A stretch of 64,000 bases of DNA, from assembly GCA_964016885.1 (NCBI GenBank), contig OZ024741.1, positions 43,648,001-43,712,000 on the forward strand, in the 5' to 3' direction. A model generated the notes under the pieces. It saw nothing but the letters and a program-made list of their open reading frames with translations, had not been told where the DNA came from and searched no databases. How positions within the stretch are numbered: position 1 is the stretch's first letter; the number at the start of each line of letters is the position of its first letter. The position numbers and the translations under genes are program-made. This DNA comes from Eledone cirrhosa. Its lineage: Eukaryota. Positions 1 to 64,000 of this stretch are shown here, one piece after another.

Positions 1-907
1 TAAAATACTATCATAAAAGTAAGTAGTTGAAGGACTTTCTGTTTGTCAAACTAATAGTAGAACCACGTGAATATTGGTCAAACCTAGACAGCAATAAAAT
101 GATTTGCTAAGCAATAGTGCTACAATCGGCTGAAGCAGTTTGTCGTCAGCATTTCTAAAAAATATATGTTTGTATATAATCCTTTTCAATAGTGAACATA
201 TAACAAAGCTTATTCACGCCATAGATTTGTGTAAACATTTAATATATCCTTTCATACCTCCATGACTGAGGTTTTGTGTCTCTAATACTTTTATTGTTAG
301 AAGTATCTATGCAATTGCTTCCACTAATCTGAAGGGAGGCCTATTTCGGAAGACTAATCACTGAATGAGAAGTTAGAATAGATGAATCTAATAATATATA
401 TTTAAATGCATCATAGCTATCATCAGCTTCCCATTTAGGAGAGACACCAGACATCATACAAGTAGAAAGATCTCTTTTTCTGTTGAAAATCCAACATTAT
501 AAAATGGTACACTCAATTAAACCTTGCGAATTCTTTTGCTGGTTTGAGAGTTGAGAGGGTGAACATGTGTGTGTGTGTGTGTGTGTGTGAGTGTGTGCGT
601 GTGCGTGTGCGTGTGTGGTGTGTGTATTTGTCTTTTACATCAGCTTTCTTTATTTCATTCTTGAATTACTTCTGAGCAGCACCACACACCTCCTTGTATC
701 CCTCTTGTTTCAATGTTTTCTGTATTTCATCTGCCTGTCACCCAACGCATTGATTCTCTTTATGTCGGCCACAGGCAGCTGGTCTCTCTCATCTTAGGCT
801 TTTTAGCCTACCACTGTCCTTGACAGCACTTCGCTGTTTTATCGGCTATGCTAGTGATACATTTTCTCATTTCTTTATGTATATATATATATATATTTAC
901 AGTATAT

Positions 908-1100
908 ATAATTGTTTCTACTCTTGGCACAGGTCAGAGATTATCCCAGTGTATTACTGGTACTTTATTTTATCGACCCCGTAAGGATGAAAGGCAAACT
1001 TAACTTCGGTGGGATATGAACTCAGACCATACAGGGCGGTAACTCTTTGCTGAAAAGCATGGCATCCAACCCTCTACCGATACTGCCAATCCACCGCCCC
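908..1100 (-). mobile_element. tRNA-derived SINE, family 1
   Basis: Reverse complement has a tRNA-like head (ggcggtggattggcagtatcggtagag ... gagttcatatccc) and the central block gcctttcatccttacggggtcgataaaataaagtaccag, which recurs at ~21.0, 35.3, 41.1, 57.0 and 60.3 kb. Confidence 0.8.
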
Positions 1101-1350
1101 TGTATATATAATGAATATTTACATCGATACAATGCTACAATCCTAGAGGCCACATCAATTATTCCCACCTTTCCGGAAAAAGGTACTTAATGATACAACG
1201 TGTAAAAAGGACATATTTCATAGCACACACAGAACAGAATGCAATGTACACGTATGTGTATGTTTGTGAATGCATGTGGAATAATAGTTAGTGTGCTGCC
1301 ACATATGAACGTAATGTCGTGTGTGTATATATATATATATATAATATATA

Positions 1351-1686
1351 AATGGAAAAAATGAAATTTTATTTCTCACTCTTAGTAGGGCTGATACTTA
1401 AATAGAAGTATGTATACGTACATACATATATGTATACAGATGTACAGTAGTATGTATATATATACATACATGCACACATATATATATATGTAGGTATGGG
1501 TTTACCGAATTAAGCCGTACAGTGTTCGGCAACTATCGTTGCCCTTTTGCTCAACACTGACATAGGACGATGAACTAGTTTCTAGCTTATTAGCTCTTAT
1601 CAGCACCGTATACCGTCCTGCCGGTCGATTGAACGCTTGAAAGTATATATTTTCCCTATGCATATTAACGGCTGAGCAACCTAATT

Positions 1687-1690
<4 letters not shown>
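1351..1690 (-). mobile_element. Dispersed, diverged copy of the ~420-bp HHR-bearing repeat arrayed at 52.0-53.8 kb
   Basis: Matches the array unit (e.g. ctcttagtagggctgatacttaaata vs ctcttagtacggctgttacttaaata). Decayed HHR at 1564-1619 with core CTGATAA. Flanked by (TA)n. Confidence 0.8.
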
Positions 1691-1727
<37 letters not shown>

Positions 1728-2493
1728 GGTGTTGGATGCTTAAAGCGCCCATATACGGTAGGCCGTATGAGCACTCGATGCCCTCATAGAGCAGAGTATG
1801 AATAGGAAAATCTGGTTTGTAGAATCGAGACGTATGCGAGGACCGTGCGATTTCAGAGTCAGGTTTGATCACCACATCGATCGTGCCTCGAGCTGGTCTC
1901 CCGAGAAACAATTGTAATGTGTCCAATAAATTCCTTTCGTCGCAACACGGATTCTCTTTTTTCTGTGATATATATATATATATGCATATTAATTTCAACA
2001 ACGTCAATATTCCGTGTTTCATAATTCTCAATTACCATTGGTTCATAGGTTTCAATCGACCTCCGCCCACCTCAACGACGCTAAACTTAAATTATTACGC
2101 ATAATGCCAATGAGAGAGTGAGAGGGGAGAGTAAGAAACAGAGGCAAAGAGAACGCTGTAACTATAACCATGTGTGCGTGTGTATGTACGTGCGCGTATG
2201 TTTATGTGTGTGTGCGTGCGTGCAGCGTTCCACAGAAACTAAAAACTATCAACATGTGTGAGTGTGTAAGTGTGTGTAAGTGCACGGGTGCGTGTGTAAG
2301 TTTGCGTGCGTGTGTGCGTTTCCATGCGTGTATGTGTGTGTACGTGGGGCGTTCCACAATCGCCACGCAGTTTATCTGTCTGTGTGCCTGTCTCTCAGTC
2401 TAACATTCACAGAGTTGTGAAGGGAGTAAATAGGGACGTATTTTTACATTGACGGACATCTTTTATTTTTATTATTGTGTCATTTTTTGACAA

Positions 2494-5400
2494 TTGCTCG
2501 AAATGAATATTGATAATAAAAGCAATTCGACTTTATCAAGCAGTGAATTACAGCGGCGACGGCGTGCAGACACGAATGAAGAAAAACGGCCCGAACAGCG
2601 CCATCGGAACGCCGAACTTCAGAGGCGAAGAGGTGCCGCCATGAATGAAGAGGAGCTGGCTGAACAACGCCAACGAAACACTGGAGCCAAGCAGCGACGG
2701 CGTGCTGCGATGGTTGAAGACGAACTGGCTGAGCACATCAGCAGATGGCCGGAATTCAGCAGCAACGACGTGCTGAGATGGATGAAGAGGGGCTAGCTGA
2801 ACAGCGCCAGTGCAATACAGAAGTTCAGAGAATGTGTAGCCAAAGTGCTCCTCATTCCAGTAAAGAAGCTAGAAGGCGAACGGATGATATTAAAAATGGT
2901 TCATGGCAACCGTGTCATTTTCAGATTGTTGGACGAGCAGTGTCCACATTGTGGTGCATTGTTTTGGAGGCACGAAAAGACGTGGACCACAATGTGCTGT
3001 CATAAAGGAGCAGTTCAACTAGAACCCTTGCGAATGTCGGATGATGAGGAGTCAGTCACCGGAATTTAAAATACTAAGTATGTGGGGTGAGTCAAAGAGA
3101 CCGAGGTAGATTACTGCGCAAATATTCGGGGCAAATTAACAATTCATTAGCTTTAGCATCGCAGAGAGTTAGTGAGATGTTTGAGGGTGGAGCATGGCAA
3201 CGAATGTAGTCATTCAAGGCCGTTTGTATCATTGTATCGGTCATTTAGAAGTTATCCCAGGAGAGAGGCCTCGATTCGCTCAAATTTACGTTAACGATCC
3301 AGATTATAGTGAATCGGGGGAGGATATCAGGATCGGTTGGATGAATTGCCGGGAAATATAACTGAACTTGAACGGCAAAGGTTAATTGATTTTATCCGAG
3401 ATTTGCAATCATGGATTAGACAGTGTAATCCTTATGTTATGGATTTCATGTTGGTGGCTGAACTTCAAAATGTTCAGCAGCAAAAATTGGTGATTAAGGC
3501 TGACGCAGTGCCAAGGAATCAACATGAACGGCGATATAATGCCCCTGAAGGATTTCGTGAAGTTACTGTGTCGATGGACGATAAGCCTGGATCGAGAGAT
3601 ATCGTCCTCAATCGCAGAGATGGTGGTCTCAAGACTATCAATGAGTCAAATAGGGCATACGATCCATTGCATTATGTTCTTGGATGAAAATGGATGGAAC
3701 ATGTCTGTTCATTTAGATGATCATGAGAATCAGCATCAACAGGGAGGCGGGAATAGACACAATAATTCGATTCGCAACTTTTACGCGTTCCATTTGAACG
3801 AGAGGAATCAACAGAGAAATGCGCCATTTCAAGCCAGCAGATTGTTCCAGGAATACTGTTGTATGGCATTCGCAATGATAGAAAATCAAAGGCTAAATTA
3901 TATAGCTACACATCAGCAACATATCAGAGCTCAATTGTATAATAATATACAGGATGCGATAACAGCCGATGATGCCAATTACAAGCAAATTGGTCGACGC
4001 ATCATCGTTCATCGGCGGCCCGAGATATATGAACATTCGCTATCAGGATGCAATGGTTATTGTCAGAAAGTTTGGAAAGCCAGATTTGTTTATAACGGTT
4101 ATATGCAATCCTGAATGGACTGATATTAAGGATGCACTTTTGCCAGGATAACAGCCAAAGGACCGTCCTGATATTATGGCAAGTGTATTCAAAGGATATC
4201 TGAAAAAGATAATGGATGATGTGGAAAAAGAGCGAATCTTTGGAGGTATAGTTGCTTTTACATACGTAATTGAATTCCAAAAAAGAGGATTGCCACATGC
4301 ACATTTGCTGATCATTTTACATAGAGATTGCAAATTGAGATGTGCTGAGGATGTTGAGAGCGATGTGTGTGCTGAACTGCCGGAGAATCAGGCACTACGC
4401 AACTTGGTGGAAAAGTCAATCGTGCACAACCAATGCGGAGTGGCAAATCGGAAAGCGCCTTGCATGAAAAATGGCCAATGCAGTAAGCGCTTTCCGAAAT
4501 CTTTTGTCACGAACACTTCCTGGAACGACGGGGATGCTCATCCCTCATACAGATGGCGGTTTGGTCGAAAATGTAAACGGTCGACAGGTTACAAATCAAT
4601 GGGTTGTGCCACACAATACATATTTGATTATGAAATATTGTTGTCATATTAATGTGGAAATTTGTAGCTCAGTGAAAGCTTGCAAATATCTATTCCAATA
4701 TGCTTACAAAGGTCATGATCGGGCAATGATTAATGTCAGGAATGAGGAAGCGAACCAAGGAGATGCAGTTGGCAGGTTCCAGGATGTTCGTTCGATTGTA
4801 TCTAGCGAAGCTTGCTGGAGATTGCTTGATTTTGATCTCAATGAACGCAAACCCAGCGTCCAGAAACTGACGGTTCACTTAAAGAATAGACAAATGGTCT
4901 GTTTTCAGGACACTAGAAGAGGTGTCGAAAGAATTGCTAACGCACCACCTCCTAAGACCGAATTGACTGAGTGGTTCAAGCATAATAGGGAACATGCTTT
5001 GAACCCGGATCAAAGGCAACTCTACTGCCATTTCCCTTCGCACTATACGTGGGATAAGAAGGGAAAGAAATGGAATGATAGAAAGTAAAAGTTAGATTCA
5101 TGACTAGTGGACGGGTTTGTAATGTCCATCCAACATCTGGTGATGTGTTTTATCTCCGAATTCTGTTGCATAATGATTTTTCGTGAGGTAAACAGAGCTT
5201 CGCTGATTTGAAAACTATCAATGGCGTGGAATATGAAACATACCAGTCTGTGTGTCAACATCTGGGACTCCTTCAGGATGACGCTGAATGGAATAACGCC
5301 ATGGAAGCTGCAGGAACAACACAGATGCCAGCTCAAATAAGGCAGTTGTTTGTCACGATTCTAGGATTCTGCAATCCTGCCGATCCAAGAGAGTTATTTG

Positions 5401-7059
5401 AACGCCATTGGGGAATTATGGCTGATGATTTTAGGCATCATCTTCAGGTCGATAATGAAAATTTGATGAAAGCTATTGTTTTGCTCAATATTGAGCAACT
5501 GCTTGAAGTTCATTTAAAATGTTTAACAGATTTCAATTTGCCAATTCCTGATGAAGAAATGCAGCAACGTGTCTTAGCATTGAACATGACATTGCAGCTT
5601 AGACGGTTGCCACTCGATCAGATGGACCTATTCCAGTTTGATCCACTGGAACAGCAACGTATTGTGGATGAACGTATGCCAATGTTGACCCAATCTCAGA
5701 GAGAATTGGTCGATGGCGTTCTCCATTCGATTTCCACTGATGAGCAGCTTTGTGCTTTCATAAATGCTCCAGGAGGCACCGGAAAGACATTCTGTTTCAA
5801 CACTATGTTATCGGCAGTCAGAGCTCAGAGGAAGATTGCTCTCCCCGTGACCACCAGTGAGTTCTCTGCCACTTTGCTGACTGGTAGAAGGACCTTCCAC
5901 TCATGATTCAAGGCTCCATTGGTCCGGATGAGTTGAGTGTCTGTAACATTACAGGACAAAGTGAATTCGCGAGCCTTATACGCAATACGTCTCTGATTAT
6001 TTGGGACGAGGCTCCAATGTCACACAGATCTTTGTTGGAGGCATTGGACAGAACTTAGAGATATTTGCTGTAGTGACCTGCCATTCGGTGGTAAGATTAT
6101 CGTTCTTGGTGGAAATTTCAGACAGGTGCTACCAATTGTTAGGAATGCTGAAAGAGCGCAAATTGTCGATGCATCTCTGAAAAAGACCCCGTTGTGGCGC
6201 CATTTCAGAGTTTTGCGATTACACGATAATATGTGACTTAGTATGTTTGGGCAAAACGAAGAGGCTGAGACATACGGCCGATGGTTGATGCAGTTGGGAA
6301 ACGATGACTTTCCACACGTTGGTGATAATCAGACTGTAAGAATCCCAGACCATTTTGTCATGCCACTGGAGCGCCAAGCATTGATTGACTGGGTGTTCCC
6401 TAATTATGAATGCTTTCTGGCAGAATATCTCCTGGATATCGGAACGCGTTATTCTAACTCATACGAATGCAACGGTCGATGAAATAAATTCACAAGTAGC
6501 CGGAATGTTTCCCGGAGAGGAATGGTTTACCGTCAGTGCGGATGCAATGGAGCCTAATCAGCAGAACAATATGGATGTTCCGACTGAGTATCTGAATTCA
6601 CTTCAAATACCCGGATTTCCCCCACATATTCTGTGATTGAAAAAGGGTATGCCGATTATATTGGTTAGAAATATCAATCATAAAATGGGTCTTTGCAATG
6701 GTACCAGATTTATTGTTGAGAGATTGATTAACGGAAGAGTTTTAGAAGCTAAACTCCCAGGCAGAGAGGAATCGGTTCTCATTCCGAGGATCATGCTGAG
6801 ACCAAGTGAAGATCTGCTGCCATTCATTTGGCAAAGGAGACAGTTTCCCGTCAATTTGGCCTTCTCCATGACTGTCAACAAGGCACACGGACAGACGTTC
6901 AAGCGAGTCGGTGTCTACTTGAATGATCCAGCATTCAGCCATGGGCAAATGTATGTTGCTGCATCTCGAGTGTGCGATCCTGATGGTATAACATTTGCAA
7001 TTGATACCACTAACAGAGGAACAACCCTGAGTATTGTCTATAATGAAGCTTTGAGCTGA
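2494..7059 (+). pseudogene. Helitron Rep/PIF1-helicase (RepHel), broken by frameshifts and stops
   Basis: N-terminal EQRQRNAELQRRRR repeats and CPHCGALFW..CCHKG zinc motif. Rep motifs FGKPDLFITVICNPEW, VIEFQKRGLPHAHLL (HUH) and KYLFQYAYKG. Helicase motifs APGGTGKTF, IIWDEAPM, QFPVNLAFSMTVNKAHGQT and FSHGQMYVAASRV. Confidence 0.95.
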
Positions 7060-7103
7060 TGTATGCTATCAATATGTGCTATCAACAAATGCTATCAATA
7101 AGT

Positions 7104-7387
7104 GACGTAAATGATTCGGACATTGGTGTGCTTTGATCAGTATTGTGAGCTTTGACAGAGTTATCATTTATGTTCAATGTCATTTAATGTCGTTATGAGC
7201 AATAAATACCGACAAGTATTGGTATAAATTGCCTTCACTGTTATGAATATTCGACGTAAATGATTCAGACATTAGTGTCCTTTGATCAGTATTGTGAGCT
7301 TTGACAGAGTTATCATTTCTGGTCAATGTCATTTATTGTCGATAATGATCAATAAAAAGCAACAAGTATTGGTAGAAATTGCCTTCA
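7104..7387. repeat. ~149-bp-period tandem duplication downstream of RepHel
   Basis: gacgtaaatgattc...aaattgccttca occurs at 7104-7237 and 7253-7387. Confidence 0.85.
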
Positions 7388-7785
7388 AATGTATCGCTTC
7401 TGATTGCAGTGGTAATAAAACCTCATCATATGTTGAGTGTGGCAAAAAGGTTGGATCCTATGGCCGACTTGGGCTAGAATAATATTGAAAAACGATTCTG
7501 TTTTCGAAGTAGAAGGATCCGCCATTTGGAGTTCAGTCAGTCCACCTCCCCGAGTTGAACTCTGGGCAACATTGACTGTCTATTAATCAGTGGCTAAGAG
7601 CCTGGAAATTACTGAATAAATTTTTGTGTCATATAATTTGTTTTTTTATTATTATAGTTGACCACTTATAGATAAGCATGTTATCCGTGTCCATATTAAT
7701 TTGGCATTTGTATAAACCCTTTCAAGTAAATAGGGATCTTTTTTACATTGACGGACATCTTTTATATTAATTATCTATATCTATA

Positions 7786-8132
7786 TCTACATATAATATA
7801 AAAGATTGGAACTTCCATCATCCTTTTCAGAAAAGTGGAACAACCACGTCTATGCAATGATACACGTTTTACAGTCAGGCAGAAGATGAACCATCTCCTA
7901 GAGGTCACTATTCTAGGTGGGAACACCTAGAATTGTTCATATACTATGCACAAACGGTACAACGAAGAATCTGGTATATATGGAAGTTTTATTTTACTGT
8001 TTTATGTATCTAACAGACACCACGGACTCGCCTCATACTGTAACCAGAAAAACATCCAATACAGTCATTTTCTCTTTTACCTGTCTTCTCTTATCATCTG
8101 TTTACCCGGGCGAAGCTGGGTACGTCAGCTAG
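7786..8132 (+). mobile_element. Non-autonomous Helitron (internal-deletion derivative)
   Basis: A|TCTACATATAATATAAAAG 5' end. Helicase C-terminal remnant GTPRIVHILCTNGTTKNLVYMEVL. 3' hairpin acccgggcgaagctgggt followed by CTAG|T at 8129-8133. Confidence 0.85.
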
Positions 8133-8146
8133 TATATATATATATA

Positions 8147-9200
8147 TTCTTCTCCCCATTTTTCACATATATTTACCTAAACTGCGATTCTGTTTTTTTT
8201 TCTCTCTCTCTCTCTTACTGCTCCCTCGTTCTCTCTGTTTCTCCTACTTTCTTTCGCCCCCTCTGTCATGTCAGTTAACTCTTCCTCACACTTCCACTCA
8301 CTCACTCACTCACTGTTTCTCCTCTTCTCACTTCACCCCGTTCGGGACGAAAACATTTTCTCTCTTTCTCACATTTGGATTCGTTCCCGAAAGGTCTTTT
8401 TTCTAAGCGCTCATATATTCACCTAGCTTATGCTAACAGAATTACTATGTAGCTTGTTCCCTTCCTTCTACGGTTAGCTCTCCTCTTTGTTGTTATCTTG
8501 TCTCACTCGCTTTACGCGTTTTAATTGTCCTAATAACTTAATTTAGTTATTATTGCACCGACGTGAGGTATATGATTTTTAATGCAATGAAATATCTATG
8601 ATCGTCGGCAAATCACTGATGAAGGACTCATTTTATTACATGTTATCCATGTGCAATCTGCAGTATTCTTCTCCCCATTTTTGCACATATATTTACCTAA
8701 ACTGCGATTCTGTTTTTTTTCTCTCTCTCTCTCTTACTGCTCCCTCGTTCTCTCTGTTTCTCCTACTTTCTTTCGCCCCCTCTGTCATGTCAGTTAACTC
8801 TTCCTCACACTTCCACTCACTCACTCACTGTTTCTCCTCTTCTCACTTCACCCCGTTCGCGACGAAAAGATTTTCTCTCTTTCTCACATTTGGATTCGTT
8901 TCCGAAAGGTCTTTTTTCTAAGCGCTCATATATTCACCTAGCTTATGCTAACAGAATTACTATGTAGCTTGTTCCCTTCCTTCTACGGTTAGCTCTCCTC
9001 TTTGTTGTTATCTTGTCTCACTCGCTTTAGGCGTTTTAATTGTCCTAATAACTTAATTTAGTTATTATTGCACCGACGTGAGGTATATGATTTTTAATGC
9101 AATGAAATTTCTATGATCGTCGGCAAATCACTGATGAGGGACTCATTTTATTACATGTTATCCATGTGCAACCTGCAGTATTCTTCTCCCCATTTTTTCA
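8147..9200. repeat. Two near-identical ~517-bp tandem units plus a short third start, between (TA)n tracts (pLTR-like layout)
   Basis: ttct(t)ctccccatttt starts at ~8147, ~8666 and ~9181. The units are almost identical by eye. Confidence 0.85.
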
Positions 9201-9214
9201 TATATATATATATA

Positions 9215-9771
9215 TAACAATACAACAGAACAAATGCGAATAAATAAGGAAAATATGTTTATTCAAAAATATAGACCAACATTAAATAAGGTTTAATATA
9301 CATTATGTCAACACCACAATATGACACACACACACACACATAACACTTTCTACTTTAGAAAATAAAAACCCGAACTAAATAAACCTTAACATACGTTTGC
9401 ACTGGCAATACAACAGCAAACACAAAAAAGTAAGGAAAATATGTTCATTCAAAAATATTCCTACTAAAGGAATCACTTTCCTACACACACACATACACAC
9501 ACACACAATATATATATTCTCTTCATCTTAACATGCTAACCATACTCCCACACACATAACACCCATACACACACATAACAACCCCCACACCTACAACTCC
9601 CTCCCCATTTCTACTAATAGAACCACTTTCCTACACACATATATATATACACACACACAAAATATATATTCTCTCCATCTTAACATACTCGCACACACAC
9701 ACATAACACCCATATACACACACACATACAACTCCCTCCCCCATCTCTACTAATAGAATCATCTTCCAATA

Positions 9772-9848
<77 letters not shown>

Positions 9849-10462
9849 GCACACAAATAAACATACATATCTTCAGTCTCAATAGAAAATCTGAACTCTG
9901 ACACCCCGGCGAGCTGGCCATATTCACTGAACCAGAACATTTCTCCCAATCTCTTGACCACTATCTCTCCATTGTCATAACATCCACTATAAAGAATACA
10001 GAATAGTTTTCCAAATAAGGGCGCAAAAAGTTAATAAAAACTTGTTCACGTGAGAGCCAAATTTCATTTATAACCAACCAAAAAAAAGCCTTCGTGAGCC
10101 TCCTTTTTTCAAGTAAAAAGAAATTCAAACACTCATATATGAAAAAACAACCTGTGACACCCCCCCCCCCCTCTCTTATTTGAAGAACTATTGTAACGCG
10201 AACTGGCGCGAAATTTATTATAATTATTGACAAACCAATCAAATTACTTCTCGAAAAACCTGGAATTTCGAGCCACTTTTTCCATATAAAACAAGTAACA
10301 TTCAGAGACCAACCAGATGTGAGAAAAACCACAGAACCTCCATCTCAACTCACCTTTTGAAAAGCAGAAGAACTGCGAAACCGGTAAAGGAACCAAATAA
10401 ATATATATATTTAAAAAAAAAATAAGACTTCTGTTGCATTTTCGATTTCATCTCTTTTTCTT
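9215..10462 (+). mobile_element. 3' (pLTR) fragment of the Neptune-like PLE family seen at 22.3-30.8 kb
   Basis: Colinear with ~29360-30815 and ends in the same tail (gttgcattttcgatttcatct) before (TA)n. Confidence 0.85.
10353..10390 (+). ncRNA. Minimal type I hammerhead ribozyme, U3-A8 core variant
   Basis: cctt-TTGAAAA-gcag aagaa ctgc-GAAAC-cg-GTA-aagg. Stems I and II pair, and stem III is the palindrome ACCGGT. Confidence 0.8.
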
Positions 10463-10466
10463 TATA

Positions 10467-10554
<88 letters not shown>

Positions 10555-11162
10555 CCAGTATAAATACCAGTATCTGGGTATCAAAAAATAAATATGGTAT
10601 TTATAGGTCTCTACAAGTGGTAGGAGAGGGTGGGGAGTGGGATGGGTGCAGGTCATTGGTTGATAGAAAAGGGAATTCATTAAAAGCTAATTCTACAAAG
10701 CTATAGTTTATTTTTATTTATTTATGTTTTTAGAGTAACAAGGGCAGAGAGAATTCTATAAACAGGATCCGGATGGCATACCATTCCTTGTCATTAAGTT
10801 TCTCTTAAGCTAACAGATGTCTATAAAATCAGTGGGGGGTCAGTCATGGTCGATAGAGTTAAAGAAAAGGGAGATTCTTTAAAAGCTAAAATCATTAAGG
10901 TTCTACTAAGTGACAAAGGTCTAGAGAATTCTGCAGACAGATTCAAAATACTGAGTGCATATCTTACTATTATCTTCGAACTTCTCTTAAACTAATCAAC
11001 TATATGCCAAAAATCAACAGACACATTCACAAAAAAACAAAAAAACACATACTGACTCACACACTTACTCGCAACCATAAACACACACACAAACACATAT
11101 ACACACATAAAACCACACACACATATATAAAAATATATTCATGTACACACACATACATACAC

Positions 11163-11245
<83 letters not shown>

Positions 11246-11456
11246 TATATACACATATATACACACACAGATATATATATACACATACACACACACATAC
11301 ACATACATACACACACACACACATATATATACACATATATATACACATATATATATTCTAGTCCTGTAGAATCTCATCTATATTAAAACTTTTATACTCT
11401 GCTATGTATTGAGTACCTTACTTACTGTGGTTACCTCCGACTCAACCCGGAATAAC

Positions 11457-11489
<33 letters not shown>

Positions 11490-11490
<1 letters not shown>

Positions 11491-11818
11491 TACCTGACGT
11501 ACCCAGCTTCGCCCGGGTAAACAGATGATATTTTATATATATATTTATATACATATATAAAGAAAAACAAACGAGTAAGTTTCTTATCTACGTATTAGGT
11601 CACTATTGTGTATCGAACTGTTACGCGTATTTTGTAAATAATTGGCTCAGGTTCAATTTTTCACTTTGATTTTAGTAGTTATTTATTCCAATTTGATATT
11701 TATTTTACAGATCAGGTTTTTGCGAGCGGCTCGTGTAGCGGATATAAAAACAGTAAACATAATTACACAAACATTTATTTGAAACCCTGAAGTCAATTGT
11801 GATGCGATTACGAAACAT

Positions 11819-11904
<86 letters not shown>

Positions 11905-11917
11905 ATATATATATAGA
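11490..11917 (-). mobile_element. Non-autonomous Helitron
   Basis: Minus strand reads A|TCTATATATATATAAAG(AG)n ... tatcatctgtttacccgggcgaagctgggtacgtcagGTAG|T. The last ~40 bp match those of 7786-8132. Confidence 0.8.
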
Positions 11918-12049
11918 TATATCACCTTGACCGACAAGTCTGTCGGGCGCCAATCGGCGCCGCTGGTCACAGCACGTCGTGCTGTTTTAGCCGTAAGATA
12001 ACCCCATCCCACTGGCTGGGCGGGCAGGCTGATATATATATACATAAAT

Positions 12050-12086
<37 letters not shown>

Positions 12087-12114
12087 ATGTATCAAAATCA
12101 ATACAATATAATTA

Positions 12115-12184
12115 CCTCATTACCAGAGGTTTCCCGAATGAGGCGAATACGAAATAAACGACTTCATTCGTTCGTCTGACGAGG
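12115..12184 (-). ncRNA. Hammerhead copy in the inverted pLTR, core mutated (CAGACGA)
   Basis: Reverse complement of the 16365-16434 motif with a U4 substitution. Confidence 0.7.
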
Positions 12185-12986
12185 TAATATAAAACATGGG
12201 TAAATACTTAGAAAAACTCATCAAGAAAATCAAAAAAAAGGATATAGATAAATGAAATAGAAATTGAAATATATAAAAATCTATCAAGAAATATAGTTAG
12301 GTGTGTGTATATGTATGTATATACGCTCACAGATGTGCATATATGTATATGCACACATGTATACGTATAGTGAGAAAGTGTGCGTAATTCTAAAATTTAG
12401 GGCAAATGTATCTATATTTCTGTCTGTAATCTACAGACAGAAATAGTTACATCATAAATATATGAATATGAAGGCGCGCGCATAAAACGCCTGCACACTC
12501 GTACACTTAGATGCGGAAAGAAAGGAGGTAAGGGAGTGTAATAATTAAAAGAAAAGTATCAGTATCGATATATTTATAAAAATATAATAACGATAAATTC
12601 GAAATAAAAAATAAAAAATATATTTAGAAAGAAAAAATTAAAGAAAAGGAGACAAAAAAGGGGTACATACGTACACAGACACGCATGTCTCACAAAAGAA
12701 ATGTAAAAATATATATGCTTATATACACACGCGCACTTATTCGGGAAACCTCTGGTAATGAGGTAATTATATTGTATTGAATTTTATACATTAAATTTTG
12801 CTCTGATACTTACATAGAGCACTCTTCATTTCTATGACCTTTTCTGTTTCCAACGGAAATTTCAATACTTATAAAGCTCCCAAGGGAATGATCGCAGCAT
12901 ATTCTACATCGTTATGAGATTGGCACCTTCCAGCCCTTTTAAAGTCGAGCACTCTTCAGTCATAGGATTTTAAACCAATACCGAAC

Positions 12987-15125
12987 ATGGACAAATACCC
13001 TTTGGACTACTCTGTAAAGAATATCCCAACACCTTCTAACACTCTCTACACGAAAATACTGATAGACAAAGTAGAGAGGGTTGTTAAAAGAATGAGATGG
13101 AAAGCTTTGATTCTCGATGGACAATTTAACACGGATTCTACGGAATATTTTGACATCAAAACTCATAAATACCCGCAAAGAGTAAAAGATATGACCGCCT
13201 TTGAATTAGACCTAGTTTACCTAATCAACAACATCAATTTTCGTAAGTACTCTAACCCCTTTCAATCTAAATTATCTAATGATATTTCCACTTTCAAATC
13301 TTCTAATAAAAAGTTCATCTTCTCTGATAAAACTAAAAACCTATATGAAGTTAATAATAATTTACACGACCAACTATTAATAGATAATATCACCTCTAAA
13401 TACCAAATAGCTAATATAAATACGTACCATAATATAAATAAGGAAGCTAAAGAATTAGCTGTTTCTTTAAAAATAGATAATAGGACAGAAAAACTTGCTA
13501 AACGTTCTGCGTATATCACCCTTAAAGATCATAAACCCGACTTTATTAATCGTCCTAGTTGTAGATTAATCAACCCTGCTAAGACTGATATTGGTCTTGC
13601 CAGCAAAAAAATTTTAAATAAATTAAATACACACATTAGAAGTAAGTCTAAATTACTCCAATGGATAAATAGCTCTTCCGTAGTACATTGGTTTAATAAT
13701 ATTAAAAACAAAATCAGTTCTAGATTCACCCAATTTGACATTGTAGATTTCTACCCATTTATTACTCAGACCCTTTTAGTGAAAACTTTAAATTTCGCTA
13801 GAGGGTTCACTAATATCTCCGATATTGAAGAGAATGTCATCTTGCATGCTAGGAACACTCTACTTTTTAATGATAATGACACTTGGGTAAAAATATCTAA
13901 CCCTGAGAACCCATTCGATGTCTCAATGGGCTCTTATGACAGTGCCGAGGTTTGTGATCTGGTCGGCCTATTCCTCTTACATACACTTAAAGAAAAATTT
14001 CCTAACCATATTTTTGGGCTTTATCGCGACGATGGTCTAATACTTTCCCATACCACCATAGGCCATAACTTAGATAGATTAAGGAAAGACTTAATAAAAA
14101 CCTTCGCTAGTTTTAATCTTAAAATTACTATTGACACTAACCTTTCCAACGTAGATTTCCTAGATATAAACGTAGATTTGCCTACTGCTTCTTATAAACC
14201 ATACCATAAACCTAACGAAAACTTAAAATATATAAATAAAGGATCTTGCCATCCACCCATAGTTTTTAAAAACCTTATCCCTAATATTAGCCGTAGGATC
14301 TCCACCCTCTCTTCTTCAGAAGCTATTTTTAATAAGGCATCCACCTACTATAATAAAGCCCTCCAAAATAGCGGCTTTAGCGAACCGATTAAATACATAC
14401 CTAATTAAACTAACTCTATTAAAAATAAAAATAGGAAAAGAAAAATAATCTGGTTCACACCCCCCTACTCTCTAGCAGTTAAAACTAATGTAGGCAAAAA
14501 ATTCCTAGAACTCCTAGATAAACATTTCCCTAGAACACATAGATACTATAAGTTCTTTAACAGAAACTGTGTTAAAATTAGCTATTCCTGCGGTCCCCCT
14601 ATTAAGTCCTATATCCTCAACAAAATATCACCTAGAGAAAATCAAACTTGCTCCTGTAGAATCAAAAGTGAATGCCCATTACAAGGTAAATGCAACACCA
14701 AAGCCATTGTATATGCGGCTAAAGTGACAACCATCAGCAACAACCATCCAGCCACCAGTGAACGATATGTGGGTATGACGCAAGACAGATTCAAAACGCG
14801 TTATTACTCACATGTCGCATCCTTTCGACATCCAGAAAAAAGATTTACAACAGCTCTGGCTAGCAGAATTTGGGATTTGAAAGACCAAGGCATCAAATAT
14901 AAACTAGATTGGTCAATTTTGAACCAATCTAAAAAATATGCTAGTGGAACAAGAAAATGCACGCTCTGCATAAATGAAAAATTTTGGATATTGCAAAATC
15001 TAAAATCACCAAAGACCTGCCTGAACACAAAGACGGAAATTTTCACCAGTTGCCCACAAATGAAATCACACCTGCTTTCCAGCTCATATAAACTTAACAC
15101 ACTTTCAGATACTTATCCTCCATAA
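12987..15125 (+). pseudogene. PLE (Naiad-like) RT + GIY-YIG endonuclease, 712 codons with one in-frame TAA at 14406-14408
   Basis: YSVKNIPTPS..KRMRWKA N-terminus, RT motifs FDIVDFYP, SMGSYDSAE, GLYRDDGL and VDFLDI. The same frame continues after the TAA with RKRKIIWFTPPYS, CSCRIKSECPLQGKC, AIVYAAKV..RYVGMT, and joins the 14724 ORF in frame. Confidence 0.92.
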
Positions 15126-15524
15126 ACTCTTATCATTCTCTTTTTAATTACCCTTTCTGACTTACTTTCATTTTTATCCTTGTCAATAATTTTATTTATT
15201 TTTACTTTTATTTTTACTTCCCCCCCCCCTTTATTCTCCGATTCACTTTCCATTTTTTACTTCCCCTTCTTTTACTTCCCTTTTTCGTCCACTAACTGAT
15301 TATACTTGTATTTTGTGTTTTTCAAATCCAGATATATTTTTCATTTTCATTTTTATTTTTATTTTAATTATATTTTTGTGCAGCCTATCTTACAATTTTA
15401 TATTTGTACTTATTTATCCACAAGTTTTTTACACCCTGTATCAATATGGCTGAACGCCTTAATGTGTGTATACTTTTATATATGTACACGAGTGACTACG
15501 TATGTGCGCGCGCGTGCGTGTATG

Positions 15525-15611
<87 letters not shown>

Positions 15612-16364
15612 ATGTATATGTTGTGCGTATGTGTACGTGTCTTTATATCCGTGTTTTTGATATCTCGGTTTTATGTTTTGTTCCTTTTTTTCTTCTCCCC
15701 CCCCCTTTCTTTTTTTACTTACTCAGTTTTATGCATGTGCATGCAAACAGGTTCATATGCGTGAGTATAAGTATGTGTGTGTGTGTGTGTGTGTGTGTAT
15801 GTACTTATCGAACGTACGGATGTGTAAGTGCGCGTGTGTATATAAGCATATATATTTTTACATTTCTTTTGTGAGACATGCGTGTCTGTGTACGTATGTA
15901 CCCCTTTTTTTGTCTCCTTTTCTTTAATTTTTCTTTCTAAATATATTTTTTAATTTTTCTTTCGAATTTATCGTTATTATATTTTTATAAATATATCGAT
16001 ACTGATACTTTTCTTTTAATTATTACACTCCCTTACCTCCTTTCTTTCCGCATCTAAGTGTACGAGTGTGCAGGCGTTTTATGCGCGCGCCTTCATATTC
16101 ATATATTTATGATGTAACTATTTCTGTCTGTAGATTACAGACAGAAATATAGATACATTTGCCCTAAATTTTAGAATTACGCACACTTTCTCACTATACG
16201 TATACATGTGCGCATATACATATATGCACATCTGTGAGCGTATATACATACATATACACACACCTAACTATATTTCTTGATAGATTTTTATATATTTCAA
16301 TTTCTATTTCATTTATCTATATCCTTTTTTTGATTTTCTTGATGAGTTTTTCTAAGTATTTACC

Positions 16365-16434
16365 CCTCGTCTGACGATCGAATGAAGTCGTTTATTTCGT
16401 ATTCGCCTCATTCGGGAAACCTCTGGTAATGAGG
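16365..16434 (+). ncRNA. Type I hammerhead ribozyme in the Naiad 3' pLTR
   Basis: cctcgt-CTGACGA-tcgaatga...tcattcgg-GAAAC-ctctg-GTA-atgagg, with predicted cleavage after 16428. Confidence 0.88.
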
Positions 16435-16538
16435 TAATTATATTGTATTGATTTTTATACATTATATTTTGCTCTGATACTTACATAGAGCACTCTTCAT
16501 TTCTATGACCTTTTCTGTTTCCAACGGAAATTTCAATA

Positions 16539-16593
<55 letters not shown>

Positions 16594-18199
16594 CAGGAAA
16601 CTAAGTGATATGAATATTGGACAGTACTAATAAACAATTTAGTAGTACTTCAATTTATAATGTTAGTTAAAAAAAATCTTCTTTGCGCCATTGTATACTT
16701 ATACAGATAATGCAAAATTGGACAATGTTTATTCTAAAAGCGATATTAAAATGTTCACCATAAAAAAAAACCAAGCATAAAAATAATGTGACTGAAAGAA
16801 AAGGAAAATACAGAAATATAGAAGTTTAAGTACCAATTAAAAGTTGAAATACATGGTTACCTTTCTGTATGTCTAGTCTTTAAAATTATGATTGCTATAC
16901 AACTTGGTGCACGTTTTTGCTTTCGTATTTATATAGCAAATTTGTCTTCAGGTATAATATCTAAATTTGAATTGCACTAATCAGCCAGACAAAATATTTC
17001 TCCTCGTCCTCTCCGATTTTACATTTGTAAGATCTGGCTCTATTTTGAAAAACATACTACATATTAACTAAACTGAATAATTTATGACAAAAATGAATAT
17101 ATGACAAGGAGGAAATGCAAAACAAATAAAGAAACAGGAAATATCGTAATTTAAATATTAAACTCAGGAAGCAGGCATCAATAGAACCGGATTTATTTTT
17201 GTTTGATATGAAAGGAAAAAATATATATGAATCCTCGTTTTGAAGCTCCATAAAAAAAAATGCTACTGATATTTAAGTAATCTTGCTATCATATAAACAT
17301 ATAATCAAAACACAAAGAAAAGGAAGATTTGAACATTACTTGCGAGTATATCAAATCGTTCTAAGTACAGACATATTCACATATTTATATATTATCAAAA
17401 ATATTTGACTATTTAGATAAAACGAGAAAATTTGAAATAAGCTGTGCTATATTCAGTGGTAATTAGCTTCTTATTTTTATGTGAATTTAAATCTCACAAT
17501 TTGGTACCGAGAATTATTGAAATTATCTATTTAGTACATTGGAACAACAAAATAACGGGGTTGGATTGCAGCGATAACATTTAATCCATAAATCTTCGTA
17601 GGTATTGACACATGTGCGTTAGATACATCTGCTTCAAATAGAAAATAATCTATATTAGATAAAAGAAGAGCTGTTTTTCCGTCTATCTCTCCGTGTCACT
17701 TATGTATGTACATATAATACATATAGATTTGTTTTGGGTTGTTTGTGTGAGTATGTATTTCTCTGTGTGAGTATGTGTTTCTGTATGTCCTTGAATATAT
17801 AGAAAGCACAACACAAACTTTCGAATAAACTTTCACTATAATGACAAGTTGCTGTTTTGAGAGAAATATAGTGAGATCGAGTGTGTGTGAAAGACATATA
17901 GGTAGGTAAAGTTGTTGTCACCATAGTAACTAATACCTTTTGATCGAAAACACGGGAATTTGAACTGCAAGTCTGTCAACCCGTGTGGAACAAATGCCCC
18001 TGCGTGTTTTCTGTATGTCCTTGAATATATAGACCTGGCATATGTCCGTCATACTTATGTATATATGTATAAATATTACATATTTTTATTGCTTTGGTTG
18101 TTTGTGTGTCTAGAGACATGATATATGTCCGTCATACTTATCTATATATATTTTCACACACAAACATACACACACGCACACACACGCACACACACACCC

Positions 18200-18543
18200 A
18201 CACGTACATCCCCGCTCGGAATCCATTTTTCCTTCACTCCATCCCTCATTCTAACCCTCGCCCCCTCCCGCACCACTATACCCGTGCCCCCGCGGATCCA
18301 TACAACCCTCTCACTATTTTATAACTTTTATTTTCCATTTCATGTTCAATTTTCAATTTATTTTTATTTCTATTTTTCTCGATAACTCCCCGCGCACTCC
18401 TTCTCGGAGTTCCTCCACACACTCTCCCAATGAAGGGCTTATGCCTGAAACGTCAGACACCCCCACTCTTACCAAGCGTGAAACTAGTCATATTTGTAAC
18501 ATTTACTCCTAGGTTTGTCTGGTTTTTGTTTTCTGTTAATCCG

Positions 18544-18546
<3 letters not shown>
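18200..18546 (+). mobile_element. Decayed PLE pLTR fragment with degenerate HHR (18427-18455)
   Basis: ccaatga-agggc ttat gcct-GAAAC-GTC resembles a minimal PLE hammerhead with a damaged core. Ends at (TA)n. Confidence 0.5.
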
Positions 18547-18601
<55 letters not shown>

Positions 18602-18604
<3 letters not shown>

Positions 18605-18921
18605 TGGTTACACAACAGTTAGTTCACCATACCGAGAACAATTGTTTCACCTTTGCGGATCTTCAGCTCGGGATGTGTATAGCGGCTTCTCACAATCTAC
18701 CACCTACTCTCCAACTAGCAACAACACCATTAAGAAAAGTAAGCGCATCAATAGACAAACTATCTGAGAAAGATAACCATACACATCCCGAGCTGAAGAT
18801 CCGCGAAGGTGAAACAATTGTTCTCGGTATGGTGAACTAACTGTTGTGTAACCACTTCTACCTAACTCTTCCCTTGGACTGAGTGCTCTACCACTACGGA
18901 TATTACCTTCCAGTGTTTCAC

Positions 18922-18925
<4 letters not shown>
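18602..18925 (+). mobile_element. Non-coding asymmetric fold-back element, family B (two opposed HHRs)
   Basis: 18602-18680 is inverted relative to ~18778-18857, followed by a ~66-nt unpaired tail. (TA)n on both sides. Same family at 47510-47938. Confidence 0.88.
18788..18827 (+). ncRNA. Minimal type I hammerhead (family B); inverted twin at 18632-18671 on the minus strand
   Basis: ccgag-CTGAAGA-tccgcgaaggt-GAAAC-aatt-GTT-ctcgg, with palindromic stem III ACAATTGT. Confidence 0.87.
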
Positions 18926-18962
<37 letters not shown>

Positions 18963-18965
<3 letters not shown>

Positions 18966-19614
18966 CGAAGGAAATGTGGTAAGGAACCAGGTGGACCATA
19001 ACGCACCAAAGTACTCAATACTTGAGGTAGTAGAGTGGGTAATAGGAACCAGTAAGACCCCGACAGCTGAGCTCAAGCCGTTTCGACGGCTAATTCTGGA
19101 CTAAATGAAAATTTATCCTGGTATTTAAATAGCCGATCTTCTCAAGGGGTAATTCCATATATGGTCAAAGTGATTGTCAAAAATCAGTAGTAATTCTGTG
19201 GTTGCAAATTGGTAGGGGAGATGGTGGCTAAACCTGCCAGTAGGAGAAAGAGGGGAGGGGGTGGAGTAGACCCAATCAAGCGTTGGTAGTGCCAGCTACA
19301 GCTAGGCATGAGGTCAAAGAAGATACAGGGGAGGGGGAGGGGGAGGAAGTCGGAACGGTAGGTAGCTGGCACTACCAACGCTTGATTGGGTCTACTCCAC
19401 CCCCTCCCCACTTTCTCCTACTGGCAGGTTTAGCCACCATCTCCCCTACTAATTTGCAACCACAGAATTACTACTGATTTTTGACAATCACTTTGACCAT
19501 ATATGGAATTACCCCTTGAGAAGATCGGCTATTTAAATACCAGGATAAATTTTCATTTAGTCCAGAATTAGCCGTCGAAACGGCTTGAACTCAGCTGTCG
19601 GGGTCTTACTGGTT

Positions 19615-19618
<4 letters not shown>
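18963..19618 (-). mobile_element. Non-coding asymmetric fold-back element, family A (longest copy)
   Basis: ~255-bp near-perfect arms (19043-~19297 and ~19361-19618), a ~60-bp spacer and an ~80-nt unpaired tail (18963-19042). (TA)n flanks. Confidence 0.9.
19511..19604 (+). ncRNA. Type I hammerhead, U3-A8 core variant (family A); twin at ~19056-19150 on the minus strand
   Basis: acccc-TTGAGAA-gatcggcta...tagccgtc-GAAACggct tgaactc agctGTC-ggggt. Other copies show a perfect stem III, ACGGCT/AGCCGT. Confidence 0.72.
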
Positions 19619-19653
<35 letters not shown>

Positions 19654-20226
19654 TTATTTATTTATATATATATATATTTATTTATTTATATATATATATA
19701 TGTATATATGTATATAAAACCTTTATACTATCTACATTCTACTCTGCTGAATATTGAGTGGTAATTGAGTGAAAATAATGTGACTGAAAATAATGTTCTT
19801 GGTGAGAGTGGGACTTTATATTGGTAGTGTGGATGGGAAATGCAAGCCTGTACATTTTCTTCCACTCTATCAACCCCAATATACGATATAAAGAAATACA
19901 TCGTAGAAAGTCTAAGTGATGAAATTTCTTTTGCTAAGGGATTGATTCACTTGGATTAAAACAGACAAAAAAAAAATGGAAAGATGTATCCTTGAGTCTG
20001 TACTAATCACACATCGTTTATTAGATGCTCTCAAACCATTTTTGATTCGTTTCAGTGGTGGAATCATATCAATGAAAAGAGGTCACGACCACAACTCACA
20101 ATTGTATCACGTTATCCTTATTTCTACTATTGATTTCAGTTTTTATTAGATGTCTGATTCCTCTGCAGTACACTTTTGCTTTTTATTGCTCCGATATTTC
20201 TGTTTCATCGTCATTATAAATATTAT

Positions 20227-20266
<40 letters not shown>

Positions 20267-20990
20267 TGTATGAATATTAGTGTACCTATCATCTCCATCA
20301 TCACCACCACCACCGTCCTCGTCATCATCACCCTCATCACCACCCACACCCCCATCACCACCACCACTATTATCACCATAGTTATGATTTATATCTATGG
20401 CGAAGTAATTGTCTCTATGTAGATAAGTTCTGTCATGTACATTTGATACAATTTATAATATATTATCGGCATTATATTAATACAAATAATATATTACTGT
20501 CTGATAGAGGGTTACCGTACAGCGAATAAATATTCTTCAGATATTTGAAGAGACACTAAAAATAACTTAGAATTAATTGTCATGAATATTTAAATGGTAA
20601 AAAGCAACCTATTTTTGATAATTTGATTAGTGATATGAAATGAATATACAATTTTATCGAGCAATAAACAGAAAAAAGGTAGCCATATTTTTATAGTGTT
20701 TATATTTTTTATTCAAATCTAATCTGATAAATTTATTATATTCTTCTTATATGAATATTTATAAAAATTAGATTGCTTGTATATCAAGTTGGTGGTGGTT
20801 TAAGTGTAAGTAACATGTTTTTCGTTTCATGTTTTACTGTGACGCATCAGTCCACTTCATAAGCCATTTTTCATGGGTTTTTTAGAGAGAATCCTTCTCT
20901 CGATAGTGAACATAAATATCCTTGAAGTCTACAGCTGTTATTCTTATCATACTGAAGAATATATTTTTTGCGCTTATTATTATATTTTAC

Positions 20991-21148
20991 ACGGTGGATT
21001 AGCAGTATCGGTAGACGATCGGATGCCATAATTTGCAGCATAGAGTTACGTCCCTTTACTGCCTGAGTTCAAATCCCACATACGTTAACTTTGCCTTTCA
21101 TCCTTACGGGGTCGATAAAATGAAGTACCAGTAACATACTGGGATAAT
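20991..21148 (+). mobile_element. tRNA-derived SINE, family 1
   Basis: Same head and central block as 908-1100. Confidence 0.8.
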
Positions 21149-21156
21149 TCAATAAT

Positions 21157-21199
21157 CTTTCTTCTTCTTCTTCTTCTTCTTCTTCTTCTTCTTCTTCTT

Positions 21200-21230
<31 letters not shown>

Positions 21231-21460
21231 TTCTTCTTCTTCATCGCCCCACTTATTCCTGAGAGGTTCTTGGGAGCAGCGTCCTCAAATACTCGTATGT
21301 GCGGATTCTGTCAGATGCAAGCATCACTAACTGGATCCCAAGTGTGACCAGCTAAGCACATGGATGTTGACCAACCATCTTGCTCGGGTTCTACCCCTGA
21401 GTCACTTGGGGTTAATCATGCGCCTAAAATATGTCCAACTCATTCAATTCTGCCTGATAA
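21157..21460 (-). mobile_element. 3' fragment of an RTE-like LINE with (AAG)n tail
   Basis: Minus strand encodes ..GVEPEQDGWST/PRARWL-like C-terminal sequence, similar to 41970-42030 (ccaaccatcttgctcggg shared). (TTC)n tract at 21157-21240. Confidence 0.55.
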
Positions 21461-22265
21461 ATATATATATTTGAATATATATGAGTATGTGTATGTCTGT
21501 GTGAGTATGTGAGAGGGTATATATATATATATATACACACTAACATACACGCACAAAAATACACATATATATATAAATGGAAGTCGAAAGAATCATTAGA
21601 TAAAATATATACAGTATTTCCTCTCCCAATCAGTATAAATTAACCACACAAAAAATCATTTAAACGAGACTATAAGTTTAAAATGAACTTATGAAGAAAT
21701 TTTAGATAAATTATATAGATTCTTTTCCGCGACGTACAGCTATACGAGAATTACCTAGTATTTCTCAGAGCCTGTAGAAATTGAATAAAAAAATAGTTAA
21801 CTACACGGAATTAGGTACAAAATTGAAGTTAGAAGAAAAAATGCACATAAACTTTACCAAAATTCTCAGTCTCTACCAACCGGCGGTTTTGTTCCACTTT
21901 TTGGATATATCCGGTCTTGGATAAATCCACCAAGCTTGGAACTCATCAGGATATACCTCAGACTGGATTAAGATTCTTCCACCATGAGCCCCGCCAGAAA
22001 TGAATTCAAAATGGCTAAGAACCATCACGTAGCCAGCGGTCAAGGCAGAAGTTTGTGATTGGTGCTTGTCGGCGAGTAGGCTGGTTGCTAGAAAGCGCAG
22101 CCGAATACTGCCTAAAGTTTTACTCAACCTTACGGGTGTATATATTAAATTCAAAGGGTATAAATTAGACAAAATCACAAATACATATAGGCGTTTGGCA
22201 ACCATTCACGGTGTGACTCAACGTAGAATCATTTAAGTAAGCCATTTATAACCAATCAAATACAT

Positions 22266-25200
22266 TTCAACACATCAACAAGTACATTAAATTTCGTGCT
22301 CGTGTTTGGGAATTTAGTTTGTAGCCTTTTAGAGAATTTTGTGCCAACACAAAAGATAATGGTCAAGAAAAACGGGATGGGGAGAATTGTTCTGGTTCAG
22401 TGAATATGGTTGGTGTGCTGGGGTGTCAGAATTCAGACTTTCTATTGAAATAAAGAAAGTAGAGATATGTATGTTTATTTGTGTACTTGTGTGTGTGTGT
22501 ATGTGTGTGTGTGTAGGAAGATGATTCTATTAGTAGAAATGGGGGATGGAGTTGTATGTGTGTATGGCTGTTATGTGTGTGTGTATGTGTGTGTGGGAGT
22601 ATGATTGGCATGTTAAGATGGAGAGAATACATATATTTTTTTGTGTGTGAAGGAAAGTGATTCCGTTAGTAGAAATGGGGGAGGGAGTTATGTCTGTATG
22701 TGTGTGGAGGGGGGGGGGGGGGGGCTAGCATGTTAAGGTTTTAGAGTATTAACGTATGTTAAGATTTATTTAGTTCTGGTTTTTATTTTCTAAAGTAGAA
22801 GGTGTTATGTGTGTGTGTATGTATGTGTCTGTTTGGATGGTTAACATGTTATGGTGTTGACATAATGTATATTAAACTATATTTAATGCCGGTCTATATT
22901 TTTGAAGAAAAATATTTTTCCTATTCATTCGTATTTGTTCTGTTGTATTCTCAGCGCAAAGATGAAATGGAAAAGTTGGAATTTGGGTGTCTTATTACTT
23001 GCGCATATGTCTAGATGAGCACTTAGTGGTATCTGTCTTGTGGTTGGATCTCGTAATTGTTGGCCATGAACTATCATGCTGTTTCTGAGTGTGAATTTAG
23101 TTTGTCCTATATAATCTTAATCGCATCCTTTACATTTAATGGCATAACGTAGATTTTTTGATGAGCAAGTGAAGTGATTTTTAGAGCAAAATTTTGTCCT
23201 GATTGAAATGTATGTGTTGCCTTGAATGAGAGGAGTGCAGGCTCTACAATTAGAGCAACCATATTTTTTGACAGTTGGTTGTGGGTTTGTGGTAGGTAAT
23301 TTGACATTGGTGAGTAATGCTTTAAGTCATTTCGGTTCTCTTTTGCTTTTGATTATTTTGTGTTTCAAGAGCTTTTTTCACTCTTGGGTCTTGTTTCAAT
23401 ATTGGGATGTTCTTGTGAATAGTGTTGTAAGCTTGCGCATTTCTTGTGTTGTGTGTTGAGATATATGCTAGAATATTGGACGTACCTTGAATTTGTTTCT
23501 GTTTTCGTAATTCAACAATGCCTATCGCTTTACCCTTTCTATTCCATTATTTATTAGTAATTGTGGGTACTGTCTTTCGAGTAGAACTTCCTTTAATTCT
23601 TGAAGTCTTTTATTTCGCGTTTCATAATTGGAGACAATTGTGCAAATTCTACTTGTTAGGTTAAAAGAGATGTTCGGCTTCGTGCTTTGGATGGTTGGAG
23701 GTGTATAGCAGGAATTATTTGGAATCTGTTGGTTTGTAGTGTATGTCAGTTTCAATATTTGAGTCTTTTTTTAAGATTAAGATGTCCAGAAATGGGAGTT
23801 GATCTTGGCTCTATATAATGTTAATTGGATGTGGTTATTGATGCCGTTAAATAAATTTTTGAAATCATTTAGTTGGTCAAGTGTGTGAGATCAACTAATG
23901 AGACAATCATCCAAGTAGCGTTTCCAATTCTCTGATAAATATTTGTGGAACTTCAATCCGTATTTTATTAGGACTGTTCACATATGTGGACATCCAAGTG
24001 TGCCATGACTAAGTTGGCATAAGTTGGAGCGATTTTTGAACCCAACGCAGTCCCCGATATTTGCTTGTAATTACTGCCATCGAAATAAAATAAAAAGTTG
24101 TTCTTAAAAATAAATTTTAATCCCTCGGTGATGAAGCTTTTTTCTATTCTGTCAGGTATCTCATTGGGATATTTCTCTAACCAGAATCCTATTGCTTCTA
24201 GTCCGTATTGGTGTGGGATCGTTGTGTAGAGATTTACTACATCGAAAGACACAATAATTGTGTCGTTGACATGTTTGGGGAGGTGGTTTAAGAGGTTCAG
24301 ATCGTCTCTTACAAGGCTTGGTATGTGTTTGAGTGTTGGTTTTAGTAGTATGTCTATAAAATTGCTTAGTATGTGTGTTTCACATTGTGGGCCCGCTACA
24401 ATTGGTCTTAATTTAAGGTCTGTGGGGGTATTGTGTGTTCACACAGGTTGACGTGGAGTGTTTACAGCCATCGTTAATTATTTTACACTTGTGGATCTTC
24501 GGAAGTCCGTAAAGGTTGCTGGTTTTGTATTCAAAATGTGTTAAATAATCGGGTTCCTTTTTAGTTAACTCTTCCTGGTATCGACAAATGAATGTGTTTA
24601 ATCTGGTCATCGTTTTGATTGCTGGTAGTTTTTTACTCTTTCATAGTAGTTAGTATCTTGTAAGAGAGAGAGAACAAGGCATTTTTATATTGTTCAGTCT
24701 CCATAATGACGACAGTACTTCCCTTGTCCACTTCGTTTATTATAATATCCGTATTGTTTTTTTTAGTTCATGGATATTCTCCCATTCCCTTCGACTCGTG
24801 TTGAGTTTGGGTTTTGGTATGGGAAAGTTGCTATGTGGTCTAAACATTTGTCCAGAACTCTGTTTCTACCTTTTGTTGGATAATAGCTGCTTTTATGCCG
24901 TACATTTGATTGGTCGTTATTCTCCTTGTCAAAAAATTCCTCTGTGAGACGTAATTTCTACAGAAGTGTGAGATATCGTCATTTATCTCATTGAGGTTCG
25001 AGTATTTTTGTGTTGGTGTGAATTTCAGTCCTTTAGAGAGAATGTTAATTTGTTGGGCTGAGAAGTGTGTATTTGAAAGGTTGATTATTTTCTGTTTTTC
25101 AAAATCGGTTTGTGCCACCGGGTGTCGAGTGTCCTGTAGGCTTGGTCTAAGAAACGATTTTTCTGAATTGTTTTTCATGGGTATTGTTGCATCTAATGGC

Positions 25201-26490
25201 ATTTCCTCTGTTGTTGTGTGGACCTGTATAGAAGTTTCGGACGTATTGAGGTTCGGTTTGTTGATGGTCTGGGTTGTAGATGTTGTTCCTTTGTGTGGGT
25301 TGGGATCTACTATTTTGGGACAGGTTCTGTGTGGGTTGGGTTCTACGGTTTTGGAATAGGTTTGTGTGGGTTGTAATCTGCGTATTGGGTCCTGTGTTGT
25401 GTTGGGCGACATTCGGTTTTTGTTAGTAGGGTTATAGTTCTGTCTATGGGTACTAGGATTATCGTTATAGTTTTGCTGGGGGTATGTTGGACGTTTATTA
25501 CTTTTTTTGTTATTTGTTGTGAGTGTGGTGCGTGAGTTTTAGTTTGTTTTAAAAATGGGTTACCTGTATGTTGTTCATTTTTGAAATCCATTTCCTTGTT
25601 GTTGAACCAGGTGGCGTTTTTTTGCCATCGCTAGAGGGATGTTAATTCTTCCTCCTCACAATTTTCTTTCCAAAGCTTTAAGGTTTTTTCATAGAGTAGG
25701 GCTTGAGAGTGCCTTGAGATTTCTGTTTTCATCTGTTGGTCGAGTGACTTGAATTTTTCTTCGTTGGAGTTGGCTCTTAACCGCAACAGTTCTATTTCTA
25801 TTTTAAACTTTTCTAACGCCATATTTCGCTAAGTTTTTGTTGGTTTTTCTGGTTCATTCGGGATGGGTTTTATTTGGAATTTTTATTTGGAGGATGATTG
25901 GGGTAGAGTTCAGCCACTTTTCATATATGTCTTCCTTGCCATTATTTTTAGGAGATTCCAAAAGGCGAACCTGCGGGCTGTGAGCTTTTGAGCCCATATA
26001 TTGAATAGGTTGTTTTTCACTGAGTGGACATCTCGTAGATTGGGTTATAATGGTTGTTCCAGCTTCTGGAGCATTGCTGTTTCAATGGTTTTGATTAGGT
26101 TAGTTAATGCTGGAGTAATATTCGTCTCTTGGTATTTTCTGCTTCTTCATGGGGTTCTTTATATAGATATGTTTTTGGTCCACTTTGTTGGTCAAAATTG
26201 AAAGTTTGGAGGAAAGCTCTTTCAATTAATTTAAGATGTCCTGGTTCAGTTGAGACTTTGGTGGCATTTTCGGTCTTCGTGTGGTGGGTATATATTAGAA
26301 ATGAGGTTTCTTTACAAGATGAAAAAAACGAGGTGTGCTACACGAGTAAAAGTGTAAGGAAAAAAGATGAAATCGAAAATGCAACTGGAGTCTTTTTTTA
26401 AAATAATATATATTTATTTGGTTCCTTTACCGGTTTCGCAGTTCTTCTGCTTTTCAAAAGTAGAATTGATATGGAGGTTTTGTGGTTCTA
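22266..26490 (-). mobile_element. Decayed near-full-length Neptune-like PLE
   Basis: RT motifs SFDVVNLYTTIPH, YKQISGTALGSKIAPTYANL and WKRYLDDC; LSKGLKFTPT; long N-terminal region; GIY-YIG remnant near 23100-23200; pLTR part with HHR at 26370-26490. Confidence 0.9.
26424..26461 (-). ncRNA. Minimal hammerhead, U3-A8 variant (Neptune-like family)
   Basis: Reverse complement reads actt-TTGAAAA-gcagaagaactgc-GAAAC-cg-GTA-aagg. Confidence 0.78.
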
Positions 26491-27394
26491 TTAGTAGAAA
26501 TGGGGGAGAGAGTTGTGTGTGTGTGTTTATTGATGTTATGTGTGTGTCTATGGGTGTTATGTGTGTGTGTATGTGTATGTGCGAGTATAGTTAGCATGTT
26601 AAGATGGAGAGAATACATTGTGTGTGTAGGAAAGTGATTCCAATATTAGAAATGGGGGAGGGAGTTATGTGTGGGTGCGGGGTGTGGTTAGCATGTTAAA
26701 GTGTTAGAGCATTAACGTATGTTAAGGTTTATTTAGTTCTGGTTTTTATTTGCTAAAGTAGAATGTGTTATGTGTCTGTGTATGTATGTGTCTGTTTGGA
26801 TGGTTAGCATGCTATGGTGTTGACATAATGTATATTAAACTATATTTAATGCTGGTCTATAATTTTTGAAGAAACATATTTTCATTATTTATTCGTATTT
26901 GTTCTGTTGTATTGTCAGCGCAAAGATAAAATGGGAAGACTTGGAATTTGGGTGACTTATTACTTCCGCATATGTCTAGATGTGCACTTAGTGGTTGGAT
27001 CTCGTAATTGTTGGCGATGAACTGTCATTCTGTTTCTGAGTGTGAGTTTAATTTGTCCTACATAATCTTAATTGATTCTTTACATTTAATGGCATGGAAG
27101 TAGATTTTTTGATGAGCAAGTGAAGTGATTTTTTACAGCAAAATTTTGTCCTGATTGAAATGTATACGTTGTTGCATTTAATGAGGTGAGTGCAGGTTCC
27201 ACAATTAGAGCGACCACATTTTTTGACAGTTGGTTGTGGGTTTGTGGTAGGTAATTTGGCATTGGTGAGTAATATTTTAAGTGATTTCCGTTGTCTTAGG
27301 GTTTTGATTATTTTGTGTGTGTCAAAGGCTATTTTCATTCATGGGTCTTATTTCAATAGTGGGATGTTCTTGTGAATAGTGTTGTAAGTTTCTG
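26490..27394 (-). mobile_element. Upstream tandem 3' segment (GIY-YIG + UTR) of the same PLE
   Basis: Direct repeat of ~22500-23430. Encodes KKCGRSNCGTC (Cys linker) on the minus strand. Confidence 0.85.
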
Positions 27395-30300
27395 CCCAAC
27401 AAATTAAAATTCTCTCCAAAGGACTGAAATTCACACCAACACCAAAATACTCTAACCTCAATGAGATAAATGACGATATCTCACATTTCTGTAGAAATTT
27501 ACGTTTCACAGAGGAATTCTTTGACAAGGGGAATAACGACTAATCAGTTGTACGGAATAAAAGCAGCTACAACACAAGAAAAGGTAGAAACGGAGTTCTG
27601 GACAAGTGTTTTGACCACATAGCAACTTTCCCATACCGAAACCTAAACCCAAAACCAATACGATTATAATTAAGGAAGCGAACAAGGGAAGTTCTCTCGT
27701 CATTATGGATACTGAACAATATAAATATTCTATGTTCTCTCTCTCACAAGATACTAACTACTATGAAAGAGTAAAAAACTACCAGCAATCAAAAACGATG
27801 AACAGATTAAACACATTCATTTGTCGATACCAGGAAGAGTTAACTAAAAAGGAACGCGATTATTTAACACATTTTGGATACAAAACCAGCAACCTTTACG
27901 GACTTCTGAAGATCCACATGTGTAAAATAATTAACGATGCCTGTAAACAATCCACCTCAACCTGCATGAACACACAATACCCCCACCTACCTTAAATTAG
28001 GACCAATTTTAGAGGCCCACAATGTGAAACACACAGACTAAGCAACTGTATAGACATACTACTAAAACCAACACTCAAACACATACCAATCCTTATAAGA
28101 GACGATGTGAACCTCTTAAACCACCTCCCCAAACATGTCAACAACGACACTATTATTGTATCCTTCGATGTAGTGAATCTCTACACAACTATCCCACACC
28201 AATACGGACTAGAAGCAATAGGATTCTGGCTAGAGAAATATCCCAATGAGATACCTGACAGAATAGAAAAAAGCTTCATCACCGAGGGATTAACATTTAT
28301 TTTTAAGAACAACTTATTTTATTTCGATGGCAGTACTTACAAGCAAATATCGGGGACTTCCACAAATATTCATCAGAGAATTGGAAACGGTGCTTGGATG
28401 ATTGTCTAATTATTTGGTCCCACACACTTGAACAACTAAATGACTTCAAAAATTGATTTAACGGCATCAATAACCACATCCAATTCACAACAGAATACAA
28501 CCAGATCAATTCTCATTTCTGGACATCTTAATCTTAAAAAAAGACACAAATATTGAAACTGACATAGAGTACAAACCAACAGATTCCAAACAATAACTGC
28601 TATTCACCTCCCAGCATCCAACGCACACGAAGACGAACACCCCTTTTAACCTAGCAAGAAGAATTTGCACAATTGTCTCCGAGTATGAAACGCCAAATAA
28701 AAGACTTCAGGAATTAATGGAAATTCTACTCGAAAGACAGTACCCATCATTACTAATAAATAATGAAATAGAAAGGGCTAAAAAAATAGGCAATAATGAA
28801 TTACGAAAACAGAAACAAATTCAAGGTACGTCCAATATTCTATCATATATTTCAACACACAACCCAAGAAATGCGGAACCTTACAACACTATTCACAAGA
28901 ACATCCCACTATTGAAACAAGCCCCAAGAATGAAAGAAGCCCTTGAAACACACAAAATAATCAAAAGCAAAAGACAACCGAATTGACTTAAAACATTACT
29001 CACCAATGCCAAATTACCTACCACAAACCCACAATCAAAACATGTTGTTGCTCTAATTGTGGAACCTGCACTTACTTCATTGAAAGCAACTCGTATACAT
29101 TTCAATCAGGACAAAATTTTGCTGTAAAAAATCATTTCATTTGCTTATAAAAAAATCTACTTTATCCCATTAAATGTAAAGGATGCAATGAAGATTATAT
29201 AGGACAATTTAAACTCACACTCAGAAACAGAATGACAGTTCATCCCCAACAATTACGAGATCCAACCACAAGACAGATACCACTAAGTGCACATCTAGAC
29301 ATATGCGCAAGTAATAAGTCACCCAAATTCCAAGTCTTCCCAATTCATCTTTGCGCTGACAATACAACAGAACAAATACGTATGAATAAGGAAAATATGT
29401 TTCTTCAAAAATATAGACCAGCATTAAATATAGTTTAATATACATTATGTCAACACCATAACATGCTAACCATCCAAACAGACACATACATACACACACA
29501 CATAACACATTCTACTTTAGAAAATAAAAATCAGAACTAAATAAACCTTAACATACGTTAATACACTAACACCTAAACATGCTAACCCCACACACCCACC
29601 CACACATAACTCCCTCCCCCATTTCTATTAAAGGAATCACACACACAAGAAATTATATATATAATCTTCCCGTCTTAACATGTTTACCATACTCCCACAC
29701 ACATACACAAACACACACACCTAACACCCATACAAACACACGCAACTCCCTCCCCATTTCTACTAATAGAATCATTTTCCTACACACACACTCAAAAAAT
29801 ATATATTCTCTCCATCTTAGCATGCTAACCATACTCCCACACACACATAACACGCATACATACACACAACTCCCTCCCCCTTTTCTACTAATAGTATCAA
29901 CTTCCTAAACACACACACAAGCACACAAAGAAACATACATATCTCTACTTTCTTTATTTCAATAGAAAAATCTGAATTGAATTCTGACATCCCAGCTCAC
30001 CAACCATATTCACTGAACCAGAACAATTCTCCCCATTCCGTTTTTCTTGACCATTATCTTTTGTTTGGCACAATATTCTCTAAAAGGCTACAAAATGGAT
30101 TCCCAAATACAGGTGCGAAATTTAATGTACTTGTTCACGTGAGTCATAATTTCATTTATAACCAACCAAATTTCATTTCAGCACATCAGTCATACTCAGA
30201 ACAACTCTCTCCATCCATTTTACTTGACTATTATCTTTTGTTTGGTACAAAATTCTCTAAATGGCTACAACATTTCCAAAATACGGGCGCGAAATTTAAT

Positions 30301-30820
30301 GTACTTGTTCACGTGACAGTCATAATTTCATTTGTAACAAATCAAATTACATTTATAAAAAAAAAGATTTCGTGAGCCACCTTTTTTTAAGTAAAAAGAA
30401 ATTCAAACACAAACTGGCGCGAAAGCTGATGTGGTTATTCATGTGAGTGCATCAACCAAGGAAACTTCACTCACATATGAAAAAACAACCTGAGCCCCCC
30501 ACTGCCCACCCCCTTTGGTTGAAGGCAAATATAATAAGAACTTTGTAACGCCAACTGGCGCGAAATTTATTATACTTATTCACCAACCAATCAACCAAAT
30601 TACTTCTCTAAAAACCTAGCATTTCGAGCCACTTTTTTTCATATAAAACAGAAGTAACATTCAAAGACCAACCAGATCTGAGAAAAACCACAAACCCTCC
30701 ATCTCAATTCTACTTTTGAAAAGCAGAAGAACTGTAACCGGTAAAAGAACCAAATAAATATATATATCTAAAATAAAGACTCCAGTTGCATTTTCGATTT
30801 CATCTATTTTCCTTTCCTTA
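27395..30820 (+). mobile_element. 5'-truncated inverted copy of the Neptune-like PLE
   Basis: Starts at gcccaacaaattaa (reverse complement of ~25045-25058). RT fragment SFDVVNLYTTIPH. Decayed HHR at 30712-30747. Tail followed by (TA)n. Confidence 0.9.
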
Positions 30821-30869
30821 TATATATATATAATTCAAGAAAAAAGAGCTTCCCGCTTGATTTTGCGTC

Positions 30870-32255
30870 AATCTATCTCCTTTTATATAGGAGTGGTATT
30901 AAACCAGAACAATAATATCAATAATAAAATAAAATAAGTAGATAGTGAATAGTTAAAATAATAACATCAATATCAGTAAGAAATGATGTATAATGATGAA
31001 TCTAGCATGTTAAACGAACTGATATTATACATGTGTATGAAATTGACATGTGAAAACTGCTATTGGGTACGTTAGATATAGTGTTAAGGTGGAGGAGATA
31101 TAACAGTGACAACTAAAATGTACTTGGGGGTCAAGATTTATGAGGTGTGTACTTTGCTGTAGGTGTGCTGGCAATAAACCGGGGAATTTCGTATTGTCTG
31201 ACAGATAAAGATTTTCGTAGTATTAATTTAGTGATAATGATAGTTTTTATGTGGTGTTAAGTGGGGTTGTAGATTCGTTATTTAAGTGGTCTATACTAAA
31301 AGTAGGGATTCTTAATTCGAATCATGGGGGTTTAGTTTTCACAACATCAATAAACAATCGTGTATAAATAAAACAATAATAACAACAATAATAGTAGAGA
31401 TAATAAAGGTAATAAAATAGTAAAATATGCATGGTAGATATAGACAACATGATGAATAATATTAGGGATACATTGATATGTTCATAATAATAATAAAAGG
31501 AAAGTGAGATTTCAAGGAGTGTAGGAGTAATAAAATAATGTACTTAGAATTAAGTTCATCTGTTCTAGATCATGAGTGCTAATGTGAGATATAATTGTTT
31601 GGTCCTAAGGAGTGAACAACATCAATGGGATTGATTTATAAGTTAGTTGTAGACATATCCCAGTGGAATAGAATTAGGGAGGCTAGAAGGAGTTTATAGA
31701 AGATTATATTCTGTGTGAGAATGCGGATGTCAAATGTTAAATGCTAAGTGATGTTGGTTCGAATTACGGTGGTTTAAATCTCGCGAATTTAGTGGCATTC
31801 CTATGTCTACAGAAAATTGACCTTTTTATTTTGCTGTTGAGTAGCATTTTATCGTTCCTTAAGATATGCAGCAAATCAAGGTTGTTAATTCCGCAATGGG
31901 ACATACCACTGCTATAGGATTTTGCGGCCGCCAATTTCGACCAGTTAATATTATAATCAAGGTTTTTGTCCTTAAGTTGCCAGATTTTATTGGCGAGGCT
32001 TGGAGAATTTACCAGTGCACGGTTTTTCATTGAATGTCTGTGCACATACCATCTTTTTTTTAAAACACCCGCGGTGTATCCAATGTAGTGCCAAGTGGAT
32101 TTGCCCGAGTTTACAGTGCACATGTACACTAGGCTCGAATCAAGACACCTATTCGCTAATGGGCATTTGTACGGTAAGTGACAATTGGAGTTCGAGGTAT
32201 TACTCTGTGCAGCTTTTACATTGTGGTTTTGCAAACTGGTATATGTGGATTGTGA
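30870..32255 (-). mobile_element. 3' fragment of a second Naiad-type PLE (GIY-YIG + 3' UTR)
   Basis: CHLPYKCPLANRC, LVYMCTV..WHYIGYT, LANKIWQLKDK..INWS, homologous to the 14650-15125 region. Left boundary approximate. Confidence 0.8.
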
Positions 32256-32863
32256 TTCGTGCCTATTAAAGTGCAGAAACATGACAACAACATACATAGT
32301 CGAGACAGCTCGTAGCATAGGGGAATGGATAGACCAACACTGGGGGGACCTAAAAGGACGAAAAAACGTTTCAGTACTATACGAACAAGCCAGACAATAA
32401 CACGACGGTAACATAGACAACATAGAAATTAGAATAATATCTAAACATAGAAATGACCCAGTAGAAAGAAGATCAGAGAGGCCAGTGACATAGAACTTAG
32501 AAGACCAAAGCTAAACAGATAAAATGAATGGAATAACAGCAACACCCAAACAAACAATACTGACCTAAGAGACATATAAATAAATAAATAAATAGATACA
32601 CAAGCACAATAACAACAAACACATATAAAAACACTAGTAAACTAAGATAGAATACAATAACCAAAACATAGTCACCCAAATACGAACAGACACCAAACGC
32701 TATAAACACACGCAAACGCATGCGCAGAGAAGCCAAACATAAATAAATAATTAAATAAATAAACAGATTAAATAAAGATGGCGCAGACATACAATACAAC
32801 ACGAGGAAACATAATAGCACCACTGGCGATGTTGCAGATGTGCAACGAAAGAACTTTGTTAGA
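32255..32863 (+). mobile_element. 3' fragment of another PLE (GIY-YIG remnant + pLTR with decayed HHR at 32821-32858)
   Basis: TTYIVETARSIGEWIDQH..VLYEQ..NIEIRIISKHRNDP is homologous to the minus-strand frame at 63850-64000. HHR remnant ca-CTGGCGA-tgttgca gatg tgcaac-GAAAG-aa-CTT-tg. Confidence 0.7.
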
Positions 32864-33112
32864 ATATATATATGTGTTTGTGTCTATATTGTATCTGTAT
32901 TTTTGACCGTTGGTCAGTCAATGGTAACATTGAGGACCGAATAAATTAACTGATATAAAATATTCAGAAGCGAAAACCAACCAAACAGTGAGTGTGTTCT
33001 GTTATTAATTCTGGCAATATTATTACAACAATATGACCCTCCCCAAGTATAACAATATTTGTTTCGACACACGATTTCATATCAAAAACCTCGCAAAACT
33101 AATTCATCGCCG

Positions 33113-33148
<36 letters not shown>

Positions 33149-34173
33149 AAATGAAGAGACGGAACAACAATTCTAAACTAGTTCTGGCTTTATGATTGGT
33201 TCTAGTTTACAATTTTGATTTCATCTGTTTATTTGTTTATATATGATCAATGTTTATGTCTATGTTTTCATAACTTTTCCCTTAATAATGTCTTTCATTC
33301 CTATAACCATTATTATATAAACACATTGAGCTCAGACTAAAAGTATTAGGTAATTATATACTTTTGTATATAACACATTATATACAAATTGAGAGATATT
33401 TTTTAACCTCTGCTATATGAATATATATATATATATATAGTTTCGTTGACAAATATATAAATGTGCCCAGACACGCAGATATATTGCCCTTGGTATGACA
33501 GTGTGGTTTTACCTCAATGTAGAATAACTGGTATAATACAGAGCCGTTATAGGTTTAGATCTTCGGAGTATATGTTTTGGAAACATAGTGTTACTTCGCC
33601 TAACGTTCGGAACTGGAACCAATGGATGTTGTCCGTGGGGTGCTGATAAGATACGGAGGTTCGACCTTTACAAGGCGGTATAATCTTCCTATAGACAATC
33701 CTACATGTAAAGCTGCACCAACTATCCTTCTCACAGACTCATGCTTACAAGACCTGTTAATCTGACTGTACATCCTGTATCTATACTGCTTGCGCTTTGA
33801 TATATTTATGCCTTGATTTGTTTGTTACTGTTGGTGTTTTGCTCCTGCGTTTTTTATTGTTTTTTATTTTTTTTATTTTTTTATTGTTTTTGTTCATGCT
33901 GAGTAACACCTTTACTCATTCCCTGCTACCCTCTCCCAACCTTCTTGTCATCTATTGCACCATGTAAATTATAAATTATTGATGTGATCTTTGAAGTAAT
34001 TTTTGGACATTTTTTTTTGACATTTTTTATGACATTTGATGACAGTATATGCGTCATGAATTGTGTCTGTTTCTATTTAGCGCTGGCCTCGGGACACCCC
34101 TGCTGGCCCCTTAACATTGTTCTGGTGACGTAGCTTGATGGAGTATGCAACTATTGATATACTCTTGTTTATA

Positions 34174-34220
34174 GGCTCTGATGATTCCTGCCTTAGGGTA
34201 CGGATGAAACACTGTTAGCT
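34174..34220 (+). ncRNA. Minimal type I hammerhead near the end of a (TA)n-flanked element (~33440-34265)
   Basis: ggct-CTGATGA-ttcc tgcct tagggta c ggat-GAAAC-act-GTT-agct. Confidence 0.78.
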
Positions 34221-34263
34221 AATAAAACAATGTATTTGTAAGCACTCTTTGGTTATTTCTAAA

Positions 34264-34304
<41 letters not shown>

Positions 34305-34312
34305 TGTGAGTG

Positions 34313-34395
<83 letters not shown>

Positions 34396-34432
34396 AGATA
34401 TATGTATATATTATATGTATATATATATATAC

Positions 34433-35202
<770 letters not shown>

Positions 35203-35247
35203 TTTAGTTAGCGTGTTGCACGTATATCTATTTTGGCTCCATTATGT

Positions 35248-35412
35248 TCTAGGGTTGGACGCCATGCTTTCCAGCATAGTTACGTCCCTTTACGATCTGA
35301 GTTCAAATCCCGCCTAGGTTGACTTTGCCTTTCATCCTTACGGGGTCGATAAAATAAAGTACCAGTAATACAATGGGTAATTGCTGGCCTCTGCCTAAAG
35401 TAGAGACAATTA
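35248..35412 (+). mobile_element. tRNA-derived SINE, family 1 (5'-truncated)
   Basis: B box gagttcaaatccc, central block and agtagagacaattat tail. Confidence 0.8.
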
Positions 35413-35466
35413 TGTTCTGCACCTAACGAAAATACGCCAGATTGAATGTGATGAATATATATATAT

Positions 35467-36017
35467 ACACCAACTTTTCTATAGATTGAGTGCTCTCTCC
35501 GCGCAGGCTTTCCGCATGTTCAAATCTTCAGTGAGAATCTATCAGACGCTGTCCCGATTCATGCCCAGCTCATTTGCCATCAGTCGAACAGTCAGCCGAC
35601 GATCGGTACGCACCATCTGCCTAACGCGCTCAACGTTGACTTCTGTCCTGGTTGTTGAGAGCCTTCCGCTTCTGGGGTCATCTTCCACGTCCTCGCATCC
35701 TTCTTTAAACCTCCTGCACCACTCAAAAACACGTGAGCGTGACATCGTCTCATCGCCATACACTTGCTGCAGCAATCCCAGTGCTTCTGATGGAGATTCC
35801 AAGCTTATCCATTCTTCTGTGCTCATTGCTTGACGACCTGAAACAGAGGAGATGTATATAAAATTATGAAGAAAAAAGTTCGATCGCTGCAGAGAGTTTA
35901 GATTACAGTTACATACTCCATGGGGATTATTTTGAAGGAGAACACACTTAGTGTGAAGTTTGGGTTTGAAATAAATCTTTTGTGACATCAGTCCTGGAAC
36001 TTTTCTGACCCACCTCG
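35467..36017 (-). mobile_element. Truncated mariner transposon (left TIR + transposase HTH)
   Basis: TA|CGAGGTGGGTCAGAAAAGTTCC end and VYGDETMSRSRVFEWCRRFKEG..DDPRSGR..DRRLTVR mariner N-terminus. Confidence 0.9.
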
Positions 36018-36043
<26 letters not shown>

Positions 36044-36049
<6 letters not shown>

Positions 36050-36622
36050 TTTCGTATCTCCAAAGAAATACGGTTTTAGAAAGCCGTAGCTATGCAAACA
36101 CCGGGGGGATAATACCCTCTGGTGATGTCCAGCAGAAGCAAGGAGGACAACCATCTATGTATTTCGGGCTTAACTGGCCATCGTCAGGAGGGTCCCTCCC
36201 ACCGCTTGCGACTGCTGGACTAGAAAACAGGCGAGAATATATAGTTTTCTCGTCTGTGTAATATTTATACATATTGTATGAAGCTATGCTTGCAGCGAAA
36301 TCCTATTTCTTTTCTATTATAAGTTGAGCCAACTTATGCAGCTTCATATGCAAATGAGATTAATCACCTCATTTAAACTGACGAGAAAACTATATATTCT
36401 CGCCTGTCTTCTAGTCCAGCAGTCGCAAGACCGTCCTGACGATAGCCAGTTAAGTATGAAATAAATAGATGGTTGTCCCCCTTGCTTCTGCTGGATATCA
36501 CCAGAGGGCGTTAGCCCCCCGGTGTTTGCATAGTTACGGCGTCCTAAAACCGTATTTCATTTGAGATACGAAATATTTATACATATTGTATAAAGCTATG
36601 CTTGAAGCGAAATCCTATTTCT
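36044..36622 (+). mobile_element. Asymmetric fold-back element, family D (HHRs at 36150-36193 minus and 36430-36473 plus)
   Basis: 36044-36260 is inverted relative to ~36375-36581. The tail occurs internally (36260-36311) and at the end. HHR accgtc-CTGACGA-...-GAAAT-aa-ATA-gatggt. Confidence 0.85.
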
Positions 36623-36662
36623 TATATATATATACACACACACACACACATATATATATACA

Positions 36663-36800
36663 TAACAAAGAAAGTGTGGTAAGAAACCAGGTAGATCATA
36701 ACGCACCAGAGTACTCGATACTTAGTAGGAGAGTGGGTAATAGGAAAACATGCAGGACACCAACGACTGAGCTCCGGCCGTTACGGCAGCTAGATCCGAA
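36663..36800 (-). mobile_element. Family A single-arm fragment
   Basis: taacaaagaaagtgtggtaagaaaccaggtagatcataacgcacc matches the family A tail. Confidence 0.8.
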
Positions 36801-36825
36801 CTCATATATATATATATATATATAT

Positions 36826-37020
36826 AGTTCTACTTTTGAAGGGTCGTGCTGCAAATATAAACACATGCATCTCTTGGTTTCCATTTGAACTTTTAATAAC
36901 TGGTTGTTTGTTCATTTGTTTCTTGTCAAAGCTCTTTCTTCACTCATTTTATGACATCCTCATTTGTTATTTTGTCTCTCCTTTGTTCTGTCCTACACCA
37001 CATTGCTTTTGTGAGCTGTG
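36826..37020 (-). mobile_element. pLTR fragment related to 63400-63700, with decayed HHR
   Basis: Shares ttgtcaaag(c/t)tcttt and tctcctttgttctgtcctac with 63575-63670. Confidence 0.6.
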
Positions 37021-37142
37021 AGCTGTAAGCTGTGTAATTCCTTTTATTTATTAACTAACTGTTCAATCTGCACATAATGATATCGTCAGTATAATACTTA
37101 AGCAGGCAATTGAAATATATATAGTCGTGTTTGCAATGATAA

Positions 37143-37559
37143 TGTAGTGACCTACATTCCGCGGGCTCACATACATTCTCTGTGCGTGATTTGGCTCAGC
37201 TCAGCCAATCAGCGCCAGTAGAAGAGGATGTATCCCTACGCGTTCTGAGGGAGAAATAGCCCGCAAAGATTTGAGGACGCTATCACTTCAAGCTAGACCA
37301 AGCTAATGTAAACACCACTTGTTCTTTTGCTCCGCCAGCACAAACAATATGTAACGACACAACAATTTTACTACGGAATTGGCTAAACGCCTCAGCCAGT
37401 CGACCGTATTTTCTCTTGTAATCTTAATTGATTTGTTTTATTTCTCTTGGCATGCCAGCTCAACCTCTGTTAATAAATAATGTAAAACCAAGCTAAAGTC
37501 GTTGTCGATATTCCTATCATATCATTCTACCAAACCTGGTTCCTCGTGGCGGCATTACA
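37143..37559 (+). mobile_element. Possible solo LTR
   Basis: TGTAGTG...CATTACA ends and aataaa at ~37472. No clear TSD. Confidence 0.35.
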
Positions 37560-37851
37560 ACTCTCTACCACATTGGTGACAATATACCTACACCTAAAAT
37601 AACATTTTAAAGGGATACCTACATACCAACAATCTGTTATTTTAATTAAATAAATATTTAACTCCGTTCCTTTACCAGCCATGGGATTCAACATTAAAAT
37701 TGGATGAGTTGCAAAACTTAGAGTGCTTTTCTTGAGTGGTTAACTAAACAGAATGACCAATACTATCCATTGGTGAACCACGCAACACACAGATACAGAC
37801 ACAAACACAGACGCAGACACACACACAGACACACAGACACACAGACACGCA

Positions 37852-37967
<116 letters not shown>

Positions 37968-38882
37968 TATGTATATATGTATGTATATATACAATCACGT
38001 GTGTGTACGTATGTACCAATCTTTGGGTAATTGCAACAAAATTGACTAACAGGATCTCCAAACCGTTAACGTCTAGACATCTTTGTGTGGTCATCTTCAT
38101 GACCTTTTGTGATTGATGCAGATTTTCTAGAATAAATGTTTTCCATAATTCATCTAAGTCTGGTCAATACCATTTGCTTTAATATTTCAAATTTACTTTA
38201 AACATTTTAGGTTTCAGACTGTTGAATACACTATTGGAAATATGTTACTTTTCTTCATCATTTCATTCTATATGAACATCATTCGCAAAGGTCAACAAAT
38301 ACCTCACCCAATGCTATTTTTACATCGGTGAAAAGTTTAACAACACTATCTCTTAACATTATGTCAGATACATTTTGGACCAAAATAAATACCATTCGTT
38401 TTTTGCTTATTTTACAGATTATTAAACTTCGTATTGAATACATACGCTAACTATGCAGAAATGTTACCCATACAATGAGAGAGTTAGAACTATGATTTTA
38501 TGTCTGTTTATCCTAGGTTAAATGAAGCGTGGAGATTAAGCACGTTTAATGGGTGTTACGTGATTAAGAATACATTGGAGGGGAGGCAAGTAACATAGAT
38601 CAATGTCCACATAGCCGCTGCTGGTATTAAGTTTCAACTGTATGAACTGTAGCAACGTGAAAACAAGTGATATCCTCAAGTACCTAACATTTTAACCAAT
38701 ATGGAAATCGAACCACATTGCTTCATACTTTCACGTATCCCTATCTCCATTTAATAACCGATATAATGAGCCAACGAATTGCAGGATTATATCAATCCAA
38801 AACATGGCTAGTACTTTATTTTATATACACTTGGAAAGAAGAAAAACAATGTGGATCTCAGCGCGATTTAAATTCAAAATCA

Positions 38883-39365
38883 TCATCATGGTTACTAACC
38901 CTTTTCGGGGTCGTTGGGACACTGCACTGTTGAACTTTGCACCAACTGCTTCCATCTCTGACAGTCATGGGGAAGTACGTGGGTTCTGGCAAATATCTTT
39001 CCTGTCCACTCAGCTATGTTATCTATCCACCGCTTCCTCTGCCTGCCTCGCTTTCTCTTCCCCTGAACTGTTCCTTGGAGGATCATCTTTGCGAATCCGT
39101 CTGATCTTGGTATATGTTCAAACCACCTCAGTTTCCTCCTCCTCACCGTTGTCAGCAGATCTTCAAAGTCGCTTACATGCTTGGTGATTCTTTTGTGGAC
39201 TTCCTCGCTCGGGATATACTCTGTGTAGGAGATTCCCAGGATTCTCCTAAAGCATCTCATCTCCGCTGCTTGGATTTTTATTTGAATCTCAGCAGTTAGG
39301 GTCAATAAATCGCATGCGTATAGAAAAGTGGACATGACCAACGCACGCAGAAGTTTTATTTTGCC
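38883..39365 (-). mobile_element. RTE-clade LINE 3' fragment
   Basis: AAEMRCFRRILGISY..RRRKLRWFEHI..GKRKRGRQRKRWIDNI. Confidence 0.88.
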
Positions 39366-40006
39366 ACAGCAGTTGCTATAATAAAACCTCTGTGGAGAGA
39401 TAAAAGGATCACTCTCAAGTACAAAATAAAACTACAAAATAAAACTACAAACTTAACGGACTTTGTCTGACACTTTAAAGGTTCTACTAATCAGATTCTT
39501 TTCCGATCCAGTGAAGCATGCTTTTTCAACAGAAATTTATGAAACCTGAATTTGGCTTATTTTATGTAATATTGCAAGTTCATGGCAGGGTTGGAAGTCT
39601 TTCCACGAAGCGATAAGTTTGTTTCTTTCCTTAGCTTCGGCCACTAACAATGGACAACACCAATGAGAGTTTGAAGCAAATATCATGATATTATGTCACC
39701 ATAAGTTGAAATCATATATAACCATGTGGTTATAACAAACGCGTCCCTGTTTCGATTTCGATTACACAATACAATATAAGAATCAAGTGCATTCTACTAT
39801 AGACTCAAGTTGACCAATATATGGAAACTTCGTAAAATCAAGCATATACACCTTTCTCCCTTTTTCTCTCTCTCTTCCCTTATACACACATATATAAACA
39901 CATACGTAGACATATGTACAAAATATATATTATACGTATATATATATATTTGTACATATATCTTTCCCATGTCTCTCTCTCTCTCTCAATATTTCAATAT
40001 ATTTAT

Positions 40007-40621
40007 ATAGAGAAATTTCGTATTTCTAAAGAAATACGGTTTTAGGAAGCTGTAGCTATGCAAACACCGTAGCTATGCAGAAGCAAGGGGCAACCGCCTA
40101 TGCATTTCAGGTTTGACTTACCTTCGTCAGGACACTCCCTCCCACCGCTTGTTACTGCTGGACTTGAAAACAGTCGAGAATATATAGTTTTCTCGTCTGC
40201 GTAAATGAGGTGATTAATCTCATTTGCATATGAAGTTGCATAATTTGACTCAAAGCTAAGCTTGAATCGAAATCTTATTTCGTTTCCTTTAAACGTTGAG
40301 CCAACTTATGCAGCTTCATTTGCAAATGAGATTAATCACCTCATTTACACAGACGAGAAAACTATATATTCTCGCCTGTTTTCAAGTCCAGCAGTAACAA
40401 GCGGTGGGAGGGACCGCTTTGACGAAGGCCAGTTAATCTTGAAATGCATAGACGGTTGTCCCCCACACTTCTGCTGGACACCACCAGAGGGCGTTAACCA
40501 CCCCACCCCCACCCCTAGGTGCTTTTAAAGAAATACGGCTTCCTAAAACCGCATTTCTTTAGAAATACGAAATGTCTATACATATAGTATAAAACTATGC
40601 TTGAAGCTAAATATTATTTCT
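40007..40621 (+). mobile_element. Asymmetric fold-back element, family D (second copy)
   Basis: 40007-~40255 is inverted relative to ~40295-40581, with a ~40-nt tail. Minus-arm HHR at 40093-40133: gtc-CTGACGA-aggt aagtcaa acct-GAAAT-gc-ATA-ggc (stem III ATGCAT). Confidence 0.85.
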
Positions 40622-41060
40622 GTTATAGATATATATCCAAAATAAAACATCCAGAGTATTCTCATTCTTATTGGAGGAACCCTTCCCTTCAATGATTCCT
40701 ATCATATGGCGCCAAGTTATGGGGCCAGATTGTCGCGCCATCTTGCTTCACCAACGTACAAACCCTGCGCTCTGTCAAATATCGTAACCTAGCATTTCGA
40801 GAAAGTGTGACCGGCAAAATAAGGACGACGGTGAAATAAGAAAAACCAGTTTAAAAAATGCATGAATACGAAAGACTAATTCACATCCCTGTCTTCTCTC
40901 AGTTGAAATATGTTCAATATTAAAAAGCTGTACTTTCTGTGGTTGACATTGTATATTGCTTTAGCATCCAGTATCACAACTAGATGTGAAGTAATACCTT
41001 GATGCGCATTTTTTGGATGACGCTGATCATAAGTTTAATGTCTACTGCAGATATATGAAA

Positions 41061-41248
41061 TAATTGTTTCTACTTTTGGCACAAGGCTAGCAATTAACCA
41101 GTGCATTACTGGTACTTTATTTTATCGACCCCGTAAGGATGAAAGGCAAAGTAAATCTCTGCTGGATTTGAACTCATAATGGCAAGGACCGTAACTCTAT
41201 GAATCAAAGCATGGCGTCCGACCCTCTACCGATACTGTCAATACACCA
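41061..41248 (-). mobile_element. tRNA-derived SINE, family 1
   Basis: Colinear with 908-1100. Confidence 0.8.
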
Positions 41249-41874
41249 TGGAGATAGTTTACCCTCTACATACATATGTGTCTCAGCGTGTATATATTAG
41301 CGACATCTTACATTGTATTGCAATAATATTCTCTAAACTCTGTCATATGATTAAATAGATAGAGTACATTTCTTTCCCATATTTTCTTTCTTTGTCAAAC
41401 CCTTAACAAAGATACTACATATGTAACCTTTGGATTTGCTGAGATAGGCTCGTTCAGGAGTTTTGCGGGAACTGAGTGCTTCGAGGAGTACATTTTCCAC
41501 TTGTTTTATTTTGATCTATAATTAGTTCTGGGAAATTAGTTATGTTAGTTGTATTTAGTGTTGTCTAGCAGACGCTGTCTAAATTAAACGTAGCCTGTAT
41601 ATGGATGTCCATAATACTCTTTCCCCATTGTCTTGTCTCAGATAGAATCTATAACTGTCACTATTTTATTAAAATTTCAAGATAATATCAGGATTATGAT
41701 AGTTGTAATATTAATAGTATGGATTTGCTATATTATCAAATCACGTAAACCAAATATTGATAGTAGTAATATTACTACAAAAGTATTGTATTGTATTTTT
41801 GTAAGGGGAAATCTATGATTTCCAATCTTAAAAGTTAAGAGTATAATATAACACATTTTCACCCACTTATTATT

Positions 41875-42270
41875 TGTAGGTTCATGGGTGTAGAGGTCTC
41901 AAACACTCCTTCCAGAAGCAACCATTTCGAACTGATTCAGTGGGATTCCCATGCGAGACCAGCCTAATTCATGGATGTTATCCAACCATCTTGCTCGGGA
42001 ACTAGTCCTGGGTCTCCTGCCGGTTGGCTTTGCTCTTAAAATCAGACCAGCAAGTCTTTCCTGAGATATTCTAACCACATGCACATAGTATCGGAGCTGT
42101 GATATCTCAATATGGAAAAGTAGAGGATCTACTTGAAGTGGCTCTCTAATTTCTGAGCTACGCACTTTATTGAATAACGTTACTCCAAACACTCATCGGG
42201 AGAACCCTATAACGGCAGCTTGTATTCGCGATCGTATTTTTTCGGTCATTACCCAAGATTCATAACCATA
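41875..42270 (-). mobile_element. RTE-like LINE 3' fragment
   Basis: YGYESWVMTEKIRSRIQAA..GVTLFNKVRSSEIR..SQLRYYVHVVR..GRRPR..RARWLDNI. Confidence 0.85.
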
Positions 42271-42379
42271 TAACTCTCTTTATTAAATTTCTCTTTGCTG
42301 ACAACACATTTATATGATACATTCCTATCAATACCTATATATTTGTTGTATATTTTTAGTAGAGAGATCGGAAAGTCAT

Positions 42380-42412
<33 letters not shown>

Positions 42413-42667
42413 CAATTCGTAAATATTACTGGAATTCTATAAGAATCCAGCTTCTATAATTGTCGGTAATTGTGTGTGGTCTTGATAAACGCTAACAAGC
42501 GAGAAACAGACTGTCGACTACTCTCCCTTTGTTTTTGCCAAAAATAAGTAAGTGACATAGTAACCACTTTAAAACTCATAGAGAATGGTCTTCAAAATGT
42601 TTTTAATTAAACATACATTATATTGCCAAATATAATATACATACATTACATATATACATATATATAC

Positions 42668-42726
<59 letters not shown>

Positions 42727-42729
<3 letters not shown>

Positions 42730-42916
42730 CGAAGGAAATGTGGTAAGGAACCAGTTGGACCCTAACGCACCAGAGTACTCAATCCTTAGGGTAGTAGAAT
42801 GGGTAATAGGAAATGTATAACCTCGACGGTAGAGCTCAAGCCGTTTCGACGGCTATTTTTAGAAATAGCCGTCGAAACGGCTTGAGCTCTGCCGTCGAGG
42901 GTTATACATTTTCCTA
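42727..42916 (-). mobile_element. Family A fold-back
   Basis: Tail, then a palindrome centred at ~42858 (ggctatttttagaaatagcc). Short arm ends at ttccTA. Confidence 0.88.
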
Positions 42917-42953
42917 TGTATATATATATATATGTAACACTTGGCTCCTGTTA

Positions 42954-43803
42954 TCTCACCCCCCAAACTTACGTCTAATCGGTACGCTATAACTTATTTT
43001 ATCCTTTTTACCTCTGTTACTCACTTGTATGTTCCATTGTCCTGTTTCCCCCAACTATCTGGTCTGTTTACCTTCTTTTTTTCTTTCTCCCTCTCTCCTC
43101 ACAACCTTTCCCGCTTTTTTTCTTACTTTTTTTCTTCTTTTTCCTTCCTTTTTCTTTTCTTATCCTCCTGGTCTTTCGGTTGAGAAAAGGACTTGGGCGA
43201 ACCACTGATCGATTTTAGATGTCCTGTATTAAGCGTCGCAACATCGTGATCTCGGTTTTACAGCTGATGAAGGATTTCTTTTCTTCTCTTGTTTCGTCCA
43301 TACTACTATCTTAAACTGTTTTTGGATTATTTGCCTTTCCCTTCTGCCTCTCATTTCCGGTTGTTCCTTCTCTCTCCCTCTCTATCCCCCTCTCTCTCTC
43401 CACTTCGATTGAGTTGATACCGTAACACTGGGCTCCTGCTATCGCACCCCTTCCCGACTTATGTCCAATCGGTATGCTATAACTTATTTTATCCTATTTT
43501 TTCTTTGGTTACTCACTTGCATGTTCCATTGCTCTGTGTCCCCCCACTATCTGGTCTGTTTACCTGTTTTTTCTCTTTCCCCTCTCCTCACTACCTCTAC
43601 CCGTTTTTCTTCCCTTTTTCTTCTTTTTCTTTCCTTTTTCTTTTCTTTCCATCCTGGCCTTTTGGTTGAGAAAATGCCTTGGGCAAATCACTGATCCATT
43701 TTAGATGTCCTGTTTTAAGAGCGGAAACATCTTGATCTCGGTTTTACAGCTAATGAAGGATTTCTTTTCTTCTCTTTTTTCGTCCATACCAACATCTTAA
43801 ACT
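42954..43803. repeat. Two diverged tandem units (~470-480-bp period) between microsatellites
   Basis: gtaacact(t/g)ggctcctg at 42954 and 43422. Both units run to catac(t/c)a..atcttaaact. Confidence 0.8.
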
Positions 43804-43868
<65 letters not shown>

Positions 43869-44400
43869 AAAAACTATGACCCCGACGGCAGAGCTCAAGC
43901 CGTTTCGACAGCTATTTCTGGACTGTATATATATATATAATTTAACAAAACTAGCAGTTTACAATCCGTGTAGCTCCGATTACTATTTATTCAATTAATG
44001 AATTTACAAAAATGGTATGCTATAAGTAGGAATTTGCAAACCAGAGTGAACACTATTCGTTAATAAGTAAAGAAGCGGCTTGGTGGGGGTACAATTTAGA
44101 GACCCGAACTGTACAATTTCCTTGTCACGCCCGGTGCGCAATGTTGTTTAAGCAAGAGTTATTGGCATAATGTTTCATCAGTGATTGTTCAGTCTTATTC
44201 CAAACGGGACAGTTTTATCTTAGAGACTGCCAGAGTCGAACTGCTACATCATATTGATGGTGATAGCAGTTATATATTGTGACAGCATGACGTGACTTCT
44301 AAAGAGGAGGGCAGTTGAAATCAACCGTTACAATGAAACACACGTTTGGCGGTCAAATTCAAACAACTGAATAAGCGCCGGAGCTAACTGCAAAGATAGA

Positions 44401-44440
<40 letters not shown>

Positions 44441-45537
44441 TAATTTTCCATTCAACTAGTAAACGTGAACATTTAAAAAAAATAGTTATTACTATAGCCC
44501 AAAAGTAGAAAAACGTATGGCGGTTATGATCACTGCCATTTCTTTTATACAAATCTAGTGGGTGTGTTTCCAAAAGTCTATAAAATCATGAAATATGCAT
44601 AAAAGAAATGACAGTGAATGTATTATAGATATAAAGAGAAACAAATACAGACAGTTTCTTTGATATATATTCGTTTTGAATAAATTCAAACATTCGCGTG
44701 AATATTTGTGCTTTTAGTTTCAAGTGTGAGAATGGTTGACTAATTCTTTGTATGCATTCCAATGACAATAAATTATGCAGGAGCTAATTTGCTAAACAGA
44801 GTGAGTTCAATAGCTACGAGTGAGGAATAGTTTCATCTGACTCTTTGCTTTATAATTTAAAAAAATATTATAGCAAGTTTTCTAAGTGTTTGCTTTCTTC
44901 CGACATTACAGCTTTATTCATTCAATCGTGTTCAGAATATCGTTAAACTATTTACTTTCTATCATTGCTCACAACGCTATTAAACTGAACCTATATAAAT
45001 AACATATAAAGTTTTGGCTTCATAAGGCTATTAAACTGAACCTATATAAATAACATATAAAGTTTTGGCTTCATAAGGCCCAGTATTGATATACATCATT
45101 CGGTTTGCAAAAATTAATCTGGAAGTTATTTTCTAATGAAAAAAACTATTATCACCGAATCGCATTAAGATATTTAATCGCGTAAGTATTCCTGTGTACA
45201 CATACACAGAGAGTACGATACACACACACACATACATACACATACGCACACACATGTATATATGTAGTCATTTGCTCACCATACAGAGAGATGGCGAGGA
45301 CGAGACAAATGGAGGCGATGACAGTGGGAGTTCGGCTCGTATTGACCAAGATTTGGTAGCAATACTAGGTGGCTGCTCTACCAACAATTACTGCAGTCTT
45401 CCGCTCACTCTCTCTATATTTCTTATTTTCTCTCCCCCATTTCTTCCTTTGTCATCTACTGCTACACAACACTGAGTATTTAGGATAACATTACACACAC
45501 ACACACACACACATATATATATTTATATATATATATA

Positions 45538-45591
<54 letters not shown>

Positions 45592-45592
<1 letters not shown>

Positions 45593-45813
45593 TTATTAAA
45601 CTAACAGATTAAAGTTTAAGCAAAGAATCGCTTCTTTCACCCTTAACGGGATCTTCTGAAAGATCCCGTTAAGGGTGAAAGCAGCGAATTTTTGCTTAAA
45701 ATTTAATCTGGTATTTTAATAAATATTTGCTCTACGGTTCTTATATATTTGATATATATTTATCCTTATCGAGCCCTCTTTGGATTTTAGTCTTCAAATT
45801 TATTATTATTACT
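45592..45813 (+). mobile_element. Asymmetric fold-back element, family C
   Basis: Palindrome 45592-45723 centred on gatcttctgaaagatc, then a ~90-nt tail. HHR-like ctgaa(a)ga-tcccgttaagggt-gaaa at the apex. Second copy at 62619-62840. Confidence 0.82.
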
Positions 45814-45953
45814 ATATATATATATATATATATACCCCCCCCCCCCCACTCTCAAACGTGAAATTAATATTAACATTTTGTACTGCCTCTTCGCTTCCAC
45901 GTTGTTGTTTTCTTTACTGTTTCAGCTATAAGATATATATATATATATATATA

Positions 45954-46215
45954 TAACGAAGGAAGAGTGGTAAGGAACCAGAAGGACCATAACGCTCCAA
46001 AGTACTCAATACTTAGGGTAGTAGAGGGGGTAATAGGAACATATTTGACCCCGACGGCAGAGCTCAAGCCATTTCGACGGCTATTTCAGAAATAGCCGTC
46101 GAAACGGCTTGAGCTCTGCTGTCGGACATTTTCCTATTACCCACTCTACTACCCAAAGTATTGGTACTCTTGTGCGTTATGGTCCACCTGGTTCCTTACT
46201 ACACTGCCTTCGTTA
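45954..46215. mobile_element. Family A fold-back with both arms extending to the tail end
   Basis: taacgaagg...ccttcgtta, with the apex at ~46088. Confidence 0.88.
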
Positions 46216-46699
46216 TATATATATAGGACTAGAGGGAAATCATCAGCAAAGCCGACTGGCATTGTAGTAATTTTTCTGTTGGTAGGGGAAGTTGGTGCTT
46301 GGGATGGGTGGAGACCATTGGCCGAGGGAATTTAAGAAAAAACTATATTTAGAGAAATATTCATAGTAATACAAAGGCAAATGTAAAAGGCATTTATGTT
46401 AAGTACCTATAGACAAACACATACATACTGACAGATGCTCCTCTGTTCAGAATTCATTTAACAAATGGATTTCATTGAGTGGCGATGCCAACTTGCGATG
46501 TAATCTAAAACCTCTAGCCTGTCACTTTGAAGTTGGCGATTAGCAATGCTACATACCATTGGTCATTAGCTTTTCACTTTGTGCGTTTTATTTTACCAAT
46601 TATTTTCGGCCATTTAGACTGGTCATATTCAGACAATGGAGTAAGGAGTGGAGCTACTTGGTCTTTTCAAAACAATAATACAGATATGAGCTGACAAGT

Positions 46700-47230
46700 T
46701 AATCATTCATATTGGTGGCCTCCCCACAGCCTCGGCGGACAGAATAGAGAAGGCGTTTCCGCGGAGGACGGCAAGGGAGACGCGCTGGAAAAGCTATCTA
46801 TTCCAACTCGTGGGCCTCACTCCTGCGGCTGGCCAGTTCCGCGCCTATGGTGGTTAGTAGGGGGGGTAGCACTAGGTCTGAGGACACCAGAAGTCTCCAT
46901 TGCCACGGTTACAACCACAAACCTGTCGGAGAGCGACCGGTAATTGAAGAACTTAGCCTCCTCGGCTCGAGGTGCAGCAGAAGCTGCGTTAGTCACCGAC
47001 TGCACCAGGCTGCGGCTGCAGAAGGTGTCGGTGCAAATGGCATCCCAGACGAGGGTTTTGTCACCGCGGAACGGGAAGATGGTCATGCCATCTTGCCTTT
47101 TGCTGTCTCCTCGGTCCAGCCCCACCGGCTCGAGCTGGGAAGGGAAACCTGCATGCTTTATGACCTCGTTGAGGGCAGCATGGCGTGGAAGGCGGCCGGA
47201 AAGCGGGTGGCGACGCTCTTCTGAAGAATT
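46700..47230 (-). mobile_element. CRE-like (RLE) non-LTR retrotransposon 3' fragment
   Basis: RHAALNEVI..LEPVGL..KRQDGMTIFPF..LVWDAIC..AEEAK..Y..VAMETSG, a restriction-like endonuclease signature. Confidence 0.82.
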
Positions 47231-47509
47231 TATGGTATTAAAGGATGGTGAGGTCTGCAGTAATAGCCAGGCGTACACACATGCCTCTGACTCTACACAG
47301 ATATACAACCAGTTGAAATACAACATCCCACTTATATTTAAGTGGACAAAGAAAATTGTTGTTATCAATTGGTCAGGTATTTATAAATATACTCGCATAC
47401 AAGCCAGTTCTATATTAAACATTTATACTCTGCTGTGTATTGTATTGCGTACCTTAATTACTATGGTTACCCCCGATTGAACCCGAGATGCAAACATATA
47501 TATATATAT

Positions 47510-47938
47510 AGTGGTAGAACACTGGAAGGTAATATCCGTAGTGGTAGAGCACTCAGTCCAAGGGACGAGTTAGGTAGAAGTGGTTACACAACAGTTAGTT
47601 CACCATACCGAGAACAATTGTTTCACCTTCACGGATTCTAAGCTCGTAATGGGCATGGTTATACGGAACAGGAAGGACAACAGTACGAACGCGCATGCGC
47701 AGAAACCGGTCACTTCACACAGGCAATACTAAAATGCGTGCGAAAGTCCAAAAAAGTTTTTAGTTGATAAGAAAATGATGATGTTGTTACCCGTGTGAAG
47801 TGACCAGTTTCTGCGCATGCGCGTTCGTACAGTTGTCCTTCCTGTTCCGTATAACCATGCCCATTACGAGCTGAGGATCCGCTAAGGTGAAACAATTGTT
47901 CTCGGTATGGTGAACTAACTGTTCTGTAACCACTTCTA
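47510..47938 (-). mobile_element. Family B fold-back (second copy), intact HHR at 47867-47904 on the plus strand
   Basis: 47576-~47725 is inverted relative to ~47787-47938, with a ~66-nt tail. HHR cgag-CTGAGGA-tccgctaaggt-GAAAC-aatt-GTT-ctcg. Confidence 0.88.
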
Positions 47939-47963
47939 TATATATATATATATATATATATTC

Positions 47964-48079
<116 letters not shown>

Positions 48080-48707
48080 AAGTGAGAAATTGTGTTACAC
48101 TTCGTTCATTTCATACTGAGTAATCTACTCGATGTTACCTTGGCATATCTCCTTTATATCTTTCATATAGAAAACGTTATAGTCAACGCATTGGTAATCT
48201 ATCACTTTCATATTTCATTCAATCATGCTGTGTTATAAGAAGGGACTGGGGTTTATCATCATGCCTTGCAGGTTGGAGAGAAATTTACAACTAATGAGGT
48301 ATTGGCGAACATGTTCTCTTTGGTATCGGACTGCCTCACATAATATTTAGATTTCATGCTTTGAACTCACCAATTCCCCATCAAGAATGCGGTGTAGGCG
48401 ATTTCCGTATTTTCAGTTGTTTTCACAACTGATTTAATTTATGTTTGTATATTTTTATTATCTTAAATGGTGTAACGGAGGTTGATATTTGCAAGTTATT
48501 TTAATTTTACAAATACAGCAAGTATTACATAGTTGGTGTTATATAGGTAGACATTGAAAGTCTGATTTACCATCCAATAGTTGTGGCATTTTAATACAGT
48601 AAATGTGATGTTAATAGTCAGAAAGTACCTATTTAAATACATAAGATAAACAGATGTACAAAAAAAAAAGAGTACACCCAATCTTATAAAAATACACACA
48701 CATGGAC

Positions 48708-48776
<69 letters not shown>

Positions 48777-49174
48777 GTATATTGTTACTTGTGTGCATTT
48801 GTGTGTATATATATTTTGTTGCTGTATGTGACAAAAAGAAGAAAATGGAAAACGAAAATAGAACAAAAAAAAAAAAACAATAAAAAATATATGTAAAACA
48901 TTGAAAAGGCAAACGTGAAATTATTCAATTTATGCTGAAGTAGGATAATAGATGCTAAATGTACTGTAATATATAATATATATTTTATTAATTTGTAAAA
49001 AAAACCCTCAGAAAATCTGTCGCTTCAGCATAATTTTAAGACATGATAATAAAAAAGCGAAAAAAAATTGCATGCGAATGTGAATATCTATTTGTCTATA
49101 TATTCAGCTCCCTCTCCATATATTAATACATATATATATGAGACTATGAGTCTTCGTTATATAATACTTACACG

Positions 49175-49239
<65 letters not shown>

Positions 49240-49361
49240 ATGCGTGTGGGCTTTGGTGTATTACTGGCTATAAATACATTACGTTAAATCACTGAATATA
49301 TATAATAATTAAAATTAAAAAAACACACGCCAACATACATGCAGACACACTTATGTCTCAC

Positions 49362-49420
<59 letters not shown>

Positions 49421-49422
<2 letters not shown>

Positions 49423-49623
49423 ACGAACGAAATGTGTTAAGGAACCAGGTGGACCATAACGCACCAAAGTACTCAATACTTAGGGTAGTAGAGTGGGTAA
49501 TAGGAACGAGTAGGACCCCGACGGCTGAGCTCAAGCCGTTTCGACGACTAATTCTGGACTACATTTTAGTCCAGAATTAGCCGTCGAAACGGCTTGAGCT
49601 AAGCCGTCGGGGTCCTACTCGTT

Positions 49624-49627
<4 letters not shown>
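49421..49627 (-). mobile_element. Family A fold-back
   Basis: Tail plus palindrome with apex at ~49563. Short arm ends at ttccTA. Confidence 0.88.
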
Positions 49628-49685
<58 letters not shown>

Positions 49686-49996
49686 TCTGGACTAAATGTC
49701 GGTTACATTGCATAGTTTTTTTTTACTGATGGGTGTTATACTTTCTTTTTTGCAATCATCTCTCGCCATATTCTCATATACTACTTCATAGTTATCTCAA
49801 TTCATATTTTTTCTCCCGTTTTATATTCTAGTATTACAAATATATTAACGTTATGATTGATTATGAACCTAATAATCTTAACATCATTATGTATTGCTAA
49901 TATTATGATTATATTATTATGACAAGAATCACGATTTTTATTAATATGAACCTTATTTTAAGGGACTTGTATATATTGGTATAGTCGACAGAGCGT

Positions 49997-50320
49997 GAGG
50001 CGCATGGCTGTGTGGTTAGGGTATACGGCTCACAATCGTAATGTCATGAGTTCCATTCCAGGCAGTGCGATTTTTCCAGGAGCAAGAGATTTTATTTTCC
50101 ATTCTTCCATTCCACTCAGCTGGTAAAAATGAGATGCATATGTAATTCGAAGGGTTAGACTTGTCACATTCTGTGTCACGCTGAATCTCCCTGAGAACCA
50201 CGTTAAGGGTATGCGTTACTGCGGAATTCTCAGCTATTTGCGCGCTAATTTCACGAGCAGGCTGTGCTGTTGATCGCATCAAATAGAACACTCGTTGTTA
50301 TATCCGACGGAGTGCTAGTG
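49997..50320 (+). mobile_element. tRNA-derived SINE, family 2
   Basis: ggcgcatggctgtgtggttaggg (A box) ... gagttccattcc (B box), followed by a ~250-bp body. Confidence 0.7.
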
Positions 50321-50898
50321 AATGACATTCGACAAAGCATCAAATACAAATGTTTCGCAGCTCATTACGTCCTGAGATCAAATCCTATTGGTATCAACAT
50401 TGGCTTCATCCTTCCGGAGTTGATAAAATAAATTTCATTCAATTACTGTGCTCAATATGATCACATTTCCCTTACCACAGTTCCCTACACCTTTTCGTTA
50501 TGTTCAACTCTATAGGAAATCATGGACTAGAATAGAGTTATCAGAGAATAGCGACGCCTATATATTTTCAAATTCAGAAAAGTCTTTTGAGAAAAGAAAC
50601 CTAGTAAAAACCAATGGTAATTAAACCAACATTCAAAATTATAGTCACACCGAGATACAGTTTGTGAAGCGCAAAAGAACACAAACATGGAGAAAACGCA
50701 AATAGAAATGTTAAAAATAAACGTTCCACCAAAAAGAAAAGAGAAAGCCATATTTTGCATTCGTTGTGAGTCAAAACGTGATACTAGTTAATTGTCAATT
50801 CCAAAACAATTCATGGCTAATTAGATCTGCGAAACACGATGTTATCATTCAGGCTCTAACACATCTGACAATTCAATAGCTTCCGAAGTGTAACAGCA

Positions 50899-51746
50899 AT
50901 GAACCCATAGGCTATTCCATTTCAGTCAACAACTTCCTAGCGAAACAGATCTCTTTGGATTTGTATGCGTGTGTTATATAGTTATAAAGTGCGTATATAT
51001 ATTTTAATTTATATGTTTAATTATTGTGTGTCTACTCTGCCTTCCACAGATTATAGATTCCATACACTGGTGGTTTTCCGTGTTTTATTGATGGCAGACT
51101 ATCTGTCTCTAGTGTGTTATCTTTTAAAGAGCTCACGATTCCTTTTCCTTTGAGCACATTATTGACAGGGAATAATAGAGTCTATGACTCCGTTAATTTA
51201 TCGTGATATTTCGCTCCTTATAACAGTCTTTCCTCTTTCTCTGTTTGGTTGAGCACTCTTCTTTGAGTGGTTTTTGGGCTGCCCTTTCTAGCAGCTCGTC
51301 CCTCAGATACCACTGGTTCACTACCCTAAACACGCTGTGACATCTCTCTCCCGCGTGTAGCTGGACGGTCGCTTTAGATTAACTTAGAGTTGTCTGGAAT
51401 ATATAGTTTTGCACGCGCTGATGACCCATAGGCTATTCCATTTCAGTCAACAACTTCCTGGCGAAACAGATCTCTTTGGATTTGTACGCGTGTATTACAT
51501 AATTATAGAGGTGCGTATATATATTTTAATTTATATTTTTAATTATTGTGTGTCAACTCTGCCTTCCATAGATTATACATTCCATACACTGGTGGTTTTC
51601 CGTGTTTTATTGATGGCACACTATCTCTCTTTAGTGTGTTATCTTTTCAACATATTGTATTTGAAAGAGCTCAGGATTCCTTTTCCTTTCAGCACATTAT
51701 TGACAGGGAATAACGAGAGTCTATGGCTCCGTTAATTTATCGTGAT
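50899..51746 (+). mobile_element. Partial tandem pLTR/retrozyme-like repeat (~520-bp period), family F
   Basis: acccataggctattccatttcag...ttaatttatcgtgatat occurs at 50903-51209 and 51424-51748. Confidence 0.85.
51410..51494 (+). ncRNA. Canonical type I hammerhead with full stem III
   Basis: tgcacgcg-CTGATGA-ccca...tggc-GAAACagatct cttt ggatttGTA-cgcgtgta, with predicted cleavage after 51486. Confidence 0.9.
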
Positions 51747-51883
51747 ATATATATATATATATATATATGTAGATCTGACTGATCAGCCAGTCTGCTAATA
51801 TGCTAATCAGGCCGATCAGTCACTGTATATTTTAGAAAATAGCATATATTTTCACTAGCTCTGACAGTTGGCAGGTGAACAGT

Positions 51884-51933
51884 GAGCTGTACTGATGAAG
51901 GGTGATACTCAGAAACACTAGTGTCTGCAGTTC
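51884..51933 (+). ncRNA. Type I hammerhead in a short (TA)-flanked element (~51770-51990)
   Basis: gagctgta-CTGATGA-aggg tgata ctca-GAAAC-actagt-GTC-tgcagttc, with palindromic stem III ACACTAGTGT. Confidence 0.88.
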
Positions 51934-52128
51934 TGTTTAGCTGCCAACACAGGAGCAAGAATGAAGGGTTCATTCTACTGACATGGCTATATCACTGAGG
52001 CTTGTTTTGCATAATTGCGAACGAATCGAAAAAAAAAAAATATATATAAGTATGTAAGTATGTACACGTACATACATATATGTATACATACGTACAGTAG
52101 TATGTATATATATATATATACATACATG

Positions 52129-52195
<67 letters not shown>

Positions 52196-52307
52196 GTATG
52201 GAGTCACCGAACATTTATTATAATGCTTGGTGTGTTTGTAAACACACATCCCGTATTAAGCCGTAGTGTCTAGCAACCATCGTTGCTCGTTTGTTCACCA
52301 CTGACAA

Positions 52308-52364
52308 AGGAACGCTGTACTAGTTTCAAGCTTATTAGCTATCGTCAGCAACGTATACCTTCCT
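52308..52364 (-). ncRNA. Minimal type I hammerhead (array monomer), intact
   Basis: aggaa ggtata cgttg-CTGACGA-tagct aata agctt-GAAAC-ta-GTA-cagcg ttcct. Confidence 0.9.
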
Positions 52365-53089
52365 GCCAGATTGTTGAATGTATATACTAACCTTATGCAT
52401 ATTAACGGCTGAGTAGCCCAATTTGTATATCGAGTGGGTTAATCGGCCGGGTGCACCGAAAACGATAAAGGGAAAAAATGAAACGAAATTTCATTTCCCA
52501 CTCTTAGTACGGCTGTTACTTAAATATAAGTGTGTACACGTACATACATATATGTATACAGCCGTACAGTAGTATGTATATATATATATACATACATGCA
52601 CACATATATATATATATGTACGTATGGATTCACCGAACATTTATTATAATGCTCGGTGTGTTTGTAAACAAACATCCCGTATTGCTGACGATAGCTAATA
52701 AGCTTGAAACTAGTACAGCGTTCCTTTGTCAGTGTTGAACAAACGAGCAACGATGGTTGCTAGACACTACGGCTTAATACGGGATGTTTGTTTACAAACA
52801 CACCGAGCATTATAATAAGTGTTCGCTGAATCCATACGTACATATATATATGTGTGCATGTATGTATATATATATACATACTACTGTACGTCTGTATACA
52901 TATATGTATGTACGTGTACATACTTATATTTAAGTAACAGCCGTACTAAGAGTGGGAAATGCAATTTCGTTTTATTTTTTCCCTTTATCGTTTTCGGTGC
53001 ACCCGGCCGATTAACCCACGCGATATGCAAATTGGGCTATTCAGCCGTTAATATGCATAAGGTAAGTAAATTACGTTCAACAATCTGGC

Positions 53090-53146
53090 AGGAAGGTATA
53101 CCTTGCTGACGATAGCTAATGAGCTTGAAACTAGTACAGCGTTCCT
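53090..53146 (+). ncRNA. Minimal type I hammerhead (array monomer); further copies at 52682-52725 and 53509-53565
   Basis: Same motif as 52308-52364. GTA sites end at 52715, 53136 and 53555. Confidence 0.88.
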
Positions 53147-53847
53147 TTGTCAGTGTTGAACAAACGAGCAACGATGGTTGCTAGACATTACGGCTTAATA
53201 CGGGATGTTTGTTTACAAACACACCGAGCATGATAATAAATGTTCGGTGAATCCATACGTACACATATATGTGTGCATGTATGTAGGTATATATACATAC
53301 TACTGTACGCCTGTATACATATATGTATGTACGTGTACACACTTATATTTAAGTAACAGCCGTACTAAGAGTGGGAAATGCAATTTCGTTTCATTTTTTC
53401 CCTTTATCGTTTTCGGTGCACCCGGCCGATTAACCCACGCGATATGCAAATTGGGCTATTCAGCCGTTAATATGCATAAGGTAAGTAAATTACGTTCAAC
53501 AATCTGGCAGGAAGGTATACGTTGCTGACGATAGCTAATAAGCTTGAAATTAGTACAGCGTTCCTTTGTCAGTGTTGAACAAACGAGCAACGATGGTTGC
53601 TAGACACTACGGCTTAATACGGGATGTTTGTTTACAAACACACCGAGCATTTTAATAAATGTTCGGTGAATCCATACGTACATATATATATATATATATG
53701 TGTGCATGTATGTATATATATATACATACTACTGTACGTCTGCATACATATATGTATGTACGTGTACATACTTATATTTAAGTAACATCCGTACTAAGAG
53801 TGGGAAATGAAATTTCGTTTCATTTTTTCCGTTTATATATATACATA

Positions 53848-54900
53848 TGTAGTGTAATATGTGGTTGTTTCTTCTGGTGGGTTGGTTGCTTGTTTCATTC
53901 ATGTTAATTTGATAGGATTTGTGACGTCATTTGATGAAGTGAACTAAGTGGTGTGTTGGTCCAGTCCATGGCATTTGAATGACATGTGTCTTAGTTAGTC
54001 GAGATAATTATTGCTGTGAAGATTTGCCAAGGTCGGTATAAACAGTAGTCGTTGTCGCTTGTTATGATATTGCGCGGAAAACGATTTTACCTAATCACAG
54101 TAAATAAGACACCACAAATTTGTATTTGATTTTCTTGTTTGCTTGATATTCTCTGATATAATGTGCAGCAGAACCACATAAAAAGGAGGACGTATAATTG
54201 TGGTTGGATATAGTGTGTGAATGTAGAAGCTAAGAATAGTGAATTCTACATAACTTCAATGAAGTTGTTATGCTTGGTCAGAGCAGCCAATCATATAGTT
54301 CGGAACTGCCTGTTTAAATTGGAAGCGAGCGAGTGGTTGATTTAGGAAGAGCTAAGCGGTAGATTGTTCTTTCTGGAGTCAAACTTTCTTATATATATAA
54401 TGGCTATGTCCACAGAAACCTTATACATATAGCCCTTCCTTTCAAAAAAAGGTTGTGATTCAAGAAGCGTAATGTGAACTCAAGAAGCGTAATGTGAACT
54501 CAAACAAAGGAATTGGTATTTAACTCACACTGACTGAGATTATTGTTCAATGAGTGTTGATATGCGACCATAGCTGAACATGGGAACAATCTCATTGAGT
54601 CTTCACTACCTGCAAACAGACACACTCACACAAACACACCCTTCTCTAATTAGAGACAAACTATCCACAAAACGTGAATTCCTAATTGTTGACTCTGAAA
54701 CAAAATCATTTTGCAATTTCCAGCTTTGAAGAGAACCCAATGAGGATTGAAAATACTGCGTAATCATTACTTAGTGCGGTGAATCTAAACAACGCTTATA
54801 TAGTTTGAAATTTCTGTGTTTTTCTGTGTTGAATGTAATAAATCTAAAACTTATTCCCACAGTTAAGGTTCTTCACCCCTCGCCATATTTTCACATTACG
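53848..54900 (+). mobile_element. Possible solo LTR
   Basis: Imperfect inverted ends tgtagtgtaatatg ... catattttcacattacg, and aataaa at ~54837. Confidence 0.35.
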
Positions 54901-56174
54901 TGTGAATCGTACCAGCATTTCTCAATTATAAAGATTTCTGTTATATATATTTAGGAATTGCATATTTAATTGTCTTCAGACTACTACTACTACTACTACT
55001 ACTACTACAAATGAAATGTGATTGTTCAACTCTTCATGAAAGCTTGTGCAAACACTTGTCTCTTTCATTATTTTAACTCAATTCTCATTGAATCTCCATC
55101 CAGCATCTAATGAAATAAGTATATCAGAAGTATATTAACTAATAAAAACAGAACATAAGCAAATTTGAAGAATCTAATTGCCATTGTCTGTGAATTATCT
55201 ATGAAATTGTTCTATTTATCTAACGCATATTTTAATATTATCGGCGAGTCTTATCACTTACGAAAGCATTAATCATTAGAAGAGACAAACAAATTTGTAT
55301 TTTACATAACAAATTGTCTATACATTGTTGAATAGAACATTTCTTTATATGAAGTTATTTATTTGTGCTTAATATTTAAGGTCTGTATCTACTGGTAACA
55401 TATGGAAGATTAAGTAGTAACAATATTACTTCTCTCTATGTCTATATATGTTTTACGTTTGGAATGAGAATGAAATGAAAGAAAAACTGGAATTTGTGAT
55501 TCATCCAATAATATTTCAATGAGTTCTTTTACAGTAAACTTATTAACGGCATGAGGAAAATTTAATTGGTGAATTATAAAATAAAATGACGACTTGGGGT
55601 CTGTTAAACGATACGAACAGTAGATGTTTGAACCATCCATATCGTGATTGCAAATCAAACATCTTAACAATTCGGCCAAGTTACATACCCAGTATGAATA
55701 CTATTGTGCTTAAATATATCAGTTTACACGTTTGAGAAAAAAAGGAAATAATACGGAAAATGAACTAATTGTTGTCTTAGATATATCCGAAGTAGTTAAG
55801 CCATATCTGGTTGCTATCGATGTGGTGCTTCAAATTCTATTTGAATTATTTTTCTTTTGTTCTGATTTCAGTCTTTAAAGTTCAGCTATGTTGGGATAAC
55901 ACCTTGATGGTTATAGACGATAACATCGACAACATTGTTTATTTTAGTGCTCTTCGTAGTTACCAATCTATATTCGTCAGATCGATATGTTATGCTCTCT
56001 AATGCAATACCACACCAGTTTCTACTAAATAAAAAAGAAACACAAACGCGAGCTTACAAATGCGTATGTACACAGTCATATATAAATTTATTCAGAGGCA
56101 CATACGCGCGTGCACGCACATGTACACAGACCAACACACACACGCACACACACGCACACACACACACACACACA

Positions 56175-56245
<71 letters not shown>

Positions 56246-56260
56246 ACACACACACACCCA

Positions 56261-56291
<31 letters not shown>

Positions 56292-56297
56292 CATGTA

Positions 56298-56488
56298 CGC
56301 GGGTGGGCTGAAAATAAAAGACTGACAATGAAAGAGCGATGCTAGAACTGTGAAATCTTGCATGGATTAAAGTCAATTTTTATGATTAATAACTGCAATT
56401 TTTCTAAGTATGGACTGAAAAATAAACCTCATTTGCTCTTTCCTTGAAAATATCTTAGTTAGCACATGAGATTTTTCACCGACCCTCG
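56298..56488. mobile_element. Mariner-type MITE
   Basis: TA|cgcgggtgggctgaaaa ... ttttcaccgaccctcg|TA. Confidence 0.75.
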
Positions 56489-56559
56489 TATAATACAGTA
56501 ATTGTATAGGTTGAGTTATTGATCATAACTATGATGTTTGAACAAAGTATGGATTTGCT

Positions 56560-58680
56560 AAGCTTACATGTTCATTTTCTGCATACAGGTTTGTTTTCCT
56601 CACAGGCATGCTAGACTCCATTGTCTGCTATCCAAAACATTGCCAAATATTTCATTATCCATGTATGTGGGGCTATGTCAAAGGGTTCCTTAAATTCTAT
56701 CCAAGTCATACATAAATACTTTAGACATCTTTTTGTGTTATTCCTGATCGCCCTTTCAACAGCAAGTAGGTCTTTAGTTCCCTGGAAATTTTTCCCACAG
56801 ACCTTCTGCTCGATAGGTAACATTTGATTCTGAAGCAAGTGATCATACACTTTCGCACCAGAACGCTAGTCAACAGCTACCAAAGCAAATTCAAATAAAT
56901 AATCGGCCTGTAATTTCCAATAAATAGACCTTTCTTTTTATTCTTCATTATTAAAGTTGTCTTTAAGGTAAACTTTGCCATTCATGCTTACGGGTTCGAT
57001 AAAATAAAGTACCAGTAATGTACTGGTCCATTGCTGGCCTTGTGCCAAAAGTAGAAACAATTATTAAAGTTGTCTATATCAGTGATGAAATCAATAGGAA
57101 ATATTTTGCTTTCTTTCGCGATAGAATGAAGCTTTTAACTACTCGCATGTTTTTCAACGATTTTAACATGCCATGGTTTGTTCGTCCAAGATATTTAGCT
57201 AGTCCACTTATAGTGGTTTTGAAGGATATTTCAAACTGGGTCAAGCCTGTGCTCCCTTGATTTCTGGGAAGGTAAAAACGATGTACATCTGTCATTAGGT
57301 GTTGCACCTTATTACAGGTTAGCAACGTACGCTTTTTGTATCAATTCTATTTATTTCACTGATATTCTTGTTCAACACATTGGGAATGTTAAAGTATTTA
57401 GCTCAGATTTCAGAACTATTTTCCTATAACATTCCTTCTTTATCTTTTCTTTTATGATTGCATGCTGAATGCCGGAGCCTTTTTATGCCTAGGTATGCCT
57501 AGGTTTATTCCTGCTCAAATTCCCTTATAACTGTTTCAGCGTCCAGTTCGAATGAATTCGTGTTTATCACCTTACCTTCTTTGAAACTGGTTTTCGCACA
57601 CTTATGAAGTCCAAACTCCATCTTGATATCATCACTGAATCTCTTCTCATAACCTCAAAATCTTTCACGCTCATAATTGTCTTTGTCATATAGTCTTAGA
57701 TCAGCCAAATAAAATAGATGGCTTATTTTCCTGTTTTCAATTTCATATCCCTAATGTTGAGATCGATTCTGAGGGGTGTTAGAGCCATGGAAACTATTAG
57801 AGATATTGGGGAAAAGGCACCGTCGATGCTAATGTTTGAAAATTGGAATGATAAAATTGGAGATTCGTTTAACATTGGTATCTTCCACAATATTATATTT
57901 CAGAAGGTTTGAAATTACTGGGCGAATGTTGAATATGTGTAAAGATTTCAGAATCCAAGCCTTTTTGTAATTAATCCATGCTTTTTCTTGCAATTTTTTT
58001 GTAAGATATTACGTCTAATCCAATATATATTTTCATGTTATGTCTTCTTAATACTGATAATCCTTCTCAAACAATTTTCAATTTCTTCCATGGAAGTGGG
58101 TGCTCTTCAATGGTTATTTCCCCTTGTCTATTTCTCTGAAAACTGATTTGGTATTGGATATGAACAACTTATTTTGCTTGTAAAGTCTTCGTATTTTTTT
58201 AACTTTTACTTGGACGTTTTATTCACATTTTTCTCCAACCTTCTTCATTGTCTTGATATTACATTATTTCTCCTCTCCTTAATACAATCTCCTTTTCAAT
58301 TTTACTTCTCCATTTTAACTTTCTTTTTCTTTAGACTCACATCTTGCTTCAATTACTCTACCAGATGCGTAAATCATTTCATTTAACTCAATAAGATCAG
58401 GCTCTAATCTTTGTATGATTTCTTCTGTCGCATAGTAAGAGATTTTTCATGTTTTTATTTTCGTTTGTATTTGAGTGTTTTTTATGTGGTTCCCTATCGT
58501 TCATAATTATATGTCTATAGCACATGCTAAAGTTTCCTCTTCACTTCCATCATATACTCTTCAGCAAATATTCCATCTTAACATTTTGTTTCTATCCCAC
58601 TTTCCTTTTTATTTTCATCAAGTTCATTAGAATTTCTTAATTCTTCAATCTTTTGCCTGATTTGTTCAGATGACCGTATT
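56560..58680 (-). mobile_element. Heavily decayed R4/Dong-like LINE RT fragments, interrupted by a SINE piece at ~56968-57062
   Basis: TWIEFKEPFDIAPHTWI, AWINYKKA, LFYLADLRLY (YMDD-like) and DVHRFYLPRNQGSTGL. Confidence 0.7.
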
Positions 58681-58706
58681 GCCGTCACATTTTCTTAAAT
58701 AGAGAT

Positions 58707-59720
58707 ACGGGGTGTTTAAAAATCATACAATACACAGAGAAAATATTAGGAACAATAAAAAACAAACATTTTGTTCTCCAAATTGTATTGTTACTCGATG
58801 TCTGTTTTCCATAATCCATAAATACAAGAACAAGAGCGTTTTATCCACTTGGCGATCAATAAAATCCAACAGTTTCAAATGACACTAAGTTCATGTGTTG
58901 TGAACAGATCCCAACTTCAGATTTTTGTATTTTGTTTGGTATTATCGTCCGCGCCTCCTTGTCTACTAAGGAATGTCATCAGAGTTCTTAGAGGTCAATT
59001 TATGTCAATTTTATGTGCGATATCTCGGAACTGGTGATATAGACGAGTTTTCATGAGGTCACTTCTTGGATTTACTGGCAAAGTTATTCTTGGTCTTCCC
59101 TTATCCGATTTATTTCCGAAAAAAATATTATTATTTTCCTCAAGAAACTATTTGAATGTGAAATTATGCTAACTACACTTGGTTACGCAGCGGGGTGTAT
59201 TTAGTGGTATTACCAAACAAATTGATTCCTAGTGCGTACAATTCGATCGGTTTAATTGGTTAAATCTACACGAATGGACTGACAGTGAAAGTGATATATG
59301 CCCAGCGGAAAATCGCAATTAAAAAGAACTAATTTAAACATCTGTTATATTGAATCCTTTGGAAAAATTAAACCGGCATTCCCGCAATATTGGCCGCATG
59401 CGGTCGTGTAGATTTCAGTAGTCCAAGAAACAGCCATGCATCCATACACCTATCGGCCATACATGATTTCTTGAAGACCTTCTGCAGACGTGCGGTAGTG
59501 CTACGGCCGGAACGAAATCACACTGTTTGTCAGCTAGTTAGGATAGAACCATGTCCTTACATCTCTTTGCCAGATATCTTGCGTAGACATTACCAGCATT
59601 TTAAAATCTGGGACTTTCACTTTCGATTCTCATTACGTTGGTGTCTTCCCGAGATCTAGGCCAGCCATCACACACAAATCATCCTGAACATATACAGTAC
59701 CATAAAACTTTGAAATCATT
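58707..59720 (-). mobile_element. Possible decayed Tc1/mariner remnant
   Basis: TA|cggggtgttt end and a weak WPPNSPDLNPLDY-like stretch near 59500-59560. Confidence 0.35.
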
Positions 59721-60216
59721 TATATCGTCCCTACTCGTGACTATGTTAGAAATAATTATTATTTTCATTATCATTACTTATGTTTGTAATACTATAATCA
59801 TTACGATGATGGTCATTCATAAATGTCAGTAATGAATATTCTACGTTATTTACAATTAGAAATATAAACTAAATCATGACTGCAATTGAGATTTCTCAAT
59901 TATCGCAATTATTTCAATTCGTAAATTCTGCTCATCTACTTACAGATGACGTCAGAGGTACAACCTAATTGCCCGGCATTACAGATCTCTTTTCCCGATC
60001 TCACACACATCATTATTAGAATGTTGAATTTTAGAAAATAATAGAGAAATAGTCGATATGTATTCAATCATTTACATTTCCATCTATCTTCCGCGCTGTT
60101 TATTCGTTATAGTTATAAAATGTTGAAAGACAAACTGCCAATACCGGCATTCTTTGGGAAGACGCAAGGTAATGGAACTTTATGACATCCATGTCTTTCT
60201 TAAGGAGAAGTAAGGA

Positions 60217-60435
60217 TGGTAATTGGCAGTATCGGTAGAGGGTCGGACGTAATGCTTTGCAGCATAGAGTTACGGTCTTTTATGATCTGTGTTCAAATCC
60301 CGCCGAGGTTAACTTTGACTTTCATCCTTGCGGGGTGGATAAAATAACGTACCAGTCACGCACTGAGGTCGATCTAATCGACTCCCCCCCCCCCCAAAAA
60401 AAAAAATTACTGGCCTTGTGCCTATACTAGAAATC
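60217..60435 (+). mobile_element. tRNA-derived SINE, family 1
   Basis: Head ttggcagtatcggtagaggg, B box, central block and ggccttgtgcc tail. Confidence 0.8.
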
Positions 60436-62618
60436 ATTCTTAAAAGGAAGTAGATAAGTCAGTGATTGTAATTATGTCATAGTTTCAGCTCATCATAATT
60501 TTCAAAGGAAGATAAGCTCGGTTGAATCGCAGTATTTGTGGAGAGTCGCATACAATACTTTACGTTCTGAGTTCAATTTCCTTCCAAGATAAATAAAAGA
60601 GAGTACCAGACATATATTTAAGCCCATGTAATCGACTTGCCTCTTCTCACAATGTGTTGGCCCTATATCCTAAATTATACATTTTAATTTCAAGCAATAA
60701 CAACTTTTCCACAATTAGCCTTCTGTTAGTTATTTAATTAAGCCGACATATATATAATTGCCCTACTTACATTGCTAACTTCGAATATAATCGTAGACAG
60801 AATTCAGACTAGTATGTATTGTCAACATATATGTCATGATATACATCACATCTTCCCACCCTTGGTCCTATATACCACAGGTGCTCTTTTGGTACTCTTC
60901 TGTATATCTTTCACAATGAAATGTTAGCCGAGGTCAACGTTCTTTGATCATCCGATTTATTTCTGAATGGTTACCATACGGACAGTGTTACTGCCACTTC
61001 CGCTCCATGGCTATATATAGCAAACATCAAGACACTTTAATGTTCCTTTCATGAATGCACATATCTCGCTGCCATTTAAGAACAAAAGTGATTAGGAACA
61101 CCATCATCTGTGTTCTCACTGCCCATGCCTAACATTTCTTGTTTATTATACCATTACCAGAGCGAATCAATAATGGAAAATCTGTGTTTAGAGTATTGTA
61201 AGTATTATTATCCTAGAGATTTTAAAGTTTAGGTTCCCAATTCGGCGTTCCATGTAGACTGGCGAAACTCTAATCTTTGTTAATAACAAAGAGCCATAAT
61301 CTAATCAATCGATCGATATCGGTTCTCTGATTAAATTAAAACATATTTCAGCCTCATCGCAATTGCTTTGGCTAAATTCAATAATTTCCACGATGCTCTT
61401 TCATTTCTAAATAGAGTTCCTAGACGTCAGTCGATATGTTAGTATTAACAGCTAGACAAGTTTCAAAGCACTCTTTATTTTCTTTAATAAAAGGTAGTAC
61501 ACACTAGATAATATACATTACAAACACTTTTTGAACAGAGTGAATATAACTCCTGTGACTGGAAGTCTGTGTCTGAATTACTGAATTATTGATAAATAAC
61601 AACAAACATCTCAAAATATTAATTTTTAACAGTTCTAATTTGAGATTCTACAGCACATGATGGATCCTCCGTCAATGTTAAACTGGAGCATTCATTTTAT
61701 CAATCAACTGAGCTTCCAGGTCATGAATTAGCGTGAAATTGGCCGAATATTTTAGTGACGTACGCATTTTAACTAAATTTTCCAGCTGAATTAGTGTGTG
61801 ACATTTTATATGAAATTGGTGAGCCTTTCATTTATTGGTTTAATATATCTGACGATCTCCTATACGGTTTTCGTCTACCCAATTTTATTCACAAGTTTCT
61901 GGGCATATCCGGGACTAAGTTAAAGACACTTGCTTGCGACAGTTACCTCCGTAGTGAGATCAAAAGCATATGGCGGAGAAATAATCTTAACCACCGCCAT
62001 ATCTGCGAACCTTTATATCATATGTAGTGTCGCTAGATACCGTTCGCCATATACGTATATTTACTCCTAATTAAATCATATTGAGTTTACTATTCCCAAC
62101 AAATCACCTAAGCAGTTCGTAGGCATCGGTTTGGCGGACACTGCTCATATGATCATAAGTAGAATATTTAATAGCTTGGTGTGTTATATTAATATCGGCA
62201 GCATGACGCTGGCAGTTCGTTGCAAAGTGATACAACATATCTAATATGTTAGTCTTGCTGCAAATAAAATATGACGTTCTTATGAACTATAGAATACTTA
62301 AATATCTAATATCATAAATTGAGAGTATATACATTTATAAAACGGTTATTTCTTGTTTTTAACCATGTTCCACCTGTTATTTGAATCATATAGAATATAT
62401 TAAGGGAGAACACATTATTTCAATACCGGATGTATCGTTATATAAAATTTAAAGACTAATCATTTCAAGTCGGTTAGGTTACCCACTGCCACTTCCAATG
62501 CAGACTAAAATGATTTCAAGAAACGTTGTTAGAATAATTTTCATGGCGCTATCTAATATTCAGTTGAACAGAGAGTGAAGTAATTCACTGAATCACACTA
62601 TATATATATATATATATA

Positions 62619-62840
62619 TTTATTAAAATAACAGATTAAAGTTTAAGCAAAGAATCGGTGCTTTCACCCTTAACGGGATCTTCTGAAGGGTGACCCCGTT
62701 AAGTGTGAAAGCAGTGATTCTTTGCTTAAACTTTAATCTGTTACTTTAATAAATATTTGCTCTACGGTTCTTATATATTTGATATATATTTATCCTTATC
62801 GAGCCCTGTTTGGATTTTAGTCTTCAAATTTATTATTACT
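62619..62840 (+). mobile_element. Family C fold-back (second copy)
   Basis: Same arms and tail as 45592-45813, with a different apex junction. Confidence 0.85.
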
Positions 62841-62869
62841 ATATATATATATATAAATATATATATATA

Positions 62870-63002
<133 letters not shown>

Positions 63003-63193
63003 TAACGAAAGAAATGTGGTAAGGAAACAGATGGACCATAACGCACCAAAGAACTCAATACTTAGGGTAGTACAGTGGGTAATAGGAATGAGTAGGACCC
63101 CGACGGCTGAGCTCAAGTCGTTTCGACGACTAATTTTAGTCTAGAATTAGCCCTCGAAACGGCTTGAGCTCAGCCGTCGGGGTGTTATTCGTT

Positions 63194-63197
<4 letters not shown>
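63003..63197 (-). mobile_element. Family A fold-back
   Basis: Tail plus palindrome with apex at ~63138. Short arm ends at ttccTA. Confidence 0.88.
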
Positions 63198-63236
<39 letters not shown>

Positions 63237-63399
63237 ACATGCATACTAGCTGGCTCCTTGTCGTAAGAAAGGTCAGCTAATTGTAATATCTATAAATAAT
63301 ATTAACAAATAAATGTTTTTTGGTTATATATATATATATATATATATATATAACCAACAAACATTTATATATATATATATATATATATTTCGTTTCTGA

Positions 63400-64000
63400 A
63401 TTTGTTTAGCAATATTCTTTATCTGAAAACGTCTGTTGAAACCGATATTGTTATGCTTTGGGAGGGTCTTGTTGCCAATAAGAAACACACGCACCAGTGC
63501 TTTAAATTCAATTTATTATAATAAATTTATAAATTTTCGGTTGGTTGGTTCCACAACCAGATGATTGTTTATATATTGTCAAAGTTCTTTCGTCACACAT
63601 TCTGTGACCTCTTCAGTGACTGGGGATTCTTTTCTTTGTTTCTGTGCCTCTCCTTTGTTCTGTCCTACGCCATCTTGTTTGTGTGTTGGGTGCTTAGTTT
63701 GCACACGTGTTACTCCGTGTGTCTGTGTGTGTTTATATTCGTTTATTTATTTGTTTATTTACATGTTACTGGTTGGTTGTTTGTTCTATGTGCTGGTGTG
63801 TTTTCATTTTGTCCTTAATTGTAAGTTGTGATGTTGCTGTTCCACACAGGTTTTCTATTTAATTTTGGTTGGAGTTCAATTATGTTTATTGCCTCTGTGA
63901 TTTGTCTAAACATTGCGTCTTTTCTGTGTGTAGATTCTATTTTATTTCTATGTTCTCTAATTTACCCTTATGTTCTATTTTAGCATGTTGGTAGAGTACA
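63400..64000 (-). mobile_element. 3' end of a PLE running off the window (GIY-YIG C-terminus + pLTR)
   Basis: Minus frame reads VLYQHAKIEHKGKLENIEIKIESTHRKDAMFRQITEAINIIELQPKLNRK. Confidence 0.75.
63578..63620 (-). ncRNA. Minimal type I hammerhead
   Basis: gtca-CTGAAGA-g gtcaca gaatg tgtgac-GAAAG-aa-CTT-tgac. Confidence 0.8.

Follow-up and report, generated by a model that had tools for sequence, protein, structure and literature searches.

A decayed, non-coding 420-bp hammerhead repeat in Eledone cirrhosa with PLE-type insertions and a likely circular RNA template

Animal non-LTR retrozymes are small hammerhead repeats whose transcripts were found as circular RNA in coral, mussel, and axolotl (PMC7229834). 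A 2020 review stated that retrozyme repeats show no motif which would reveal their helper (PMC7761336). In vertebrates, mobilisation by PLEs was concluded from co-occurrence and from homology to a pseudo-LTR (pLTR) in Xenopus, and one of nine retrozyme dimers was cleaved in vitro (10.64898/2026.07.22.740005). Endonuclease-positive PLEs themselves insert with a tail and an inverted, truncated copy (10.1101/2021.04.23.441226), and two internal start sites of reverse transcription were measured in vitro (PMC11167929).

The element described here lies in a stretch of 64,000 nucleotides from Eledone cirrhosa (assembly GCA_964016885.1, contig OZ024741.1, positions 43,648,001 to 43,712,000), referred to below as the window. 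It is a further member of the known animal non-LTR retrozymes, as a first-pass annotation of the window had proposed, since its low-GC hammerhead units are tandem, non-coding, free of LTRs, dispersed, and high in copy number. Like the retrozymes of PMC7229834, it has one type I hammerhead per unit, thousands of copies, and a highly self-paired predicted monomer, and it coexists with PLEs. Its 420-bp unit stands at the upper end of their 150–450 bp range, and a U-U at the base of helix II is also present in HHR_Amex2 of axolotl (PMC7229834). As in newt satellite 2 (described in PMC7229834), helix III is minimal and palindromic, which suggests dimeric cleavage; unlike that satellite, the present element differs in sequence and size and is dominated by dispersed PLE-type insertions. 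Plant LTR retrozymes, in contrast, carry a type III hammerhead in their LTRs, whereas the topology here is type I and the units are tandem.

Several features set the element apart. Ends fixed at two sites and inverted arms are not described in the text of PMC7229834, where the word "inverted" does not occur and the main text does not mention cephalopods; conversely, circular RNA was shown for those retrozymes, whereas for the present element it is a prediction. The vertebrate retrozymes share with it the conclusion of PLE mobilisation, the occurrence as monomers, dimers, and multimers, and local DNA amplification (10.64898/2026.07.22.740005). The evidence differs, however: here it is insertion anatomy, with no homologous pLTR found, and the main text of the vertebrate study refers to no mollusc, tail, or inversion (10.64898/2026.07.22.740005). 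With endonuclease-positive PLEs such as Poseidon from Anolis, the element has in common two internal starts, a one-sided tail, an inverted 5′-truncated arm, AT-rich or microsatellite targets, and a hammerhead upstream of the start sites (PMC11167929; 10.1101/2021.04.23.441226). Unlike in these PLEs, the unit is self-closing, with neither an ORF nor an ORF relic at the start sites, and the tail measures ~56–60 nt as opposed to the 30–40 bp usually cited. No cephalopod retrozyme was found in the literature searched, although the supplements to PMC7229834 list more invertebrates and could include cephalopods; nor were PLE tails or inversions found described for retrozyme insertions in that search, which mostly covered papers outside subscription.

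The locus, its ribozymes, and its family

In the window, a tandem array on the + strand (period 419, 2.7 copies, 94% matches) is joined to an inverted arm. Units are numbered 1–419, with position 1 at window position 53137. The features are as follows.

52040–52047, no strand: short (TA)n target remnant in the left flank, from sequence
52047–52054, no strand: 8-nt duplication of short-end sequence in the left flank, from end comparison
52052–52683, – strand: inverted arm, ending at the short start site, with an expanded (TA)n at ~52101–52191
52312–52354, – strand: hammerhead, the sole intact type I at the locus, core 52348–52318
52682–52683, no strand: head-to-head arm junction, unit position 61 against position 386
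52682–53836, + strand: direct arm of 2.7 units (386–419, two full units, 1–271), ending at the long start site
52685–52715, + strand: first hammerhead core, its helix I 5′ strand interrupted at the junction and activity in cis unlikely
52716–53136, + strand: 421-nt unit between predicted cleavage sites, second hammerhead at its end, core 53106–53136
53137–53555, + strand: 419-nt unit (reference numbering 1–419), third hammerhead at its end, core 53525–53555
53781–53836, + strand: 56-nt tail, from the short to the long start site, at one end only
53837–53845, no strand: right (TA)n target remnant, from sequence
~1348–1693, – strand: older-subfamily solo copy, ~0.9 unit, with its long end at 1348

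The hammerhead motif, CTGACGA-14 nt-GAAA-(C/T)TAGTA, was found at every unit boundary of the array, including all three GTA sites named in the first-pass annotation; predicted cleavage after 52715, 53136, and 53555 (+) gives spacings of 421 and 419 nt, as it had said. The units are indeed non-coding with one motif each, but "near-identical" was too strong, identity among them being 94–96% with ~3.6% difference between copies. Similarly, the inverted arm exists but holds ~1.4 units (positions 61–419, then 1–215) rather than ~1.5, with one ribozyme and predicted cleavage after 52318 (–). ORFs which overlap the element are short (at most 107 aa) and mostly translate microsatellites. The short end of the insertion is on the left, and the long end with its 56-nt tail is on the right; a hairpin lies within this tail, immediately before the long start. 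The diverged solo copy placed at 1351–1690 by the first reading was recovered with slightly wider limits. It has a 44-bp internal gap, a CTGATAA core (G8 changed), and a GTT triplet, with predicted cleavage after 1573 (–). The 10-kb stretches flanking the window contained no additional copy. Two side observations concern this region. Each unit has an AG-GTAAGT splice-donor-like site (~53059–53067 and 53478–53486), reminiscent of the PLE 5′ UTR intron, which may be due to chance. Beside the element, a ~320-bp direct repeat (50903–51209 and 51424–51748, hammerhead at 51418) represents the end of another PLE-type family.

The unit is predicted to bear a type I hammerhead ribozyme. In the intact copy of the inverted arm, helix I has 6 bp, helix II has 4 bp over a U-U base, and helix III is the palindrome ACUAGU. 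Rfam returned no hammerhead match at gathering score, nor up to E 5 (its microRNA matches were TA-repeat artefacts below gathering score), so that the ribozyme is predicted from its motif, its pairing, and covariation. Each of the six helix I pairs is preserved in 125–132 of 133 distinct locus-helix rows, and pair 3 covaries between subfamilies (T-G in 93, A-T in 25, and G-T in 8 rows). Moreover, the homologous families preserve the helices despite their different sequence. Isolated motifs fold no better than shuffles (z −0.2 to −1.6); the linear monomer reaches z −6.66 and the circular monomer −143.4 against −99.9 ± 5.3 for 25 shuffles, with a contribution from the TA-rich hairpin. By analogy to axolotl, the monomer is predicted to cleave weakly, given the U-U helix II base and the minimal helix III. 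A U-U at this place recurs in several hammerhead families. Hammerhead motifs of other families are present in the window at 16371, 18793, 34178, 47871, 51418, and 51892 (+) and at 18666 and 63616 (–), several of them at PLE ends.

All three + ribozymes of the locus are altered: at the inversion junction, most of the helix I 5′ strand is missing from the first; a C-C mismatch interrupts helix I of the second; and in the third C15.2 is changed to U, which breaks the helix III palindrome. Self-processed ~420-nt monomers, which the first-pass annotation had expected from this locus, are therefore doubtful, and the locus appears to be an aged, decayed product that is unlikely to serve as an RNA source. 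Its two full + units share 245C, 303G, 323T, and 352A, which the inverted arm lacks, and a 35-mer spanning two of these sites matches the genome twice, both times at this locus. Such private alleles indicate local conversion or duplication, or else a polishing artefact; a DNA-level duplication between the two units is likely.

Across the 3.0-Gb genome, a 36-nt ribozyme stretch has 5,150 exact matches as opposed to none for its reversed control, and thus the motif is not due to chance. The 25-nt core has 11,743 matches (control 0), and the copies are dispersed over many chromosomes. The fall from 11,743 to 5,331 matches upon upstream extension was traced to older subfamilies with a different helix I, and 35 further loci picked for a variant ribozyme context proved to be older-subfamily copies. 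The unit is self-closing in that, past the long end, the sequence enters the next ribozyme directly, for up to 16 units. Two more homologous families, a young one with a 467-nt unit and an older one, are likewise self-closing and non-coding. A first look gave 1,255 candidates for the young and 2,215 for the older sister family; sister-family places are L029 (1–1530) and L143–L162.

Other repeats were also noticed. A second, unrelated retrozyme-like family at 36045–36625 of the window has two arms, short and long ends, and a self-closing unit, with ribozymes at 36187 (–) and 36436 (+) and also at 40130 (–). A 310-nt tandem hammerhead family with the helix III palindrome ACGCGU accounts for 27 motifs in the examined loci (L033 7200–8800, L068 900–2900, and L031 6900). 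A dispersed repeat of 100–190 bp, 81–86% alike and SINE-like by size, occurs in the window at 908–1095, 20992–21148, 35251–35413, 41060–41247, 56968–57064, and 60222–60365. Finally, ORF fragments at 3494–5903 (+) presumably resemble a Helitron Rep-helicase.

Insertion anatomy

Insertion anatomy was examined in a pooled set of 129 stretches (L020–L100, L115–L130, L163–L197, and two window pieces), which omits five pieces of two very long arrays; microsatellite-only matches, matches below 74%, and clusters with fewer than 100 aligned bases were removed. Sampling was non-random: L020–L040 are the best matches to the window, and chromosome C1 pattern lists supplied most of the rest. Local counts are consequently biased, since most loci were chosen by ribozyme-core pattern on one chromosome.

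In this set, 244 arms were found in 145 clusters. Fixed internal ends were present in 192 arms: 88 ended at the short site (~215) and 104 at the long site (~271), the two being ~56–60 nt apart, with the remaining 52 arms ending elsewhere. A TA run lies beyond the arm end in 169 of the 192 fixed-end arms. The 5′ ends, conversely, are variable and scattered over the entire unit. A pile of 5′ ends at 383–393 (13 of 147 arms) was considered as a transcription start or stall and was discarded, as the pooled 20-nt bin held only 14 of 244. The clusters comprise 70 simple head-to-head pairs, 58 single arms, and 17 complex cases. Among the 70 pairs, 49 join a long end with a short end, one is long-long, one is short-short, and 19 have a damaged end, so that 49 of the 51 two-arm insertions with both ends intact show long-short pairing. 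The fixed ends and this pairing bear out the PLE-type insertion with inversion that was first proposed from the window alone. The arms start at internal sites and not at the cleavage site.

Two fixed ends and inverted arms are what PLEs produce, and the element is therefore likely a PLE parasite. PLE mobilisation of this retrozyme is well supported by its insertion anatomy, and the element is very likely non-autonomous and moved by a PLE. Compared in search of the helper, the distance between start sites is 61 here, 60 in a resident PLE family that we take to be Neptune-like, and 69 and 48 in the homologous families.

Circular or linear template

The ribozyme site is read through in 317 of 322 examined copies, and one of the other five is a mutated read-through. 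Genome-wide, the 25 nt that follow the cleavage site have 8,498 exact copies, and 7,234 of these retain the 10 nt ahead of the site; among the first 100 copies, the 12 without these 10 nt were all mutated read-through copies. Arms which end at the cleavage site were sought as well, and four of 322 lie within ~8 nt after it (two of them within 3 nt), which is no excess over random truncation. From this read-through, it follows that a cleaved linear monomer is not the usual template, and that the template is either circular or uncleaved.

The second of these options, in which the same PLE machinery would copy an uncleaved multimer from a homogeneous master array with a slow or inactive ribozyme, accommodates the read-through equally well. 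In the in vitro PLE system, insertion did not require cleavage by the ribozyme, and the main substrate was unprocessed RNA (PMC11167929), which favours linear templates. The ribozyme is also predicted to be weak, and the long identical arrays L021 and L023 could be masters. At the window locus, 204C and 266C are common to the second copies of both arms and absent from one direct-arm copy, which is a hint of a mixed template.

The distribution of alleles bears on this choice. Loci differ from each other by 0.207 at family-polymorphic sites, whereas the internal difference is no more than 0.03 for 29 of 65 clusters; copies within one insertion derive from one sequence. In nine clusters the internal difference exceeds 0.12, which speaks against the circle. 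In 42 loci, 238 rare alleles in overlapping copies comprise 226 singletons, seven shared by a subset, four present in all copies, and one order-specific; this count omits four long arrays, with which the respective numbers become 274, 103, 5, and 1. Order-specific sharing between arms, expected of mixed linear templates, is thus restricted to one of 238 alleles, which speaks against the uncleaved multimer. A rare allele common to all copies is found in just four of the 42 loci, which speaks against the circle. The most informative of the loci is L123, a young insertion at 50.60 Mb of chromosome C1 with arms of ~3.7 and 5 units that are almost without differences. Both 97G and 344T occur in every covering copy of both arms. 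The 344T pattern matches the genome 16 times, eight times in L123 and eight times in single units elsewhere; these eight carriers were fetched as possible sources and none has the L123 haplotype, nor does any other tandem array of the assembly. The private haplotype in both arms therefore indicates that one monomer sequence was multiplied in both. Rolling copying of one monomer fits L123 in one step, the alternatives being an unassembled source array or homogenisation by the assembly. Furthermore, compensatory change conserves the ribozyme helices in families which have no ORF, which argues against the uncleaved multimer. Taken with the points in its favour, the uncleaved multimer seems rather unlikely as the template.

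The circle is probably the usual template, by an argument which is indirect and depends mainly on L123. Rolling copying of a circle by a PLE reverse transcriptase, which the first-pass annotation had read from the window itself, thus fits one insertion at the family level, but the window arms may reflect a mixed template. Tandem length alone is no evidence for it, because arrays also grow at the DNA level, as in L041, L042, L043–45, and L204. The alternating A-B arrays L041 and L042 had been considered as copies of dimer circles with one weakened ribozyme; in L041, a mosaic unit whose breakpoint falls between positions 38 and 204 revealed DNA duplication instead. L043–L045 (~50 units) and L204 (at least 12 units) are satellite-like, with alleles and deletions common to subsets of units.

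Coding PLEs and the proposed route of insertion

A further explanation would be that the unit is the pLTR of an ordinary coding PLE and its copies are truncated tail ends. Its end anatomy is the same as that of the coding PLEs of this genome, PLE ORF fragments lie near many copies, and vertebrate retrozymes are homologous to PLE pLTRs (10.64898/2026.07.22.740005). However, in the ~130 stretches examined, a small part of a family of thousands, no copy was the terminal repeat of a coding PLE or continuous with an ORF; the check suggested in the first-pass annotation, for a PLE whose pLTR equals the unit, thus found none there. Nothing in common was found upstream among 42 single-orientation clusters (three of which match sister families), and at none of the 35 further loci does the unit form the terminal repeat of an ORF. 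At L171 (2385–3261), a single-arm copy first suspected to be a chimera with a PLE arm turned out to be an insertion, which interrupts the PLE ORF between 9-bp target duplications and later underwent a partial inverted duplication. Self-closure for up to 16 units is equally at odds with a truncated tail, and the ribozymes and ends of neighbouring PLEs are unrelated to those of the unit, with only the (TA)n target in common. With this evidence, a pLTR origin is very unlikely. Even less probable is spread at the DNA level, by unequal exchange and fold-back repair of a repeat with a relic ribozyme: duplication did occur in L041, L042, L043–45, and L204 and likely between the window's two full units, but unequal exchange does not make dispersed insertions whose 3′ ends are fixed at two sites, whose 5′ ends vary, and whose arms pair long with short, so that DNA-level expansion is largely excluded as the dispersal mode and stays as a secondary process.

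The search for a helper by terminal similarity gave no PLE terminal repeat in the examined loci which resembles the unit, and no ORF with both RT and GIY-YIG flanked by the repeat was found in them. Among the resident PLEs, whose clade names we assume from motifs and not from a tree, the Neptune-like family is both abundant and young; its open frames reach 1,261 aa, with weak Pfam support. Among named relatives of a resident PLE protein, the best comes from Octopus vulgaris (66%). In the window itself, nearly continuous PLE-like frames (480 and 238 aa) at 12966–15122 (+) are followed by a hammerhead at 16371; they had no Pfam match and are presumably Hydra-like.

Overall, it is considered likely that the element is a decayed, non-coding 420-bp hammerhead repeat which was mobilised in trans by a PLE, with circular monomer RNA as the likely template. 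In the proposed route, a young array would be transcribed and its ribozymes would cut out the monomer, probably as dimers that pair by the palindromic helix III, and a host ligase may close this monomer as in coral, mussel, and axolotl. Judging from the anatomy and from published biochemistry, a PLE protein would then nick (TA)n DNA on both strands, and cDNA synthesis would begin internally at two places, around positions 215 and 271 of the unit. The later steps can be seen in the DNA: arms run back from the fixed end through the ribozyme site, often repeatedly, and the point at which each one stops varies. The junction of the two arms is head to head, and only one end bears the tail. Decay follows insertion, together with DNA-level growth or homogenisation of some arrays. 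For the at least three homologous families together, the balance tips slightly towards a long-lived, ORF-free lineage of circular-RNA parasites, in which PLEs would make two concatemer arms by rolling-circle, target-primed copying from two internal sites on one RNA circle.

This kind of element was already known, and the window locus is an ordinary decayed copy. The two-start tail and inversion of PLEs in 49 of 51 intact two-arm insertions are, in turn, unusually direct genomic evidence for PLE mobilisation, and they bear on two questions about animal retrozymes, namely the enzyme that moves them and the use of the circle as template. With its start sites mapped, a 422-nt unit could go directly into the in vitro PLE assay already published. 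If the proposed route is true, this genome would hold a direct record of two things that were until now proposals for animal retrozymes, the class of the helper and the circular template.
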